Assembly: GCA_046760225.1 (NCBI GenBank)
Contig: JBHIDR010000002.1
Location: forward strand, 1-52,881
DNA from: Candidatus Aenigmatarchaeota archaeon
GTDB lineage: Archaea > Aenigmatarchaeota > Aenigmatarchaeia > Aenigmatarchaeales > JACQIB01
Direction of reading: 5' to 3'
Length of the DNA: 52,881 nucleotides
Shown here: positions 1 through 52,881 of the stretch, piece after piece
Layout: each line of letters opens with the position of its first letter
Numbering within the stretch: position 1 is the stretch's first letter
Position numbers and translations under genes: made by a program
The notes under the pieces: model-generated
The model's input: the letters and a program-made list of their open reading frames with translations, nothing else
What the model was told of the DNA's origin: nothing
Databases searched by the model: none

Positions 1-61
1 GAGCCTGAAGCGCAATTCATATTCGAGCATGCAGATATTATGCATCTAAAGAATAAAAACA

Positions 62-805
62 TCATTGCTTCTCTGTGCTCATCAATTGCATCCTGAAGGT
101 TTGTTTGCTGAGCTCCTTGGGCTCGTAAAGGTAGTATATTCTTATTGAAGGATCGAACTCAGGGTTGTGCCTTGCACCCAGCATTACCAAGCCTGTCTCG
201 CCTTCCTTGAGTGTCTCGTCTACTATTTTGGCAATGTACTCGTCCCTTTCCTTTGTTGCCTGGATCCTTTTTTCATGCAGTTCTGACAGGCTTGTTTCTT
301 CTTCTAGTTCAACAAACCTGCCCTCTGCAAGACCCTTTATCATGTCACCTAGTCTTTGCTTACGTGCCTCTTCCTCACGTCCTACTTCATGTGTTTTTTC
401 GCAGAGCTCGTGGTCCTCTGTGGGAACAACCTCAGCGCCCTTCTCAGCAAGGCCGAGCACAATGTCCGCAACCTCGCATCCAACCTCCCTTTCAAGCTCA
501 AGGTTGGCCTTGGTTGTTTTCCAGTCAGTGGTAGCGCTGTCCAGGTAAATCTTGTCTATCTTGAAGATGTCCAAGCCTTTTCGTATGAGCTCCATGTATT
601 CTACTATGAACTCCTCCCTCCTGGCAAGGATCTTGTCCTCCTTAAGGAGGTCCTCAAGCACCTTCTTGTGCTCCTCTATCTCGGCATACACCTCTGAGAA
701 CCTCCTGCCCCTGTACTTGAAGCCCCGGGCTGTCAGTTCCTTGAAAAATATTCTGGACTCGCAGAGCTGGTGCTCCAACGGCACATAAACCAGTATTCTT
801 CCCAT
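62..805 (-). CDS. hypothetical protein, acidic and helical
   Basis: 247-aa ORF with host-like codon usage; C-terminal GLVMLGARH segment; no family recognised with confidence. Confidence 0.7.
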   Translation of the reverse strand: MGRILVYVPLEHQLCESRIFFKELTARGFKYRGRRFSEVYAEIEEHKKVLEDLLKEDKILARREEFIVEYMELIRKGLDIFKIDKIYLDSATTDWKTTKANLELEREVGCEVADIVLGLAEKGAEVVPTEDHELCEKTHEVGREEEARKQRLGDMIKGLAEGRFVELEEETSLSELHEKRIQATKERDEYIAKIVDETLKEGETGLVMLGARHNPEFDPSIRIYYLYEPKELSKQTFRMQLMSTEKQ

Positions 806-861
806 AAAAAATCTTAAGACCGAAAAGGATTTAAGTGCTAATATTTGGTTAGGGTTTTACC

Positions 862-1767
862 TCATCTTATCCAGTTCAATTCCAAGTCTTCTGCCAGCTT
901 CCATGCTTTTTCAAGCTCTTCGTGCTTTGGGAACCTTGCAATCTCAGGATACCTGTGCGCAAGCCATTGGGGACGGTACTGGGGCATTATATTCACTATG
1001 ACCTTCTTCTTGTAGTTCTTTGCAATGTATTCAAGAATCGGTTTTGTGCAGCATTCAAAATGGTTTGGAAGGATAAGATGGCGGATAACCAGCTCGCTGT
1101 CCTTGAAAGCTAGGTCATGGTTCCTTTTCACAAAGTCCCAGTAGCTCTTTACCTTTGACAGCCTTTCACCGCACTTGTTATTTCCATACTTCCAGTCAGA
1201 AAGATAGATGTCTATCATGCCTTTCAGAAGCTGCATTGACCTCTCAGACATGTAGAAATTGCTGTTCCAGACAGTTGGTATGTCTGCTTTTACATGCTGC
1301 AGCGAATCAAGAATAAATGGGAGATTGGGCACAGGGTCACCACCAACAAAATTCACATTGCGGCAGTCCCTGTTCTGGTCAATCAGTCTGGCAATTTCCT
1401 CTGGTGTTGTTGGAATTCCTGTTTCCTTCCACTGGCTGATTTCATAATTTTGGCAAAATTGGCACTGGAATGTGCAGCCCATGAAGAATATGGTAAAGGA
1501 AGGGACAAGGAAAGGCTCTTCGCCCATGTGAGTGAATGCAGATGATATTATTGGCTTGCCACCTACTCTGCAGACTCCTAGTTGTCCTGCTGTTCTGTTA
1601 ACATGGCATTTGCGCTCGCAGAGCTCGCAGTTCTTGAGTATCTCATAAGCTGTTTTTGTGTTTTGTTTAAGGTTCTTTGCAAGCTTGAATCTTGGCTTTG
1701 CCTTGCCAAGAAGTATCTTTCTGTAATTTGGCAGTGCAAGTTTAACACCTGGAGTATCTAGGTCCAT
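862..1767 (-). CDS. radical SAM protein, PflX / PFL-activating-enzyme-like
   Basis: CELCERKC N-terminal cluster, CTFQCQFC radical SAM motif, VNFVGGDP, IRHLILP. Confidence 0.9.
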   Translation of the reverse strand: MDLDTPGVKLALPNYRKILLGKAKPRFKLAKNLKQNTKTAYEILKNCELCERKCHVNRTAGQLGVCRVGGKPIISSAFTHMGEEPFLVPSFTIFFMGCTFQCQFCQNYEISQWKETGIPTTPEEIARLIDQNRDCRNVNFVGGDPVPNLPFILDSLQHVKADIPTVWNSNFYMSERSMQLLKGMIDIYLSDWKYGNNKCGERLSKVKSYWDFVKRNHDLAFKDSELVIRHLILPNHFECCTKPILEYIAKNYKKKVIVNIMPQYRPQWLAHRYPEIARFPKHEELEKAWKLAEDLELNWIR

Positions 1768-1771
1768 ATTA

Positions 1772-2365
1772 TCATGCTCTCAATACCCTTGTTGGTGTTA
1801 CAACGATATCAACTTTTGTGTCATGCGGCTCGACCGGTAATTTGTCAACAAGCTGGCAGTCATGAACTGTTGTGAGCACAGGGACCTTGCCAAATTTCTT
1901 GTGAATCATTGTTATCTCACGGTCTCCCCATCCTCCTCCCTTACCTATTCTGTAGAATTTCTTGTCAACAGCAACACAGCCCGTAACAATAAGGTCTGGT
2001 TTTGGAATCCTGCTGTCAAGTTTTTTGCCATACTTGAAGGCACCAGCAATTGTTGCAGCAGCTCCTGGCTTTGGTGGCTCGAGTGCGAGATAACCTGCTT
2101 TTAGCCTTGGGGATGCCATTATCAGCAGTTTTGCCTGTTCAATTGATATCTGCCTGAGTGGCCGCTGCGCAGAATCAGGGTTAGCAACAATTGTTTTTGC
2201 AGACTTCCATTCAGGCAGTTCAGCAGCACGCTTGGCAGCTTCAGACGCGCCAATAAAGTTTGGGATCCTGTTGTGGACGGGCCTAGGGAATGCTGCAATG
2301 TTGTGCTCCTCCATGTAGTCCCAGATGCGCTTGCGAAGTTCTGCTTTTTGCTCCTTGACAGGCAT
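1772..2365 (-). CDS. 5-formyltetrahydrofolate cyclo-ligase family protein (archaeal / MTHFSD-like)
   Basis: RIPNFIGA, NPDSAQ, GCVAVD..RIGKGGGWGD, HDTKVDIVVTPT motifs. Confidence 0.9.
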   Translation of the reverse strand: MPVKEQKAELRKRIWDYMEEHNIAAFPRPVHNRIPNFIGASEAAKRAAELPEWKSAKTIVANPDSAQRPLRQISIEQAKLLIMASPRLKAGYLALEPPKPGAAATIAGAFKYGKKLDSRIPKPDLIVTGCVAVDKKFYRIGKGGGWGDREITMIHKKFGKVPVLTTVHDCQLVDKLPVEPHDTKVDIVVTPTRVLRA

Positions 2366-2410
2366 ATTAATTAATTACTTTGCTTAAAAGAAATATTAGG
2401 GTGTACTGGA

Positions 2411-2758
2411 ATGAAACTGGGCATGGAGTTCGAGATAAGCTATTCCCACAGCCTTGAAGGGCATTCCAGATGCGGGAAGAAGCATGAGCATACATCAAAG
2501 GTTGTTGTGGAAGCAGAAGGTGAAGTGAAAGGTGGTCCTGAGCTTAAGGACAACATGCTAATGGACTTCTTTGAGATGGGGAAGATATGCAAGGATGTGC
2601 TTGCGGGGCTGGACGGCAAGGACCTGAATGAGATTTTCGATTTCCCAACTGCTGAGAACATTGCAAAATGGATTTTTGACAATCTGAAGGACAAGATTCC
2701 TGTTGCAAAGGTCGTATTCTTTGAGGAAGATGACAAATGGTGCGTTGTGGAAAAATAA
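2411..2758 (+). CDS. queD: 6-pyruvoyl-tetrahydropterin synthase / QueD family
   Basis: HSLEGHSRCGKKHEH metal-binding region, MDF, PTAENIA motif. Confidence 0.8.
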   Translation: MKLGMEFEISYSHSLEGHSRCGKKHEHTSKVVVEAEGEVKGGPELKDNMLMDFFEMGKICKDVLAGLDGKDLNEIFDFPTAENIAKWIFDNLKDKIPVAKVVFFEEDDKWCVVEK

Positions 2759-3166
2759 TCAGAGAACTGATTTGAGATATGGATACATGCAGCGCCCCAT
2801 TTTCTCGAACGTCACAGAATCCATCCTTCTCTTTAGCTCTTCAACAGTAACAGAGTTGTCCTCCTCTATTGCTGTTTTATCATAGATATCATCAAGAGCA
2901 GCAGCAACAAGCTGCTGGTCACCAAAGCCTGTTATTGTGACCTTTGGGCCTTCACAATCCTTTGAAATCGCAAAGAGTGCCTTGCGTTCGCCTTCAAAGA
3001 ACTGTGAGACATAGAAGGGGTAATGTCTAATGAGTAAGTCTCTGAAAAAGGCTGTATAGTTGTTGAAGGTGCTGTATTCCAGAAGCGCTGACTCCAGGTC
3101 CCCATCAAGCAGACCCTCGCTGATCACAGAATAGGTGCCATACAGCTTTGTTCCATATCTTGTCAT
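2759..3166 (-). CDS. hypothetical protein
   Basis: 135-aa ORF abutting the convergent queD stop. Confidence 0.6.
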   Translation of the reverse strand: MTRYGTKLYGTYSVISEGLLDGDLESALLEYSTFNNYTAFFRDLLIRHYPFYVSQFFEGERKALFAISKDCEGPKVTITGFGDQQLVAAALDDIYDKTAIEEDNSVTVEELKRRMDSVTFEKMGRCMYPYLKSVL

Positions 3167-3199
3167 GATATTAAATTTGGAAGAAAAAGGATTTAAGGG

Positions 3200-3457
3200 C
3201 TATTTCCTGTAGACATATTTTATCCAGAACTTCTTGAAATAGGGCATTGTCAGCGTGGAAAGTAAAAAAGCAACAGCAGGGACAATTGCATTCAGCCACG
3301 GATCAGGGATATTAATGTACCAGAGGTAGACTCCTATTGCAAGGTAGGTGAAGACCGCTATCAGCACTTTCCTTGTGAAGCTTGTTTCCCATGCCTTGTC
3401 AGCCTCGACCCTCCTGTTCCTTTTCTTTATCTTCTGTATCTCTTTTTTCATGTCCAC
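3200..3457 (-). CDS. small two-TM membrane protein
   Basis: RNRRVEADKAWETS followed by two hydrophobic helices; last gene of a tight minus-strand operon. Confidence 0.75.
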   Translation of the reverse strand: MDMKKEIQKIKKRNRRVEADKAWETSFTRKVLIAVFTYLAIGVYLWYINIPDPWLNAIVPAVAFLLSTLTMPYFKKFWIKYVYRK

Positions 3458-3461
3458 TGTA

Positions 3462-4004
3462 TCACTCGAATTTCAGGTCATGCGCCCTTTCTACCAGCCC
3501 ATATTTTTCAAAAAACTCCCTGCCACCAATTGCACAGGTATCCTCCATCTTGAATCCTAGCATCTCAACGCCCTGCCTTACTTTGTCCATGGTCTCAGCT
3601 TCTATTTCAAGTAATGGGGGAGCGCCCGGCCATTCATCGACATTGAAAGTTATACCGTCTTTCTTGAAGGTAACCCTGTCCTTTTCCTGGTGCCTTGTCG
3701 CTACCAGGCCGATTGCCTTTAACAGTTTCTCTATTGCATCTGGATCAGAGACCTTTGTCTCAAACTCGTCCATGCATTTGACTCCTTCCTGGTGCTTCAT
3801 TTTCTTGAAAGTAAGAACAGACCTGTCTCCCTCGTCCCTGAGCCTCAGGAAAGATATTTCCTTGCGCAGCCTCTCATCAGGATAGTCGAACATCTTTATC
3901 TTCATTCTCACGTCCCTTATCCTTTCTGCACCAAGGCTTTCCAGCTTCTTGATTATCTCATCCTTGTTTATTTCAAGAATCATTACTTCCAGTTCTTCTG
4001 GCAT
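3462..4004 (-). CDS. CYTH-domain protein (class IV adenylate cyclase-like)
   Basis: N-terminal ExEV, LRLRDEG..LTFK, EFETKV, LLEIEA. Confidence 0.85.
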   Translation of the reverse strand: MPEELEVMILEINKDEIIKKLESLGAERIRDVRMKIKMFDYPDERLRKEISFLRLRDEGDRSVLTFKKMKHQEGVKCMDEFETKVSDPDAIEKLLKAIGLVATRHQEKDRVTFKKDGITFNVDEWPGAPPLLEIEAETMDKVRQGVEMLGFKMEDTCAIGGREFFEKYGLVERAHDLKFE

Positions 4005-4008
4005 GTAA

Positions 4009-4689
4009 TCACCTAAGCTCTGATTCAGGGGTGTCCTTGAAGCACCTTTCCCTCCAGTCGCACATCCTGCACATCCAGCCTATGTCCTCCTTCCTTGATG
4101 CCCTTGCCTCTGCTTCAGGAAGGATCTCTTCTGTCAGGTGCTTGTGGAGCTCATTGAATCGATTCAAGGCTATTGCAGCAACTCCCTCGTTGAAAGGTAT
4201 TGTGAATGACTTTGTCTTGAGGTTCCTCTTGTCAATATAGAGAAGAACGCCGTTGTGAACGCCTGTTGCATGCATATAGAGCTGGAGCTGCATAACATTC
4301 TCTGGCTTGGCCTCTGTGACAAAGTCTATCCTTGAGGTGGATTTCACTTCCACAAGGAGCTGCCTGCCGCTGGCCTTTACAAGAAGAAGGTCATCCACCC
4401 TTCCTGATATTGTGAAGCTGTTCATGCTGATCTTGAATGGAAGCTCTGACTTCAGCAACTCCACTTCTGGGTTCTTCTCGCTCCTCAGCACTTCTGCAAC
4501 AAAATCATGCAGAATATTGCCCACTTCGAATATCTTCTGGAGATCCACACGTATTGGCCTGGGATCCTTGTAGGAGTACCAGACCTTTCTCATGCAGCTT
4601 CCTATTTCACTAGGGTAGTATCTTCCCTCCTGCTTTGCCCTGAGTTCCCTGGATATGTGCTTGTCTATGAGGTTATCGAAGTTGAGCAT
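4009..4689 (-). CDS. stand-alone Cas4-like PD-(D/E)XK nuclease
   Basis: PSEIGSC, GRVDD, VEVKS, QLQLYM and C-terminal CRMC....C (1+3 Cys Fe-S staple). Confidence 0.85.
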   Translation of the reverse strand: MLNFDNLIDKHISRELRAKQEGRYYPSEIGSCMRKVWYSYKDPRPIRVDLQKIFEVGNILHDFVAEVLRSEKNPEVELLKSELPFKISMNSFTISGRVDDLLLVKASGRQLLVEVKSTSRIDFVTEAKPENVMQLQLYMHATGVHNGVLLYIDKRNLKTKSFTIPFNEGVAAIALNRFNELHKHLTEEILPEAEARASRKEDIGWMCRMCDWRERCFKDTPESELR

Positions 4690-4878
4690 CTACTCACCCG
4701 GATATGCGCAGAGCACTGTGTCAGGCCCCTTTATGCCGCGGAAATGCGGACATATTGAGACTCCCTTGACAGCGCATTTCTTGTCTGGTGCCCATGGGCA
4801 CTTGTCCTGCTCCCATTTTGCTGGGGAGAAATCAATGTCCATGTTTGCTCCCCTGAGCTCCCTTATTGCCTCTGGCAT
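4690..4878 (-). CDS. small Cys-rich protein
   Basis: 62 aa, four Cys (CPW, KCAVK, ICPHF, LC); stop abuts the start of the Cas4-like gene. Confidence 0.65.
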   Translation of the reverse strand: MPEAIRELRGANMDIDFSPAKWEQDKCPWAPDKKCAVKGVSICPHFRGIKGPDTVLCAYPGE

Positions 4879-4977
4879 ATGTATTATGAGAACCAGTAAA
4901 TCTTAAAGTTTTCTCAATCATAGGGAAAGATTTATATAGCATCACCGCATAATAGTAAATATAGTAAAGGTGGTTAA

Positions 4978-5427
4978 ATGGAAGGGTATAATAACGGTTT
5001 TAAGGACTTGATGGAAAGGGGCAGGCTACAAAAGAAGATGTACAAATATAAGAAGGGAGTGGAAATTGTCAGGGCAATCTATTGCTTTGAGAAGGCTGTA
5101 AAACTATGCCCGGATGATGTTACAGCACGTTATGAGCTTGCTGATTGCTGGCTTGAATTTGGCGGGCCTGATTCTGTTAAAAAGGCTATTGAGTATTTTG
5201 AGCCCACGTTCAATATAAGCAGAGAGACAGCAACCGAATATGCAGACATGCTGGCTCAGAGGCGCATGAATGTAGAGGATCCTGTTGGAGCAAGAAAGCT
5301 CTGGAGATTAATAATGGAATACAACCCTGAAGATTCTTTTGAAAGAAAGAACGCAAAAAAGAACGTAGAAGAGCTGACAGAGCTGATCAACCAGGGAAGA
5401 TTCAGGACCCCGACCATGATGCGTTAA
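4978..5427 (+). CDS. TPR-repeat protein
   Basis: AIYCFEKAVKLCPDD..ARYELA TPR pattern; TATA and GGTGG upstream. Confidence 0.7.
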   Translation: MEGYNNGFKDLMERGRLQKKMYKYKKGVEIVRAIYCFEKAVKLCPDDVTARYELADCWLEFGGPDSVKKAIEYFEPTFNISRETATEYADMLAQRRMNVEDPVGARKLWRLIMEYNPEDSFERKNAKKNVEELTELINQGRFRTPTMMR

Positions 5428-5437
5428 TTCAGATTAG

Positions 5438-5749
5438 TTAAAAATCTACATCCACTGCTTTTTTGAATTTTTTAAGAATTTTTTTAATTCTCTCTGGCTT
5501 GACTTTCAGCTTGGATATTATTTTTTCTTCAGAGAGAGGTATATATGCACCATCTCTTTTGTGAAGGATTAGAGCAGCTGCAAGAGCTTCATCATCTGTT
5601 ACTTTCCTTATGCCTATTCTTTTACCGCTTATTAACATTGTTTGATTTATTGCAGCACCGTCCTCAACTTCTTTTTTATCTTTACCAAACAAATTTTCGC
5701 ATTTTTTAATAAGCCTTAACCATCTTTTGTAGGCTTTACCAACAAGCAT
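5438..5749 (-). CDS. hypothetical basic protein in AT-rich islet
   Basis: 103-aa ORF starting immediately after the upstream stop. Confidence 0.6.
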   Translation of the reverse strand: MLVGKAYKRWLRLIKKCENLFGKDKKEVEDGAAINQTMLISGKRIGIRKVTDDEALAAALILHKRDGAYIPLSEEKIISKLKVKPERIKKILKKFKKAVDVDF

Positions 5750-6772
5750 TTATCTTCTCCACCATCTAATTTTTACTGTCCTTTTAGTTGGTGTTGATTT
5801 GGTTTTTGTTTTCGATTTAAAACCAAAAATAGAAGGCAATACTTTTCCTGCTTTTTTTGCTGCATTTGCAAATTTCTGCACGCTTTTTGCAAATGTTCCT
5901 ATGGCCCTGCTGCCTGTTGTTCTTGCTTCTGTTTTCAATGTGCTTATTAGCCTGTTTGTGGCTGTAAATGGTCCTCTTGTCCTATCTGCTTCTGAGAGGA
6001 GTTTCATATTATTTTGGTATTTTGCTGTTGTGAGTATATCTGTAAATCTTTCATTAATCCATTTGTTATATTTTGTCCTTTTTGTAAGAAGATTTCTTGC
6101 GGGTTTTGAGAACTTTCCGAATCCTCTCAGATAGCCGTTGCTTGCCCTGATAGCAGCATGGGTTGCCTCATGCCTCGATACAAATTTTAATACGTCATCT
6201 TTCAATGCTTTCGACATAATTCTTATCTGCTGCGTGTCCAATAATATTTTTTTAGGCAATCCTTTTTTGTCAGGTACGGTTTTTCCCAATGTGCCCAACT
6301 CGAGTCTTGCATTTTTTATTCTTATATTAAGCTTGACGCCGAGGTCTGTGAGTTCTTTTTTGACTGCTGCTTCTGCTGCTTTCTTTTGTGCATTGATTCT
6401 TGTGAAAAATGGCTTGATTTTTTCTATTAATGGCTTCTGGCCTTTGCTTGCCTTTATGTTCTCAGGCAGCTTCTTTACTTCGGCTTCTGGATTCTTTATT
6501 TCCGGGGCCTTGGGCTCGTATGGAGTGGCTGATTTCGGCTTTTCCCTTACCAGGAGGTCGTTTGGGTTCTCAGGAACCTTGATTGCTCCTGGCATTTCCT
6601 GGGGTGTTTTGGGCCTTGGCAAGCTTATTTTGCCTGTTGGTATTTTTGGCGGGCGAAATTTGAGATAGGCCAGGCCTCCTGCCGCAGCAATTGTACCAGC
6701 AATGGCTGCAATTTCTACTGCACCCAGTTCAGCTACAATTGCGCCACCAGCAGCAACAAAGGGCAGAGGCAA
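5750..6772 (-). CDS. membrane-anchored, very basic protein with HExxH zinc-metallopeptidase motif
   Basis: AGGTG SD then TTG start; N-terminal hydrophobic helix; RHEATH and downstream WINERFTD. Confidence 0.65.
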   Translation of the reverse strand: MPLPFVAAGGAIVAELGAVEIAAIAGTIAAAGGLAYLKFRPPKIPTGKISLPRPKTPQEMPGAIKVPENPNDLLVREKPKSATPYEPKAPEIKNPEAEVKKLPENIKASKGQKPLIEKIKPFFTRINAQKKAAEAAVKKELTDLGVKLNIRIKNARLELGTLGKTVPDKKGLPKKILLDTQQIRIMSKALKDDVLKFVSRHEATHAAIRASNGYLRGFGKFSKPARNLLTKRTKYNKWINERFTDILTTAKYQNNMKLLSEADRTRGPFTATNRLISTLKTEARTTGSRAIGTFAKSVQKFANAAKKAGKVLPSIFGFKSKTKTKSTPTKRTVKIRWWRR

Positions 6773-6865
6773 GAAAGCACCTATTAAATATTGGGCTGAG
6801 GAAATATTTAAACCGGTCGTTTTCTTGAGACCAAAAATAAATGCTGTTGGGGGGTATAGGTTTTA

Positions 6866-7063
6866 ATGGCTGCCCGTATGGATGCAATGTGGTAGAACAG
6901 GGAACTTCATGAGTACACCTCAAAGCTCAAGAAGGAAAACAAGGGAAGGGGAGAGTACGTATGTGACGGCTGCAAGGCAAGGCATATTGCACCGTGCGAT
7001 GGGAAGGGTAACTGCGACTTTACAGGATATGTTTCTGAGGTATATGAGAAGGTCTTTGGCTGA
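6866..7063 (+). pseudogene. small Cys-rich ORF with a disrupted 5' end (in-frame TAG at 6893-6895)
   Basis: ATG 6866 MAARMDAMW*NRELHEYTSKLKKENKGRGEYVCDGCKARHIAPCDGKGNCDFTGYVSEVYEKVFG; TGA 7061-7063 abuts the convergent gene stop. Confidence 0.5.
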
Positions 7064-7777
7064 CTATTTCTTTGCTATTTTCCAGAGCATGTCAAAATAG
7101 TGCTTGTAGGCTTCTGCTGCTGACTTGTTCTTTATGAGCACTGCCTCAGGAGGGTCTGACCACACTATTATGGCTATCTTGTCGCCGTAGATGTTGGTGG
7201 TTGACTGTGACTCGAACTTCTCGTCAAAGTACCTGAGCTCTGTTGTCTTTGAAAGCTGGATCTTCACGCCCCTCCTCACAATGTGCTTCACAGGTATCCT
7301 GTACTTCTCAAGCATCCTTATGAGCTGGGGCACGAAGTAAGGCATCCTTATGTTCAGCATGCCCTCAACATCAAGAACCCTGTTCTCCTTCTTTTCCTTT
7401 ATCATGTCCCTGAAGAGGGTCTGTATGCCCTTGTAGCCATAGAAAAGGGTTACGTTGTGCTTTTCCTTGGGCTCCTTGTAGATCCTCTTCAGCTCAGGCA
7501 TTATGTCCCTTGCCTCGTCCTGCATATTCTTCAGGAAATAAAGCAGCCTTTCAGGCGGGGTGGACTGGTACCACTTCACATTGGCCTTGACCACATAGGT
7601 TACCAGGCCCTTTTCAAGCAGCCTCTTCAGCGCATCGTATGTTGTTGTCCTGTTCAGCGTGCACTGCTTGCTTATCCTTCCTGCCCTGGCCTCCCTGAGG
7701 CGGAGAAGCGCCATGTATACCTTTATCTCTGTGCTGCTGAGGCCTACCCTCTTCAGCACGTCCTTGATGTCTGCCAT
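7064..7777 (-). CDS. TrmB-family transcriptional regulator
   Basis: GLSSTEIKVYMALL..RTTTYDALKRLLEKGLV HTH; C-terminal IYGDKIAII..W. Confidence 0.9.
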   Translation of the reverse strand: MADIKDVLKRVGLSSTEIKVYMALLRLREARAGRISKQCTLNRTTTYDALKRLLEKGLVTYVVKANVKWYQSTPPERLLYFLKNMQDEARDIMPELKRIYKEPKEKHNVTLFYGYKGIQTLFRDMIKEKKENRVLDVEGMLNIRMPYFVPQLIRMLEKYRIPVKHIVRRGVKIQLSKTTELRYFDEKFESQSTTNIYGDKIAIIVWSDPPEAVLIKNKSAAEAYKHYFDMLWKIAKK

Positions 7778-7878
7778 GATTATACTTGGGTCGCAAAGGT
7801 TTATAAATGTTGTTGTAAGGAAACTCACAACATCTCTTTAAGTGTCCTCACCACCTAGTAGTGATTGGTGAGAGGCAG

Positions 7879-8403
7879 ATGCCGAAATACGTGATAACAG
7901 GCGGGCCAGGAACAGGAAAGAGCACCACAATAAGGCTGCTGGAAGAAATGGGATACCAGATTGTGCACGAGGCAGCCATGGAAGTGATAGAATACGAGCA
8001 AAGAAACGGAGGAGAGGACCTGCCCTGGAAGAACAGGAAAAGGTTCCAGCAGAAAGTGATGGAGCTGCAGAAGAGAATGGAAAACGAGCTGGACCCGGAA
8101 AAACAAGCCTTCCTGGACAGGGGAATGCCTGATGGACTGGCCTACTACAGGCTGGACGGGGTGGAAACACCTGAAGAGTTCCAGAAGGAACTGGGCAAGA
8201 ACGGCTACAGGAAGATCTTCCTCCTGGACAGGCTGCCAAGATATGAGAAAGATACAGCAAGAACAGAGGACAAGGAAACTGCCAGGAAGATACACAGCCT
8301 GATAGAAGAGGTCTACAGGGAGCTGGGATACGAGATAGAAAAAGTGCCTGTGCTGCCGCCTGAGGAAAGGGCAAGATACATAGTCGAGAGGACAAAGAGG
8401 TGA
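7879..8403 (+). CDS. AAA_28 / NadR-type P-loop ATPase
   Basis: VITGGPGTGKST, HEAA, FLDRGMPDGLAY. Confidence 0.85.
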   Translation: MPKYVITGGPGTGKSTTIRLLEEMGYQIVHEAAMEVIEYEQRNGGEDLPWKNRKRFQQKVMELQKRMENELDPEKQAFLDRGMPDGLAYYRLDGVETPEEFQKELGKNGYRKIFLLDRLPRYEKDTARTEDKETARKIHSLIEEVYRELGYEIEKVPVLPPEERARYIVERTKR

Positions 8404-8409
8404 ACAGAG

Positions 8410-8919
8410 ATGAGAGAAGACTCGAGAATTGCCAGCTATCATGCAAAGAAAGCAGTGAAGCGCTACAAGAAGGACAACAACTATGTCTTCAGGCCAAGAA
8501 GGTTCATGAAGGATAATGAAGGAAGCATGGATGGAGATGACCTTATTGCAATGGCTATTGTAGGATTTGCTGCAGTGTCACTTGCCATAGCAGCATGCGC
8601 CTTGACTGATGAGGTGGAAGTTGAGCCTTCTGATGAGGACAAGGTGGCAGAAGGTGACACAGTGTACCTGAGAGGAAGCGTGCTGGACGAGGCGCACTAT
8701 GGTGGAGAGGATGAAAAGTATGGCACAGATGACGACCTGTACCAGATACACATGAGCTCAAGAAGCGGGAAGAAAGCAGTTGACTTCAACGGATACAGAT
8801 GGAACTGCACTGAGATGAACGAGAAGATAAACCCTGGATATGAGCTGGAATTAAAAGCAATGAAGAAAAGCAGAGGGCACTACGAGGCAATGGAAGTCAA
8901 GAAGATAAAGAAAAACTGA
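8410..8919 (+). CDS. hypothetical membrane protein
   Basis: 169 aa, one TM segment then acidic beta-rich domain; GAGGTG SD. Confidence 0.65.
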   Translation: MREDSRIASYHAKKAVKRYKKDNNYVFRPRRFMKDNEGSMDGDDLIAMAIVGFAAVSLAIAACALTDEVEVEPSDEDKVAEGDTVYLRGSVLDEAHYGGEDEKYGTDDDLYQIHMSSRSGKKAVDFNGYRWNCTEMNEKINPGYELELKAMKKSRGHYEAMEVKKIKKN

Positions 8920-8922
8920 AAA

Positions 8923-9351
8923 TCAGCCTAGTTCCTTTGTGAGAGCTGCACGTATTTTCTGGAACAGCTCACCTGATATCTTATAGTCCCTAGGATATGG
9001 AACATAGTTCTTTCCCCATCTTTCGTCAAGGAACTTTTGTCCTTCGAACTCCCTTTGTGTCTGGTACCTTGGTATCATGTGCATGTGAACATGCCTTGTG
9101 ACGTTCATGAGAACAGCATAGTTGAAGAGATCAGGCGAGAAAAGGTTTGTCAGGCCATGGTTGACCTTATGCATGATATCCCAAAGTTCCTTGTGCTCGT
9201 CTTCTGAAATCTCCAGATAGTTTTCCAGATGCCTGTTCAGAACAATCATGTTTCTCCCAAGATAATACTGGTTGTAGTTCAAGCAAACTGTCCAGTGATC
9301 GTACTTCTTTATCACTGATTTTTCATCCAGGGCACAAAGCTCGCATTCCAT
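8923..9351 (-). CDS. HIT-family hydrolase
   Basis: CELC N-terminus, HVHMHMIPRY histidine triad. Confidence 0.9.
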   Translation of the reverse strand: MECELCALDEKSVIKKYDHWTVCLNYNQYYLGRNMIVLNRHLENYLEISEDEHKELWDIMHKVNHGLTNLFSPDLFNYAVLMNVTRHVHMHMIPRYQTQREFEGQKFLDERWGKNYVPYPRDYKISGELFQKIRAALTKELG

Positions 9352-9382
9352 GGTAAACTATTGTGGCAACAAGAATAAAATA

Positions 9383-10555
9383 TTATTCCTTTACCATTGA
9401 TTCCTCTACTTTGGAGAAGAATGCCATTGCTATGAGGACTGCACCAAGTATCATCAGCGTGTAGCTGAAGTTCCAGTCAGTCAGCATGCCTATGAAGGGA
9501 TAGATTGCTGCAATTATGAATCTCCGGAGCATTGATACTGTTGACAGCACTGTTGCCCGTTTTGGCGTGGGTATATACCTGTTCATGTGGTGACCGAAAA
9601 TCGGCTCCCTGATTGCCTTGAATCCCATTATCAGCAGGGGTGCTACAATCACTACCGGCAAAAAGTTTGTGAGCCCTGCTGCAACAAAGCACAGGCCAGG
9701 AACAATTGTTGAAACGAAGATTAACTTCCTTGTTCCAAAGAACTTTTCAATCTGGTCAATGTAATGCAGTAGCGCTATTGCAACTATGTTCATCCCAACT
9801 GTCATGAAACCGAAATAGAAGATACCCACGCCTGCGTTTGTTAGCATTGGCTGGTAGAACCAGAATATGAAATGCGTTATTGCTGCCACGAGCGCCATGT
9901 CAAATGCAAGTATCTTGAGCGTGCCGTGCTTTGTGAAGTATTTTATGCCCTCCTTCATTATTTTCCAGTACCTCGTGGTTTCAATCTTCCTTCTTGTCAA
10001 TGGCTCTGCAAGTGTGAGCGCTATGAGCCCTGCAACAGTCAAGGGCAAAGCAGAGAGAAGAACAGGCATCCTGAGTGTTGTTGCAGCAGCTATCATGCTT
10101 CCTAGCGGGGCCCCTAATATTATTCCTATGGAGCCCGCCTGCTGGTAGCGCGCAAAAACCTTTTTCGCTATCTTCTGCTTCCTTATCTTCTTCAGCGTAT
10201 CGTATAGTAGTGCCTGGTCTGCGCCTGAAAGCAGTGCAAAGGCAGTTGCCCAGAGGAACTCGGCAAACATGAACACGAAAAAATTCGTTGTGTTGGCATA
10301 AATCAGGGCAGCTGCTGCATTAACAAATGCTGCCAGTGCTATTGAGGCCTTCCTGCCATACCTGTCTGCTATTGTTCCTGTTGGTATTTCCAAAAAGAAT
10401 ATGGATGCCATGAACCATGCCTGCAGCAGGAATATCTGGGTGAAGTTGAAGCCTATCCATTCTGTGAAGAAGGGTATGATTATGGCTGCGAAAAGGTGCA
10501 TCATCAGGAACAAGTTTATTGCATACATCTTCCACAGGTTTGCCTTGTAGCCCAT
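9383..10555 (-). CDS. MFS transporter
   Basis: about 12 TM helices; EIPTGTIADRYGRK motif A; SGADQALLYD. Confidence 0.9.
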   Translation of the reverse strand: MGYKANLWKMYAINLFLMMHLFAAIIIPFFTEWIGFNFTQIFLLQAWFMASIFFLEIPTGTIADRYGRKASIALAAFVNAAAALIYANTTNFFVFMFAEFLWATAFALLSGADQALLYDTLKKIRKQKIAKKVFARYQQAGSIGIILGAPLGSMIAAATTLRMPVLLSALPLTVAGLIALTLAEPLTRRKIETTRYWKIMKEGIKYFTKHGTLKILAFDMALVAAITHFIFWFYQPMLTNAGVGIFYFGFMTVGMNIVAIALLHYIDQIEKFFGTRKLIFVSTIVPGLCFVAAGLTNFLPVVIVAPLLIMGFKAIREPIFGHHMNRYIPTPKRATVLSTVSMLRRFIIAAIYPFIGMLTDWNFSYTLMILGAVLIAMAFFSKVEESMVKE

Positions 10556-10594
10556 GATATCACTTTATATTGCGAATAAACTAGAATAAATATT

Positions 10595-10927
10595 ATGCGA
10601 AAAATTGCTCTTTTACTTGTGCTGGTTGTACTTGCATCAGGATGCATTGGACAGGCTGCTGACACAGAAAGGGTCCTTACAGAGGCTGACGACGTGAAGA
10701 TACATGCGTGCAGGGACCTGTGCGAAGATGCAAAAGCAAAGGGGACTGACCTGAGCAACGGGCCTTGCCTGTCGAATGATTTGGGTGACGGCTGGGTCTG
10801 TGATGTTGCTCACTGGCCAAGGCAGGCTGTTGATAATGATCCTGCGAACCAGTGTCCTGCATATGGGATAACAGCAAGCCATTTTGTTGAATTTGATGAG
10901 AACTGCGAGTTCATAAGAGCTTCTTGA
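10595..10927 (+). CDS. Cys-rich lipoprotein
   Basis: LASGC lipobox; GPCLS, WVCDVAH, HFVEFDENC. Confidence 0.75.
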   Translation: MRKIALLLVLVVLASGCIGQAADTERVLTEADDVKIHACRDLCEDAKAKGTDLSNGPCLSNDLGDGWVCDVAHWPRQAVDNDPANQCPAYGITASHFVEFDENCEFIRAS

Positions 10928-11462
10928 TTTTTTCTAGAAGAAAGGGGAACTCTGTATAGCCGGCTGCCTTGTTGAAATGGCCTGCATCCTTGACCATTAT
11001 GGGTTCTACTCCGAGGTTTCTTGCAAGCTCGTTTGTCTTTTCCAAGGGAACATATGGGTCATTGTCTGAACCAATAACAAAAATATTTTTGCAGTTGTTT
11101 TTTATTGCATCCCAGTCAAATGGATCCTTGAAAAATGAGGAGTTTATTTCATCGACTTCCTCGCTGTCCAGTGCTCCCAAGAATCCTGCAACCAGAAATG
11201 CAGCCCTGAGCTTTTGCTTTTCAAGAATCCTCAATATTAGCGCAGGACCAATGCTGTGCCCTATCATTACTGTGTTCTCATCAATCGGATGTTTATTCAT
11301 TACTTTCATCCAGTTCTCCAAAGACTGTCCTTCAGGTGTCGGGAACCTTGGTACAAGAACTTCATGCCCTAGCCCTTCCAGTTCCTTCTTCAGCCAGGGG
11401 AACCAGTTCTCTTCAGGATGTCCATAAGCACCATGGATTATTATGAACATCATTTTACTCAT
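10911..11462 (-). CDS. RBBP9/YdeN-family alpha/beta hydrolase
   Basis: IIHG..NWFPWL, GHSIG, SDNDPYVP, AGHFN. Confidence 0.9.
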   Translation of the reverse strand: MSKMMFIIIHGAYGHPEENWFPWLKKELEGLGHEVLVPRFPTPEGQSLENWMKVMNKHPIDENTVMIGHSIGPALILRILEKQKLRAAFLVAGFLGALDSEEVDEINSSFFKDPFDWDAIKNNCKNIFVIGSDNDPYVPLEKTNELARNLGVEPIMVKDAGHFNKAAGYTEFPFLLEKIKKLL

Positions 11463-12651
11463 ACCTCAGTGCATCAACAGGATTCATTCCTGCTGCTCTT
11501 CTTGCAGGAAGAACTCCTGATGCAACCCCTATAAGGAACGAGAAGCCAAGGCCAAAGGCAATGAGCTCTGGCGTTATTGAAGCCTTCAATATTCCATAGC
11601 CTGCTTCTGCTGCAATCACTTCAATTCCTAAGCTAAGGGAAAGGCCAAGTATGACCCCTATTATGCCACCGACCAGGCCCAGAATACCGGACTCAAAGAC
11701 GAATATGAACATGATGTCACTGTTGGTGGCCCCGACTGCCTTCATCACGCCTATCTCCTTTGTCCTTTCCATTACAGATGTGTACATTGTGTTCATTATT
11801 CCCACGCCACCCACAAGGAGTGCTATTGAGGCTATACCAACAAAAACCAGCTGGACTATGCCTAATACGTTGCTTACGCTTTCAGATATCTGTGTTGTTG
11901 TAAGGACAGAAAAATCATCCTGGCCCCTGACGTCCTCAAGCTCTTCAGCTATTTCATCAGCAACCTTGTCCACATCGGCTCCGCTCTTCACATTCAGGCT
12001 TATAAATGATACCTCATCAGGCTCATCAAAGACCTCCCTTGCCGTATCCATATGTATCCAAAGGCTATTGTCATCCTGCGGATTCCCAACTTCACTTAGG
12101 AATCCCCTTACCTTGAAGGTCTTGCCTGCTATCTCTATCCTGTCGCCTATGTTTACATTGTTCTCAAAGAGCTCGTCCTGGACAGAGGTGCCTGCAACAA
12201 GCCCGTAAGTATCTGATTCAGAAGGGAGCCTTCCCTTCTCTATGTGCAGTCCCTGGATATCAAAGAATACTTCTTCAACCTGCTTTGCTGGTGTGCCGGT
12301 GACCCATGTATACTTGCTTTCGCCGCGGTACTTCACTTCCTGCATGCGGAAAATCATTGGCACAACAGTATCCACACCCCTGACACCCTTGATGACATCA
12401 ACATCATCTTCAGTGAAGTCTGCTGCTCCGAAGCCAGGAGGTCCTGCACCGAACTTGCCTGGCATGATGGTTATGGTATCTGTGCCAAGAAGCTCGAACT
12501 GCTGGGCTATTGCCTCGTTCATTCCCTGGCTTATTGATATGAGCCCTATGACAGCTGCTATTCCTATGAATATGCCCAGTATGGTAAGCCAGCTTCTCAA
12601 TCTCCTGTACCTAAGCGTCCTCAATGAAAAGGAAAAGTAATCAGATATCAT
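11455..12651 (-). CDS. MacB/FtsX-family ABC transporter permease
   Basis: RSWLTILGIFIGI, GIMNTMYTSVMERTKEIGVMKAVGA, NPVDALRYE. Confidence 0.92.
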   Translation of the reverse strand: MISDYFSFSLRTLRYRRLRSWLTILGIFIGIAAVIGLISISQGMNEAIAQQFELLGTDTITIMPGKFGAGPPGFGAADFTEDDVDVIKGVRGVDTVVPMIFRMQEVKYRGESKYTWVTGTPAKQVEEVFFDIQGLHIEKGRLPSESDTYGLVAGTSVQDELFENNVNIGDRIEIAGKTFKVRGFLSEVGNPQDDNSLWIHMDTAREVFDEPDEVSFISLNVKSGADVDKVADEIAEELEDVRGQDDFSVLTTTQISESVSNVLGIVQLVFVGIASIALLVGGVGIMNTMYTSVMERTKEIGVMKAVGATNSDIMFIFVFESGILGLVGGIIGVILGLSLSLGIEVIAAEAGYGILKASITPELIAFGLGFSFLIGVASGVLPARRAAGMNPVDALRYE

Positions 12652-13511
12652 CTCCTCAACCTCCTGTTGGCGGCCCATAGGTATTTCTTTGCAAGCACAT
12701 GGTCATGCAGAAGCTTGCCGTCCATTATGTTCATCATCCTCTGCGCATGGCCTGCTATGTAAGGGTCATGGGTCACTATGACTATTGTCTTTTTGTCTCC
12801 TCTATGGAGCTTCAGGAGAAGGTTCATTATCTGCCTGCCTGTTGCTGAATCAATGTTTCCTGTTGGCTCATCAGCAAGTATTATGTCAGGGTCGTTTGCA
12901 AGTGACCTTGCAATTGCAACCCTCTGCTGCTCACCGCCTGACATCTCAGTCGGCCTGTGTTTGGCCCTTTTTGCTATGCCAACAGAGGCAAGCAGTTTCC
13001 TTGCCCTTTGCCTTCTTTCCCTTTCCTTCACTCCCTGGAAGATCATTGGAAGCATGACATTGTCAAGCGCCGTGAGATTGGGCATGAGGTTGAACTGCTG
13101 AAACACAAAACCTATTTTTTTACCTCTCAGTTTTGCCAAGGTATTTTCAGGCAGAGCTGATATGTCCTTTCCTTCAAGGAATACTTTGCCCCTTGTGGGG
13201 ACATCCAGGGCACCTACGAGATGCATTAACGTACTTTTTCCTGATCCGCTGGGGCCCATTATTGCAATGAACTCATTCTTGAAAATGGTCATGCTGAGGC
13301 CCTGCAGTGCGTTCACCCTTGCCCTGCCCATTGTGTATGTCTTCCAGACTGAATCGAGCCTTATGATGGGCTCCTCTACGAGGAACTTTTCAGGATTCTT
13401 CAGGAATGACTTCCTGCAATCAGGACTGCAGAAGTAATGTTTCTTTCCCCTATACTTGTAAGGAAACTTTCTTGTGCTTACCTCCATTCCGCATACAGGA
13501 TCGAACGGCAT
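12648..13511 (-). CDS. LolD/MacB-type ABC ATPase with N-terminal YHS domain
   Basis: DPVCGM..YFCSPDC YHS/TRASH; GPSGSGKST, MSGGEQQR, ADEPTGN. Confidence 0.92.
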   Translation of the reverse strand: MPFDPVCGMEVSTRKFPYKYRGKKHYFCSPDCRKSFLKNPEKFLVEEPIIRLDSVWKTYTMGRARVNALQGLSMTIFKNEFIAIMGPSGSGKSTLMHLVGALDVPTRGKVFLEGKDISALPENTLAKLRGKKIGFVFQQFNLMPNLTALDNVMLPMIFQGVKERERRQRARKLLASVGIAKRAKHRPTEMSGGEQQRVAIARSLANDPDIILADEPTGNIDSATGRQIMNLLLKLHRGDKKTIVIVTHDPYIAGHAQRMMNIMDGKLLHDHVLAKKYLWAANRRLRR

Positions 13512-13515
13512 TCAA

Positions 13516-14643
13516 TCACTTTTTGGATTTCCACCACCATATGCCTCCTGCTATTACTACCAAAAGAATTATCCATGCCCAGGGCAGTTCAATCGGAGCT
13601 GCAGTCGGGGTGACAGACACTGTCCTTGTAACAGTGAAGGGATTGTTGTAGCTGTCCCTGTAGCTGAGCTCAATTGTTATGTCATAGATCCCTGTTGCGG
13701 CTTTGAGGTCCTGCTCTATGTCAACTGTCTCAGTATCATCAGGCTCCAGCTTACCTATGTATATTTCCTTTGAGCCGTAGTCAGATGTTACCTTGGCTGT
13801 AAGGAACTCAGCAGAGCCGGTGCCGCTGTTCGATATTGATATCGTTGCTATGCCTTTCCTTCCGAAGTAGAAATCACGGGTCTCATCAAGCGTCACAACG
13901 AACTCGGCCTGGCCTGAAATCGGAAGGCCTATGTTCTTTGTCTCGTTGTAGCTTGTTGTCTTTGCCTCGTCATAATAAATCAGCTTCACAGGGATAAGCT
14001 GTGTGCCCACTGATGCTGCAGGGTCTATTGTTATCTCAAATGAGAAGGGCTCCCTACCCTTTGCTCGAATAGTGGTCACAAAGCTCTCTGAAGAGCCAGA
14101 GACCGTGAACAGGCCGCTGCTCTGGGTAAGTGAAACTGAAACATCCTTTGCAGGGCCATTACCATTGTTAACAAGGTCAAAGTTCAGGATGACTGATGAA
14201 CCGGGTGTTGGTGGTGATGAGAAATTCACATTTGAGACCTGCAAGAGGGGAGGGCTCCTGATTGCTATTGGGACGTTTATCCTTGTCTCCTTTGTTGCAG
14301 AGTTCACGCCATAGCTGGCCAAAACAGAGATATAGGACTGCTGTGACTTGGCTGTAGATGAAGCAGTAACAACAACAGAGGCCTGCTGGGAAGAGCCTGC
14401 ACCAAGTGTTCCTATCTGCACACTGGATGTGGAAACAGAAAGATCAGGGCCAGCTGTGATTGTGACCCTGAGATTTGTCACATCAGTTGTTGTGCTCGGG
14501 TTTGTGAAGGTAAGGATCACTGTTGTCTGGCTGCCTGGCCTGACATAATCCTCCATAACCTGATAGGTTATTGTGAGCGATGCTGCAACAACAGGCACTG
14601 CAAAGAGCGAAAATATGGTGAGTAGCAAAAACAACCTTTTCAT
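13516..14643 (-). CDS. COG1361-type S-layer / Ig-like exported protein
   Basis: signal peptide, repeated NxGxGxA beta-sandwich motifs, C-terminal TM; typical partner of MacB-type ABC genes. Confidence 0.8.
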   Translation of the reverse strand: MKRLFLLLTIFSLFAVPVVAASLTITYQVMEDYVRPGSQTTVILTFTNPSTTTDVTNLRVTITAGPDLSVSTSSVQIGTLGAGSSQQASVVVTASSTAKSQQSYISVLASYGVNSATKETRINVPIAIRSPPLLQVSNVNFSSPPTPGSSVILNFDLVNNGNGPAKDVSVSLTQSSGLFTVSGSSESFVTTIRAKGREPFSFEITIDPAASVGTQLIPVKLIYYDEAKTTSYNETKNIGLPISGQAEFVVTLDETRDFYFGRKGIATISISNSGTGSAEFLTAKVTSDYGSKEIYIGKLEPDDTETVDIEQDLKAATGIYDITIELSYRDSYNNPFTVTRTVSVTPTAAPIELPWAWIILLVVIAGGIWWWKSKK

Positions 14644-14718
14644 GAAATTACCTTGATTTGTATTATTTTTTGGATATTAAAAATTTAAGCTTTTAAACTC
14701 TTCCTGCGATTTAGTGTT

Positions 14719-15447
14719 ATGGGACTTAAGCCAGACAAGAAAATAAGGTGGTCAGACCTCAGAAAGACCTGGGGAGGGGTATTTGACAACCAGACAATAC
14801 TTGCCATCTACAAGCTGATGAACAGGGGGGACATAAAGGAGGTTGTGGGTGTTGTCAAGGAAGGAAAGGAGTCCAAGGTCCTTGCAGCAAGAGGAAGAAA
14901 GGGCACAGTGGCAATCAAGGTCTATGCAATTGAGGCTGCAAACTTCAAGAGGATGCTGCCCTACCTTATTGGTGACCCAAGGTTCGGGAGGATCAAGAAG
15001 GACAAGAGGAGCATTATTTTTGCATGGGCCAAGAAGGAGTTCAAGAACCTTGAAAGGGCCAGGAAAGCCGGAGTGCACTGCCCAAGGCCCATTGCATTTG
15101 AGAAGAACGTGCTGGTGCTGGAGTTCATAGGTGATGATTTCAAGCCTGCGCAAAGGCTGAGCCATACAAGGCCGAAGGATCCTGAAAAGGTATTTAAAGT
15201 TGTAATTGGTGATATGAAGAGGATGTGGGTGAAGGCAGGAATAGTGCATGGTGACCTTTCAGAATTCAATATACTGCTGCACAAGGAAAGGCCATGGATA
15301 ATAGACTTTTCACAGTCAGTTGTGAAGGACCATCCCCATGCGCTAGGGTTTTTGAAAAGGGACATAAATAATGTGTGCATATATTTCAGGAAGCTCGGGG
15401 TGGAATGTGAAGATGAGGAAATATACGAAAAACTTTTAAAAAGGTGA
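14719..15447 (+). CDS. rio1: RIO1-family serine kinase
   Basis: GKESKV, AIKVY, WAKKEFKNL, VHGDLSEFNIL, IDFSQSV. Confidence 0.93.
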   Translation: MGLKPDKKIRWSDLRKTWGGVFDNQTILAIYKLMNRGDIKEVVGVVKEGKESKVLAARGRKGTVAIKVYAIEAANFKRMLPYLIGDPRFGRIKKDKRSIIFAWAKKEFKNLERARKAGVHCPRPIAFEKNVLVLEFIGDDFKPAQRLSHTRPKDPEKVFKVVIGDMKRMWVKAGIVHGDLSEFNILLHKERPWIIDFSQSVVKDHPHALGFLKRDINNVCIYFRKLGVECEDEEIYEKLLKR

Positions 15448-15926
15448 AGCACATTAAAGAGATTGTACTTGTTCCGTCAGAAAGAATAAGGATAGTGAAG
15501 TCAGCAAGGAGGGAGATCGAGGAAAGTCTGGATGTCAAACTGGATTTTGTTGACAACTCTGTTGAGGTTGATGGTGAAGGTCTTAAGCTTCTCCAGGCAA
15601 AGAACACTGTGAAGGCAATAGGAAGGGGCTTCTCGCCTGAAAGGGCATTCAGGCTGTTTGATGAGGAGCAGACACTGGAAGTGATTGACATAGGAAGGAA
15701 CGAGAGGATAAAGGCAAGGATAATAGGGACCAGTGGCAGGACAAGGGAAGAGATAGAAAGATGTACAGGGGCTGCTGTCTCGGTCTATGGAAAGACAGTA
15801 TCGATCATCGGGGACTGGGACCAGCTGAAAAATGCAAAAGAAGCAATAGAAATGCTTATAAGCGGTGCAAGGCATACAACAGTTTACAGGCACCTGGAAA
15901 AAATAAAAAGGGGGAAGGTGATCTGA
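15444..15926 (+). CDS. KH-domain rRNA-processing protein (Dim2/Pno1-like)
   Basis: KAIGRGFSPERA, ARIIGTSG, GARHTTVY; conserved position after rio1. Confidence 0.9.
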   Translation: MKHIKEIVLVPSERIRIVKSARREIEESLDVKLDFVDNSVEVDGEGLKLLQAKNTVKAIGRGFSPERAFRLFDEEQTLEVIDIGRNERIKARIIGTSGRTREEIERCTGAAVSVYGKTVSIIGDWDQLKNAKEAIEMLISGARHTTVYRHLEKIKRGKVI

Positions 15927-16231
15927 TGCAGGAGAAAGTAAAAAGGTTTGTTGAAGAAAACAAACTGCAGATGTCACCAGAGCATGCTGCACTTGACCTC
16001 ATATCAGAACTTGGAGAGGTTGCAAAGGAGATATTGAAGGCAACAGATTATGGAAGACATCCACCCAAGAAGAGAGAAGAAATAAAATCAGAACTTGGAG
16101 ACGCATTATATTCATTAATAAACCTTGCAAACACCTTGAATGTAGATATTGAGGAAGCGCTTGAACTTGCAATGGAGAAATACAAGAAAAGAATACAGAA
16201 AGGTTCAACACCAGACTCGAGGAATGAATAA
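15926..16231 (+). CDS. MazG-like nucleotide pyrophosphohydrolase
   Basis: DLISELGEVAKE, SELGDALYSLINLAN; ATG overlaps the KH gene stop. Confidence 0.85.
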   Translation: MQEKVKRFVEENKLQMSPEHAALDLISELGEVAKEILKATDYGRHPPKKREEIKSELGDALYSLINLANTLNVDIEEALELAMEKYKKRIQKGSTPDSRNE

Positions 16232-16232
16232 A

Positions 16233-16436
16233 ATGGCGAAAAGAATAGCAGCAAAGACAGCAGAGATAATGGTAGCGGAGCAAAGATTAACTTATAAAAA
16301 TGACGAGCTAGTTCAAGAAAATGTGATAACCATTAAAAAATCGACATATCAAAAACAAAGAAATACATATTATTTTAATTCCGATATACTATCGGAACTT
16401 TTTAAATTTTTATTCGAGTATAAAAAACCATGGTGA
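16233..16436 (+). CDS. small AT-rich hypothetical protein
   Basis: 67-aa ORF filling the gap between the MazG-like gene and top6B. Confidence 0.5.
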   Translation: MAKRIAAKTAEIMVAEQRLTYKNDELVQENVITIKKSTYQKQRNTYYFNSDILSELFKFLFEYKKPW

Positions 16437-16451
16437 GGTGATTAGGAAAAA

Positions 16452-18332
16452 ATGACAAAGAAAAGAGAAACGTTCAGGACAGCAGAAGAACTAGCACTCG
16501 AGCAAAGAGCAATCTCTGTGGCTGAATTTTTCGAAATCCTTTGATTGAAAAATCAGGGACGAATTAAGAATCGCCACCTGCTCGGCTTTGACAACCCTGC
16601 AAAGGCTTTGCTCACTGTTGTGCGTGAGGCTGTTGACAATTCGTTGGATGCCTGTGAGGATGCAAGGATACTTCCTGAGATAAAGATAACAGTGCAGGAG
16701 CCAAGGGAAATATACTCTATAATGGATGAAGAAGGCGACATCATAGGCGAGTTCATTGTTGAAGGAAAGAAAGTAAAGTTCATATCAGAAGGCTCGACCC
16801 TGCCTCTGGAGAAAAAGGAAGAAAAACGAAAGGGCAATGTCTATGTGTTTGAAAAGGAAGGAAAGAAGATAAAGGTAAAGGAAATCCTGACTGGTGATGA
16901 AAGGCTGATAGAGGTTTCAAGGGGAAAGACAAAGTACAAGGTAACAAAGGCGCCTGTTGACAGGTTCAAGATAATTATTGAGGACAATGGCCCTGGAATA
17001 GTGAAGGAGCAGATACCGAGCATATTCGGAAGGCTGCTCTATGGTTCAAAGTTCTACAAGCTCAGGCAGAGCAGGGGCCAGCAGGGTGTGGGAATATCAG
17101 CTGCTGTGCTTTATTCCCAGCTCACAACAGGCAAGCCGACCATAATCTATTCAAGGACAGGACCGAAAAAGCCTGTCAACATAATGCACCTGAGAATCAA
17201 TGTCACAAAGAACAGGCCTGAAATAATAAAGGAAGAGACAATGAAAGACGGTTTCCGGGAAAGGGGAGTAAGGATAGACATGGAAATAGAGGGCAAGTAC
17301 ATGAAGAGGTACCATTCTGTTTTCGAATATCTCAAACAGACAGCAACTGTCAACCCATTTGCGCACATCATATTCAATTCACCTGACGGCACAAAGCACG
17401 AGTTCCCAAGGACAGTGAAAGAGCTGCCCAAACTACCCAAGGACATCAAGCCACACCCGCTCGGAGTGGAAGTGGGCATGCTTGAAAGGATGTCAAGACT
17501 GACAAGGACAAGGAATGTTGTGGGTTTTCTGTCGGGTGACTTCTGCAGGGTAGGTCCCGGGACAGCAAAGAAAATTGTTAAGCGAGCAGGAATAAAGGGA
17601 TCAACAAGCCCGAAGGCACTGACACATGAACAGATCAACAAGCTATGGAGGGCAATACATGCAACTGACTTCATGAAGCCTCCTCTTGATTGTCTGAGCC
17701 CAATAGGTTCGGGTAAACTGGAAGAAGGAATGAGAAAGGAATACAGTCCTGAGTTCGTGTTTGCGGTCTCCAGACCACCTTCTGTTTACAGGGGCATGCC
17801 CTTCAAGATAGAGGCTGCAATAGCGTATGGTGGCGATGTATCAAAGGAAGGAGCTGTGAAGATTATGCGCTTTGCAAACAGGGTGCCTTTGCTTTATCAG
17901 GCAAGCTCATGCGCAATAACAAAGGCTGTGCACAAGATTGACTGGAAGCACTATGGTCTTGACATGCACGGAACCACTCCTTATGGTCCTGCTGTTATAG
18001 CAGTTCACATGGCATCTGTATGGATACCTTATACTTCCGAGTCAAAGGAAGCAATAGACCCGTATCCAATAATAAAAAAGGAAATAAGGCTTGCCCTGCA
18101 GGAATGTGGAAGAAAACTGCAGAGATTTGTTTCAGGAAGAAGGAGGGCGCAGGAAGTGCAGAAAAGAATAAGCCTTTTCGAGAAGTACATACCTGAAATT
18201 GCCTTTGCCTTGTCAAACCTTACAGGAGAGAAAAAGGAAAAAATAGTAAAAGATTTTGAAAAGATGCTGAAAAGGGGGAAGAAAGAAGATGAAGAGGTCG
18301 AAAAAGAAAAAGGAGAAGAAGCCAAAGGATAA
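16452..18332 (+). CDS. top6B: DNA topoisomerase VI subunit B, intron-containing (exons 16452-16535 and 16566-18332; 616 aa spliced)
   Basis: GAGGTG SD, ATG 16452; spliced SVAEFFE|KNRHLLGFD; EAVDNSLDA, EDNGPG, QSRGQQGVG, RFANRVPLLY. Confidence 0.93.
16536..16565 (+). other. 30-nt BHB pre-mRNA intron in top6B
   Basis: TTCG/CGAA 4-bp helix flanked by AAA and TTA 3-nt bulges; inner GAAA-capped hairpin; outer exon-exon stem including GTGGC/GCCAC; contains in-frame TGA at 16542-16544. Confidence 0.9.
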
Positions 18333-19389
18333 GGTTGTCGGTATAGGAAAGGGAATAATAAGTGATGTACGTAAAGGAATGAATCCGAAACTTGATGTTC
18401 CCATAAGGGCACTGAGCAATGTGATATTTGATGCCAAGAAAAAGCTTCTGGTTATGGGTGACAAGACATCAAGCAGGTTCTTCTTCAATGTCGCACATGT
18501 AAGGAAGTTTGTACAGACCATGGAGGTCGCAGCAACAGCAAAAGAACTTCTTGATGCAAAGAAGCACATCAGCCTGAGGCAGGCATTTTATAAAATGAGG
18601 AGGACAATACCTGGAACCAATATCGACATTGTTGATGAGCAGAAGGAATCAAATGATGCAGTGGAAGACCTTGAGCTGCTCACAGGCCTTTCCAGGGAAC
18701 AGCTTCACATCAATGCCAACAAGAACGGCGCTGCAGCAGGAAAGATTGTAATTAAGGACAAGGGAGACCTGATAAACTGGTCAAAGCTTGGAAGCGGTGG
18801 ATGGGCAATCCCGTCCAATACAGAGGACATAGAGTTCAAAAAAGTAGATGCAAAATTTATCATCTATATGGAAAAAATGGCCATGTGGGAAAGGCTGCAT
18901 GAAGACAGGGTATGGGACAAGATGAACTGTGTGATAATCGCTTCACAGGGACAGGCAACCAGAGGCATCCGCAGGCTGCTGCAGAGGATGAACAAGGAGC
19001 TAAAGCTTCCTGTTTATGTGTTAGTCGACAATGATAGTTGGGGGGTATATATTTATTCTGTTTTGAAATTCGGTTCAATCTCTCTTGCATATGCTTCTGA
19101 TAAACTAGCAATACCAAGTGCAAAGTTAATTGGTCTTACTTGTGATGATATTATAAAATACAATCTTAAAAAACATATAATTAAGTTCAAAGATGTCGAT
19201 AAAAAAAGATTGGAACAAATAGGAAAATATGACTGGTTTAAAGACAATAAAGCATGGCAAAGACAGTTTAAGATGATGAAACAACAAGGCGGAAAGGTAG
19301 AATTGGATGCCCTTGTTGCAAAGGGAGTTAGTTTTATATCAGATGTTTACCTTCCAGAAAAAATAAAGAAGAGAGATTTTTTGGATTAG
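18289..19389 (+). CDS. top6A: DNA topoisomerase VI subunit A
   Basis: SLRQAFY catalytic Tyr, AVEDLE, MEK, QGQATR, DNDSWG TOPRIM, VELDAL. Confidence 0.95.
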   Translation: MKRSKKKKEKKPKDKVVGIGKGIISDVRKGMNPKLDVPIRALSNVIFDAKKKLLVMGDKTSSRFFFNVAHVRKFVQTMEVAATAKELLDAKKHISLRQAFYKMRRTIPGTNIDIVDEQKESNDAVEDLELLTGLSREQLHINANKNGAAAGKIVIKDKGDLINWSKLGSGGWAIPSNTEDIEFKKVDAKFIIYMEKMAMWERLHEDRVWDKMNCVIIASQGQATRGIRRLLQRMNKELKLPVYVLVDNDSWGVYIYSVLKFGSISLAYASDKLAIPSAKLIGLTCDDIIKYNLKKHIIKFKDVDKKRLEQIGKYDWFKDNKAWQRQFKMMKQQGGKVELDALVAKGVSFISDVYLPEKIKKRDFLD

Positions 19390-19494
19390 AATTTTCTGAT
19401 TTCGCTTGTTCCACCTCGCAAATGAATTCGGAACCTGAACCCCAATCCTAGCAGAGGGTTCAGAACCCTCACAAATCCAAGCGAGGTGATAAAT

Positions 19495-20665
19495 GTGCGA
19501 AATCAATTAGAAAATTTAAATAAAAATAACTCAAATATTTATTGTATGAAAATAATAACTAAGAGCTTTATTCCAACATCTATTGATAAAAGAGTGTTCT
19601 TTTTTGAGGAGCTAAAGGATAAAATCAAAGTTTTTTTCTAAAAGAACTGGAAGCGGAAGTAACCCCAAACCATTTATACTTCCTAAAGAAATTGAAATTG
19701 ATGAGGTTTTCACTGAAGCTGTTGGTTTATATGTTGGTGATGGAAAATTAACAAAAAATGATTTAACACATGCAGGATTTGTAAATAAAGACAAGGATAT
19801 TATAAAGTTCATGTTTCAATTTTTTAGAAATGTAATGAATGTACCTATAGAAAGAATGTGTATAACAATAGGATATAAAAATGAAGACGAAGAGAAAATA
19901 AGAGAGAAATGGTCAAAAATACTTGATATTAATGAAGCAAAATTCAGATTTCAAAAATCAAATAGACATAAATTTGAAACGGTAGATGTTCAGATTAACA
20001 GTTTCGTTTTTAGAGTAATTTTTCAGAACATCCTTGAACATTCCCTACAAGTAATAAAAAGAAATAAAAAGTTAAGAAGAGGGTTTCTAAGGGGTTACTT
20101 TGCTGCTGAGGGTACAATTGGTTTTAAAGAAAAAGATAATTGCATTGAATATATAGGCTTTTCTTATAATCCTTTGGGTGAAGGTTGGTTAAGAAATTTT
20201 TGCATAGATTGTCTTAGAATCGAAGGAATAAAAGCAAAATACAAAGAAAGAGATGGAAACAGGGCAGAAATTATAATTAATAAATGGAAAAATTATTCGA
20301 AATTATGGGAAATTAGAATTTTTGACAGATGTGAAAGAAAAAAACAGAAGTTCACAAAAATACTTAACTCAAGAGAATTTTATTGTAAACTTAATGATGA
20401 ATTTAGACTTGAGTTTTTTGATTCAATAAACCTGTATCAAAGGGATATTGCAAAAATAATAAATTCATGGCAAGGAAATGTATGCAAAACTATACAAGGA
20501 AAACATTTAATGACAATAAACCAAATAAAAAGGCTTATTCCGTATTCAAAATTCTCAAAGGAGGATATAAATAAAAATATAGAAGGTGTAAGAATAGGTA
20601 ATATGAGGGGGTTTGTCTCTGACAAGTATCTTCCTGAGAAAAATAAGGAAGAAGGACTGGATTGA
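19495..20665 (+). mobile_element. free-standing double-motif LAGLIDADG homing endonuclease, frameshifted at T7 run 19631-19637
   Basis: AT-rich; EAVGLYVGDG and GFLRGYFAAEG motifs; GAGGTG SD with GTG 19495; first frame stops 19639-19641, +1 frame continues to 20665. Confidence 0.8.
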
Positions 20666-20669
20666 TTAA
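20612..20669 (+). repeat. displaced remnant copy of the top6A 3' end
   Basis: encodes FVSDKYLPEK(+1 nt)IRKKDWID*, versus FISDVYLPEKIKKRDFLD* at 19333-19389. Confidence 0.85.
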
Positions 20670-21046
20670 TGTATAACGCGCTTGATTGCTTCTTTAATCA
20701 TTTCTTTAGGAGGATAGGGATATTGCTTTCCTTTGAAGAAATAGGTTCGGCATCCGCACATGCATTCCTGTTTTACAAATTCAGTTGTCCCCTTTGTTTG
20801 TTCAGCAAGCTCTTCGCATGACATACATCTTCCTTTGCTAACTTCTTCCTGGATATCTTTTCCATTGATTGTAACAGAAGGCGAGCCTACAAAATTGTAC
20901 TTTTTTGCCCTTTCATCAGAATCAATCAATGTTTCCTCTACTTCAGCCTTAACTCCAAGTTCCTTCAAACTTTCTTTAACCAGCCCTTTGGTCTTGACAC
21001 AATGAGGGCAATTGAGTATATACAGTATCTGTATTTTCATAACCAT
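20666..21046 (-). CDS. thioredoxin-fold protein (DUF2703-like)
   Basis: CPHC, FVGSPSVTINGKDI, GCRTY. Confidence 0.8.
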   Translation of the reverse strand: MVMKIQILYILNCPHCVKTKGLVKESLKELGVKAEVEETLIDSDERAKKYNFVGSPSVTINGKDIQEEVSKGRCMSCEELAEQTKGTTEFVKQECMCGCRTYFFKGKQYPYPPKEMIKEAIKRVIH

Positions 21047-21138
21047 AATTCAGCGCAAGCACTTAAATAACTAAGCCAGGCAAAACAATTTAAACGCTTA
21101 GATTTAATCAGATTAGTATGGGGCTGGCCGTATAGGCT

Positions 21139-21358
21139 GGGGCAGTAATCCTTTTGGAGGACTGCATGCTCAGCCCGGGAGAGCGCTACATCCGATTGGA
21201 GGCGAACCTGAAGACTCGGATGAGCGGCAAGGTAGACACCGGCACTTTTGTGTTGATGGCTCATTTGTCGCGTGCGTGCATCAGGTACCTCTGGTGTGCC
21301 GCGAATTCAAATGGGAGTTAGGTCTCCTATCTTCCTGAAGCTCACGCCTGCCCCACCA
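21139..21358 (+). tRNA. tRNA-Phe(GAA) with six introns: 21148-21167 (9/10), 21190-21206 (30/31), 21214-21229 (37/38), 21236-21264 (43/44), 21275-21305 (53/54), 21312-21341 (59/60)
   Basis: removing the six hairpin introns gives a fully paired 77-nt cloverleaf GGGGCAG TA GCTC AGCCCGGGA GAGC G CTACC CTGAAGA GGTAG TTGTC GCGTG TTCAAAT CACGC CTGCCCC A CCA; TTTAAA box about 45 nt upstream. Confidence 0.92.
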
Positions 21359-21411
21359 AATTTCTTCGTCGAACAGATGAAGTCTTTGTACATTGATAGG
21401 AGGTGGAGCAA

Positions 21412-21570
21412 ATGCACATAAACTATACAAACAAGCCAGAAGGCTGGAAAATGAAAGAATGGGGAAAGATATACGTAGACAAACCAGGACATTACGAATT
21501 TGATGCACCGTCAAACAGATGGATATATAAGGGTGATAAAAATGAAGGAGAAGATAAGCGTATTCTTTAA
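21412..21570 (+). CDS. small hypothetical protein (52 aa)
   Basis: strong GGAGGTG SD; MHINYTNKPEGWKMKEWGKIYVDKPGHYEFD...; below the ORF-track cut-off. Confidence 0.6.
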   Translation: MHINYTNKPEGWKMKEWGKIYVDKPGHYEFDAPSNRWIYKGDKNEGEDKRIL

Positions 21571-21594
21571 ATCTTTGGAGGACAATCATATTGC

Positions 21595-22170
21595 ATGAAA
21601 ATAGGCATCATAGGGACATTCAATACAGGAAAGACGTCTCTTTGCCATTCCCTTGTGGGTGCACTGAAGGAGAAGGGGGTGAGGGCCGAGTTTGTTCCAG
21701 AATCAGTAAGGAACTGCCCAATGCCTGCTGGCACAGAGGGCAACAGCACACTGGATTCCCAGATGTGGATAATAGCAAAGCAGGTAGCAAATGAGATGGA
21801 GGCTGAGCACAACAATGATGTCATTGTATGCGACAGTAATATAGTGAACATCTATGCATACTTTCTTTCAATTCTCAAGAACACACCTAACCCCAAAGAG
21901 GAGTTTGTCAGCATTGCAAAATCAGTGCTTGAAGAGTGGCACAAGACATATGACTTCCTCTTCAAGCTCACAATACCAAAGGAGAAGCAGATGATGATAA
22001 CAAATGACGGCTTCAGGTCAGTGAACCTGAAATGGCAGAAGGAGATTGATGTATTAATTGACCAGATCATCAGTTCTCTGGGTATAAAGGTATATGAAAT
22101 ACCGCTTGATTCTAATCTGGAGAGGGTAAGAAAAATAATGAGAATAATAGAGGAGAATAAGCCTTTTTAA
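21595..22170 (+). CDS. AAA_28 / NadR-like P-loop NTPase
   Basis: IGIIGTFNTGKTS, VPESVR, YDFLF, DGFRS. Confidence 0.8.
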   Translation: MKIGIIGTFNTGKTSLCHSLVGALKEKGVRAEFVPESVRNCPMPAGTEGNSTLDSQMWIIAKQVANEMEAEHNNDVIVCDSNIVNIYAYFLSILKNTPNPKEEFVSIAKSVLEEWHKTYDFLFKLTIPKEKQMMITNDGFRSVNLKWQKEIDVLIDQIISSLGIKVYEIPLDSNLERVRKIMRIIEENKPF

Positions 22171-22192
22171 CATTAGGAACCAAAATATTATT

Positions 22193-22744
22193 ATGCTCAT
22201 CAGGATAATACCTGTGGGTAATCCTCCACAGAAGATTCTTGAAACAATAAAGGCATCACTCCCGGACATATTCAATTCTGAAGTCAGGATGATGCCAGCG
22301 CTTGATGTGCCGCAGGACTCGTACAACCACTGGAGAAAGCAGTACAATGCTGAGAAGATCATAGATATTCTTTCAAAGGAAAAGGCTGCAAAGTTCATTG
22401 ACAGGAGCATTCCTTCCCTCTTCATAATAGACCAGGACATCTACTATGACGGCCTTAACTTTGTGTTTGGCGTGGAGGATCCCATACACAGTTCTGCAAT
22501 AATATCATTGACAAGGCTGAAGCCGGAGTTCTATGGGAAGGGCGTGAACCTGTTGGTCCTATCAGACAGGGCAGTAAAGGAAGCTGTGCATGAGATAGGC
22601 CACCATCTTGGTTTGGGGCATTGCAGGCATCCGTTCTGTGTTATGGCATTCTCGCCGAGTGTTGAGGATGTTGACAATAAGCAAAGGTATTTCTGCAGGG
22701 ACTGTAAAGTCAGGGCTGCAACAAGAGGAATCAGCCTTGAGTAA
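22193..22744 (+). CDS. amzA: archaemetzincin zinc metalloprotease
   Basis: RKQYNA, LNFVFG, KEAVHEIGHHLGLGHC..CVM..FCRDC. Confidence 0.92.
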   Translation: MLIRIIPVGNPPQKILETIKASLPDIFNSEVRMMPALDVPQDSYNHWRKQYNAEKIIDILSKEKAAKFIDRSIPSLFIIDQDIYYDGLNFVFGVEDPIHSSAIISLTRLKPEFYGKGVNLLVLSDRAVKEAVHEIGHHLGLGHCRHPFCVMAFSPSVEDVDNKQRYFCRDCKVRAATRGISLE

Positions 22745-22789
22745 TTCTTATTTATAAAGTCCTAGGTTGATTTTAATTAGAGTGGTCCT

Positions 22790-23281
22790 ATGGAAGCTGA
22801 AGTCAAGGAAGACAAGGTTATTGTAGAGGAAGGGGAAGAGCTGTATGAGCAGGGATGGTATGGCAATCTTGAGGGAAAGAAGCTGATACTTGACCTGGTC
22901 GAGGCAGTGCTGCTCATGGAAAGGGCAAAGATAGAGCTCAAGGACATGGACTTCAAGGAGTTCTTCCACTACTGCTCCAAGATTGACCCCAGATTCACAG
23001 CCAGATATGCTGTTTACAGGGACCTCAGGGATAGGGGGCTTCCTGTGAGAACAGGTTTCAAGGGAAGTGATTTCAGGGTTTATGAAAGGGGGGCAAAGCC
23101 GAAAAAGCAAGGGAAGGTCAAGTGGATAGTTTTTGCAGAAGCAGAGGACTATCCCTGTGAAATGGAAAAGCTCGGAAAGGCAATAAAGCTGGGAAAGAAC
23201 ATAAGGGCTGTTGCACTCTGGGCTATTGTGGATAATGATTTAGATGTGACATATTATATAATTAATTCGATTTCACCGTGA
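22790..23281 (+). CDS. endA: tRNA splicing endonuclease, probable structural (beta) subunit
   Basis: LDLVEAVLL, YAVYRDLRDRG, SDFRVY, AIVD..VTYY; no catalytic His. Confidence 0.85.
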   Translation: MEAEVKEDKVIVEEGEELYEQGWYGNLEGKKLILDLVEAVLLMERAKIELKDMDFKEFFHYCSKIDPRFTARYAVYRDLRDRGLPVRTGFKGSDFRVYERGAKPKKQGKVKWIVFAEAEDYPCEMEKLGKAIKLGKNIRAVALWAIVDNDLDVTYYIINSISP

Positions 23282-23286
23282 TTGAT

Positions 23287-23847
23287 ATGAGTGTTATAGA
23301 GACTATCAAAAAAAGAAGGAGTATAAGAAAATTCAAAAGGAAAGAGGTGCCTGAATATATTATAAAGAAAATCTTGAACGCTGCAAGGCTTGCTCCTTCA
23401 GGTAACAATGCCCAGCCTTCAAACTATATCATAATCAAGGATAAGAAAACAAAGGAAATGCTAAAGAAAAACAAGATATTTGTGCAAAATTTGGTGTATG
23501 ATGTCCCATTGATAATAGCATGCTGTGCGAATCCCGATGCTTATCCCAAGACCAAATTTATTGAAGGTGTTGATGACCCTAATGTTGCAAGGGCTTTAAG
23601 AGACCTTTCAATTGCCTCTTCATATCTTGTATTAGCAGCAACAGAACTGGGTCTTGGTTGTTGTTATATAGGATGGATGAACAAGAAAAAGGCGAAGAGA
23701 GTGTTGGGAATACCTAAGAATTTCATCTTTCCTTATGTCATAATATGTGGCTACCCCAATGAAAAAAGGAAAAGGAGCAAAAAGAAGTCTCTTAAAGAAA
23801 TACTACATCATGAGAAGTGGTGGTATGATAAAGGCGCAACTTGCTGA
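23287..23847 (+). CDS. nitroreductase family protein
   Basis: IKKRRSIRKF, AARLAPSGNNAQP, LAATELGLGCCYIG, GYP. Confidence 0.9.
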   Translation: MSVIETIKKRRSIRKFKRKEVPEYIIKKILNAARLAPSGNNAQPSNYIIIKDKKTKEMLKKNKIFVQNLVYDVPLIIACCANPDAYPKTKFIEGVDDPNVARALRDLSIASSYLVLAATELGLGCCYIGWMNKKKAKRVLGIPKNFIFPYVIICGYPNEKRKRSKKKSLKEILHHEKWWYDKGATC

Positions 23848-24355
23848 GGACAGGGTGATTGTATGGGAAAAGAAGGCAGCTGAGAAGCTGTACGGTGAAG
23901 GCACTTTCGGGAAGATGAGAAACGAGAAGCTTGAGCTTGCGCTCATAGAGGCAGCCTATCTGGTTGATAAGGGAAAGATAAAGATTGTTGAAGATAGAAA
24001 GAAGATTGACAAGGAAAGGTTCTTTGATTATTGCAAAAAGCTTGACAAGAGGTTCGATCACAGGTATGCTGTTTACAAGGACCTCAGGGAAAGGGAACTT
24101 GCTGTCAGAACAGGCTTCAAGTTCGGCTGTGATTTCAGGGTATATGCAAAGGGAGTCAGGCCATTGAAGAGGGGTCCAAAAACAGCACGGGAGCACACAA
24201 AATGGGTTGTTTTCGCAGTGCCTGAGAAATATGTTTTCAGCTTTCCAGAGCTGTCCAGGGCAGTGAGGCTTGCGCACAACATAAGGGCAAATATGTTATG
24301 GGCAATTGTGGGAAAGAAGATAAAATATGTTCAGGTTCAGTTTTTTAAACCTTAG
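23825..24355 (+). CDS. endA: tRNA splicing endonuclease, probable catalytic (alpha) subunit
   Basis: LALIEAAYL, YAVYKDLRER, TGFKFGCDFRVY...EHTKW, RAVRLAHNIR; ATG 23825 after GGTGG. Confidence 0.9.
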   Translation: MIKAQLAEDRVIVWEKKAAEKLYGEGTFGKMRNEKLELALIEAAYLVDKGKIKIVEDRKKIDKERFFDYCKKLDKRFDHRYAVYKDLRERELAVRTGFKFGCDFRVYAKGVRPLKRGPKTAREHTKWVVFAVPEKYVFSFPELSRAVRLAHNIRANMLWAIVGKKIKYVQVQFFKP

Positions 24356-24398
24356 AAACTATAAATAACTGAGCAGAAAATATCATAGGGGCGTTAAG

Positions 24399-25559
24399 AT
24401 GTTTGTAAGAGACATAATGTCAACAAGGGTTCTCAGTCTCAAGCCATCTGACACTGTGAACAAGTTCATAGCGCTCATGGAAAACAAGCACGTGCATGAG
24501 GTGCCCATAATAGAGGACAAGAAGTTTCTTGGCATGGTAAGGTTCAAGGCCCTTGTGAGCAGGGGGGTTTCCAACCCGGTGAAGCAGAAACTAAGGAGCC
24601 TGATGGACTTTCCTCCGCCCACGCTCGAGCCCGACATGTCTATTGAGGAAGCAGCCGAGCTGATTTCCAAGACAGGACTCAGGGCACTGCCTGTGCTGGA
24701 AAAGAAGAAAGTCGTGGGCATTGTGTCTATATTCGATATACTTGAGCTTGCTTCAAAATCAAAGGAATTCAGGCAGACCCCTGCAGAGAGCGTGATGTCC
24801 ATTGCTCTTGTGACATCGCAGAATTCTGACATAGGCACAGTAAGGGTGATGATGAGGGAAAAGGCAATATCAAGGATACCCCTTGTGGATGATGAGGGAA
24901 AAATCGTGGGAATAGTTGCTGCATTTGACCTCATGAAGGCAGTGAAGCAGTCAAAGGAAAAAATGACATGGTACAATATGGCTGCTGAAATGGAAAGGGT
25001 TTCTGCAATGCCCATAAGCAACCTCATGAACAGGAAGCCGCCGACTGTAAGGAGAAGGGACAGCCTGAATGATGTTGTGAACAAGATGCTGAAACATAAG
25101 TGCTCGGGCATCACTGTTGCTGACAAGGGGGTGCCAGTGGGTATTGTGACTGTAAAGGACCTGCTGGAGGTCTTTGTTGCAGGCGGCGTTCAGAAAGGGG
25201 TCTATTACCATGCAATCGGGCTTGAGCATGAAAACGATTTCGTGGTGAGCACTGTGCACAGGATGATAGGCGACAGCATAGAAAAGATAGCCTCCATATA
25301 CCCCATCCAGTTCATGTTCATACATTTCAAGAAATACAAGTACAGGGGCCTGAAGGCAAAGTGGTCTGTGAGGATAAGGCTCATGACTGACAAGGGACTG
25401 TTCATGTCCAAGGCATGGGGCTGGGACCCAAGAGATGCTGTTGGAGATGCCCTGTACAGGCTGGAAAGGAACCTGATAAAGAGGAAAAAAGAACTTAAAG
25501 ATAAGATAAGGTATAATATAAGAAAACTAAAGGAATCACTAGGGCCCCAGACCAAATAA
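24399..25559 (+). CDS. 4xCBS + HPF/RaiA-like domain protein (candidate archaeal ribosome hibernation factor)
   Basis: four CBS repeats; C-terminal IHFKKY..WSVRIRL..GWD..AVGDALYRLE resembles the HPF fold. Confidence 0.8.
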   Translation: MFVRDIMSTRVLSLKPSDTVNKFIALMENKHVHEVPIIEDKKFLGMVRFKALVSRGVSNPVKQKLRSLMDFPPPTLEPDMSIEEAAELISKTGLRALPVLEKKKVVGIVSIFDILELASKSKEFRQTPAESVMSIALVTSQNSDIGTVRVMMREKAISRIPLVDDEGKIVGIVAAFDLMKAVKQSKEKMTWYNMAAEMERVSAMPISNLMNRKPPTVRRRDSLNDVVNKMLKHKCSGITVADKGVPVGIVTVKDLLEVFVAGGVQKGVYYHAIGLEHENDFVVSTVHRMIGDSIEKIASIYPIQFMFIHFKKYKYRGLKAKWSVRIRLMTDKGLFMSKAWGWDPRDAVGDALYRLERNLIKRKKELKDKIRYNIRKLKESLGPQTK

Positions 25560-25566
25560 GTTTCCG

Positions 25567-25707
25567 GTGTTTTTTATTCAGACCAAATGCGACAAGTGCA
25601 GAAAATCCATAAAGGAAGTTGGCAGGCTCAACAAGGTAAGGCGAAAAGGGGTCACGCAGAAAATATGCAAGCACTGCAGAAGGATAATAAGGCTTTCTTA
25701 CAGATAA
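25567..25707 (+). CDS. small basic zinc-finger protein (about 46 aa)
   Basis: KCDKCRK...KICKHCRR; TAA abuts the convergent rhomboid stop; start uncertain. Confidence 0.6.
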   Translation: MFFIQTKCDKCRKSIKEVGRLNKVRRKGVTQKICKHCRRIIRLSYR

Positions 25708-26319
25708 TTACATCCATCTCTTTTCCCATTCCTCAATCTCTTCATTGCTCACAGAAGGTCTCTCCCTTGGTTGCCTTTTCTCACCGAATTCCTTGATCAG
25801 TGTGAAGCCGTATATCAGACCGAAGGCCAGGCCGAAAAGATGGGCTGCATTTGCTGTTTCTCCTGGAGCAAACATTCCCATGATGTCTATTGCTGCCCAT
25901 AGAATTGCTGCAACAAACATTGGCATTGGAATCCCTCCTATCCATACCATCATCCTTGGCCTGAGCACTGTTAGGGCGCCCAGTATGCTGAACAGTGCTC
26001 CGCTTGCTCCTAATGAAGCAGGATAAAATATTGCTGCACCAATGCTGGCAAATATTCCTCCTGAAAAGAAGAGTATGAGGAACCTCCTGCTTCCGACTAT
26101 TCTTTCGAGGATGAAGCCGAAAAGGGCAAGTGCGAACATGTTGTACATGAGGTGCTCTATGGAGCCATGGAGAAAGACCGAGGTTACAAGTGTCCATGGA
26201 GCAAAGAGCACATTCTCAGATATCAGGGCAAATATACCTGTAATCGGGAATGCCAACTGGAGGATAAAGACAAGAATGCAAAGCACAGTGAACCTTATAG
26301 ACCAAAGATTATACCACAT
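25708..26319 (-). CDS. rhomboid-family intramembrane serine protease
   Basis: PWTLVTSVFLH..HLMYNM, GASG, NAAHLFG. Confidence 0.93.
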   Translation of the reverse strand: MWYNLWSIRFTVLCILVFILQLAFPITGIFALISENVLFAPWTLVTSVFLHGSIEHLMYNMFALALFGFILERIVGSRRFLILFFSGGIFASIGAAIFYPASLGASGALFSILGALTVLRPRMMVWIGGIPMPMFVAAILWAAIDIMGMFAPGETANAAHLFGLAFGLIYGFTLIKEFGEKRQPRERPSVSNEEIEEWEKRWM

Positions 26320-26324
26320 AAAAA

Positions 26325-27782
<1,458 letters not shown>

Positions 27783-27850
27783 AGTATCATTCTTAATTTT
27801 ATCCAGCATTTATATAAGGTTTTACCTGCAATTAGTAACCAGTGATTGAA

Positions 27851-28202
27851 ATGAAGGAGATGCGCCTTTGGCAAGCATGAGAAGAAGATTCTTGTAGAAG
27901 CATCTCTATCAAAGCGCGAGGAACAGATTCTTTCTGACATCGTATTTCTGCAGGGAATGACATATTCCCGCGCTGTAAGGGAGCTTTCTGGAAAATATCC
28001 TGAGAGCACTGTGAAGTACATACTGCGAAAGCTCAGGAAAGGGGGCCTCATTGTCTGTGGCAGCTCCAGGTGTCATGGTGTTCCTATCAAGGTTACTGAA
28101 AGGGGTCATCGTCTAGTGGCAGGACAGCAGCCTCCAGAGCTGCAGACGGGGGTTCAAATCCCTCTGACCCCACCAAAAAGGAGGTGCTTATATGAGGGGT
28201 GA
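27851..28202 (+). CDS. winged-HTH protein with a disrupted 5' end whose 3' part overlaps tRNA-Trp
   Basis: open frame from about 27855: ..LSKREEQIL..TYSRAVRELSGKYPESTVKYILRKLRKGGLI..; ATG 27851 is out of frame with it. Confidence 0.55.
28102..28175 (+). tRNA. tRNA-Trp(CCA), intron-less, CCA encoded
   Basis: GGGGTCA/TGACCCC acceptor stem; GCAGC-CT CCA GA-GCTGC anticodon arm; GGTTCAAATCC T-arm. Confidence 0.93.
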
Positions 28203-28390
28203 TGAGGTTTGGCCGATGCCCTCATGTAAAATCCGGGATCAATTACTTTTGTACGGATTTCGAAACAGGCATGGGCCTAGAGGTCCGCATTTGCAAAATA
28301 GAAGGTATGTCCTGTTATCAAAAACAGCATCGAAAATGCAGAACATACCGAGAAAACAACGGCAAGAAACCTAAATATAAATTGGAGTAA
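28199..28390 (+). CDS. small Cys-rich hypothetical protein
   Basis: 63 aa with five Cys between tRNA-Trp and trpS; competes with overlapping ORF 28192-28374. Confidence 0.4.
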   Translation: MMRFGRCPHVKSGINYFCTDFETGMGLEVRICKIEGMSCYQKQHRKCRTYRENNGKKPKYKLE

Positions 28391-28412
28391 AATCAAAGAT
28401 AGAGTGATTGGT

Positions 28413-29531
28413 ATGGCAGAGAAAATGGTAGTGACCCCATGGGAGGTCAGCGGAAAGATAGACTATGACCAGCTCATAAAGGGGTTCGGCATGAAGCCCT
28501 TTGCCAGGTTTGCAAAGATATTGCCAGACAATGTCCTGTTCAGGAGGGGCATTGTATACGGGCACAGGGACTTCGAGAGGATAGCTGACGCTATCAAGAA
28601 AAAGAAGGAGTTCGTCATGATGACTGGTCTCATGCCAACAGGGAAGTTCCATTTGGGTCACAAGATACTGGCAGACCAGATAATATACTACCAGTCACAT
28701 GGTGCAAAGGTATATGTGGCAGTTGCAGACATAGAGGCCTACAACACAAGGCTCGGAAGCATGAAAGAGCTGAAAAAGACTGCGATTGAGGAATATTTAC
28801 TGAATTATATTGCTCTTGGGCTCAAGCCCAAGAACTGTGACTTCTATTTCCAGAGCAATCGTTCATCAAATGCAAAAAAGGCAAATGCATACTACAAGCT
28901 TGCAGGCATGGCTGCAAGGCATATAACATTCAATGAGATGAAGGCAATCTATGGAGCAATAAACCCTGGAAGAATAACATCAGCTCTGTTCCAGGCATCA
29001 GACATGTTTCATCCTGAACTTCCAGAATTCGGAGGGCCAAAGCCTGTTGTGGTCCCTGTTGGATTTGACCAGGATCCGCATCTGAGGCTTGCAAGAGACA
29101 TAGGCAATAGAATAAAGGAATTCAAATTCATACAGCTGAGCTCCACCTATCACAAGTTTGTGGTAGGTCTGAAAGGCGGGAAAATGTCAAGCAGCGACCC
29201 GACGTCATTCATAGCACTTACAGACAGCCCTGAGGAAGCAGCAAAGAAAATCAGGAAGCATGCATTCTCAGGAGGCCAGGAAACAGTGGAGATGCACAGA
29301 AAGAAGGGCGGAAACCCTGACATAGACGTGAGCTACCAATGGCTTTATGCGTTCTTCGAACCTAATGACAAAAAGATAAAAAATATCCATGATGACTATA
29401 AGAGCGGTGCCTTATTGACAGGAGAGCTGAAGGAATACCTCATTAAAAAGGTAACTGCTTTCCTTAAGGAGCACCAGAAGAAAAGGGAAAAGGCAAGGAA
29501 CATGGTGGACAAGTTTTTGGTGAAGGACTGA
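28413..29531 (+). CDS. trpS: tryptophanyl-tRNA synthetase
   Basis: VTPWEV, HLGH, DQDPH, KMSSS, AFSGG. Confidence 0.96.
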   Translation: MAEKMVVTPWEVSGKIDYDQLIKGFGMKPFARFAKILPDNVLFRRGIVYGHRDFERIADAIKKKKEFVMMTGLMPTGKFHLGHKILADQIIYYQSHGAKVYVAVADIEAYNTRLGSMKELKKTAIEEYLLNYIALGLKPKNCDFYFQSNRSSNAKKANAYYKLAGMAARHITFNEMKAIYGAINPGRITSALFQASDMFHPELPEFGGPKPVVVPVGFDQDPHLRLARDIGNRIKEFKFIQLSSTYHKFVVGLKGGKMSSSDPTSFIALTDSPEEAAKKIRKHAFSGGQETVEMHRKKGGNPDIDVSYQWLYAFFEPNDKKIKNIHDDYKSGALLTGELKEYLIKKVTAFLKEHQKKREKARNMVDKFLVKD

Positions 29532-30766
29532 TGTATGTACTCACAAAGGAAGGAAAGGAATATTTAACAGGAGGTCTTCCTGAGAAGAAGCTGCTGCATA
29601 TCTTGAAAACAGGCAAGAAGTCAGTCAAGAGCCTGAATGCCATTGCAGTTGGCTGGGCAAAGAAGAACGGCTGGGTAAAGATAGAGGCAGGACAGGCTGA
29701 CCTCACGCAGAAGGGAAAGGAAACAATCGGGATGAAGACAAGGCTGGAGACAGCCCTGGAGGAAGTTGATGAAAGGGGCAGCACTGATGGGAAGCTGCTG
29801 AGAATACTGGTAAGCAGGAGGCTTGTTGAAGAGGAGAAGGTGAGCAAGAAGGTTGTTGTCAAGGAAATAAAGCAGCTCACACCGAGCCTCATAATAGCAG
29901 GGAACTGGAAGAAAGTGCCCTTCAGGAAGTATGATGTTGGTGCACCAGCGCCAGAGACCCATCCTGGCAAGAAGCACTTCCTTGGCCAGGCACTGGACTA
30001 CATAAGAAGGATATGGATAGAAATGGGCTTCAAGGAGATGAGCGGGCCAATTGTTGAGGTCGCTTTCTGGAACTTTGATGCCCTTTACCAGCCGCAGGAC
30101 CATCCTGCAAGGGACCTGGCCGATACATTCTACATGAGGGTTCCAGGAAAAGGAAGGTTCCCTCCAGGCTATGGAAAGGAAGTAAAGGGCATGCACGAGA
30201 GGGGAGGGCCAATAGCAAGCACTGGCTGGAGATACAAATGGAACCCTGATGTTGCAAAGCAGCTCTGCATGAGGACCCATACAACATCCCTTTCTGCAAG
30301 AACACTTGCAAACCTGAAGCTGGATGAGCTGCCTGCAAAGTTCTTCTCAGTTGGGAGGTGCTTCAGGAACGAGGCACTCACATGGAAGCACCTGTTCGAG
30401 TTCTACCAGACAGACGGCATTGTTGTTGATGAAAATGTCAACTTCAGGCACCTGCTTGGCTACCTGAAAAGGTTTGCAACCAAGATGGGATTCCCCAAAG
30501 CAAGGTTCAGGCCAGCATACTTCCCTTATACAGAACCGAGTGTGGAATTCGAGGTCTATGTTCCTGAGAAAAAGGCATGGAAAGAGCTTGGCGGTGCAGG
30601 AATATTCAGGCCAGAGGTTGTGAAGCCGTTATTGGGCAAGGAAATACCTGTGCTTGCCTGGGGACCAGGGCTTGAGAGAATGGTAATGGATGCTTATGCC
30701 ATCAAGGACATAAGGAAGCTCTATGAGAACGACCTTGGTTTGCTGAGGAAAGCGAGGATGTGGTAA
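29531..30766 (+). CDS. pheS: phenylalanyl-tRNA synthetase alpha subunit
   Basis: FWNFDAL.QPQDHPARD, RTHTT, FRNE, YFPYTEPS, GIFRPEV. Confidence 0.96.
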   Translation: MYVLTKEGKEYLTGGLPEKKLLHILKTGKKSVKSLNAIAVGWAKKNGWVKIEAGQADLTQKGKETIGMKTRLETALEEVDERGSTDGKLLRILVSRRLVEEEKVSKKVVVKEIKQLTPSLIIAGNWKKVPFRKYDVGAPAPETHPGKKHFLGQALDYIRRIWIEMGFKEMSGPIVEVAFWNFDALYQPQDHPARDLADTFYMRVPGKGRFPPGYGKEVKGMHERGGPIASTGWRYKWNPDVAKQLCMRTHTTSLSARTLANLKLDELPAKFFSVGRCFRNEALTWKHLFEFYQTDGIVVDENVNFRHLLGYLKRFATKMGFPKARFRPAYFPYTEPSVEFEVYVPEKKAWKELGGAGIFRPEVVKPLLGKEIPVLAWGPGLERMVMDAYAIKDIRKLYENDLGLLRKARMW

Positions 30767-30767
30767 T

Positions 30768-32417
30768 ATGCCTATTGTAACCATAAACATAAAGGACCTG
30801 CTGAAGCTTGTAGGCAAGAACATACCGCTCAAAAAGCTTGAGGACAGCTTGGCAATGTTTGGTGTTGTTCCTGAAAGGGTTGAAGGAAATGAGATGGATG
30901 TGGAGGTCTTTCCTGACAGGCCAGACATGCTTTCTGTTGAAGGCATTGCAAGGTCATTTGCAGGATTCATGGGAATCAGAAGAGGTTATATTGAATACTA
31001 TGTTAAGAGGTCCAACTACAAGGTTAATGTTGATGCTTCAGTCGGAAAAATAAGGCCTGAGATAGTCTGCGCTGTTGTAAAGGGCGTGAAGCTTACTGAT
31101 GAGCTTGTTGCAAGCATAATGCAGTTGCAGGAGAAGCTGCATGCGTCCCACTGCAGGAAAAGGGCCAAGGCATCAATAGGAATCTATGACCTGGACACAA
31201 TCAGGTTCCCTGTTACATACAAGGCGGAAAGGACAAGCTTTGAGTTTGTTCCTCTTGAATTTGACAGGAAAATGAAAATGAAGGACATGCTCAAGGAGCA
31301 TCCCAAGGGAAGGGATTATGGATGGATAATAGAGAAGTTCAAGAAGTATCCTTTGCTTATTGATTCAAAGGGAATGGTGCTGTCCATGCCGCCGATAATC
31401 AATTCCGAGGACTCCAAGGTAACTGAGAAGACAACCAACCTGTTCATAGATGTCACAGGCACTGACAAGAAGACTGTTAATGATGTTCTCAACATAGTGG
31501 TGTGCGCGCTTGCTGACAGGGGAGGAAAGGTGTACTCTGTCAGGATGGCCTATCCTTATAAGAGAATAAGCACGCCCCAGCTTGGTGTATGGGTGAACAG
31601 GGTGGTGCCAGATTACATAAACAAGGTGCTTGGTCTGGAGCTTAAGCCCAAGGAAGCCATTACATTTCTTGAGCGGATGAGGTTCAATGCAAGAATCAAT
31701 AAGAAAGGTGAGATAGAAGTTGGAATACCTCCTTACAGGGCAGACATAATGCATCCAGTTGACCTGGTGGAAGACATTGCAATAATGTATGGCTATGATA
31801 ATTTTGAACCAGAAGTGCCCCCTGTCTCAACAATAGGGGAAGAAAAGGACATAGAGGTGCTTTCAAGGAAGCTCAGAGATTTGATGGTCGGGCTCGGGTA
31901 CCAAGAAGTGCTGACATACATTCTTACAAACAAGGATGATTTGTTCACGAAGATGAACGTGCGCAGTTCCAAGGTTGCTGAAACAAGCAACCCTAAATCA
32001 GGGGAGTATGGTGTGTGCAGGAACTGGCTGCTGCCGAGCTTGATGAATGTTCTCTTCAAGAACCAGCACAACCCGTTCCCGCAGAAGGTTTTCGAGGTCG
32101 GGGAATGCATTGTCCTTTTGCCTGGAACAGATACGGGGACAAAGACAGTGAGGAAGCTGTGCGGTGCTGCAGCCTATGAGAAGGCAAACCTCACAGAGAT
32201 GAAGTCGGTTATTGAATCCCTTCTCAAGAACATGGGAGTGAAATACAAGATAAAGCCTATTAAGCACCCCAGCTTTATTGAAAGCAGGTGCGGTGAGATT
32301 GTTGTGAACGGCAAGTCTGCTGGTTTCTTCGGGGAAATCCATCCCCAGGTGCTTAACAACATGGGGCTTGAAATGCCTGTGATTGCATTTGAGATTGATA
32401 CAGAAGCCTTTACCTGA
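30768..32417 (+). CDS. pheT: phenylalanyl-tRNA synthetase beta subunit
   Basis: PDRPDMLSVEG, SMPPIINS, RADIMHPVDLVEDIAI, GEIHPQVL. Confidence 0.96.
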   Translation: MPIVTINIKDLLKLVGKNIPLKKLEDSLAMFGVVPERVEGNEMDVEVFPDRPDMLSVEGIARSFAGFMGIRRGYIEYYVKRSNYKVNVDASVGKIRPEIVCAVVKGVKLTDELVASIMQLQEKLHASHCRKRAKASIGIYDLDTIRFPVTYKAERTSFEFVPLEFDRKMKMKDMLKEHPKGRDYGWIIEKFKKYPLLIDSKGMVLSMPPIINSEDSKVTEKTTNLFIDVTGTDKKTVNDVLNIVVCALADRGGKVYSVRMAYPYKRISTPQLGVWVNRVVPDYINKVLGLELKPKEAITFLERMRFNARINKKGEIEVGIPPYRADIMHPVDLVEDIAIMYGYDNFEPEVPPVSTIGEEKDIEVLSRKLRDLMVGLGYQEVLTYILTNKDDLFTKMNVRSSKVAETSNPKSGEYGVCRNWLLPSLMNVLFKNQHNPFPQKVFEVGECIVLLPGTDTGTKTVRKLCGAAAYEKANLTEMKSVIESLLKNMGVKYKIKPIKHPSFIESRCGEIVVNGKSAGFFGEIHPQVLNNMGLEMPVIAFEIDTEAFT

Positions 32418-33168
32418 GCCAGCCCAGAAGCTGTTCTACTAATCCTGGCCTGTACTCGTACTTTTCACCGAGCAAGGAGGCTGCTGCCTTCTTGAACCCT
32501 ATTGAGGCTTTTGCCCTTGGCTTAAACTGTACAACAGGCATTCTGCGCAATATTGATTCTGGAACAGCAGGGTCCTCTGGAACAACACTGAGAATAGGAT
32601 ACTCGAGCATCTTGGCAATTTCATCCATCTTCATCTCGTATTTCTTTTTTGTCACCCTGTTCACCACAACACCCACAACAGGTGTTCTCCTTCTTTCAGC
32701 AAGCTTTATTGCCTTTAGTGCGTCTGCAACAGCAGCAATCTCAGGATTTGTGACTATAATGACGCCGTCAGAAGCATACATTGCAGCCCTTGCCTCCTTG
32801 CCAAGTCCTGCTGCACCATCAATCAGAATATAGCCCTTCCTATTGAAGAGACCCCTCAGTACCTTTTGCAGCCTTTCTGAATGAATCTTCCTTATTGCGC
32901 TTGCAGAGAGCGATGCAGGTATGACCTTTATTCCAGAAGGATGGACATACATTGCCTCAGATATGCTTGCCCTTCCTTTGAGAACATCATGCAGGGTTAT
33001 GGGGTAAAGGGGCACTCCAAGATGCAGACCAAGGTTGGGTGTTGTGACATTACCATCAAGAGCTATAACGCTCTTTCCACTATTTACAAGGGAGGCTGCA
33101 AGATTAGTGCAGGTTGTTGTCTTCCCTGCTCCGCCTTTACCGGAAACCAGACTTAATATACACGTCAT
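32410..33168 (-). CDS. minD: MinD-family ATPase
   Basis: SGKGGAGKTT deviant Walker A; PNLGLHLG; VTNPE; C-terminal amphipathic helix. Confidence 0.9.
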   Translation of the reverse strand: MTCILSLVSGKGGAGKTTTCTNLAASLVNSGKSVIALDGNVTTPNLGLHLGVPLYPITLHDVLKGRASISEAMYVHPSGIKVIPASLSASAIRKIHSERLQKVLRGLFNRKGYILIDGAAGLGKEARAAMYASDGVIIVTNPEIAAVADALKAIKLAERRRTPVVGVVVNRVTKKKYEMKMDEIAKMLEYPILSVVPEDPAVPESILRRMPVVQFKPRAKASIGFKKAAASLLGEKYEYRPGLVEQLLGWLR

Positions 33169-33211
33169 CCTATCACATTAAATATTCGCGAGGAGTAATA
33201 AATAGGTTTGG

Positions 33212-33598
33212 TTATGGGCAATCAATAAAATCGCACTCTGAAGTCAGCAGGTCAAAGAGCTCGTCGCATGTCCCGCCTTCGCCAGCTGCTAGGCAGGTGG
33301 CAATGAGGTTGCCGTCCTTGTCATAATACTTTATGTATTTTCCGGGAAGGTGTATGACCCTGGCATATTTCACATTGAACTCGTTGTCCTTACATTCCTC
33401 AATGATTAATAACATCTCAGGTGGCATTCCTGGTTCCAGGTCTGGCTGGACCTCTGCCTCTCCTTCTGCGCATATCTTGGACAGGGCTGGCTCAAAAGCT
33501 GGTCCTATTTGTGTCTGCGATTGTCCTATGCACCCACTGATAAATACAAGAATTATCAGCAATGAAACAATTGTTATATTTGCAAGCCTCATAATCAT
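33212..33598 (-). CDS. lipoprotein
   Basis: FISGC lipobox, Cys-rich C-terminus. Confidence 0.7.
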   Translation of the reverse strand: MIMRLANITIVSLLIILVFISGCIGQSQTQIGPAFEPALSKICAEGEAEVQPDLEPGMPPEMLLIIEECKDNEFNVKYARVIHLPGKYIKYYDKDGNLIATCLAAGEGGTCDELFDLLTSECDFIDCP

Positions 33599-33607
33599 AA
33601 TCTAGAT

Positions 33608-33847
33608 TTAAGTTGGAAAGTTCGCATAAACTTCGCGTTCAAAATCTTCCTGCTCATCTTTGGAAAGCATATAGTATTGCTTGCGTTTTGCGTCCCAGCC
33701 TATATAAGAACTGACGTTGCCCAAGTCCTGCGCAGTAAGCTTCCTTTTTCTGGGCATTGATGCAAGAGCCCGGTTTATTCTTGGTTCAGCTTCTCGCATA
33801 CGTATTTCCAGCCACCTTATATCATCAAGCCTTTTCTTTGAGAACAT
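33608..33847 (-). CDS. hypothetical protein
   Basis: 79-aa ORF with TATA-like sequence upstream. Confidence 0.5.
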   Translation of the reverse strand: MFSKKRLDDIRWLEIRMREAEPRINRALASMPRKRKLTAQDLGNVSSYIGWDAKRKQYYMLSKDEQEDFEREVYANFPT

Positions 33848-33891
33848 AGTTAAATATTGATTTTCCTAGAATTTATAACTAGGTTTGATAA

Positions 33892-34224
33892 TTATTCTAT
33901 TCTTATCCTGGTATGGTTCCATGAACACTTTACTTCAAAAGATCCATCCTCATTCATTATCAAATCGCTGTCTATGTGACACCTGTGGCTCCGGGGCATG
34001 CCAGGAGTACCGATGCAACCAGGTGTCTCAGCGCAAAGCAATGTCCCTTTTTCGTAAATCTGTCTTGCCTCATGGCTGTAGATGTCCTCAGTAAGCACCC
34101 TCAGGTTTGGGCAGGCGAAAGGCCTTTCTGTTGGCAGATTCTTCAAATAATCCCTGAATTCTGAATAGTCAGAGAATTTTTTCATTTCCCCTGGTTCTTC
34201 TTCCTTTACTACTTTTAATTTCAT
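33892..34224 (-). CDS. hypothetical Cys-containing protein
   Basis: 110-aa ORF downstream of tRNA-Arg. Confidence 0.55.
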   Translation of the reverse strand: MKLKVVKEEEPGEMKKFSDYSEFRDYLKNLPTERPFACPNLRVLTEDIYSHEARQIYEKGTLLCAETPGCIGTPGMPRSHRCHIDSDLIMNEDGSFEVKCSWNHTRIRIE

Positions 34225-34288
34225 ACGTTATTTATCATGCTAAAACTATTTATGTATGAACCTGATTTATTGTGCTTTTAAATCTTAA

Positions 34289-34469
34289 TGGTGCCCCGGA
34301 TGGGATTTGAACCCACGACTTCCTGCTTTCATCGCCGAAGCTCAAGTCTTCTAAGCTTGGCTTAGAAGGTTCACCAGGTTTGACCTTCAGGCACTCTATC
34401 CATTCCAGAGTCTTTGGTTTCCCCAAAGACTTAGCTGAGTTTTCCCGAGCAAAGATTGCTTACCGGGGC
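34289..34469 (-). tRNA. tRNA-Arg(UCU) with four introns: 34442-34461 (8/9), 34403-34432 (D-loop, about 17/17a), 34370-34387 (30/31), 34328-34362 (37/38)
   Basis: spliced 78-nt cloverleaf GCCCCGG TA ACTC AGCTTGGATA GAGT G CCTGC CTTCTAA GCAGG AAGTC GTGGG TTCAAAT CCCAT CCGGGGC A CCA; each intron is a hairpin bounded by a 4-bp helix and 3-nt bulges. Confidence 0.92.
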
Positions 34470-34542
34470 ATCAGCTCCGAGGCATAATGATTTATTTTAT
34501 AGCATAGTTTATAAATTAATACTCAAAATAGGTGTTATGGTT

Positions 34543-37200
34543 ATGGACTTTGCAGCAATAGACAAGAAATGGCAGGAGAAGTGGGAAAAGGACAAGGCTT
34601 TTGAGAGCAAGATTTCCAAGAAAAAGAAGTTCTATGTACTCGAGATGTTCCCATACCCTTCAGGCACTGCGCATGTCGGCCATATAAGGAACTATTCAAT
34701 GGGTGATTGTTTTGCGCGCTTCAAGAGAATGCAGGGCTTCAATATCATATATCCCATGGGATGGGACTCCTTTGGGTTGCCCGCTGAGAACGCTGCAATA
34801 AAGAGGGGCATTGACCCTGACAAATGGACTGATGAAAACATAGCAAGCTTCAAGAAACTGTTCAAAAGGCTTGGGTTCAGCTATGACTGGACAAGGGAGT
34901 TTGCAACCTCACATCAGGATTATTACAAGTGGAACCAGTGGATATTCCTAAAGTTCCTGGAAAAGGGGCTTGCCTACAAGGAAAAGGCAAGTGTTAACTG
35001 GTGTCCTGGGTGCAATACTGTGCTAGCAAATGAACAGGTAATAAAGGGCAAGTGCTGGAGGTGCGATAGCGAGGTCGAGATAAAGACATTGAACCAGTGG
35101 TTCTTCAAGATTACAGATTATGCGCAGGAGCTGCTTGATGACATTGCAAAACTTGAGGGCTGGCCCAACAGGGTAAGGATAATGCAGGATAACTGGATAG
35201 GAAGATCAGAGGGCACAATGGTCAACTTCAAGCTCAAGGACACAGGAGAGGACATTCCTATTTTCACAACAAGGCCTGACACACTGTTCGGTGTCACCTT
35301 CATGGTATTTGCTCCTGAACACCCGAAAGTAATGGAGCTTGTCAAGGGAACAAAATATGAAAAAGATGTGAAGGAATTTGTCAGCAGGGTTGTTATAGAA
35401 GAGAGATTCATGAGGGCAGCAGAAGAAAAGGAAAAGGAAGGCATGTTCATAGGCAAGCATGCAATCAATCCCCTGACAGGGGAGGATATTCCGATTTACA
35501 TTGCGAACTTTGTGCTCATGGAATATGGCACCGGAATGATAATGGCTGTGCCTGCACATGACCAGAGGGACTTTGAATTTGCAAAAAAATATGACATACC
35601 TATAAAGGTTGTGATTACGCCCAAAGGCAAAGAGCTGAAAGCTGAAGAAATGAAACAAGCATATGTTGATGAGGGAGTTCTCATAAACTCTGGAAAATTC
35701 AATGGCCTTGGAAACATTGAGTCAATGAAGAAAATATCAGAATATATTGAGAAGGAAGGAATTGGAAAAGGCACTGTTGAATACAAGCTAAGGGACTGGT
35801 TGATATCCAGGCAAAGGTACTGGGGCACACCAATACCTGTTGTTTATTGTGACAAGTGCGGAACAGTTCCTGTACCAGAGAAAGAACTGCCCATATTGCT
35901 CCCGCCATCAGAAAAGGTTGATTTCAAGGCAAAGGGAAACCCGCTTGCAAGTGCCAAGGAGTTTATCAATACAAAATGCCCGAAGTGCAAGGGCAGTGCG
36001 AAAAGGGAAACAGACACAATGGACACCTTTGTTGATTCCTCTTGGTACTTCCTGAGATATTGCTCGCCAAAGTCTGAGAAATTGCCCTTTGAGAAAAAAG
36101 AAGTTTCTTACTGGATGCCTGTTGACCAGTACATAGGTGGGATAGAACATGCAACAGGCCATCTTATTTACTTCAGGTTCTTTACAAAGGCGCTTCGTGA
36201 TCTTGGCCTGCACACCATAGATGAGCCTGCAAAAAAACTTTTGTGCCAAGGAATGATAACGCTTGGTGGAAAGGCGATGAGCAAGTCAAGGGGGAACGTG
36301 GTTGACCCATTACCCATAGCAGAAAAGTATGGTGCAGATGTGCTCAGGGCATTCATACTCTTTGCTTCATCACCTGAAAAGGACCTTGAATGGAGTGATG
36401 AAGGTATTGAAGGTATTACAAGGTTTTTGAAGAAATTCTTTTCCCTTGCAACTGAGGAAAGGAAACATGTTTCATCAGCAAAAGACAGCAATGTGATCAG
36501 CAAGATGCACAAGACAATAAAGGAAGTCACGATGCTCATTGAAGAATTAATGGTAAACAGGGCACTCGTAAAGATAACAGAATTTATCAATTATATCATC
36601 AGATATAATGTGTACATAAGCGACAAGACATTTGATGAAGCCATAAGGAACGCCTGCCTTCTGCTTGCACCGTTTGCCCCGCATATATGCGAGGAAATAT
36701 GGAGCAAGAAAGGCAAGGGGTTTGTTTCACATGCCAAATGGCCAGAACCAAAAACAGAATACATCAAGCCGAAGTATGAAGCTGAGGAGAATCTGATTTC
36801 CCAGGCAGCAGCTGACATAGAGCACATTAAGAAGATATCTGGTATAAGGAAGCCGCACAAGATAACATTTGTTGTTTCGTATCCTTGGAAATATGAGGTC
36901 TACAATCTTGTCTTGGAAGGAAAAGAGCTGAAGGAAATAATAAAGATGAAGGAATATGAAAAATATGTAAAAGAAGTTGCTGTGTATGTGCAGAAGCTTA
37001 TGAGGAGGAAGCCGCTTGATGAGCTCTTCCTTACAGCAGGCAGCGAACTAAGGACACTCAACGAGGCAAAGGAATTCATTGAAGGCGAGTTTGACTGTGA
37101 GGTGGAGGTTGCTGAAGCAGAGAAAGTGGAAACGGTGCCAAGGCTTGATGTCAAGGCAAAATCAGCAGAACCTGGAAAGCCTGGAATCTTGGTAGACTAG
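34543..37200 (+). CDS. leuS: leucyl-tRNA synthetase (bacterial-type core)
   Basis: LEMFPYPSG..HVGH, GWDSFGLPAENAA, WLISRQRYWG, DTMDTF, AMSKS; alternative start 34537. Confidence 0.96.
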   Translation: MDFAAIDKKWQEKWEKDKAFESKISKKKKFYVLEMFPYPSGTAHVGHIRNYSMGDCFARFKRMQGFNIIYPMGWDSFGLPAENAAIKRGIDPDKWTDENIASFKKLFKRLGFSYDWTREFATSHQDYYKWNQWIFLKFLEKGLAYKEKASVNWCPGCNTVLANEQVIKGKCWRCDSEVEIKTLNQWFFKITDYAQELLDDIAKLEGWPNRVRIMQDNWIGRSEGTMVNFKLKDTGEDIPIFTTRPDTLFGVTFMVFAPEHPKVMELVKGTKYEKDVKEFVSRVVIEERFMRAAEEKEKEGMFIGKHAINPLTGEDIPIYIANFVLMEYGTGMIMAVPAHDQRDFEFAKKYDIPIKVVITPKGKELKAEEMKQAYVDEGVLINSGKFNGLGNIESMKKISEYIEKEGIGKGTVEYKLRDWLISRQRYWGTPIPVVYCDKCGTVPVPEKELPILLPPSEKVDFKAKGNPLASAKEFINTKCPKCKGSAKRETDTMDTFVDSSWYFLRYCSPKSEKLPFEKKEVSYWMPVDQYIGGIEHATGHLIYFRFFTKALRDLGLHTIDEPAKKLLCQGMITLGGKAMSKSRGNVVDPLPIAEKYGADVLRAFILFASSPEKDLEWSDEGIEGITRFLKKFFSLATEERKHVSSAKDSNVISKMHKTIKEVTMLIEELMVNRALVKITEFINYIIRYNVYISDKTFDEAIRNACLLLAPFAPHICEEIWSKKGKGFVSHAKWPEPKTEYIKPKYEAEENLISQAAADIEHIKKISGIRKPHKITFVVSYPWKYEVYNLVLEGKELKEIIKMKEYEKYVKEVAVYVQKLMRRKPLDELFLTAGSELRTLNEAKEFIEGEFDCEVEVAEAEKVETVPRLDVKAKSAEPGKPGILVD

Positions 37201-37219
37201 GTTATAAGAAATTGTATAA

Positions 37220-37969
37220 TCAAACTTTCTGGGCCTTTTCCCAGGTGTCATCGAACCTTTCCCTGTAATCTGTGAGAATATTGAGGAACCAGCGGCCGCC
37301 GCTATCGAATTCCTGCGTTATGCCATGCCTGCTGTCAGAGACTATCACATAGGGCCAGGCCTTCCCCAGACGCATCTCAACGCCTATCTTCCTGAGCCTC
37401 TCAGAGAGCCCTGAGTCAACTTCCTCGGCAATTATCCTTATCTTCACCCCTTTTTCAATTGCCCTCTTTATTGCATCAACAAATACATAATCATTATTGA
37501 ACCTCTTCATTGTCATCAGTACCTCTTCCTTTGCAATGTCCACTATGAATGTTGCCTTTTCCAGGAAGTCCTTTTCATAGTTCTCCCTTATCCTTTCACC
37601 TCCCCATATCTCTCCCTGGGGCACCAGCCTTGAATAGTTCATTGCAAGCTTTTCATAGACATCCTTCTTGATGAGGTATTCCCTGCCTATGTGGCTGAGT
37701 ATCCTGGGGAAAGGGTTTGTGCTGGCGCTAAGCCAGAATATCTTGTTCTTCTCCTTGCTGCTCTCAACAAGGCCCTTCTTCTGGAGGGAGTAAAGGTACT
37801 TGTATGTGTTGGTTACAGAGAGGTTTGCGGTTGCTGCTATTGTGTTTGCATTGCACTTCAGCTGCCTGTTCTTCCTCAGAACAAGCATTGCCTGCAGCAC
37901 CTTTATTTCCAGCTCGTCAAAATACCTTGTCTTGCGCAGCAATGCACAGAAGTCATCTACAGATGCCAT
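37220..37969 (-). CDS. TrmB-like HTH regulator with PLD-like C-terminal domain
   Basis: LSVTNTYKYLYSLQKKGLV HTH; AKEEVL, AIEKGVKIRII, VIVSD. Confidence 0.8.
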   Translation of the reverse strand: MASVDDFCALLRKTRYFDELEIKVLQAMLVLRKNRQLKCNANTIAATANLSVTNTYKYLYSLQKKGLVESSKEKNKIFWLSASTNPFPRILSHIGREYLIKKDVYEKLAMNYSRLVPQGEIWGGERIRENYEKDFLEKATFIVDIAKEEVLMTMKRFNNDYVFVDAIKRAIEKGVKIRIIAEEVDSGLSERLRKIGVEMRLGKAWPYVIVSDSRHGITQEFDSGGRWFLNILTDYRERFDDTWEKAQKV

Positions 37970-38007
37970 TAACTAAATTGTATGTAATGACTTAAATTAT
38001 TAACTTT

Positions 38008-38025
38008 TTATAAGAATTCTTATAA
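38008..38025. promoter_or_regulatory. perfect 18-bp palindrome TTATAAGAATTCTTATAA, putative operator
   Basis: lies in the divergent promoter region; near-identical copies at 38726-38743 and 37202-37219. Confidence 0.65.
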
Positions 38026-38082
38026 TTTCACCCAGCAGTAATAAGATAAACCTTTTTATAGTAATCCCTGCAATTAATTGCC

Positions 38083-38712
38083 ATGCAGATGAATGATTTC
38101 ATAAGAATCTCATATACAGGCAAGATAAAGGAGGGCGGCCAGGAGTTCGACAAAGGAGAAAAAATACCTGTTGTGGTCGGGGCAGGCTATGTGGTGAAGG
38201 GTCTGGACGAGGCTCTCCAGGGAATGGAGATTGGGGACAAGAAGACAGTTGAGATCTCGCCGGACAAGGCCTTTGGCGAAAGGAAGCCTGAGCTGATAAA
38301 GCTCGTGCCTGAATCAGAGTTCAAGAAGCATGACACCAAGCCCTATCCAGGGATGTTCATTAAGGCTGAAAACATGCAGGGAAGGGTGCTGAGCGTGAGC
38401 AGCGGAAGGGTGAAAGTGGACTTCAACCACCCCCTTGCAGGCAAGGTGCTTGTTTATGATGTTGAGATAAACAGCAAGATAGAAGACGCAGAGGAAAAGA
38501 TAAGGGCGGTTTTCGAGTTCTATACTAGGACACCATCGGAAAAGCTCAAGCTGGAAATGAAGGAAGGGGAAGTTGAGATATATGTTGCACCGATTATACA
38601 CGCTGTTATCAAGAAGAGGATTGCAGAAGACATAATCAAGTTCATTGGGCTGGAAAAGGTCAAGTTCGCAGAGGTCTTTGAGAAAGGGAAAACAGAGAGC
38701 AAGCAATTCTAG
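38083..38712 (+). CDS. FKBP-type peptidyl-prolyl isomerase (SlyD / long archaeal type)
   Basis: YTGKI, VKGLDEAL, AFGER, VDFNHPLAGK. Confidence 0.93.
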   Translation: MQMNDFIRISYTGKIKEGGQEFDKGEKIPVVVGAGYVVKGLDEALQGMEIGDKKTVEISPDKAFGERKPELIKLVPESEFKKHDTKPYPGMFIKAENMQGRVLSVSSGRVKVDFNHPLAGKVLVYDVEINSKIEDAEEKIRAVFEFYTRTPSEKLKLEMKEGEVEIYVAPIIHAVIKKRIAEDIIKFIGLEKVKFAEVFEKGKTESKQF

Positions 38713-38725
38713 GGTGTCTGGTAAA

Positions 38726-38743
38726 TTATAAGATTTCTTATAA
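38726..38743. promoter_or_regulatory. palindrome TTATAAGATTTCTTATAA upstream of the ftsZ promoter
   Basis: one mismatch to the 38008 copy; TTTAAATA box follows at about 38758. Confidence 0.65.
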
Positions 38744-38824
38744 AGGTTTGCTTTGGTTTTAAATATGTTCCAAGCAAATGAATTATCTGGAAATGATTAT
38801 TTTCAAACAGGAGGTAGATAAAAA

Positions 38825-39898
38825 ATGGCAGTAAAATCAGAATCAACAAAAATATCTGCAGTGGACGAAGAACTGAAAAAACTTCTCGAGGCAAGGAAAG
38901 CTGAAATAAAGGTCATAGGCATAGGCGGTGCTGGTAACAACACTGTTTCAAGAATGATGCAGGTTGGCATTGTTGGGGCAGAAGTTGTTGCACTCAACAC
39001 AGATGCCCAGGACCTTCTTTATACAGATGCTGACACAAAGGTCCTTATTGGAAAGGAGCTGACAAGGGGTCTTGGTGCAGGAGCCAATCCGCACATAGGA
39101 ATGGAATCAGCCAGGGAGAGCAAGAACGACATAAAGGAAGCGCTTCAAGGAGCTGACATGGTCTTCATAACATGCGGGCTTGGAGGAGGGACAGGAACAG
39201 GTGGAGCACCTGTTGTAGCTGATGTTGCCAAGAAAATGGGAGCGCTTGCAGTTGGAATCGTGACATTGCCCTTTACCATGGAAGGGAAGCAGAGAATGGA
39301 CAATGCAAGGCATGGGCTGGAGGATCTGGAAAAGGTAGTGGACACCCTGATTGTGATTCCCAATGACAAGCTGCTCGAGATTGTTCCGGACGTCTCAATA
39401 ATAACTGCTTTCAAGGTAAGTGATGAGATTCTTGTCAATGCTGTGAAAGGAATAGCAGAGCTTGTCACAAAACCAGGGCTGGTCAACCTTGACTTTGCTG
39501 ACATAAAGGCTGTTATGGGAGACGGCGGAATAGCAATGATAGGAATGGGCGAGAGCGACACTGAGAACAGGTCACTGGAAGCTGTTGAGAAGGCCATAAA
39601 CAACCCTCTGCTGGATGTTGAGATTGACGGCGCTGAGGGCGCACTGATAAATGTCAGCGGCGGTTCTGACATAACAATAAGAGAATGCCAGTCCATAGTC
39701 GAGGCTGTGTCATCCAAGCTCCACCAGGACGCGAAGATAATCTGGGGAGCGCAGATAATAAAGGAGCTCGGGGACGTTGTCAGGACAATGCTGATAATAA
39801 CAGGAGTGAAGAGCTCCCAGATATATGGTCCGACAAAGACATTCACAAAGGAGAAGGAAAAGGAGATAGAGAAGATTCTGGGGATAGATTTTGTTTGA
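38825..39898 (+). CDS. ftsZ: cell division protein FtsZ
   Basis: [17 protein letters not shown] tubulin motif, NLDFAD; GGAGGT SD. Confidence 0.97.
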
Positions 39899-39921
39899 GA
39901 AACTGCTAAGGCAGTTTCTCA
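39896..39921 (+). terminator. 11-bp perfect hairpin at the ftsZ stop
   Basis: TGAGAAACTGC-TAAG-GCAGTTTCTCA; function (terminator or stabiliser) is inferred. Confidence 0.5.
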
Positions 39922-39983
39922 TTTAAATACTAAGGTTTTAAATAGTCTTCGTTCTAATAGGAATCTAGATTCTGGTGGATAAT

Positions 39984-40187
39984 ATGGGTATGATAAAGGA
40001 TTTGGTTTCACCGGCTAAATGGAAGCAAAGGTTCATGCAGTACAGGAGAACAGTAGAGGTAAGCAGAAAGCCTGACAAGGAAGAGTTCAACAGCTCTTCA
40101 AAGATTACTGGAGTGGGGATGCTGCTCATAGGTTTTGTGGGCTTTATAATATTTCTCATTTATCATCTCATAATGTCGGTGGTATGA
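39984..40187 (+). CDS. secE: SecE / Sec61-gamma
   Basis: YRRTVEVSRKPDKEEF..G..LIGFVGFII; ftsZ-secE-spt5 synteny. Confidence 0.92.
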   Translation: MGMIKDLVSPAKWKQRFMQYRRTVEVSRKPDKEEFNSSSKITGVGMLLIGFVGFIIFLIYHLIMSVV

Positions 40188-40645
40188 TGATATTCACTCT
40201 CAGGACAACAGTTGGAAGGGAAAATTCTGTAATTGACACCATAAGCAGCAAGATAAAGAACGTTGGCGGCAATATTGCTGCAATCCTGCACCCCGAGGAG
40301 CTCAGGGGCTATATCTTCATTGAGGGCGACATCGAGTCAATAGAAAGGGTTATTGTGGGTGTGCCACATGTGAGGGGAATAATAAGAAAGGAGATAAGGC
40401 TTGACGAAATAAAGAAGTTCCTTGAGGTAAAGAAGATTGAGATAAAGCTGAACAAGGGAGATGTTGTTGAAATAACAGGAGGTCCGTTCAAGAACGAGAA
40501 AGGAAAGGTAGTCAGGATTGACGAGGCAAAAGAAGAAGTAACAATCGAGCTGCTTGAGGCCGCAATACCAATTCCCATAACTGTTTCTATTGAATCTGTC
40601 AGGCTCATGGAATCTGCTGAGAAGCCAAAGGAGGAGAAGAAGTAA
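40184..40645 (+). CDS. spt5: transcription elongation factor Spt5 / NusG
   Basis: RTTVGRE, LRGYIFIE, KOW GDVVEITGGPFK. Confidence 0.95.
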   Translation: MMIFTLRTTVGRENSVIDTISSKIKNVGGNIAAILHPEELRGYIFIEGDIESIERVIVGVPHVRGIIRKEIRLDEIKKFLEVKKIEIKLNKGDVVEITGGPFKNEKGKVVRIDEAKEEVTIELLEAAIPIPITVSIESVRLMESAEKPKEEKK

Positions 40646-41163
40646 TGGCAAAGCAGACAGTGAAGGCACTTGTTGAAGGTGGCAAGGCTGTGCCAGGACC
40701 GCCACTCGGCCCAGCGCTTGCAGCAGCAAAGGTCAATATAGGACAGGTTGTTAGTGCAATAAACGAGAAGACCAAGGAGTTCAAGGGCATAAAGGTGCCG
40801 ATTGAAGTGATAATAGACACTGATACCAAGGAGTTTGAGATAAGGGTGGGGAGCCCTCCTATTTCCCAGCTCATAAAAAAGGAGCTGAAGCTGGAAAGGC
40901 TTGCCAAGACACCATGGACAATACCCAAGCCAAAGGAAGGCGAGGCACCACCAGAGGAATTCAGGGCAAGCATATCCATGGACGCTCTTGTGAAAATAGC
41001 AAAGTCAAAGATGGAGTCAATGAAGACAGACAACCTGAAAATAGCTGTGAAGCAGGCTGTGGCAAGCTGCGTGAGCAGCGGTGTGATGGTTGAGGAAAAG
41101 CACCCAAAGGAAATCCTCAAAGAGATAGACGATGGCAAATGGGACGACAAAATTAAGGCTTAG
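40645..41163 (+). CDS. rpl11: 50S ribosomal protein L11
   Basis: GGKAVPGPPLGPAL, INEKTKEF, GSPP. Confidence 0.96.
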   Translation: MAKQTVKALVEGGKAVPGPPLGPALAAAKVNIGQVVSAINEKTKEFKGIKVPIEVIIDTDTKEFEIRVGSPPISQLIKKELKLERLAKTPWTIPKPKEGEAPPEEFRASISMDALVKIAKSKMESMKTDNLKIAVKQAVASCVSSGVMVEEKHPKEILKEIDDGKWDDKIKA

Positions 41164-42304
41164 CATCCGGGTAAATCTCTGGATATATTTTCTTTTGCAA
41201 TTTCCTTAATTTAGGCAGCTTCTTCCTGGCTTTGCTTTCCAGTACAGCAAGTACTTTCTCATCAGAAAGCATGTCCTTGCATATCTCACATTCGTGTGTG
41301 ACTGCATTGTCCAGGTAATTGTCGTATGCGTCCAGCATTGTCTTTCCTATTCTTCCGAAGAGCATGGTAGTGTTCTTCACCATCATGAAGTTCAGCAGCG
41401 GATCCTTGTTCGCATGTTCCGTTATCTTGTGCAGGCTGTCCTCGTTCACGCTCCCTATCTTCAGGCGCGGTATCTCCTTGTAGAAAAGCGAGCAGCAGGG
41501 ATATGCTGAGCCGTCCCCTCTTATGGTCACCATATTGTGCGCAGAGAAAGGACCGATGCAGGGCAGTTTTTTCTTCCTTATGTCCTTCAGCACCTTTCTG
41601 ACAGGCCATGTCATGAAGCTGCTTTTTTCTATGTTCCTTGCCCTACCAGCATAGACTATGGGGCTGAGGATGAACTCTATGTCACCGCGTCTGGAATTGT
41701 AGACATAACCCCCGTCATCCTTCCGGCTTATAGGAAGGCTCTTTACCATTTTGTTCAAGTCTTCTGCATCGTCCTTGAGAAAGGAAAAATCTATTGCAAG
41801 ACCGTCTGTGGTCCCGAAGGTGTCGTAGTAGGCGTCAATCACATTGAAGACATATCTATGGGGAACAAACTCTTCATGGAACTTGTCTATACTGAGTTGG
41901 AAGTGTGTTCCGACCTTATCTGTCTTGCCGAACAGCTTCCTGACTTTAACCTTATCTGTTGAATAGCCAGCATCCTTCAGCCTCTCCAGAACCCTTCTGG
42001 CAGAGCTCCTGTTCTTGCCGAAGAAACCGCTCGTCATTATGGAATAGAGCTTGATGCTGTTCTTCTTTGCCTCCCTTACTGCATGGTAAAGGTTCCTTGA
42101 AGAAAAAGGCTCCCCGCCGCTGATGGCAAGTATCTGGATGCCCTCCTCAGCTGCGTCCTTCATCAGCTTGGTTATTGTTTTCTTGTCCAAGCTATTACCA
42201 TAAGGTCCGCATTCATATCCGCAATGCCCGCATTCGCTCGGGCAATATTCAGTTACATCCAGCATCATGCATGACGGTCTGTAAAATCTGACATCATCGT
42301 CCAT
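41153..42304 (-). CDS. radical SAM protein with SPASM/twitch-like domain
   Basis: CPSECGHC, SGGEPF, SIDKFH, GRAR, G.AYPCC, HECEIC. Confidence 0.88.
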   Translation of the reverse strand: MDDDVRFYRPSCMMLDVTEYCPSECGHCGYECGPYGNSLDKKTITKLMKDAAEEGIQILAISGGEPFSSRNLYHAVREAKKNSIKLYSIMTSGFFGKNRSSARRVLERLKDAGYSTDKVKVRKLFGKTDKVGTHFQLSIDKFHEEFVPHRYVFNVIDAYYDTFGTTDGLAIDFSFLKDDAEDLNKMVKSLPISRKDDGGYVYNSRRGDIEFILSPIVYAGRARNIEKSSFMTWPVRKVLKDIRKKKLPCIGPFSAHNMVTIRGDGSAYPCCSLFYKEIPRLKIGSVNEDSLHKITEHANKDPLLNFMMVKNTTMLFGRIGKTMLDAYDNYLDNAVTHECEICKDMLSDEKVLAVLESKARKKLPKLRKLQKKIYPEIYPDAKP

Positions 42305-42376
42305 GGGGTAGCTTAGAATGTTAATCTTTAAGTGCTTTCTTAAGGCTTAAATGCTTTTCTGCATAATAAATATTCT

Positions 42377-42886
42377 ATGTCATTGTCAAAGCTATTCTGG
42401 TTCACAGCAATCAGCACAGTAGTATTCCTTGCAATGTATGTCTATGGTTTTGACCTTCTGAACATTGTTCTTGCGCTCCTGCTTGTCAACATGATAGTGC
42501 TGAAGGCATCTCATGACGAGGTTTTTGAGAGATTCAAGTTCGGGAACGTGCTGTCAAGCAAGATGGAGAAGATAGAGGATGTTATGCTTGACCTGACCAG
42601 GTTCATGAGGGACAAGGAAGGACATTCTTCAAAAGCAAGCGATGTGACACTTGGCGGTATAGACCAGAGCTTCAAGAAGCATACTGATACTATCAAAATC
42701 GATATGGATGACAAGCTCGAAAGAATGGCAAAAAAGGCAATAGAAATCGAGAACAGGCTGAACGAGATAAAGAAGACGTTCTCAGCAGCAGTCGCCAGCC
42801 TGGATGACAGGATACACACAATCGAGAAGCCTGAGGAAACTGTTGAGTCAGACAGCTTTGTGGAACTTCCTGAAGAGTTCAGCTAG
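42377..42886 (+). CDS. membrane-anchored coiled-coil protein
   Basis: two N-terminal TM segments then heptad-rich region. Confidence 0.7.
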   Translation: MSLSKLFWFTAISTVVFLAMYVYGFDLLNIVLALLLVNMIVLKASHDEVFERFKFGNVLSSKMEKIEDVMLDLTRFMRDKEGHSSKASDVTLGGIDQSFKKHTDTIKIDMDDKLERMAKKAIEIENRLNEIKKTFSAAVASLDDRIHTIEKPEETVESDSFVELPEEFS

Positions 42887-43244
42887 GTTCTTCCTGAGGA
42901 GCAACCCTAAATTCGTAATACTTTTTTCCTTCTGAAAAAGAGCTAGGTCCGGGTATTTTCGGTGTTCTCTTGAATTCTTCCTCTGTTATTTCTGTGCCAA
43001 TTTCTTTGCATGTCTCTAAGGCTTGCCTATAGGTCGGTCCAAGGGGATTGGGCCTATGGTCCTCATCAGGAAACGTCTTTTTCATTGCTATGTCATAATA
43101 CCTGTCTGGTCCAGATACCCTATAGTATGCCTTTGTCTCACCGTCGGACAGCAATATAAGTATGTCGGCCTGCCTTGCCTTCATATGGCCTTCCATATCT
43201 TTCGGAAAATCAGCTATGACTCCCAATTCCTTTAAAGTGGTCAT
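42879..43244 (-). CDS. hypothetical protein
   Basis: about 121 aa from ATG 43244 (MTTLKELG). Confidence 0.6.
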   Translation of the reverse strand: MTTLKELGVIADFPKDMEGHMKARQADILILLSDGETKAYYRVSGPDRYYDIAMKKTFPDEDHRPNPLGPTYRQALETCKEIGTEITEEEFKRTPKIPGPSSFSEGKKYYEFRVAPQEEPS

Positions 43245-43297
43245 ACCAACTAATTGGAAGAAAATCTTTAAATACCTTGTTCTGCTATAATATTCCA

Positions 43298-43365
43298 CTG
43301 CTTAGCAAAGTGAAATCTGTTTGGATTTCACGTGCTTCGCGAAATCTATGATTTCGCTCAGGCAG
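43298..43365 (+). promoter_or_regulatory. structured 5' leader of the rpl1-rpl10-rpl12 operon
   Basis: CTGCTT/AGGCAG closing two related hairpins GTGAAATC..GATTTCAC and GCGAAATC..GATTTCGC; TTTAAATA box at about 43268. Confidence 0.55.
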
Positions 43366-43388
43366 AAGCATTGTGCGATGTGCTGGTT

Positions 43389-44036
43389 ATGGAGAAGAAG
43401 GAGATTGTCGAGGTCGTGAAAAAGGCCAGGGAAGGTGCTAAGAAAAGGAACTTCAAGCAGAGCTTTGACATGGCAATAAATTTCAAGAACCTTGACCTGA
43501 AAAAGGCTGAGAACAAGATAAAGACAGAGGTATTGCTGCCCAAAGGAATGGGCAAGGAACTCACAATCGGCGTGTTTGCTGACACCATGATACCCCAGGT
43601 AAAGAAGCTTGAGGGTGTTGTTCTTATCAGGAAAGATGAACTGGAGGGACTGAAGGCAAAGAAAAAGCAGGCAAAAGCACTTGCAAACAAATGCCATGCG
43701 TTTCTATCTGAAGCACCACTCATGCCCCTTGTAGGAAAGTTCCTTGGACCTGTGCTGGCTGTAAGGAACAAGATGCCCAGGCCAGTGCCGCCAACACTTG
43801 CCAACATAGAGCCGCTTGTCAAAAGGGCAAGGAACACAGTAAGGATTGTGCTAAGGGACAGTCCTGCTGCACACTGCAGGATAGGAGTAGAGGAGATGAG
43901 TGATGATGATGTTGCTGAAAACGCACTTGCAGTGCTCAAAGCAGTGGAAACAGCTCTTCCCAAGGGCATTACACAGATGAAGAATGCCAACATAAAACTC
44001 ACAATGGGAAAACCTGTAAAAATTGTTATTAAGTGA
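43389..44036 (+). CDS. rpl1: 50S ribosomal protein L1
   Basis: KRNFKQSFDMAINFK, GKFLGPVL..RNKMP, KLTMGKP. Confidence 0.96.
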   Translation: MEKKEIVEVVKKAREGAKKRNFKQSFDMAINFKNLDLKKAENKIKTEVLLPKGMGKELTIGVFADTMIPQVKKLEGVVLIRKDELEGLKAKKKQAKALANKCHAFLSEAPLMPLVGKFLGPVLAVRNKMPRPVPPTLANIEPLVKRARNTVRIVLRDSPAAHCRIGVEEMSDDDVAENALAVLKAVETALPKGITQMKNANIKLTMGKPVKIVIK

Positions 44037-44040
44037 TTGT

Positions 44041-44895
44041 ATGGCTGAGAAAAAAGGAAGATTGGAACCAAGAATGGAGAAGATTGAGAAAGTAGAGAAG
44101 CTGAGGAAGTTAATTGCAGAGAGCCCTGTTGTTGGAATGATAAGCATATTCAAGATGCCGGCTTCGCCGCTTCAGAACATAAGATATGCGCTTAAGGACA
44201 GTGCAAGGATACTTGTTACAAAGAAAGACAAGATAATGAAGGCACTGGAAAAGGTTGATGATAAAAGAGCTTTGCTGGACCACATGGCAATGCAGCCTGC
44301 ACTCATACTTTCTGACATGAACCCATTCAAGCTGTACAAGATAATCGAAAGGTCCAAGAGCAAGGTGCCTGCAAAGCCAGGGGATGTTGCCACAGAGGAA
44401 ATAGTTGTGCCTGCAGGGCCGACTGACCTGCCTCCTGGACCAGCAATCTCATCACTGACAAAGGTAAAGATTGCTGCCAAGGTGGAAGCAGGCAAGATTG
44501 CAATAATGAGGGACTCCCTTGTTGCAAAACCAGGAGATGTGATATCTGCTGACCTTGCATCTGCACTGAACATGCTCAAGATAAAGCCAATGGAGATCGG
44601 GCTTGATGTTGTTGCTATTTGGGAAGACGGGACTGTTTACAAAAAGGATGTACTTGCTGTTGATGAGGAAAAGATTGTGTCAGACATGGCCCTTGCAGCA
44701 TCACAGGCATTCAACCTCTCAATGAATGCTGGCTGGGTAACAAAGAGGACAATCGAGCCGCTCATAATCAAGGCTTTCATGGAAGCCAAGACACTTGGAA
44801 TCGAAGCAGGCATAATTGACAAGGGAGTTATTGAAGAACTGCTTGCCAAGGCAAAAAGGCAGGCAGAAGCATTAAAGCAAAAGGTAGGTGAATGA
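44041..44895 (+). CDS. rpl10: 50S ribosomal protein L10 (P0)
   Basis: [28 protein letters not shown]. Confidence 0.96.
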
Positions 44896-44896
44896 A

Positions 44897-45199
44897 ATGG
44901 AATTGATATATGCAGCACTGCTGTTGCACAGCGCAAAGCAGCCCATAAATGAGGAGAATGTGAAAAAGGTCATAACATCTACAGGAACAGCTGTGGATGA
45001 AGCAAAGGTAAAGGCACTTGTTGCTACACTAGAAGGAGTGAACATAGAGGAAGCAATAAGCAAGGCAGCAATGCCGGTTGCGGCTGCACCTGCCCCAGCA
45101 GCAGAAGAAAAGAAAAAGGAGAAGAAGGAAGAGGAAAAAACAGAAGAAAGGGAGAAAAAAGCTGAAGAGGCTGCCGCGGGTCTCGGGTTATTGTTTTAA
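44897..45199 (+). CDS. rpl12: 50S ribosomal protein L12 (aP1)
   Basis: [11 protein letters not shown], Ala/Glu-rich hinge, AAAGLGLLF. Confidence 0.96.
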
Positions 45200-45217
45200 T
45201 CCGCTCGAATCGGTGCC

Positions 45218-46747
45218 TTATTCGGATAGACGTCTTCCCTTAGTTTTTAGACTATCCAATAAGTCAATGAGATTCGTAGCTTTCTTTAGTTTTAGAAATT
45301 CATTAAATTCTCTTTTCCATTTTGACAAAATTTCAGCGAAAATCTTAGCCTTATTGGTCACTTTCCACCGGACTGCATAAGGTCTTTTCCTTGTACCAAT
45401 TAGCAATCCCTCTTTTTCTTTATTGTTTAACCAGTCATTTACTGTCCTCAATTGCAAATTGTATTTCTTCATTAAATCAAAACTAGTAAATGAATCTAGT
45501 TTTACAAGGTCAAGAAATCTATAATTAGTTTTATGTCTTCTTCCGTCCATATACATGCCTATACAAAGTACCAATTTTTCCCAATTATTTGTATTTTCGA
45601 AAGCTCTGATTTTGTGAAGATAAAGTAGATTTGATAAGGTACATCCTGACACGACAAAAATACGTTTTTCTATAATATGTGGCTTAAAACCAAGTTTGCG
45701 CATTATAACAGCATAGTCTTTAAGGTACTCTAATTGTCTATCAACAATCTTTATGCGAGCATACGGATAGCCATATTCCCGGTTCTTTGTATGTATGTCC
45801 AAAGTGCCATCTCCAGTTAGGAGTTTGGAAAAGAAACTGTCTGCAAACAATCTTACATCAGTATCCCATTGCTCCCTTACTAGAAGTTTTCTAATTCGAT
45901 CAAGAGCTGAAAGAAGTGTGTCTATGATTACCCTATTTCTTACAAAGGTTCTGAAACCATAGCTTCGTTTGCTTTCGGGGGATGGGTGAAGGTAGCTAAC
46001 TTTCAGTCCCATTCTACCCTCAAAGTTTTGAAGATGTTTTTTAATATCCTTAATCGAAGGGTGAAATGAGCAGCTACAAAAAATCTTGTTCTTAGGAATC
46101 CCAATTTTCATAAGGTATGATATAAAATCTTGATGCTCCTCTATAGATTTGTTGCAGAATTCAAATCTGAGTTTCAACTTAGCATCCTTTGTGCCTTCTG
46201 CTTGATATTGACCGAACAACTTTCCCAGTGTTTCGATGTTAACATATCTTCTAATCTCAATCTGTCTTCCAGAACCACGCTGATGGCAATACCACATTCT
46301 TAACCATCTTTCATCTGCCTTCCTAAATTCCGTTACAAAAATCCTGTAACCGTTAGATGTTCGTTTAGGTATTAGGGACAACATATCCACTTTACCGTCA
46401 GGGAAAATTTTGCTTGGACGTTCTGCATCTTGTATAACTTTTATTTTTACTTCCAACGTATCTCCAAGTTTAAAAAGCATTTTCCCTTCTGTAGCCTTTC
46501 TAATTGTAACAAACTGATTCAATTTTGCAAGAAAGGTAGACTTCTTTTTTGTCTTGCGAATAGTAACTTCAGCAATTTTTCCTTTCAGTTCATCGGTTAC
46601 AAAGGGCATATACATTCCAATTTTCGATCCGGATTTGATGACCTTCAAATTATATTTCACTTCAAAAACCCCATAAGATTTTCTTTTCGCCTTCATATAA
46701 TGATTCTCCAATTTATTACCACATGTGTCGACTTCAAACTCTATCAT
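45218..46747 (-). mobile_element. free-standing double-motif LAGLIDADG endonuclease-like protein with C-terminal HTH
   Basis: AT-rich with foreign codon usage; LFGQYQAEG and FFSKLLTGDG motifs, FCNKS; GGAGGTG SD; antisense between rpl12 and alaS. Confidence 0.75.
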
Positions 46748-47017
46748 ACTAACACCTCCTGCAACTCGGGACTTGCGTTCCTAGACTTCATGTCCCGGAC
46801 TGTTAGGTATTTTTACTCTTAAGGCGACCTCGTGAAACGAGGGAAAAACCATAAATTCCTTCGTAGCAGGCGTGTTCCAGCCTGCGTGCAAAGGGATTTG
46901 GAGGGCTGGGGAGGCTCCAAATCCTATCCAGAAGAAGGAAATTTAGCCTATAATTACTATTTTCTAGCTCTAGCATTAGATTTTTCTATTCCAAATGACA
47001 TCCTTTAATTGATACTT

Positions 47018-49726
47018 ATGGACAAGAAAGCCCTGATTAAGGAGTTGCAGAAGGACTGGAAGAGATATTGGGCTCTGAAGTGGTTTGAGGAGAACGGATG
47101 GAAGAGGAGGCAATGCAAGAAATGTGGCAAGTTCTTCTGGAGCCTTTCTGAGCAAGAGTTATGCAATGATGCATTGTGCAGGCCATATGAGTTCCTTGGG
47201 AATCCGCTTACTAAAGGAAAGTTTGATTATTTCCAGGCATGGGATGCAATAAGGAAGTTCTTTGAGGACAGGGGCCATTTCCATTTGGAAAGGTATCCAA
47301 CAGTCTGCAGATGGTTCCCCCTGTACTTCAATATTGCTGCTATTGTCAACTTCTACAGGATGGAAGGGAACAGGTTTGTTTTTGAGTTCCCGAAATCTCC
47401 CATAATAATGCTCCAGCCCTCGTTGAGGTTCAATGACATACCGCAGGTCGGTATATCTGGCCGCCACTGGACATGCCACTCGCATGTGGAGCAGGCAGGG
47501 ATATGGGACGGAAAAAAAGGTTATTGGAAAGACAAGACAATTGAGCTTGACTTTGAGCTGCTCACAAAGGTATTTGGCATAAAGCCGGAAAAAATAAATT
47601 TCATTGAAGATGTCTGGCTCGGAGCTGGCGCTTTCGGTTATTCATTAGAGTATCATATTGCTGGCCTGGAAATTGGGAATGCTGTGTTCACTGAGTTCTC
47701 TGGGACACCTGACAATTACACTGTGATGAAGAATAAAGTTGTTGACATGGGTGCAGGACTCGAGAGGTTCTGCTGGCTGTCACAGGGCACTCCAACAAGC
47801 TATGAAGCTGCAATGGGCCCCGTGCTGGACAAGATGAAAGAAAAGAGCGCTGTGAAATATGACAAGGATTTCTTTCTTAACTTCTCAAAGCTTTCCGGTG
47901 TATTAGACCTTGAAGAAGTTGAAAACATCGAGAATGAAAAGATGAAGATTGCAAAACAGCTAGGTGTAGATGTAATTGAGATGCAAAATAAAATAGAGCC
48001 AATACAGGCAATATATGCGATTGCTGATCATGCCAGGGCGCTTCAGTTCGCAATTGCAGACAATGGCCTGCCAAGCAACATGGGAGGCGGGTATAATCTC
48101 CGCGTTATTCTCAGGAGATCGCTGGGCTACATAGACAAGTATGGTTTCCCATTTGACCTTATATGGGTTGCAGAGAAAATTGGTAAATACTTCAAGAAAC
48201 TTCACCCTGAGCTGCTGGAGAACATGGAGAACTTCAAGAAAATAATCAAGGTTGAAGAAGACAGGTACAGGGGGAGCATGAGAAGAATAAAGCAGACAAT
48301 AAGCACAATGATTGAAAGAGATGAAGCATTCACAGAAGGAAAAATCATAGAGCTTTATGATTCCCATGGAATAACACCTGAGCTGATTTCAGAGGTAGCT
48401 GCAAAGCACAACATCAATATTCCTATTCCTACTGAATTCTATGCAAAGGTCACTGAGAGGCACATGAAGGAGAAAGAAGAGAAGAAAAAGGAGCTAATTG
48501 ATGTAAAGGGCCTTTCTGAAACAGGAAAACTTTATTATGAAGATGAAAAGATGTTCGAGTTCACTGCAAAGGTCCTCAAGGTTGAGGGGAACAGGGTTGT
48601 GCTTGACAGAACAGCATTCTATCCCCGTGGTGGTGGGCAGGAACCTGATCAAGGCTATATAAAGAATTCCAGGATCTTTGATGTTGAGATTGTAAATGGT
48701 GTTATTGTTCATGAAGTGGGGGAAGTGGGGTTCAAAGAAGGGGATGAAGTGGAATGCACTGTTGACAAGGAAAGGAGAAGGCAAATAACACAACACCATA
48801 GTGCAACGCACCTCATAAGTGCTGCAGCAAGAAAGCTCATTGGGCCATGGCTCTGGCAAGCAGGAAGCAAGAAGGATGTTGACAAGGCGCACATTGACAT
48901 GACACATTACGAAAGCCTGAGTGAAGAGGAAGTAGATAAAATAGAAAGATTAGCAAATGAAATGGTGAAGAAAGGAATAAAGGTAGAAAAAAGGTTCATG
49001 AACAGGCAGGAAGCTGAGAGGAGATTTGGTTTCACAATTTACCAGGGCGCGCCTGTTCCGAGCAGCAAGCTCAGGATATGCTCAATAGGTGATATCGAGA
49101 ACGAGGCATGCGGAGGAACTCATGTTGATAACACAAGTGAAATCGGCACAATAATCATTTCAAAAGTTGAAAGACCTGCTGATGGGACTGTAAGGTTCGT
49201 GTACATGGCAGGCAAGGCAGCAGAAAAATTCCTTAAGGAAAGAGAGGAGACACTGAGGCTTTCTGCTGAACTGTTGGGGGTGAAGGAAGAGGAAGTCCCA
49301 AAGGCAGTGGAAGAGCTGTTTAAGGAGTGGAAGAAAAAGAAAAAGCAAGTAACCAAAATTAGGGAAAGAAAAGCAAAAGAAAAGATAGGGGACTTGAAAT
49401 TCACAAAGTCAAAAGGATTGAAAATAATTGTTGAGAAGATAAAAGGAGCAAGTGCATTGCAACTTCAGGAAATATCAAAGCAAATGAGCGCTGATGATAC
49501 TGTGATAGTGCTCTTTGGTACAGAAGATGGGAAGATATCCGTCTTTGCTTCAGCTGGAAAGGAGGCAGTTGAGAAGGGAATAGATGCCTCTGTAATTGTG
49601 GTTGGAGCATGCGCAGACCTTGGTGGAAGAGGTGGTGGAAGACCTAATCTTGCGCAGGGAACAGGTACTGAAATAAGAGATCTCGAAGATGTGATAAAAA
49701 GAATAAGAAAGGAGCTGATAGAATGA
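47018..49726 (+). CDS. alaS: alanyl-tRNA synthetase (archaeal type)
   Basis: CKKC, LEIGNAVF, VDMGAGLER, IADH, HSATH and EACGGTH editing motifs, GGRGGG C-Ala. Confidence 0.96.
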   Translation: MDKKALIKELQKDWKRYWALKWFEENGWKRRQCKKCGKFFWSLSEQELCNDALCRPYEFLGNPLTKGKFDYFQAWDAIRKFFEDRGHFHLERYPTVCRWFPLYFNIAAIVNFYRMEGNRFVFEFPKSPIIMLQPSLRFNDIPQVGISGRHWTCHSHVEQAGIWDGKKGYWKDKTIELDFELLTKVFGIKPEKINFIEDVWLGAGAFGYSLEYHIAGLEIGNAVFTEFSGTPDNYTVMKNKVVDMGAGLERFCWLSQGTPTSYEAAMGPVLDKMKEKSAVKYDKDFFLNFSKLSGVLDLEEVENIENEKMKIAKQLGVDVIEMQNKIEPIQAIYAIADHARALQFAIADNGLPSNMGGGYNLRVILRRSLGYIDKYGFPFDLIWVAEKIGKYFKKLHPELLENMENFKKIIKVEEDRYRGSMRRIKQTISTMIERDEAFTEGKIIELYDSHGITPELISEVAAKHNINIPIPTEFYAKVTERHMKEKEEKKKELIDVKGLSETGKLYYEDEKMFEFTAKVLKVEGNRVVLDRTAFYPRGGGQEPDQGYIKNSRIFDVEIVNGVIVHEVGEVGFKEGDEVECTVDKERRRQITQHHSATHLISAAARKLIGPWLWQAGSKKDVDKAHIDMTHYESLSEEEVDKIERLANEMVKKGIKVEKRFMNRQEAERRFGFTIYQGAPVPSSKLRICSIGDIENEACGGTHVDNTSEIGTIIISKVERPADGTVRFVYMAGKAAEKFLKEREETLRLSAELLGVKEEEVPKAVEELFKEWKKKKKQVTKIRERKAKEKIGDLKFTKSKGLKIIVEKIKGASALQLQEISKQMSADDTVIVLFGTEDGKISVFASAGKEAVEKGIDASVIVVGACADLGGRGGGRPNLAQGTGTEIRDLEDVIKRIRKELIE

Positions 49727-50364
49727 TAAAGGTTGTTGCCTTTGACTATGATGGTGTGCTTATAAGGTCAAGTGATGTGCATCTCCGTACCTGGGAAGAG
49801 ATATTAGATAAAGAAGGTATTGACCACAGAGTAACAGGAGAAATGATAGAATCCCATTTCGGGGAATCGTACGAAGACATGATAAAGCATCTTTTGCCTG
49901 AGGAACATAAGGATAAATCAAAGATAGTGTTGGAAAGGCTTCTTGGGATATTCCGCTCTCCTGAATATCCTAAAAAATTTGAAAAAGTCGAGGGTGTAAG
50001 GGAGTTTCTGGAAGGATTGAAGGAAAGGGGATTTAAACTGGCAGTTGCTTCCGGAAACAAGAGGGATATTCTTCATAACTGGTTGAAGGTAGCAGGTGTC
50101 ATTGAGCTTTTTGATATGATAATATCAGCAGAAGACATAGAGCGCGGCAAGCCTCATCCTGACATGCTAGAAAAAGTAATGTCATTCTTCAAAGTGGGAA
50201 AGGAGGAAATTATTTTTGTAGGAGATGCAAAAGACGACATAAGAATGGGGAAAGCAGCAGGCGTGAAGACGGTTGCTGTGCTTACAGGAGCAATGGATAG
50301 GGCGGAAGCAGAAAGGGAAGGTGCAGACATAATCTTAGAAAAGGTAACTGACCTGAAGGTGTGA
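49723..50364 (+). CDS. HAD-family hydrolase
   Basis: FDYDGVL, GKPHP, VGDAKDD. Confidence 0.92.
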   Translation: MIKVVAFDYDGVLIRSSDVHLRTWEEILDKEGIDHRVTGEMIESHFGESYEDMIKHLLPEEHKDKSKIVLERLLGIFRSPEYPKKFEKVEGVREFLEGLKERGFKLAVASGNKRDILHNWLKVAGVIELFDMIISAEDIERGKPHPDMLEKVMSFFKVGKEEIIFVGDAKDDIRMGKAAGVKTVAVLTGAMDRAEAEREGADIILEKVTDLKV

Positions 50365-50366
50365 AC

Positions 50367-50498
50367 ATGAGAGAAAAGGACAAAATAGTAAGGAGGGCTG
50401 CAGAAGTTATTAATACTGAGCCTGAGCAGCTGATCAATACAATCAAAAAGCTGCAGAAGGAAATTGGGGGATTTGAAAAGGAAATCTCTGAAGCCTAG
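50367..50498 (+). CDS. 43-aa helical mini-protein resembling the AlaRS linker
   Basis: AGGTG SD; MREKDKIVRRAAEVINTEPEQLINTIKKLQKEIGGFEKEISEA; stop overlaps the convergent stop. Confidence 0.6.
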   Translation: MREKDKIVRRAAEVINTEPEQLINTIKKLQKEIGGFEKEISEA

Positions 50499-50959
50499 GA
50501 AAGGCAAACATCTTCTTTTGGTTCGAAGAAGAGGTCGCAGGCGGTATTCAGCAGCTCATCATATGTTGCATCGCCCAGGAGCTTCTTTTCTGTCTTGCCC
50601 CTGAAATAGAATATCGGTACTTCACTTATTCCCAGCCTGCTTGCCTCATCAGGAAAATCAAATGTGTTTATCCTTTCTACAACCATGTTCCCCTTCATCC
50701 TCTGGAACAGGTCATCCACAAGCAAAGAGGCATCATCGCAGGCTTCACAGTCATCAGAGTAGAAGAACTTGAGTATTATCTTGTTCTGCTGGAAGAACTG
50801 TGCCTCTTCTGCATTGCTCAGGGGCCCTTCATAAACCAGCTGTACCCTTGGTTCCTGCGAGGGCACGAACGCTGAAAGCAGGGCGAATGCTGCGCTGCTT
50901 CCAAGGAACATGAACAGAACAAAAAGAACGAACATCTTTTGCTTTGCTTCCTTTTTCAT
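50495..50959 (-). CDS. membrane-anchored thioredoxin-fold protein
   Basis: N-terminal TM, FFYSDDCEAC, GISEVP. Confidence 0.8.
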   Translation of the reverse strand: MKKEAKQKMFVLFVLFMFLGSSAAFALLSAFVPSQEPRVQLVYEGPLSNAEEAQFFQQNKIILKFFYSDDCEACDDASLLVDDLFQRMKGNMVVERINTFDFPDEASRLGISEVPIFYFRGKTEKKLLGDATYDELLNTACDLFFEPKEDVCLS

Positions 50960-50963
50960 TCAA

Positions 50964-51863
50964 TCACTTCTTCAGGTAATTATATGCACCGAAAGCTGCC
51001 CTGCATCCCTCGGCTGCAGCTGTTATTATCAGCCTCGGATAGTTTATGGTGACGCTGCCTGCAGCAAATATGCCTTCCATATTGGTGGATTGTTCTGCAT
51101 CAACTATTATGTAGTTTCCTTTGTCTGTCTGTATACCTGCCTTCTTTAAAATCTCAACAGAAGGAACCTCTCCAACTGCTATGAAAACGGCTGAGGTCTT
51201 TATTTTCTCTCCATTGTCCAAGACCACTCCCTTGACCATTTTATCTCCCTTTATCTCCTTTATTGTCCTTTCAAGAACAAACTTTACTCCTGCTTTCTTT
51301 GCGTTCTCAACATTTATTCCTGCTGCCCTGAACTCCTTTCTCCTGTGCACAAGTGTGACATCACACCCCAGTTCCTTGAGGTATGTTGCATATGTCAGTG
51401 CTGTGTCACCACCACCAACAACAATAACTTTCTTGCCCTTGAAGAACCAGCCATCGCATGATGCGCAGTAGCTCACACCCTTTCCTATGAACTTTTCCTC
51501 TCCCTTTATTCCTGCATGCCTGTGCACAGAGCCAGTTGCAATTATTACTGTTTTTGCCTGATAGCTTGTTTTTTGTGTCATCACTGTCTTTAGCTTTGCC
51601 TTGTTCTTTAGCCCTACCACCTTCTCGGCCTTCATCTCAAGACCAAACCTCATTGCATGCTCCTTCATCTTGTTGAGGAGCTCTGGTCCCTTTATCTTTC
51701 CGAACCCAAGATAGTCCTCGACCTCTGCTGCCCAGGAAACCTGGGAGGGCTGCTCTTTATTGTCAAGGAGTAAGGTTTTCATTTTCAGCCTTGTTGTGTA
51801 TACAGCAGCACCATATCCTGCTGGACCACCGCCTATTATTATGCAGTCATAAATATGTGACAT
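50964..51863 (-). CDS. trxB: thioredoxin reductase
   Basis: [39 protein letters not shown]. Confidence 0.94.
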
Positions 51864-51921
51864 ACTTGAACACCATCTCAATATTTTATATAAGAGCCAC
51901 ATATTTAAATTAAGTGAGTAT

Positions 51922-52881
51922 ATGGTAGTTTCCAAAATCAGAAAAAGGGACGGGAGTGTTGTGGATTTTGACCAGGGCAAAATAACCTATGCAATACACA
52001 GGGCCTTTGTTGCCACGCATACAAAGAACGGGAAGAAAGCCAAAAAGCTGTCTGATGCTGTTGTAAAGCTCCTGAACAAGAAGTTCGTGAAAACAATCCC
52101 TGGTGTTGAGGACGTACAGGACATGGTTGAAGATGTGTTGGCAAAGAAGGGCTACAGGAATATTGCTGAAGAATACTCGAAGTACAGGAAATCCAAAACC
52201 GAGATAAGGAAACTCAAGGAAGAGCTGGGAATAAAGCCTGAGATAAAGCTCAGTGTGAATGCACTGGAAGTGCTCAAACACAGGTATCTTCTGAGGGATG
52301 AGATTGGTAAGGTGGTAGAAACCCCAATACAGATGTTTGCCAGGGTTGCAAAGGCTGTTGCAGCTGTTGATAGGAAGCACAGAATGGATGCCAAGAAGGC
52401 AGCAAAGGATTTTTTTGGTATCATGAGCAGGCTGGAGTTCCTTCCTAACTCACCAACACTCTTCAATGCGAATGCTCCGCTGGGCCAGCTGTCTGCATGT
52501 TTTGTGCTGCCTGTTGAAGATTCCCTAGAAGGGATATTCACAGCTGTGAAGCAGACAGCTATTATTGAACAGACAGGAGGTGGTGTTGGCTTTTCATTTT
52601 CCAGGCTGAGGCCCAAAGGAGACATTGTCAGAAGTACAAAGGGTGTTGCTTCTGGTCCTGTTTCATTCATGCGTGTCTTTGATACAGCAACTGATGTAAT
52701 AAAGGCTGGTGGCAAGAGGCGCGGTGCAATGATGGGTGTTCTTAGTGTGCATCATCCAGACATAATGGAATTCATAATATCCAAGAGCAAGGAGGGTCAC
52801 CTTACGAACTTCAATATTTCTGTTGCTATCACAGACGCGTTCCTTTCTGCACTGAAGTACAACCGAAACTATGACCTGATA
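51922..52881 (+). CDS. nrdJ: class II (adenosylcobalamin) ribonucleotide reductase with ATP cone, 3'-truncated by the window
   Basis: IRKRDG ATP cone; [38 protein letters not shown]; open to the window end. Confidence 0.92.

Follow-up and report, generated by a model that had tools for sequence, protein, structure and literature searches.

A probable bulge-helix-bulge intron in the top6B gene of a Candidatus Aenigmatarchaeota archaeon, with candidate introns in other protein genes of the same genome

The introns of archaeal tRNAs and rRNAs are canonically marked by the bulge-helix-bulge motif (BHB), in which a 4-bp helix lies between two 3-nt bulges and the cuts fall within the bulges (PMC4090602 and PMC5829648, in the sections describing the motif). 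Crenarchaeota are also known to have a BHB intron in the pre-mRNA of cbf5 (Watanabe 2002; Yoshinari 2006; Yokobori 2009; PMC2738675; PMC10485636), and the HVO_1309 mRNA of Haloferax volcanii is cut by EndA and has been seen spliced in RNA-seq (Schwarz 2020; PMC7714728; PMC10485636). The part of a 2023 review that names archaeal mRNAs spliced by EndA gives only these two and considers that more will probably be found (PMC10485636); the passages on pre-mRNA in a 2025 paper (PMC12397907) and in PMC5829648 cite only cbf5 studies.

We analysed a 52,881-nucleotide stretch of DNA (the window), in which an original prediction had placed a BHB intron within the type II topoisomerase gene top6B. The window is contig C2 of genome G000, a metagenome-assembled genome (MAG) of 851,505 bp in 83 contigs. 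We conclude that positions 16536-16565 are very probably an archaeal bulge-helix-bulge (hBHBh') intron of the top6B pre-mRNA, which would be removed by splicing. The genome is 83% complete, and we count its MAG status as a caveat against this reading.

The interrupted top6B frame and its predicted fold

The features of the locus are as follows, in window coordinates:

16399..16414, plus strand: A/T-rich, TATA-like stretch TTTTTAAATTTTTATT upstream of top6B, read from the sequence
16432..16441, plus strand: Shine-Dalgarno-like motif GGTGAGGTGA, 10 nt 5' of ATG 16452
16452..18332, plus strand: top6B, from ATG 16452 to stop TGA 18330-18332, containing the 30-nt insert 16536-16565
16452..16535, plus strand: exon 1, 28 codons, MTKKRETFRTAEELALEQRAISVAEFFE, placed by translation and tblastn alignment to relatives
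16566..18332, plus strand: exon 2, KNRHLLGFD... to stop TGA 18330-18332, with Pfam domains Topo-VIb_trans and HATPase_c
16536..16565, plus strand: predicted 30-nt BHB mini-intron ATCCTTTGATTGAAAAATCAGGGACGAATT, with in-frame TGA 16542-16544; a precise gap in relatives
16518..16577, plus strand: whole hBHBh' motif, its register kept in homologous inserts
16518-16529 with 16567-16577, plus strand: outer helix, which includes GTGGC/GCCAC (sequence and fold)
16530-16533 with 16560-16563, plus strand: central 4-bp helix, TTCG with CGAA (sequence and fold)
16534-16536 and 16564-16566, plus strand: 3-nt bulges AAA and TTA, on opposite strands with the 4-bp helix between them
16537-16559, plus strand: inner hairpin with GAAA loop (sequence and fold)

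The top6B product matches Pfam Topo-VIb_trans with an E-value of 3.6e-61, and also HATPase_c. No other Topo-VIb match occurs in the genome, which makes top6B single copy. From ATG 16452 the frame reads MTKKRETFRTAEELALEQRAISVAEFFE, then IL*LKNQGRI across 16536-16565, then KNRHLLGFDNPAKALLTVVREAVDNSLDA..., so that the motif is broken as ...SVAEFFE-IL*LKNQGRI-KNRHLLGFD, with the TGA at 16542-16544. The 30 nucleotides and their in-frame stop are exactly those given in the original prediction. The stretch at 16399..16414 may act as the promoter. The runs that contain the top6B DNA are hydrothermal-vent metagenomes, and a search of sequencing runs returned no RNA run containing it.

A mechanical list of open reading frames opens top6B at TTG 16545, inside the insert (16545-18332), which is the mis-start that had been foreseen for gene callers. 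The position of this called frame would also suit a gene that the insert has broken, with translation from TTG 16545 yielding a protein that lacks the first 28 residues, or with two polypeptides produced, one a 30-aa peptide and the other the remainder, or with the locus a pseudogene; split protein genes, known from Nanoarchaeum, offer a precedent. We consider such a broken gene unlikely. The Shine-Dalgarno-like motif lies upstream of ATG 16452, and none is seen upstream of TTG 16545. Comparison of codons 10-28 of exon 1 with those of a member of the same genus (G001) gave 6 identical codons, 11 synonymous differences and 2 non-synonymous differences, an excess of synonymous changes that indicates purifying selection on exon 1. 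The single-copy state of top6B likewise speaks against a broken gene or pseudogene.

All elements of the predicted BHB are present: the outer helix, TTCG/CGAA, the AAA and TTA bulges and the GAAA-capped hairpin. Six of the first eight positions of the outer helix are paired, and the inner helix consists of 5 bp, a bulge, 4 bp and the GAAA loop. RNAfold returned the same architecture (minimum free energy -17.6 kcal/mol) with the 3' bulge slipped by 1 nt, giving a 3-bp central helix and an AUU bulge; this slipped form is energetically equivalent to the register named above. The fold z-score relative to shuffled sequences was only -1.64, and 14 of 200 shuffles were as stable, so fold stability alone proves nothing. 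The geometry of the motif, by contrast, is significant. Our strict BHB scanner asked for a central helix of 4 bp containing no more than one G.U pair, for 3-nt bulges, and for cutting after each bulge's second nucleotide, a rule that we derived from position 37/38, where tRNA introns canonically lie, and from the description of the BHB in PMC4090602. With an inner helix of at least 5 bp and at least 6 of 8 outer pairs, the chance rate of such a motif at length 30 is 6.5e-6 per site across the whole genome. Because of this rate, and because the boundaries of the insert are fixed independently by homology, the BHB on the insert is not due to chance. Cutting after the second nucleotide of each bulge joins VAEFFE/KNRHLLGFD (the slash marks the junction), the same sequence as in the intronless relatives.

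Other kinds of inserted element fit poorly. A group I or group II intron at 16536-16565 was rejected: positions 16300-16800 gave no Rfam match at E <= 1, and a ribozyme would need far more than 30 nt. A repeat search at 16536-16565 revealed no flanking direct repeat and no terminal inverted repeats, and with both a target-site duplication and inverted repeats absent, a transposon or MITE insertion was also rejected.

Fragmentation of the MAG into 83 contigs could favour an assembly or sequencing artefact, to which may be added a MITE-like insertion of mobile DNA in part of the population. The missing repeats tell against mobile DNA, and Logan contigs from four runs (four samples of one study, two of which may be the source of the genome) carry 16300-16800 with 0 differences and 0 indels, the 30 nt included. 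Among the Logan contigs at >=90% likeness, none lacks the insert. Since the same site is also occupied in other assemblies (see below), we regard an artefact or a mobile insertion as scarcely conceivable. A short contig from another organism matches the locus from 16566 onwards only, which is the predicted first base of exon 2.

The same site in related genomes and metagenomes

By tblastn we compared the first 95 residues of Top6B with the top6B loci from 29 further genomes belonging to the order. Precisely these 10 codons are absent from 27 of the 29 loci (gap FFE/10 residues/KNRH), and the boundaries of this gap are exactly those given by the bulge rule, confirming that the proposed cut restores the motif in frame. 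These 27 loci include that of the same-genus genome G001, at 73% identity. The remaining two are uninformative, one having no N-terminal match (G012) and the other an unrelated alignment only (G023). Some relatives' top6B loci had been flagged as having a TGA inside; in two of them (L017, L030) tblastn placed the TGA at the true C-terminal stop, and these candidates for an intron or for recoding were dropped.

We ran an exon-only pattern, in which a gap of 10-90 separates EFFE codons from NRH codons, over 371 genomes of the class; it matched nine of them, and a reversed-pattern control gave 5 matches. Five of the nine have a top6B with an insert at the identical site; the other four matched outside a top6B context. 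The five inserts are:

Genome studied here (G000), family f1: top6B insert of 30 nt
G023, family f3: top6B insert of 32 nt
G105, family f15: top6B insert of 25 nt
G106, family f15: top6B insert of 24 nt
G090, family f15: top6B insert of 23 nt

A metagenome scan added five further contigs with a top6B insert, three of known types and two with new 24-nt variants; the pattern used there also demanded conserved intron ends, which makes these extra copies a biased sample. A wider contig scan with the exon-only pattern returned at least 120 stretches, chance matches for the most part from bacteria; among the matches listed, one locus (L150) was useful, and it is identical to the G106 type. There are thus seven distinct top6B inserts, of 23-32 nt, and all splice by the bulge rule to ...VAEFFE/KNRHLLG(F/Y)... 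The top6B of G023 carries, besides its insert, an intein about 34 codons downstream.

The motif is kept across these inserts. All four central pairs form in six of the seven, and in the seventh (G090) the central helix consists of 3 bp and a U.U mismatch. The inner hairpins vary in sequence and in length, with inner helices of 5-11 bp, and all of them pair. In G023, a synonymous exon change from TTC to TTT is matched by a change from CGAA to CAAA in the intron. When five sequences were aligned with MAFFT, pairing in register held for 92.9% of 70 cells, versus 35.5-63.6% with the partners slid. Formal covariation is weak: only 2 of 14 pairs differ in both partners, and the observed score was attained by 65 of 500 shuffles. 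Most BHB pairs are invariant across the inserts, and coding also constrains the exon strands. Given the weak covariation signal, what carries our argument is that inserts recur at a single site and keep the motif. Judged on these comparisons, the top6B intron is a member of a family that occupies the same top6B site elsewhere in the class.

This recurrence weighs further against a broken gene. Inserts of 23-32 nt that retain the BHB occupy this very nucleotide position in four further genomes and in several contigs from metagenomes, and random disruption would not be expected to recur at one site with a conserved splice motif. In the G105 insert, for instance, the sole TTG meets a TAA after one codon. 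If retained, an insert of 23, 25 or 32 nt would throw the reading frame out, and top6B would consequently be dead in such hosts unless the insert is removed.

The same inserts bear on whether the ribosome might cope with the interruption, either by read-through or recoding of the TGA, with insertion of 10 residues, or by translational bypass of the kind known from T4 gene 60, a topoisomerase subunit gene in which bypass needs matching in-frame take-off and landing codons. A length of 30 nt is a multiple of three and includes a single TGA, and a hairpin follows the stop, as in gene 60. However, read-through is no option for the homologous inserts of 23, 25 and 32 nt, and here it would place 10 residues, absent from all 27 aligned relatives, inside an invariant motif. 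TGA is an ordinary stop in this genome, ending 122 of the 301 open frames of >=300 codons, and in-frame stops in alignments to G001 coincide with no consistent recoded residue. Bypass from GAA 16533-16535 to the only downstream GAA (16561-16563) would land out of frame. We therefore consider a ribosomal solution very improbable.

Further candidate introns and the splicing machinery

The genome contains five more inserts in coding sequences:

C35 1544-1573: rtcB insert 1, 30 nt, in-frame, between DGHEGY and GFPIGG; removal restores ...HEGY/GFPIGG
C35 1646-1677: rtcB insert 2, 32 nt, frameshifting and with TAG stops, between GGIG and YDINCG; removal restores ...GIGY/DINCG
C3:19481-19511: aIF2-gamma insert, 31 nt; removal restores NIGTVG/HVDHGK
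C46:687-718: aEF2 insert, 32 nt; removal restores IVSH/IHHGK
C20:7685-7722: cbf5 insert, 38 nt, directly after the catalytic Asp codon; removal restores GGTLD/PRVSG

Each of the five has all four central pairs and 3-nt bulges, and each removal restores a conserved motif; in silico removal of both rtcB inserts yields an uninterrupted RtcB of 482 aa. The aIF2-gamma insert lies 5 codons upstream of a 625-aa intein with a LAGLIDADG domain, and the aEF2 insert also lies 5 codons upstream of an intein and is likewise followed by a Cys, with a frame of 1249 codons. Counting the top6B insert, at least six introns of this kind would interrupt protein genes of this genome. The congener G001 has none of these six; its aEF2 and cbf5 were seen only as uninterrupted frames of normal length.

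A genome-wide BHB scan of broken coding sequences, as the original prediction had advised, was uninformative when filtered by ORF fusion alone, with 7488 candidates versus 7400-7665 in shifted-boundary controls, and a stricter ORF-fusion scan still left 160 matches, mostly false. We retained intron calls in coding sequences only when they were backed by homology or conserved motifs. Two homology-confirmed BHB matches on contig C1, first taken as protein genes, proved to be 16S rRNA and were excluded from the count. The 16S rRNA is fragmented and contains BHB mini-introns as well as a LAGLIDADG ORF. ARAGORN found only 21 tRNAs, 13 of them flagged as having introns.

We also surveyed rtcB, for which 35 of 41 genomes gave a match. 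In G008, rtcB carries a 30-nt insert with two TAA stops at the site of the second G000 rtcB intron, and in G003 and G004 the same site, an intein site, holds an in-frame insert of ~1.4 kb. The rtcB of G016 has an internal TAG, and in G005 and G024 the gene is split near model position 25.

Two EndA paralogs, the two PF01974 matches in the genome, are encoded 6 kb downstream:

22790..23281, plus strand: EndA paralog 1, 163 aa, Pfam tRNA_int_endo_N and tRNA_int_endo
23825..24355, plus strand: EndA paralog 2, about 176 aa, in an ORF that opens at GTG 23747; both Pfam domains

Alignment to 1a79 shows that paralog 1 is without the catalytic His, having Gly at the His125 position, and by inference it would be a structural (beta-like) subunit. 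Paralog 2, whose best solved relative is 3iey_A (E 4.3e-35), shares a loop insert with that structure and keeps the Tyr of FRVY and the His of EH(T)KW; by inference it would be the catalytic (alpha-like) subunit. Both paralogs have Ala at the Lys156 position of 1a79, which means that an active enzyme is not fully accounted for. The genome has one rtcB locus, on contig C35, and we count it against the intron reading that the presumed ligase gene is itself interrupted twice. Overall, the predictions that the BHB reading makes at the level of sequence were borne out for the gap in relatives, the same-site inserts, selection on exon 1, the presence of EndA and rtcB, and the interruption of other genes.

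The introns in coding sequences sit at the most conserved motifs, often at or beside the sites of homing-endonuclease inteins. We tentatively suggest, as a possible though doubtful account of their origin, that mobile BHB mini-introns, the top6B copy among them, moved recently into at least six essential protein genes here, spreading at the DNA level, perhaps by co-conversion during homing. If this were true, replication, translation and the splicing ligase would all depend on tRNA-type mRNA splicing, and the core genes of a prokaryote would here bear an intron load.

Proposed splicing of top6B and comparison with known systems

We propose the following course of events, with the enzymology taken over from the established tRNA-splicing pathway. 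A transcript would begin upstream of ATG 16452, and the exon codons for VAEFF and KNRH would pair with each other and with the intron to form two 3-nt bulges 4 bp apart. The splicing endonuclease, probably a heteromer of the two EndA paralogs, would cut between 16535 and 16536 and between 16565 and 16566; RtcB would then ligate the exons, and the intron would presumably be circularised. The mature mRNA would encode a 616-aa Top6B with the intact N-terminus ...SVAEFFEKNRHLLGFD..., and unspliced mRNA would give a 30-aa peptide terminating at TGA 16542.

The original prediction also held that Topo VI expression is coupled to EndA/RtcB activity. Such coupling follows logically if the intron is spliced; a regulatory role is unsupported here, and the intron is more likely to be a tolerated selfish or neutral element than a regulator. 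Because it lies within an ORF, the exon strands of its helices are codons, and ribosomes can arrive at the intron ahead of its removal. How splicing would compete with coupled translation therefore becomes a question.

An essential type II topoisomerase gene is here the probable host of a conserved BHB intron. The five further candidate introns, among them those in the ligase gene rtcB and in two translation GTPase genes, suggest that some DPANN archaea may commonly have introns in their protein genes. Such genes are cut short or broken up by gene callers: top6B is called from TTG 16545, rtcB in pieces, and the N-terminal exons of aIF2-gamma and aEF2 are lost. These mis-calls bias both annotation and completeness estimates. 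The top6B intron would also provide a compact natural substrate for studying the specificity of a two-subunit DPANN EndA. Full-text searches of the main texts of papers outside subscription journals turned up neither a top6B BHB intron nor multiple BHB introns in DPANN coding sequences.

The top6B intron differs from the known tRNA and rRNA introns in lying within an ORF; it has the same BHB architecture as the sections on those introns describe, and would presumably be processed by the same enzymes. The HVO_1309 mRNA, in the accounts cited above, is an EndA substrate that is neither tRNA nor rRNA, as the top6B mRNA would be, in a different gene, in a euryarchaeon, and with a homodimeric EndA.

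Two non-archaeal systems bear comparison. HAC1 and XBP1 mRNAs undergo unconventional splicing by IRE1 and a tRNA ligase or RtcB. Like the process proposed for top6B, this is a protein-only, structure-guided excision of a short intron with joining of the tRNA-ligase type, and it alters the frame or product. The nuclease there is IRE1, in contrast to the EndA proposed for top6B, and stress regulation is a feature of HAC1/XBP1. T4 gene 60 resembles top6B in having a short gap with a stop and a hairpin in a type II topoisomerase gene, but the codon relationship on which its bypass depends is not found in top6B, and bypass would leave the conservation of the BHB unexplained.

A close counterpart is the crenarchaeal cbf5 intron, which is also a short BHB intron within a coding sequence. 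In the parts of the cbf5 literature cited above, that intron is removed by the tRNA splicing endonuclease and ligase, is linked to a hetero-oligomeric EndA, and is patchily distributed among relatives through gain and loss. As in cbf5, the top6B intron interrupts the coding frame, and its removal is needed for the full protein. The motif in top6B is a strict hBHBh', in contrast to the 'more relaxed' one ascribed to cbf5 in the relevant section of PMC10485636. The case described here, known from sequence, differs further in its host gene, in its DPANN-like host, and in the candidate load of at least six introns in coding sequences per genome, one of which is the genome's own 38-nt cbf5 intron after the catalytic Asp codon. 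With top6B, an already known class of intron gains a new host gene, and the genome concerned carries an unusual load of such introns.

Interruptions of top6B in relatives

We identified a 32-nt intron in the top6B gene of a relative (genome G023, C8:37155-41777; extracted loci L082 and L024), at a site identical to that of the putative intron in the window top6B. The G023 gene also contains a long in-frame insert ~34 codons 3' of the intron, beginning after ...VDNS and ending at ...HN|S, that is intein-like. The top6B of another relative, G008, likewise has a frame of ~1075 codons.

Top6B in the family of the source genome (G000) carries an ~80-residue Lys/Glu-rich insertion (window 16700-16940, residues ~84-162) that is absent from most other families of the order; Top6B matches in other families fall into two blocks, query 3-83 and query 163-625. 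For the ORF located 3' of top6A (window 19811-20665), the sole match was a weak one to LAGLIDADG_3 (E 0.0032), below the cut-off.

Probable introns and inteins in other protein-coding genes

The presumed splicing ligase gene of the source genome, rtcB (C35:1330-2840, loci L034/L035), contains two BHB mini-introns:

C35:1544-1573, rtcB mini-intron 1, 30 nt, in frame
C35:1646-1677, rtcB mini-intron 2, 32 nt, frameshifting

Because rtcB itself holds these mini-introns, production of the ligase would need pre-existing ligase. The site of the second is occupied by a 30-nt insert in G008 and by an in-frame insert of ~1.4 kb in two further relatives, G003 and G004.

In cbf5 of the source genome, a 38-nt BHB intron lies immediately 3' of the catalytic Asp codon (C20:7685-7722, locus L078); cbf5 of the same-genus congener, G001, is uninterrupted. 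The P-loop of aIF2-gamma (C3:19438-22513, locus L077) is split by a 31-nt BHB intron, NIGTVG|HVDHGK, and an intein of 625 aa (Pfam Intein_splicing, 1.5e-23), which includes a LAGLIDADG domain, follows five codons further 3'. The homologous site of aEF2 (C46:687-718) has the same arrangement.

Interrupted RNA genes

The 16S rRNA of the source genome (C1:42900-46900, locus L076) matches Rfam in two pieces ~1.7 kb apart. It contains BHB mini-introns of 33 and 35 nt, with a 41-nt segment that is probably another, and the locus includes a LAGLIDADG ORF of 235 aa and two further ORFs (251 aa and 291 aa) that have no clear family assignment. At C8:~18544, a highly conserved stretch contains a 30-nt insert with a stop, as well as 1-nt 'frameshifts', relative to G001; this looks like a non-coding RNA, possibly 23S rRNA, with another mini-intron. 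A whole-genome ARAGORN run with intron search detected only 21 tRNA genes; 13 of these are flagged as intron-containing, and several of the introns occupy non-canonical positions. Many tRNA genes have probably escaped ARAGORN because of their interruptions, or are absent from the MAG.

EndA paralogs of the window

Two EndA paralogs are encoded in the window:

window 22790-23281, EndA paralog 1, catalytic His not kept
window 23825-24355, EndA paralog 2, the only one of the two with the catalytic His kept

Aligned to 1a79, both carry Ala where M. jannaschii EndA has its catalytic Lys156.

Follow-up and report, generated by a model that had tools for sequence, protein, structure and literature searches.

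The window analysed here, a DNA stretch of 52,881 nucleotides, comes from a DPANN-type archaeon with a genome of 0.85 Mb, available as a metagenome-assembled draft in 83 contigs. In this window, an endonuclease gene sits between a full-length copy of top6A, the essential gene for topoisomerase VI A, and a displaced 3' fragment of top6A. The features of the locus are as follows.

16545..18332, + strand: top6B, upstream partner of top6A; Pfam Topo-VIb_trans and HATPase_c
18289-19389, + strand: top6A, whole; Pfam TP6A_N, Topo_VI_alpha and a complete Toprim domain (1-170/170); stop TAG at 19387-19389
18289..19044, + strand: 5' two-thirds of top6A, host-derived; GC3 about 0.52; Pfam TP6A_N and Topo_VI_alpha
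19045..19389, + strand: AT-rich 3' third of top6A, read as foreign; GC3 0.23; putative co-converted tract plus replacement tail, including the Toprim DxD motif
19333-19389, + strand: replacement tail of top6A, encoding FISDVYLPEKIKKRDFLD and the stop
19390-19545, + strand: spacer of 156 nt from the top6A stop to the endonuclease start, with an extended hairpin at about 19402-19500
19546..19641, + strand: N-terminal piece of the endonuclease ORF, MKIITKSFIPTS...DKIKV, which aligns to the N terminus of the intact G023 homologue
19616..20611, + strand: main frame of the endonuclease ORF, double-LAGLIDADG; 56% identity to the G023 homologue, which is intact and has 376 aa
19724-19744, + strand: LAGLIDADG motif 1, GLYVGDG
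20093-20113, + strand: LAGLIDADG motif 2, GYFAAEG
about 20426-20550, + strand: C-terminal Xre-like HTH of the endonuclease (PDB profile match, E 4.5e-4)
20612-20669, + strand: Top6A tail remnant, FVSDKYLPEK (20612-20641), then IRKKDWID and a stop in the next frame
20666..21046, - strand: thioredoxin-like/DUF2703 gene; Pfam DUF2703 and Thioredoxin_3

The 3' end of top6B overlaps the start of top6A, and its composition is host-like. At the other end, the stop of the thioredoxin-like/DUF2703 gene overlaps the end of the Top6A tail remnant; this gene is a flank and lies outside the element. A tRNA scan found no tRNA genes in 19000-22000. A preliminary description of this DNA had considered that the duplicated end of top6A could be an assembly artefact. 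Contigs assembled separately from four runs agreed letter for letter, with 0 differences over the boundaries and both homopolymer runs, all four runs being from one study, in which two may be the source of the window DNA and the other two are X3 and X4. The X3 contigs cover 18200-20072 and 20498-21200, and X4 covers the region as fragments.

The composition of top6A changes abruptly within the gene. The GC3 dropped from 0.516 in the 5' part to 0.228 in the 3' part (Fisher p 2e-7), so that the gene is not uniform, and the maximum-likelihood change point formed a plateau at 19006-19045 (LLR 13.9), where the preliminary description had placed a shift to AT-rich codons (from about 19020). A GC3 as low as that of the 3' part was found in 0.5% of 2866 genome-wide 122-codon windows, and the change-point LLR was the highest among the 26 top6A loci compared. 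When two change points were fitted, an AT-rich island was delimited at 19045-20606, with a GC content of 0.289 versus 0.45 and 0.42 on either side; its right-hand change point, 20606, is beside the start of the remnant. Counted back from the insertion point, the putative foreign tract has a length of about 290-330 nt (about 345-385 nt with the replaced tail); a co-conversion tract of about 300 nt had initially been proposed. The top6A gene of G001, from the same genus, shows no fall of GC3 toward its 3' end, its sole change point being a rise. A minor allele, present in one run, had 9 synonymous differences from the window, all within 18999-19095 and 8 of them AT-to-GC; on the right of this interval, it returns to AT-rich sequence.

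The identity to the congener also changes where the GC3 step falls, from about 0.9 to about 0.7 at the amino acid level. The window Top6A was 85.3% identical to that of G001 over residues 20-244 and 71.3% identical over residues 245-366, corresponding to 33/225 mismatches in the 5' part versus 35/122 in the 3' part (Fisher p 0.0027). This deficit in the C part was the second largest among 77 comparably close pairs, and HEG-bearing alleles (those with the homing endonuclease gene) were involved in all three top deficits of this set. In a tree of the N part, the window Top6A was sister to G001 (93/71). In a tree of the C part, it was grouped at 98/90 with P0002, G008, G040 and G023 (the starred clade), apart from G001, and its terminal branch was 0.31, versus 0.097 in the N-part tree. 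G023, a member of this clade, also carries the closest HEG. The separate phylogenies of the 5' and 3' parts, which had been expected to disagree, therefore did so in tree placement, but the AU tests did not reject congruence, either when the window and G001 were held together in the C part (p 0.084) or when the C-part clade was held together in the N part (p 0.070, for a group named only after the tree had been seen). A search of the C-terminal 122 aa against 5.8 billion proteins gave no close donor of the 3' part, the best matches being 75-76% identical.

The preliminary description had the AT-rich ORF following top6A directly. Both LAGLIDADG motifs are indeed present, but the ORF is separated from top6A by the 156-nt spacer, and a +1 frameshift breaks it in two at a run of seven T (T7, 19631-19637). 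The spacer hairpin had a predicted RNA fold of -33.8 kcal/mol (z -3.39) and matched no Rfam family; the spacer had no second copy in the genome and no match in the other HEG loci. The AT-rich stretch ahead of the endonuclease ATG may be a putative TATA-like element. The native tail of the endonuclease, about 13-20 aa, is absent from the window copy. Because of the frameshift and the lost tail, the full enzyme would not be made by this copy under standard decoding.

The acidic residues of both motifs are kept in 9/9 aligned family members, with an invariant G-D-G column and E or D in motif 2. Pfam LAGLIDADG_3 (PF14528) matched all nine members at E<=0.1 (best, 1.1e-6); against the cut-off of 22.5 bits, the window copy scored below (19.3 bits) and the intact G023 homologue above (26.9 bits). 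The fold was examined on the intact, 56%-identical G023 protein, which stands in for the broken window ORF. Its AF2 model had a pLDDT of 88.1, and the top Foldseek matches were chains of I-DmoI (E 4e-6, probability 1.00, TM 0.58-0.69 on the target), in line with the alpha-beta-beta-alpha-beta-beta-alpha double-domain fold of LAGLIDADG enzymes. As modelled, the window enzyme belongs to a family of monomeric double-motif LAGLIDADG endonucleases, I-DmoI-like with a C-terminal HTH. I-DmoI itself (PDB 2vs7, 1b24) is an archaeal monomeric enzyme with two motifs per chain and an acidic residue in each, and no other structure resembled the modelled core more closely. It differs from the top6A family in being encoded by an rRNA intron and having about 190 aa, whereas the top6A enzymes are free-standing, have about 376 aa and possess an extra N-terminal beta region in addition to the C-terminal HTH; the sequence identity is about 15%.

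The endonuclease frame runs straight into FVSDKYLPEK and reads through the remnant to a TGA at 20663-20665. The frameshift in the remnant itself is due to one extra A in the run at 20639-20643. A profile of Top6A C termini matched both pieces of the remnant (16.1 and 11.9 bits), and gave no second Top6A C-terminal match in 16 control loci without a HEG. A second Top6A C terminus directly after the ORF, as initially described, is thus present. Its designation as host-like was weakly borne out: the remnant matched G001 at 41/57 nucleotides versus 38/57 for the new copy, the new tail and the remnant differing at 19/57 nt, and its GC was 0.34 versus 0.26 for the new copy. With 57 nt, the remnant is too short to prove a host origin.

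We then compared this arrangement with other loci. Close relatives of the HEG were present in 12 other loci: in 9 the HEG abuts the 3' end of top6A, in 1 it lies between top6B and top6A, and in the remaining 2 top6A was not within the flank. Distant LAGLIDADG relatives had top6A nearby in 0/17 loci. A scan of genome contigs with the HEG gave no locus except G023 itself, and a metagenome scan with the window HEG as the query gave no match. When the alignment was used for the metagenome scan, L068 and L069 were found; L068 is identical to G023 and hence not independent, and L069 likewise has the HEG at the 3' end of top6A. This subfamily is thus found at the 3' end of top6A in 10 other loci, from several families of small-genome archaea. 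Its distribution is patchy: the HEG was present in 30/371 genomes at E<=1e-10, with the close subfamily in far fewer. Degenerate copies were found in G012, G192, G090 and the window.

A displaced Top6A tail was found beyond the HEG in 7/11 loci with both the HEG and top6A, versus 0/16 HEG-free loci. At the other 4 of the 11 no remnant was seen, one of them being L039, whose contig ends at the HEG so that the far side is unreadable. At 4 HEG-bearing loci other than the window, the best GC3 change point lay 126-152 codons ahead of the stop and the 3' side was richer in AT, a pattern found in 0/16 HEG-free loci. Empty alleles, to which the preliminary description had pointed as a comparison, exist in the same genus for two copies: G001 is the one for the window element, and G040 the one for G023, the sequence that follows the stop in G040 being matched by that beyond the remnant in G023. 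The window HEG is the only one of 11 copies that has the same orientation as top6A. Therefore, it was not copied by simple homing from any of the sampled arrangements. An inversion was considered as the origin of this orientation and rejected, as inverted repeats on the two sides of the HEG were sought and none was convincing.

We consider it likely, with a probability of about 80%, that the locus carries a homing element that replaces the end of its target gene, like the WHO elements of yeasts and the mORFs of fungal mitochondria. This agrees with the homing without intron or intein, with a replacement 3' end borne by the element, that was first suggested for the window, and is supported by the recurrence, the displaced tails, the empty alleles, the composition, the divergence and the tree position. 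The functional unit would consist of the free-standing I-DmoI-like double-LAGLIDADG+HTH endonuclease gene and the adjoining 3' sequence of top6A. The enzyme would cut an element-free top6A about 18-24 codons ahead of its stop, and the break would be repaired by gene conversion from an element-bearing allele, whose DNA would have entered the cell. Two homology arms could serve in this repair: top6A upstream of the cut and, beyond the endonuclease gene, the short fragment of the top6A tail. The product would be a chimeric but intact top6A, with its own 5' part and a donor 3' part presumed to be uncuttable, followed by the endonuclease gene and then by the old tail, now a dead remnant. In the window, the left crossover would lie at 19006-19045, in the region of the conserved Toprim motif; the insertion point would be 19332/19333 for the new copy and 20611/20612 for the remnant.

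Judged from its sequence, the window copy has probably left its active phase and begun to decay; it is probably inactive because its ORF is frameshifted in the T7 run and its native C-terminal tail is lost. An element still active in the sampled vent population is possible but rather unlikely. The minor allele would then represent a second, shorter conversion tract, produced by repeated homing or by recombination between element-bearing and native alleles, and the T7 frameshift would be bypassed by transcriptional or ribosomal slippage, with low expression of the nuclease. As the right-hand homology arm, the tail would be supplied anew by the recipient in each round of homing. In that event, the sole gene for topoisomerase VI A detected in these DPANN-type archaea would be the target of a natural gene drive of the cleave-and-rescue type, and their cells would have to exchange DNA often.

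The same structure could in principle have been acquired passively, by ordinary homologous recombination with a foreign fragment carrying the 3' part of top6A and the endonuclease gene, the nuclease being idle and the remnant being debris of an imprecise crossover. The frameshifted HEG, the nonsignificant AU tests (p 0.084 and 0.070) and the failure to find a donor in protein and metagenome searches are in line with such an origin. However, the HEG subfamily occupies the same few codons of top6A in the 10 other loci, from several families, and the remnants are confined to HEG-bearing loci (7/11 versus 0/16). Recurrence at the same site requires a site-specific process, and we therefore regard passive acquisition as improbable. 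It is very unlikely that the 3' third of top6A is native, in which case the HEG would have inserted either into the tail or downstream of top6A and the AT-rich part would reflect local drift in composition, with no co-conversion. An identity of at most 76% to anything sampled and the AU test at p 0.084 could be accommodated in this way, but the sharp GC3 step coincides with the drop in identity from about 0.9 to about 0.7, G001 lacks a GC3 fall toward the 3' end, the terminal branch in the C-part tree has three times the length of that in the N-part tree, with the starred clade apart from G001, and the AT-richer 3' side recurs at 4 other HEG-bearing loci and at 0/16 HEG-free ones.

We also considered that the LAGLIDADG+HTH protein could be a domesticated DNA-binding regulator tied to top6A, similar to WhiA, rather than a mobile nuclease. 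Its architecture, a LAGLIDADG core with a C-terminal HTH, is WhiA-like, WhiA (3hyi) was among the fold matches (E 1.4e-4), and Pfam LAGLIDADG_WhiA matched 1/9 members. This idea is hardly tenable given that the catalytic acidic residues are kept in 9/9 sequences, that the distribution is patchy (30/371 genomes at E<=1e-10), that copies have degenerated in G012, G192, G090 and the window, that duplicated gene tails accompany the HEG and that I-DmoI ranked above WhiA in the fold search. Almost no weight is given to the idea that the duplication or the frameshifts stem from a chimeric assembly or from misread homopolymers. The assembly is a metagenomic draft in 83 contigs, and the four runs belong to a single study, with two possibly being the source of the window DNA; nevertheless, their separately assembled contigs are identical over the boundaries and the homopolymer runs, and the same anatomy exists in other genomes. 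An intein was rejected because top6A has its own TAG stop at 19387-19389, followed by the 156-nt spacer, and Pfam showed no intein domain; in the Foldseek search, intein structures matched the G023 model solely through the endonuclease domain. A group I intron or an archaeal bulge-helix-bulge intron with a HEG was also rejected, on the evidence of an Rfam search of 18900-21700 that gave no family at E<=1, a Toprim domain that needs no splicing to be complete, and the frameshift in the downstream tail.

The closest known systems are the WHO elements found at FBA1 in Torulaspora and Lachancea yeasts, whose cleavage was demonstrated by experiment (Coughlan et al. 2020, eLife, PMC7282813). As described there, a free-standing LAGLIDADG-type endonuclease gene lies just 3' of an essential gene, whose 3' end is swapped for one travelling with the element so that the host gene becomes chimeric, and the old 3' end, sometimes frameshifted, lies beyond the endonuclease gene as a second homology arm; either orientation of the endonuclease and decay to a pseudogene also occur, as in the top6A family. 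There are also differences. The WHO protein has an intein-like region and a zinc finger, whereas the enzyme at top6A, for which cleavage is predicted, resembles I-DmoI and carries an Xre-type HTH; the host is a sexual yeast and the target is FBA1, instead of an archaeal chromosome and top6A; the displaced fragment is about 400 bp, compared with about 18-24 codons at top6A; and tandem clusters, a feature of WHO elements, were not seen at top6A. Membership in the WHO protein family was rejected, since LAGLIDADG_3 and HTH were the only families that Pfam showed for the 9 members, with no Hint or zinc finger. By analogy, the top6A element would work like a WHO element from outside the WHO protein family.

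In fungal mitochondria, mORFs with a carboxy-terminal duplication have been described in Allomyces macrogynus (atp6) and Glomus sp. (atp6, atp9, cox2 and nad3) (PMC3630166). There too, a LAGLIDADG ORF is found near the 3' end of a gene, with a foreign C terminus before it and the native one after it. These mORFs are in organelle genomes and in other target genes, and several form an in-frame fusion with the gene that they occupy; top6A, in contrast, ends at a stop of its own, 156 nt ahead of the endonuclease ORF. Phages also have free-standing endonucleases that home without an intron, such as those of the T4 seg and mob genes (e.g., mobE; PMC2790892), and here the endonuclease gene located by its target, the spread by break repair and the co-conversion of flanking markers are shared features; these enzymes are of the GIY-YIG or HNH type and their genes lie between other genes, and the gene end is not duplicated. 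Our literature search found no published archaeal case of a homing element that replaces a gene end; one article containing both "homing endonuclease" and "topoisomerase VI" (PMC11529989) was unrelated.

The strategy of replacing a gene end, known from yeasts and fungal mitochondria, seems to recur here in the chromosomes of archaea, where the enzyme is unrelated and I-DmoI-like. In small-genome archaea of several families, the HEG family has kept to the end of top6A. In these lineages, top6A would evolve as a chimera, which matters for phylogenies that use this gene. Chromosomal DNA exchange would also have to occur between cells thought to be obligate symbionts. By itself, the window adds one more copy, probably decaying and with an unusual orientation. 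The family as a whole offers candidate nucleases of the LAGLIDADG+HTH type, whose target region, of about 20-40 bp, is predictable.

The following features were annotated around the 3' end of top6A, the topoisomerase VI A gene, where a homing endonuclease gene (HEG) of the double-LAGLIDADG type is inserted:

16545-18332: top6B, intact, matching its Pfam family
18289-19389: top6A, intact, matching its Pfam families, with the Toprim domain covered end to end
156-nt spacer between the top6A stop and the endonuclease ORF: stable hairpin (-33.8 kcal/mol, z -3.39)
19546-19641: N-terminal piece of the endonuclease ORF, with a stop just past a T7 run (19631-19637)
open from 19616: endonuclease main frame, one base to the right, overlapping the N-terminal frame and carrying both LAGLIDADG motifs

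The GC3 of top6A, determined in 30-codon windows, was 0.4 to 0.7 until about 19000 and 0.1 to 0.37 thereafter. A likelihood scan gave a change-point plateau at 19006-19045 (LLR 13.9, Fisher p 2e-7), with a GC3 of 0.516 on the left versus 0.228 on the right, in agreement with the shift to AT-rich codons from about 19020 noticed in the preliminary description. A two-change-point fit on 16545-22170 delimited an AT-rich island at 19045-20606 (GC 0.289, flanks 0.45 and 0.42). The genome carrying the window comprises 0.85 Mb in 83 contigs, and only 0.5% of the 2866 122-codon windows from its 301 long open frames had a GC3 as low as that of the 3' part of top6A. This internal GC3 step was also the strongest among 26 top6A loci of relatives. 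At four other HEG-bearing loci, the best change point lay 126 to 152 codons before the top6A stop (114 in the window) with the 3' side AT-richer, a combination found at 0 of 16 HEG-free loci; this hints at a common crossover zone in HEG-bearing loci, the LLRs of these four being low (3.0 to 7.3).

We then compared the two parts of the protein with those of G001, a genome of the same genus. Identity was 85.3% over residues 20 to 244 and 71.3% over residues 245 to 366 (33/225 versus 35/122 mismatches, p 0.0027); on average, both parts are about equally conserved (65.2% versus 66.0%, mean of 1431 pairs). This 3' deficit was the second largest among 77 pairs of comparable closeness, and the three largest all involved HEG-bearing alleles. 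The opposite mosaic, with a 3' part much more alike (e.g., 97.5% versus 87.1%), was seen in several pairs of database Top6A proteins (P0003, P0007, P0009, P0011, and P0012), as would be expected if 3' parts were shared by conversion. The separate phylogenies that had been proposed for the two parts were built from 51 rows; a row containing an internal stop and two that exactly duplicated others were excluded. They placed the window apart: in the 5'-part tree it was sister to G001 (93/71; terminal branch, 0.097), and in the 3'-part tree its terminal branch measured 0.31 and it fell in a starred clade (98/90) with P0002, G008, G040, and G023. AU tests of congruence were not significant (p 0.084 and 0.070); the phylogenetic conflict is suggestive, not proven. 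No close donor of the 3' part was found in the databases searched.

Beyond top6A, the double-LAGLIDADG ORF reads into a second Top6A C-terminus, as first described; it does not follow the top6A stop directly, the spacer lying between them, and is itself split at the T7 run. The main frame continues into FVSDKYLPEK at 20612, and after a five-A run with one extra A the next frame encodes IRKKDWID, with a stop at 20669. According to an alignment with the intact homologue of G023, the T run differs in length by one base, which accounts for the break in the ORF, and upstream of motif 1 the main frame contains no ATG, GTG, or TTG. The last 13 to 20 residues native to the family are absent. The native tails at L038 (G098; ...GNMRSFIYDK...) and L036 (G023; ...KIFIYDRE...) contain F-I-Y-D-K/R, resembling the F-V/I-S-D-K-Y of Top6A at the HEG/remnant junction of the window; this could be chance or microhomology used in joining. 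The spacer hairpin extends over 19402-19500 (GC 0.34 to 0.41 in covering windows, above that of the HEG body), with no second copy in the genome or at other HEG loci.

The window copy scored just below the Pfam LAGLIDADG_3 cutoff, with the intact G023 protein above it and 9/9 aligned family members matching. In its C-terminal part, the family profile matched Xre/lambda-repressor-type HTH domains (E 4.5e-4). With an AlphaFold model of the G023 protein (pLDDT 88.1), I-DmoI was the best structural match, and intein-associated endonucleases and WhiA ranked below it.

Relatives of the genome are labeled "Nanoarchaeota" and "Aenigmatarchaeota" by their submitters. A class-wide search detected HEG relatives (E<=1e-10) in 30 of 371 genomes. 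Close relatives occurred at 13 loci, including the window. At 9 of the other 12, the HEG abuts the top6A stop and is always convergent with top6A; two had no top6A within 1.5 kb, and neither top6A nor top6B was nearby at any of the 17 loci holding distant relatives. At the remaining one (L043, G117:C114, 112-3972), the HEG, 36% identical, lies between top6B and top6A, convergent with top6B and abutting its 3' end, which may represent a target switch from top6A to top6B. Metagenome scanning contributed L069, again convergent, plus a duplicate of G023; therefore, the window is the only one of 11 loci with a HEG running the same way as top6A. The remnants were searched for in all six frames with a profile built on the C-terminal 30 residues of Top6A. 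On the strand of top6A, a second match lay past the HEG at 7 of the 11 loci (window, G023, G092, G193, G180, G192, and L069), starting 10 to 24 codons before the stop, and at 0 of 16 HEG-free loci; at one of the four loci without it, the contig ends at the HEG. Alleles without the element, whose comparison the preliminary description had called for, were available in two genomes. G001 has no HEG match and another gene directly after top6A, and in G040, a congener of G023, the sequence after the stop matches that following the remnant in G023.

Yeast WHO elements, which replace gene ends, and fungal mitochondrial mobile endonuclease ORFs (mORFs) have the same anatomy as the window element. The WHO report (PMC7282813) describes cleavage of sensitive FBA1 alleles by the endonuclease, a model in which repair swaps the 3' end for a resistant one linked to the element, a displaced fragment acting as the downstream homology arm and free to gain frameshifts, and WHO genes in either orientation. 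In Glomus and Allomyces, an inserted C-terminus is followed by a LAGLIDADG ORF and then the native C-terminus (PMC3630166), the same order as at top6A in the window. By analogy, a WHO/mORF-like cycle is most likely for the window element. A cut would occur 18 to 24 codons before the top6A stop, and the donor's top6A would be invaded on the left and its tail fragment on the right; the left crossover would fall within the highly conserved Toprim motif region, and the recipient's own tail would stay behind. The mechanism class is already known; our literature search found no archaeal chromosomal family of such elements with a LAGLIDADG+HTH enzyme and a top6A target.

The window copy is unique in its co-orientation with top6A, its missing native tail, and its read-through into the remnant. 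No flanking inverted repeats were found that would account for the orientation by an inversion. The T7 frameshift, which is real in the assemblies, could be a slippage site; it is more likely an inactivating mutation because the native tail has been lost.

More distant family members (L044, G108:C4; L045, G133:C2; 35 to 37% identity) do not lie beside top6A. Both have in their vicinity a small kinase-like gene similar, on visual inspection, to the one that lies downstream of top6A in G001, and the G133 copy also adjoins an integrase-like ORF. The 5'-truncated top6B of G012 (L012:3-1508) matched positions 107 to 155 of 155 of Pfam Intein_splicing (E 2.6e-5, below the cutoff), and that of G023 (L008:3-1559), also 5' truncated, showed the same apparent intein C-terminal motif by eye only. 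In these lineages, selfish elements of several kinds seem to be drawn to the Topo VI genes. Downstream in the window, the segment 21120-21350 is GC rich (0.51 to 0.55) and lacks any long ORF. Contigs from other organisms match its core (21136-21184) in three runs, and a stretch of 22 nt recurs at 95% identity in G001, downstream of top6A. Apart from a chance-level miRNA match (E 4.7), ARAGORN and Rfam found nothing. The segment probably represents a conserved noncoding RNA gene, perhaps reminiscent of archaeal SRP RNA.

The possibility of an assembly artifact, raised initially for the duplicate, was examined with separately assembled contigs from four runs of one study (labeled hydrothermal vent metagenome), two of which may be the source of the window DNA. 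The region was reproduced in all four. Contigs of the third run covered 18200-20072 and 20498-21200, and fragments of the fourth covered the T run and the right junction, all with 0 differences from the window. A minor contig of the fourth run (depth, 2.8 of 7.7) departs from the window at nine positions, all within 18999-19095, precisely where the foreign tract begins on its left; to either side, it agrees fully with the window. The nine changes are all synonymous, eight of them AT to GC, and the contig may come from a strain in which conversion ended at another point.

Follow-up and report, generated by a model that had tools for sequence, protein, structure and literature searches.

A tRNA-Phe gene in an Aenigmatarchaeota genome very probably interrupted by six archaeal BHB introns

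Introduction

According to the tRNAscan-SE 2.0 paper (2021, PMC8450103), an archaeal tRNA gene may have as many as three introns, and the richest genome in that account is Pyrobaculum calidifontis, with 71 introns in 46 tRNA genes. For Thermoproteales, intron transposition has been described on the basis of similar introns in different tRNA genes (PMC4090602). In Asgard genomes, introns are reported in 92–95% of tRNA genes (PMC11291895), and a 2026 Asgard preprint gives up to five intervening sequences in one tRNA gene; how archaeal tRNA introns arrive is a question that this census leaves open. Among DPANN archaea, loop-bearing EndA enzymes have been linked to tRNA gene disruption, and disrupted genes that have escaped detection are expected (PMC5829648). 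Finally, the ordered removal of tRNA introns has been shown experimentally in the red alga Cyanidioschyzon merolae, where the 37/38 intron leaves last (PMC3728597).

Here, we describe a tRNA-Phe locus in a 52,881-nt stretch of Aenigmatarchaeota DNA (the window), which belongs to an assembly of 851,505 nt in 83 contigs (43.9% G+C, 83% complete; hereafter G000). Like the Thermoproteales of the cited accounts, G000 has a predicted heteromeric EndA with an extra loop and similar introns in different tRNA genes; these accounts give at most three introns per gene, however, whereas the present genome, a 0.85-Mb DPANN one, has a gene with six and a total of at least 69 across 34 called genes. As reported for Asgard archaea, most tRNA genes are interrupted, the insertions lie at BHB sites, standard callers miss introns and gains have been repeated. 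The differences from the Asgard reports, as far as those describe their genes, are the six introns, the near-identical introns shared between tRNA genes, and the phylum. In C. merolae as in G000, the D arm, the 37/38 site and the T loop can all be interrupted within a single gene (PMC3728597), but the algal genes are those of a eukaryotic nucleus, have no more than three introns and had their expression shown by northern blot and RT-PCR, whereas splicing in G000 is predicted from DNA.

Our literature search, which covered the texts of papers and preprints, found no report of a six-intron tRNA gene or of multi-intron tRNAs in Aenigmatarchaeota. Within these sources, the present locus is the most fragmented colinear tRNA gene documented. 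The initial annotation of this DNA had given up to three introns, known from Thermoproteales, which agrees with PMC8450103 and is overtaken by the five given in the Asgard preprint, so that six exceeds the printed record by one and not by three.

Results

Architecture of the tRNA-Phe locus

Positions 21139–21358 of the window, on the + strand, very probably form a functional, colinear tRNA-Phe(GAA) gene that is cut by six archaeal BHB introns. The BHB motif is a 4-bp helix (H) between two 3-nt bulges on opposite strands, and cleavage takes place after the second bulge base. The features of the locus are as follows, with insertion sites in Sprinzl numbering.

21119–21138, + strand: 5′ leader; 21119–21131 are complementary to the 3′ T-stem/acceptor strand plus A73 (21344–21355)
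21139–21147, + strand: exon 1, 9 nt; acceptor 5′ strand, U8, A9
21148–21167, + strand: intron 1, 20 nt, at 9/10; strict hBHBh′, H GCAG/CTGC
21168–21189, + strand: exon 2, 22 nt; D arm, G26, nt 27–30
21190–21206, + strand: intron 2, 17 nt, at 30/31; strict BHB, H CGCT/GGCG
21207–21213, + strand: exon 3, 7 nt; nt 31–37, with anticodon GAA and G37
21214–21229, + strand: intron 3, 16 nt, at the canonical 37/38 site; relaxed motif, H CTGA/GCGG, 3/4 pairs
21230–21235, + strand: exon 4, 6 nt; nt 38–43
21236–21264, + strand: intron 4, 29 nt, at 43/44; H AGGT/GCTC, 3/4 pairs
21265–21274, + strand: exon 5, 10 nt; variable loop, T-stem 5′ strand
21275–21305, + strand: intron 5, 31 nt, at 53/54; HBh′, H CGCG/CGCG
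21306–21311, + strand: exon 6, 6 nt; T-loop nt 54–59
21312–21341, + strand: intron 6, 30 nt, at 59/60; H TTCA/TGAA
21342–21358, + strand: exon 7, 17 nt; nt 60, T-stem 3′ strand, acceptor 3′ strand, A73, encoded CCA

The two ends of the locus pair as an acceptor helix of 7 bp, which is followed by A73 and by an encoded CCA that finishes at 21358. Between them, the introns of 20, 17, 16, 29, 31 and 30 nt account for 143 of the 220 nt, and the seven exons measure 9, 22, 7, 6, 10, 6 and 17 nt. The initial annotation had already given the intron lengths, the four perfect central helices with two relaxed motifs, two exons of 6 nt and an intron content of 65%, and all of these hold on re-measurement. 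As the seven exons are colinear on one strand within 220 nt, a split or permuted tRNA gene is ruled out. Four ORFs overlap the locus, and none of the four has a Pfam family.

With the six introns removed, ARAGORN returns a fully paired cloverleaf with stems of 7, 4, 5 and 5 bp. The D loop comprises 9 nt, and the cloverleaf scorer finds all of the conserved bases (U8, A14, G18G19, U33, G53:C61, T54-Psi55-C56 and A58). The spliced product has anticodon GAA, G37, the T-loop TTCAAAT and A73; archaeal tRNA-Phe usually has anticodon GAA with G37 and A73. Judged from the DNA, the precursor would be spliced into a mature tRNA-Phe.

The splice positions that had been proposed earlier stand if they are taken as Sprinzl numbers, which match the BHB cuts, but fail if they are taken as linear indices, where they give a mispaired product. 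The 77-mer obtained by linear-index splicing is still called Phe(GAA) by ARAGORN, but it has two non-pairs in the anticodon stem and a T stem of 4 bp, and a BHB scan places the motifs one base beyond the linear-index cuts for five of the six introns.

An intronless orthologue and Phe genes in relatives

A genome of the same genus (G001), of which approximately 566 kb were examined with the cloverleaf-plus-BHB search described below, carries an intronless tRNA-Phe(GAA) that is its only detected Phe gene and scores 66.8 bits with the Rfam tRNA model (cut-off 29). Our joined exons are identical to it at 70–71 of 74 positions. The differences comprise G7A with C66T, which form a compensatory pair, one D-loop base and nt 44. 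Window and G001 also have a gene order in common, namely tRNA-Phe, M54 peptidase, EndA1, EndA2 and a CBS protein, with 66–73% protein identity across this shared order. The AAA_28 gene is absent from G001 and gives no synteny there, and the loci L003–L006 contained no Phe gene. Judged by sequence and shared gene order, the G001 gene is the positional orthologue of the six-intron tRNA-Phe.

Comparison with this orthologue allows the intron boundaries to be placed independently of the motifs. For introns 1, 2 and 5, homology permits one boundary each, and that boundary is the BHB cut site; for introns 3 and 6, homology boundary and BHB cut agree within a 1-nt ambiguity. This ambiguity does not affect the product, as cutting intron 3 at 38/39 instead of 37/38, or intron 6 at 60/61 instead of 59/60, yields the identical tRNA. 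The boundary of intron 4 is the least certain of the six, at either 43/44 or 44/45 (21237–21265). A cut at 44/45 gives the 5-nt variable loop of G001, whereas the BHB favours 43/44, and the variable loop resulting from a 43/44 cut matches those of four other relatives (G034, G030, G018 and G023). For the BHB cut rule itself, the support in this dataset lies in its reproducing the sequence of the orthologue.

A BLAST of the G001 tRNA-Phe against G000 finds exon 2 only (22 nt, 95%), and a BLAST of the unspliced 220 nt against 40 relatives finds nothing outside G000, because the exons are too short. Among the relatives, 14 Phe genes could be resolved, of which seven are intronless, four have one intron and three have two. 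The anticodon loop and discriminator are the same in 13 of these 14 genes, and the remaining one has G73. We see the 9/10 intron in the Phe genes of G016, G023 and G040, the 37/38 intron in those of G021 and G005, the 53/54 intron in those of G023 and G040, and the 59/60 intron in the second Phe copy of G040. The Phe gene of G004, from the same family as G000, has introns at 27/28 and 44/45. Sites 9/10, 37/38, 53/54 and 59/60 therefore recur within the order, and G000 combines these with two more, 30/31 and 43/44. At 53/54, all three genomes with an intron (G000, G023 and G040) have one of 31 nt, and its hairpin keeps 10 of 10 pairs in G023 and G040 at 29–38% interior identity to G000.

Variant contigs from vent metagenomes

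Four hydrothermal-vent metagenome DNA runs from one study contain the region, and their contigs were aligned to the window. Contigs of all four runs, built with a different assembler, carry the arrangement, and one of these contigs comes from a sample not flagged as a possible source of the assembly. Two runs, which may be its source, include 1101 nt identical to the window. A contig of sample X3 covers 20700–21350 with the single change T21253C, which converts a G.U to a G:C pair in the intron-4 hairpin. The substitutions at 21241, 21243 and 21253 all preserve the pairing of this hairpin.

Variant contigs of low depth (approximately 3–5) were also recovered. One lacks intron 1: a slightly different exon 1 is joined directly to 21168, with introns 2–4 present. 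Another lacks intron 6; it has introns 3–5 and then, at 21312, continues straight into the T-stem 3′ strand, the acceptor strand and ACCA. In both cases the empty-site junction is the predicted one. In a third variant contig, all differences from G000 fall in the 5′ flank or within intron 1; the intron has a deletion and two substitutions, and a 4-bp inner helix survives through a compensatory change. These low-depth contigs are related lineages with other intron sets. Together, the intronless orthologue and the empty-site contigs bear out the initial annotation of the locus as a tRNA-Phe(GAA) with six BHB introns.

It might be argued that the locus is a decaying or silent pseudogene which gathered its insertions after losing its function, the functional tRNA-Phe being encoded in the unassembled 17% of the genome. 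The assembly is indeed 83% complete, and duplicates do exist, in that His-GTG, Thr-TGT and Asn-GTT each have an intronless and an intron-bearing copy. We nevertheless consider this improbable. The exons are intact, with a compensatory acceptor pair relative to G001, and each of the six inserts retains the BHB geometry, with exact junctions. The listed substitutions in other samples are confined to the flank and the introns, with none in exons, and helices are kept. In addition, the locus is the positional counterpart of the only Phe gene detected in G001. The initial annotation had raised the matter of an intron-less tRNA-Phe elsewhere in the genome, and no second tRNA-Phe was found in the 83%-complete assembly by five methods, namely ARAGORN, Rfam, BLAST with the G001 gene, the D-arm pattern and the cloverleaf-plus-BHB search. 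The D-arm pattern typical of the relatives' Phe genes has a single occurrence in G000. ARAGORN does report a ‘tRNA-Phe’ on another contig (C4), but this is a five-intron tRNA-Ile(TAT).

Detection of the gene and alternative parses

The unspliced locus gives no match with ARAGORN or with the Rfam tRNA model (RF00005), as had been anticipated for standard scanners in the initial annotation. A tRNA-Trp at 28102 is the only tRNA that either program finds in the whole window. ARAGORN sees the locus only after at least four introns have been removed, and then in one of the 15 four-intron and two of the six five-intron combinations.

A dedicated cloverleaf-plus-BHB search walks along the sequence, may skip any BHB-like candidate intron, and scores the resulting cloverleaf. 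On the real locus it returned 17 solutions. All of the better-scoring ones are Phe(GAA) with six introns, and the best differ only in the variable-region intron. The 17 solutions do include several variable-region placements and one five-intron TCC model (penalty 2.25), so a real gene with a different parse has to be weighed, be it one with five introns, another anticodon or variable-region set, or an identity such as Gly(TCC). We judge this to be very unlikely, as the TCC model would require a variable region of 16 nt as well as mismatched stems, whereas the better-scoring solutions are uniformly six-intron Phe(GAA) and the intronless orthologue is a Phe gene with a 5-nt variable loop. That the structure is an artefact, either of chance complementarity over-fitted by a flexible model or of mis-assembly, can be dismissed with near certainty: six removable segments give much freedom and the first reading was made by eye, but none of 300 dinucleotide shuffles (interior shuffled, acceptor arms kept) and none of 174 decoy anchors on the reversed genome (12 timeouts) gave any solution, contigs of four runs carry the arrangement, and the orthologue matches.

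Folding of the intron motifs

For the six-intron tRNA-Phe gene, the central helix is a perfect 4 bp in four of the six introns and has 3/4 pairs in the other two, and inner helices of 3–10 bp are seen in five of the six. Intron 1 has bulges TA|A and AT|G and an inner helix of 4–5 bp; its outer helix is 3 bp alone and 7 bp with the leader. In intron 2, the bulges are AC|A and AA|C, the inner helix is 3–4 bp, and the BHB is the local MFE structure (−6.6 kcal/mol). Intron 3 has a weak inner helix and falls in the motif class ‘free’ of the cloverleaf-plus-BHB search; its designed BHB differs from the local MFE structure, and the anticodon stem serves as its outer helix, a stem that can form in full only once intron 2 is out. 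Intron 4 has an inner hairpin with 8/9 pairs, and the 3′ end of intron 3 takes part in its 6-bp outer helix. The inner helix has 10 bp in intron 5 and nine pairs with one mismatch in intron 6, which is also present in the global MFE fold. Overall, the local MFE structures equal or nearly equal the BHBs of introns 2, 5 and 6, and are close to those of introns 1 and 4.

The six BHB footprints do not overlap, each intron drawing on the six exon bases that precede it. In exons 4 and 6, the length is exactly that of one footprint, with four H-strand bases and two bulge nt. The MFE of the 220-nt RNA is −86.1 kcal/mol (z = −2.1; 4 of 200 shuffles were as good), which is weak evidence when taken alone. 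A fold constrained to all six BHBs gives −62.6 kcal/mol; as the unconstrained MFE lies well below this value, the motifs need not all form together.

When the 5′ leader is included, the MFE fold reaches −104.7 kcal/mol. Leader positions 21119–21131 are paired with the 3′ T-stem/acceptor strand in this prediction, and positions 21135–21138 pair with the D-loop AGCC and thereby lengthen the outer helix of the first BHB, whose central helix has pair probabilities of approximately 0.97 in this fold. Such a leader element accompanies four of four Phe genes with a 9/10 intron and one of 11 without.

tRNA introns across the genome

The same search was run on G000, taking as anchors the 804 places where an acceptor helix of 7 bp is followed by any base and CCA; 486 of them were searched, 312 were skipped because they have no T at position 8, and 6 timed out. 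Genes of 75 nt or less lie outside the distance filter, and four short intronless ARAGORN genes fell there. The intron counts below are lower bounds, as some variable-region introns were probably missed, for example in the TCC and GGG genes.

We see 34 tRNA genes with 34 different anticodons. There are no introns in 4 genes, one in 12, two in 6, three in 6, four in 4, five in 1 (Ile-TAT) and six in 1 (Phe), such that 18 of the 34 called genes have at least two. The total is at least 69 introns, with 15 at 59/60, 15 at 37/38 and 8 at 30/31; 54 of the 69 lie outside 37/38. As the genome holds many single-copy tRNA genes with multiple introns, the cell must splice such genes. Every tRNA gene listed for G000 has an encoded CCA.

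For the whole of G000, ARAGORN with introns allowed reports 21 tRNAs, some of them wrong, and Rfam reports 17 above cut-off, against at least 38 genes. About half of the tRNA genes are therefore missed by standard finders, which biases the tRNA counts that MAG quality standards rely on as well as codon-usage inferences for DPANN archaea.

Three families of 59/60 introns are 94–100% identical between different tRNA genes, and one of them is also copied at 37/38. These near-identical sequences point to copying of introns between genes. The shared 59/60 families do not occur in the examined part of G001, where 22 tRNA genes have no intron and 19 have one; two further rows with three introns in G001 are best taken as read-through from one gene into the next. 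For the six Phe introns, no convincing paralogue was found elsewhere in G000 or in G001, the best score being 12 vs a shuffle maximum of 11. A likeness of intron 1 to the 22/23 intron of Gln(TTG) and to intron 2 was considered, and was found to be at chance level only.

The strain-specific intron subsets, the introns identical between genes and the near absence of introns from the same-genus genome lead us to a tentative proposal, which we hold to be possible but a little short of probable, that BHB introns are actively moving in a vent Aenigmatarchaeota population and that its tRNA-Phe gene is near a geometric packing limit. The notion of a limit derives from the two exons of exactly 6 nt, which is what one BHB needs upstream. 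An exon of 6 nt equals one BHB footprint, suggesting a practical lower limit for exon size. Within the same proposal, the leader may have co-evolved with the 9/10 intron as a means of keeping the precursor in one piece. If introns are indeed moving, this community is a natural system in which to catch archaeal intron gain and loss in progress. The combination of an intron-poor relative, identical introns and strain variants provides a concrete place to study how tRNA introns arrive.

Splicing enzymes and a proposed splicing order

Two EndA (PF01974) genes lie 1.4 and 2.5 kb downstream of tRNA-Phe, and RtcB is encoded on another contig (C35).

22790–23281, + strand: EndA paralogue 1, 163 aa; Pfam tRNA_int_endo_N and tRNA_int_endo, PDB matches, alignment
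23825–24355, + strand: EndA paralogue 2; best PDB match 3iey_A, E 6.4e-35

Paralogue 1 is without the catalytic His and the loop, and is probably a structural (beta-like) subunit of the splicing endonuclease. The ORF of paralogue 2 opens at 23747, and its homologues start at Met 23825. This protein has the Tyr, the His and a loop insertion that aligns with that of the Nanoarchaeum equitans catalytic subunit, and it is probably the catalytic (alpha) subunit; by alignment, the insertion would correspond to the ‘L3’ loop. With Tyr, His and loop in one paralogue and no His in the other, the predicted pair resembles the (alpha-beta)2 endonuclease of N. equitans (PDB 3iey). Unlike in the N. equitans EndA, however, the canonical catalytic Lys is replaced by Ala in G000, as it is in all 14 aligned orthologues from relatives. 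G000 would thus possess an endonuclease that must handle multi-intron substrates without the textbook catalytic lysine. Both EndA genes are also present in G001, so the intron load cannot be put down to the enzyme alone. An ORF at 19811–20665 was considered as LAGLIDADG-like, but it gave a sub-threshold Pfam match only, and nothing in PDB or NCBIfam.

From these elements we propose a pathway for tRNA-Phe, each step of which is predicted from sequence. A precursor of approximately 240 nt would be transcribed from an A/T-rich box upstream. Each intron, together with the six exon bases upstream of it, could fold into its own local BHB and so present its own cut sites, while the leader may pair with the 3′ acceptor strand for as long as the first BHB holds the 5′ acceptor strand. 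The predicted two-subunit endonuclease would cut in the bulges, and the RtcB ligase would join the seven exons into a 77-nt tRNA with its encoded CCA. The helices shared by neighbouring elements suggest an order, in which introns 2 and 4 would leave before intron 3. The canonical 37/38 intron would then be removed last, and this predicted order is the one described from experiment in C. merolae (PMC3728597).

A leader element accompanies the 9/10 intron

The six-intron tRNA-Phe(GAA) gene (window 21139-21358, +) is preceded by a short leader element, TGGG(G/A), whose complement is the 3' acceptor end together with A73. It is present in all four Phe genes that carry an intron at 9/10, lying at the following places:
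window 21119-21138, leader element of the window's tRNA-Phe
L057, L074 and L079, leader elements at loci in relatives' genomes

As L074 and L079 belong to one genus, the association amounts to some three independent cases. Among Phe genes without the 9/10 intron, a complementary run of at least 5 nt is seen in only one of eleven, that of the same-genus genome G001, and there the element is a different one of 7 nt. The loose ends of the vent contigs agree with the same pattern.

Near-identical introns recur in different tRNA genes

In the genome containing the window (G000), the T loops (59/60) of tRNA-Arg(CCT), Glu(TTC), Gly(GCC) and Pro(CGG) have a common 42-nt intron with 97.6-100% identity, and Pro(CGG) has a diverged copy at 37/38. 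One copy falls outside all called tRNA genes, and probably marks a further hidden tRNA. Copies of the family are located as follows:
C6:13898-13939
C30:2943-2983
C30:3821-3859
C47:898-938
C71:2128-2169
C71:2067-2096

Two other intron families in G000 show the same behaviour. Searching the fetched ~566 kb of G001 turned up none of the three.

Other tRNA genes

The window holds a second hidden tRNA gene, for which the Rfam match is just partial (19 bits, 34292-34341):
34289-34469 (-), tRNA-Arg(TCT) with four introns of 20, 30, 18 and 35 nt

Three isoacceptors in G000 each occur as one intronless and one intron-bearing copy, with differing body sequences:
His(GTG), Thr(TGT) and Asn(GTT), intronless copies, C6:6855-6929, C6:28345-28419 and C17:6811-6885
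the same three, intron-bearing copies, C1:51776-51888, C16:4260-4357 and C17:9213-9351

The intronless copies could represent a second set, a transfer or a binning effect.

Gene neighbourhood and splicing enzymes

The block tRNA-Phe/M54/EndA1/EndA2, which includes two splicing-endonuclease paralogues, is conserved in G001, but the window has extra genes inserted into it:
21403-22170, 55-aa ORF and AAA_28 P-loop protein gene, between tRNA-Phe and M54
23278-23847, nitroreductase gene, between EndA1 and EndA2

A 284-aa ORF (19811-20665, +) lies ~470 nt upstream of tRNA-Phe. Its only hit was a below-threshold match to LAGLIDADG_3 (E 0.0032), which at 18.1 bits falls short of the 22.5-bit cut-off, and searches of PDB and NCBIfam gave no match.

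EndA2 (23825-24355), the probable catalytic paralogue, aligns NIRANMLW to the site where the EndA proteins of M. jannaschii and N. equitans carry the catalytic Lys (RKK), and so differs from both in having no Lys there. The residue is likewise missing at this position from all 14 aligned orthologues in relatives (loci L084-L157).

The RtcB ligase gene (G000 C35:1477-2834) was matched as two pieces. One frame covers profile positions 47-426, and another stretch, which contains two TAG codons, covers positions 3-52. A frameshift could explain this arrangement, as could an error or a split start.

Follow-up and report, generated by a model that had tools for sequence, protein, structure and literature searches.

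The window, a 52,881-nt stretch of DNA from a Candidatus Aenigmatarchaeota genome, carries on its minus strand a tRNA-Arg(UCU) gene in which five exons are separated by four introns, each bounded by a bulge-helix-bulge (BHB) motif and one of them lying between tRNA positions 8 and 9 (Table 1). The best explanation of this locus is a functional tRNA-Arg(UCU) gene, the sole one in the assembled genome, whose four BHB introns would be spliced by proteins. From the sequence evidence laid out below, we put the probability of a real, spliced four-intron tRNA-Arg(UCU) gene at about 0.87.

The tRNA-Arg(UCU) gene and its exon-intron map

The preliminary description of this DNA had put its claim at the risk of a poor tRNA score for the spliced sequence. 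Instead, the spliced product, a 75-nt cloverleaf followed by an encoded CCA (78 nt in total), is called as tRNA-Arg(tct) by ARAGORN and scores 34.5 of a maximum of 35 in a custom cloverleaf score, so that the anticodon UCU and the standard 78-nt tRNA-Arg product given in that description stand. The anticodon sits within a loop of 7 nt that contains U33, and at minimum energy the spliced RNA folds as a plain cloverleaf (−31.0 kcal/mol). A20, an identity element of tRNA-Arg, is present. ARAGORN calls no gene on the unspliced 181 nt or after the removal of any single intron, and in the whole unspliced window both ARAGORN and the Rfam tRNA model at its gathering threshold report only a tRNA-Trp (28102-28175), with nothing at the tRNA-Arg locus. 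At a loose threshold, the Rfam model gives a partial match on exon 5 alone (34292-34341, 19 bits, E = 0.107). The precursor has the acceptor 5' strand at one end, and the T arm, the acceptor 3' strand, the discriminator A and the CCA at the other; all five exons are colinear within the 181 nt, and the gene is neither split nor permuted.

Table 1. Features of the tRNA-Arg(UCU) locus and the EndA genes in the window, with positions counted from the first letter of the window
Feature	Position	Strand	Character or basis
tRNA-Arg(UCU) gene, five exons and four introns	34289..34469	-	181 nt including encoded CCA
Exon 1, tRNA positions 1-8, 8 nt	34462..34469	-	BHB cut and homology-only alignment to G001 ortholog
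Intron 1, 20 nt, site 8/9	34442..34461	-	CCCG/CGGG, bulges GTA and AAA, 5-bp inner helix, without outer helix
Exon 2, positions 9-17, 9 nt	34433..34441	-	BHB set and alignment to G001 ortholog
Intron 2, 30 nt, D-loop 17/17a	34403..34432	-	TCAG/CTGG, bulges CTA and AAT, 9-bp inner helix
Exon 3, positions 17a-30, 15 nt	34388..34402	-	BHB set and alignment to G001 ortholog
Intron 3, 18 nt, site 30/31	34370..34387	-	TGCC/GGTG (two G-U pairs), bulges TGA and AAC, 4-bp inner helix
Exon 4, positions 31-37, 7 nt, with anticodon UCU	34363..34369	-	ARAGORN, BHB set and G001 alignment
Intron 4, 35 nt, canonical site 37/38	34328..34362	-	CTTC/GATG (U-U mismatch), bulges TAA and AAA, inner helix of 3 or more bp
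Exon 5, positions 38-73 and encoded CCA, 39 nt	34289..34327	-	ARAGORN and G001 alignment
Putative TATA-like promoter box, A/T-rich	34491..34501	-	starts 32 nt upstream of tRNA position 1
9-nt antisense element in intron 4	34348..34356	-	perfect complement to positions 32-37 and the first three intron bases
UUGA, D'-like box	34342..34345	-	two bases past the antisense element; the fifth base upstream of the box is the partner of U34
GAUGA, C'-like box	34329..34333	-	overlaps the 3' strand of the intron 4 BHB central helix
EndA catalytic alpha subunit, 176 residues	23825..24355	+	PF02778 and PF01974
EndA structural beta subunit, 163 residues, paralog without catalytic His	22790..23281	+	PF02778 and PF01974; alignment to 1A79 and 5X89

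The four introns of 20, 30, 18 and 35 nt (precursor positions 9-28, 38-67, 83-100 and 108-142) had been proposed from the letters alone, and the sequence check, ARAGORN, a ranking of alternative intron sets and a homology-only alignment now agree on them. For the ranking, we used a custom BHB scanner that looks for a 4-bp helix, two 3-nt bulges, each cut behind its second base, and an inner helix; the BHB and cloverleaf scores are our own heuristics and not those of tRNAscan-SE. Among the BHB candidates in the 181 nt, three of the four introns rank in the top five, with intron 2 in first place, and the four-intron set ranks first among 5256 non-overlapping BHB-bounded sets. In a control of 100 sequences in which the interior was dinucleotide-shuffled and the acceptor strands and T arm were retained, the best scores had a mean of 27.4 (sd 1.5), and even the highest, 31.5, stayed below 33. 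We also tried 34483 as the 5' start and rejected it, with a cloverleaf score of just 26.5, and other borders of the D-loop intron were dropped after comparison with the orthologs.

For the homology-only alignment, we took as reference the mature tRNA-Arg(UCU) of a relative of the same genus (G001), whose gene has one 37-nt intron at 37/38, and used a spliced aligner without knowledge of BHBs. The resulting blocks (34469-34462, 34441-34433, 34402-34390, 34371-34364 and 34328-34292) are the same five exons, within the 1-2 nt left open by repeated letters. At introns 1 and 4, where homology alone leaves an ambiguity of 1-2 nt (an A at both ends), the introns were placed at 8/9 and 37/38 because the BHB geometry fixes the cuts.

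In this geometry, the central helix is paired at all four positions in introns 1-3, with G-U allowed, and at three of four in intron 4, and every bulge is 3 nt long. The central helix sequences had been given correctly in the preliminary description, but their pairing needs correction: TCAG/CTGG contains one G-U pair and TGCC/GGTG two, and CTTC/GATG has a U-U mismatch. Its reading of every 3' bulge as AA followed by one further base is borne out (AAA, AAT, AAC and AAA), with each predicted cut after the second A. The intron that it placed in the D-loop is indeed there, and we refine the exact site to between U17 and U17a.

Upstream of the gene, the putative promoter box has counterparts in similar TTTATAA-type boxes located about 30-35 nt upstream of the orthologs in G010 and G002. 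A leucyl-tRNA synthetase gene (34456-37200, plus strand) is divergent from the tRNA-Arg gene, and its listed TTG start at 34456 overlaps exon 1 of the tRNA. This start is suspect because the Pfam match begins only at residue 38, and the true start is probably downstream of it.

Orthologs and the interrupted tRNA genes of the host genome

Eleven relatives were found to have an ortholog of tRNA-Arg(UCU), which shares the anticodon loop and has one to three introns in each. Eight of these genes have a single intron, at 37/38 (G001, G008, G012, G015, G031, G036, G039 and G059), and the G010 gene has two, at 30/31 (15 nt) and 37/38 (36 nt). The orthologs of G002 and G006, which belong to the family of the window, have three introns, located in the D-loop after G19 (20 or 23 nt), at 30/31 (13 nt) and at 37/38 (22 nt); those of G002 were read by eye, and those of G006 come from automatic alignment alone, with a misplaced 3' end. 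The 37/38 intron is present in all 11 orthologs and the 8/9 intron in none of them, and the D-loop intron of G002 and G006 lies two to three bases away from the site of intron 2. Of the six other genomes in the family, G001, G002 and G006 gave a hit when searched for the ortholog by pattern, and G003, G004 and G005 (83-89% complete) gave none. Compared with the orthologs, paired changes occur in all four stems of the tRNA, at 10-25 (A-U versus G-C), 28-42, 29-41, 50-64 and 7-66.

The gene is covered, identical letter for letter, by contigs from four hydrothermal vent metagenome runs that belong to one study; two of the four runs may be the source of the genome, and X3 and X4 are not flagged as such. 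Runs X1 and X3 also yielded a contig, about 90% alike, that matches 34285-34336 and 34433-34484 and has 46 letters in between, compared with 96 in the window. This contig retains the 3' exon, exon 2, intron 1, exon 1 and the upstream DNA. The 96 letters of the window consist of 26 nt of intron 4 followed by exon 4, intron 3, exon 3 and intron 2, and would come to 48 after subtraction of introns 2 and 3. Because the contig has 46 letters where 48 would be expected without these two introns, it appears to represent a co-occurring relative that has the 8/9 and 37/38 introns and lacks introns 2 and 3.

The host genome is a metagenome-assembled genome of the Aenigmatarchaeota (DPANN), with 0.85 Mb in 83 contigs, 83% completeness and 44% G+C. 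No second copy of tRNA-Arg(UCU) was found in this assembled genome, and a BLAST search of the four Arg introns against it gave no further copy of any of them. In open reading frames of at least 300 codons, AGA accounts for 28% and AGG for 59% of the Arg codons (together 87%). Since AGA and AGG dominate the Arg codons and no second tRNA-Arg(UCU) was found, the gene should be needed.

The Rfam tRNA model finds 18 tRNA genes in the host genome and 4 to 55 per genome across 40 relatives (G001-G040), with 41-42 in G001 versus 6 in G009, a genome of another family that is 98% complete. Hidden interrupted tRNA genes are probably widespread in the order, and very unevenly distributed. The intron census that had been suggested for this genome was run with the G001 tRNAs as references together with the BHB scanner, and its approximate result is 36 candidate loci, 21 of which have at least one intron, with a single intron in ten genes, two introns in seven, three in two, four in one (tRNA-Arg) and six in one. 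Eight further genes have none, and seven long loci (152-240 nt) were left without an assigned intron number. Introns in the T-loop are common in this genome. The 3' CCA is encoded in most tRNA genes of both the host genome and G001.

That more than one locus is highly interrupted, as the preliminary description held, can be seen within the same window, where a tRNA-Phe(GAA) gene of 217 nt (21139-21355, plus strand) is located about 13 kb from the tRNA-Arg gene. Spliced alignment with the tRNA-Phe of G001 gives seven exon blocks separated by six gaps of 20, 17, 16, 29, 31 and 30 nt, including a 20-nt intron at 9/10, and the spliced tRNA-Phe has a cloverleaf score of 35/35. A strict BHB is present at the exact borders of four of the six gaps, the 16-nt and 29-nt gaps being the two that lack it, and a predictor based on BHBs alone gave no intron map for tRNA-Phe or for the seven long loci. 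The 8/9 site recurs in the host genome, because an identical 23-nt intron is located there in both a tRNA-Ile(GAT) gene (C12:3911-4008, minus strand) and a 193-nt gene (C4:24638-24830, minus strand). The former has this one intron and the latter at least four gaps; the two genes share the same acceptor stem, and the 193-nt gene is probably a tRNA-Ile(UAU).

Splicing enzymes, predicted processing and a guide-like element

The window encodes two EndA subunits. The best solved relative of the alpha subunit is N. equitans 3IEY_A (E = 6.4e-35 over 143 residues), and the Tyr and His of the catalytic triad are kept. Judged from the encoded proteins, the alpha and beta genes have the layout of an (alpha-beta)2 heterotetramer, which is one of two EndA types reported to cut non-canonical introns in the accessible part of PMC5829648. 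At the position of the canonical catalytic Lys, the alpha subunit has an Ala (motif HNIRANML); in the fusion protein of M. kandleri this Lys is K334, and it was placed by counting along the alignment with the residues that the legend in PMC5829648 names. All 80 of the 80 closest EndA loci, mostly from Candidatus Aenigmatarchaeota, have Ala, Ser or Thr at the Lys position, and all 80 keep the Tyr and His. Because Ala replaces the canonical Lys, the chemistry of the alpha subunit is not the textbook one. The genome also contains a gene for RtcB on contig C35 (E = 1.4e-149) and adjacent fibrillarin and Nop5 genes on contig C30. By gene content, the host possesses both an EndA of the type predicted to act on non-canonical introns and a ligase predicted to join the exons.

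The rtcB gene contains two BHB-like inserts, at 1544-1573 (30 nt) and 1646-1677 (32 nt) of C35, both with the 3' bulge AAA. The second insert shifts the frame, and removal of both gives one open reading frame of 481 residues from the first Met. The peptides flanking the inserts, once joined, read like what we take to be conserved RtcB motifs. As far as the gene sequence tells, the mRNA of the ligase would itself need BHB splicing.

In the tRNA-Arg precursor, the four BHBs span positions 3-26, 32-65, 77-98 and 102-140. These spans do not overlap, and therefore all four can coexist as a row of local hairpins, with computed energies of −9.4, −15.3, −3.8 and −7.0 kcal/mol for BHB1 to BHB4; the local minimum-energy fold of BHB1 is at −9.5 kcal/mol. 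The BHBs borrow exon bases of the later stems, namely 3-6 of the acceptor stem, 12-13 of the D-stem and 25-28 of the D and anticodon stems. A 31-nt nascent prefix folds into a hairpin with the central helix of BHB1, and a 70-nt prefix folds exactly into BHB2. In the minimum-energy fold of the full-length precursor (−67.7 kcal/mol), the acceptor stem is closed by its seven G-C pairs; a fold with all four BHBs reaches only −41.3 kcal/mol. When introns 1-3 are removed, the minimum-energy fold is a cloverleaf with the canonical hBHBh' at 37/38.

From these folds, we infer splicing and its order. The transcript would fold as four independent hairpins, in each of which the end of the upstream exon pairs with the 3' part of the following intron. 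The (alpha-beta)2 EndA, encoded 10 kb away, would cleave each bulge behind its second base, and the exons would be joined by RtcB into the 75-nt cloverleaf, with the CCA already encoded. The 8/9, D-loop and 30/31 introns would most likely be cut on the nascent or still unfolded transcript because their BHBs use bases of the acceptor, D or anticodon stem, and the canonical 37/38 intron would be removed last or independently. After cleavage, the 8-nt exon 1 would probably re-pair with the 3' acceptor strand, in an all-G-C stem, for ligation. The preliminary description had argued that splicing at 8/9 must precede cloverleaf folding. The conflict that it pointed to is real, in that the BHB excludes the acceptor pairs 3-70 to 6-67; the strict order that it drew from this we would word as a likely one.

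Intron 4 contains, in this order, the antisense element, UUGA, a short hairpin and GAUGA (Table 1). An antisense of at least 8 nt that ends 1-3 nt before a D or D' box and places its target at the fifth pair is the arrangement of a C/D guide, and this is what is found here. The layout with U34 at the fifth base is present in nine of the 12 genomes compared, with an antisense of 8-9 nt and the spacing counted by hand, and is absent from G002, G006 and G059. The YUGA box of the nine genomes is CUGA in five and UUGA in four, and GAUGA follows in eight of the nine. Across the orthologs, the antisense and the first intron bases change together. When the intron was shuffled 200000 times, an 8-nt complement with YTGA coming 1-3 nt behind it arose in just 11 cases. 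No terminal C (RUGAUGA) and D (CUGA) boxes that would make up a kink-turn were found in intron 4, which has a single internal YUGA...GAUGA pair and accordingly looks like half of a box C/D RNA rather than a full one.

Before the 37/38 intron is removed, the antisense and the D'- and C'-like boxes would direct box C/D 2'-O-methylation of the wobble base U34; we give about even odds to intron 4 being a methylation guide for U34. The guide fold and the splice fold would be mutually exclusive, because GAUG is also a strand of the BHB helix, and the order would accordingly be methylation first and splicing second. The guide-like element suggests a reason for the retention of the 37/38 intron.

These observations can be combined into a single account, which we offer tentatively and at odds clearly below even. 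In it, the three-intron ceiling would be broken, by four introns in tRNA-Arg and six in tRNA-Phe; a chain of hairpins would be processed before the cloverleaf forms, and the 8-nt exon would pass from its intron to the 3' strand of the acceptor stem. The 37/38 intron, as the ancestral one, would serve as a C'/D' guide in cis that methylates U34 and then refolds into a splice site. The account would further involve an EndA without the Lys and a ligase mRNA with two BHB-like inserts.

Several points speak against the best explanation: the full-length minimum-energy fold is not the all-BHB fold, the central helix has two G-U pairs in intron 3 and a mismatch in intron 4, EndA alpha lacks the Lys, and there is a single box pair with UUGA instead of CUGA. 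The gene may be real with a different intron map, in which the 35-nt stretch at 37/38 would be a pair of introns, abutting or one nested in the other, or in which the borders of the D-loop intron would lie elsewhere (precursor positions 39-66 or 42-72). Alternative D-loop cuts do reach cloverleaf scores of 33.5-34.5, whereas the cut at 38-67 gives exactly the D-loop of G002 and G008 and has the best BHB score. Exon 4 and the first intron bases can also pair perfectly (9 bp) with precursor positions 114-122 in competition with the BHB; however, a cut after this helix would yield no tRNA, and the helix is conserved together with the box motifs and is better read as a guide element. We consider a different map unlikely.

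Marginally less probable than that is a decaying or silent copy, with a less interrupted tRNA-Arg(UCU) located in the unassembled 17% of the genome. The completeness of 83% leaves room for such a gene, and G001, of the same genus, has a one-intron version. A decaying copy fits poorly, however, with the near-perfect cloverleaf, the retention of all conserved bases, the four intact BHBs and the compensatory changes that keep every stem paired. The TATA-like box, the encoded CCA, the lack of a second copy in the assembled genome and the interruption of most other tRNA genes of the genome argue in the same direction. An assembly chimera or a chance resemblance, which might be feared in a metagenome-assembled genome of 83 contigs, is very improbable: the contigs of four runs, two of them not flagged as possible sources, cover the gene without a differing letter, the shuffle control gave 0 of 100, and the exons are common to the orthologs. 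The reading that we retain is the functional four-intron gene.

Relation to known disrupted tRNA genes

tRNA genes with multiple introns are known from the Thermoproteales (Pyrobaculum, Thermofilum, Caldivirga), which have a heterotetrameric (alpha-beta)2 EndA, and such genes are missed by standard tRNA finders according to the accessible parts of PMC4033280, PMC4090602 and PMC8450103. The maximum given there is three introns (PMC4033280, a 2014 review, and PMC8450103, each available in part). With four introns in tRNA-Arg and six in the neighbouring tRNA-Phe, the genes described here lie outside the range of that class, and the number of protein-spliced introns per tRNA is raised above the three stated in the available text of reviews and of the tRNAscan-SE 2.0 paper. 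An intron in the acceptor region, at 3/4, is known in the Thermoproteales (PMC4090602, partial text), and alternative folds and ordered intron removal are known in principle from the portions available of PMC8450103 and PMC3728597. Unlike the Thermoproteales, the present host belongs to the DPANN, for which the accessible part of PMC5829648 predicted undetected disrupted tRNA genes; its EndA is nearest to that of N. equitans rather than to a crenarchaeal one and lacks the canonical Lys. In contrast to the transposed intron families of the Thermoproteales, the Arg introns here have no copies elsewhere in the genome.

The host resembles N. equitans in its EndA alpha, for which 3IEY is the best match, and in having a separate beta subunit without the His. 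In comparison with M. jannaschii and M. kandleri, the EndA of the host and that of N. equitans both have an insertion that lies between the Tyr and the His of the catalytic site. The tRNA genes of N. equitans include split (trans-spliced) ones, whereas the exons here are colinear in one gene, and the RK motif containing its catalytic Lys reads RA here.

The guide-like element has a possible analog in Haloferax, where the intron of pre-tRNA-Trp is a methylation guide that targets C34 and U39 (PMC11408192, available in part). Both are 37/38 introns in which a D'-type box comes after a sequence antisense to the anticodon loop, and position 34 would lie at the fifth paired base in each. The present case differs in the tRNA, which is tRNA-Arg(UCU), in the predicted target U34, and in having one box pair, with no terminal C/D boxes found.

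Heavily interrupted tRNA genes are also known outside these groups. In the Asgard lineages Atabeyarchaeia and Freyarchaeia, a different superphylum from that of the host, introns were reported in 92-95% of tRNA genes, more than half of them with multiple introns and many at non-canonical sites, and 228 tRNA introns were counted in three genomes in 2024 (PMC11291895, partial text). Genes with at least four introns may already be among this Asgard set. The nuclear tRNA genes of Cyanidioschyzon merolae have BHB-type introns in the D arm, the anticodon arm and the T arm, with up to three in one gene, and their ordered removal was shown by RT-PCR (PMC3728597, in its accessible part); it differs from the present host in being a eukaryote, with three introns at most and some permuted genes. 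A literature search, with most subscription journals outside its scope, returned no tRNA gene with four or more introns and no tRNA introns of Aenigmarchaeota or Aenigmatarchaeota.

Interruption helps to explain the low tRNA counts given by standard tools, 18 in this genome and 4-7 in some relatives, and such counts lead to false claims of missing tRNAs in DPANN genomes. The same gene with one, two, three or four introns in close relatives provides a natural series for the gain and loss of BHB introns, and the 8-nt exon together with the mutually exclusive folds poses a concrete question that can be tested, namely in which order folding, cutting and joining take place. Compared with the systems above, the mechanism is a known one; what is new is the degree of interruption, the lineage, the 8/9 site with its 8-nt exon and, possibly, the guide.
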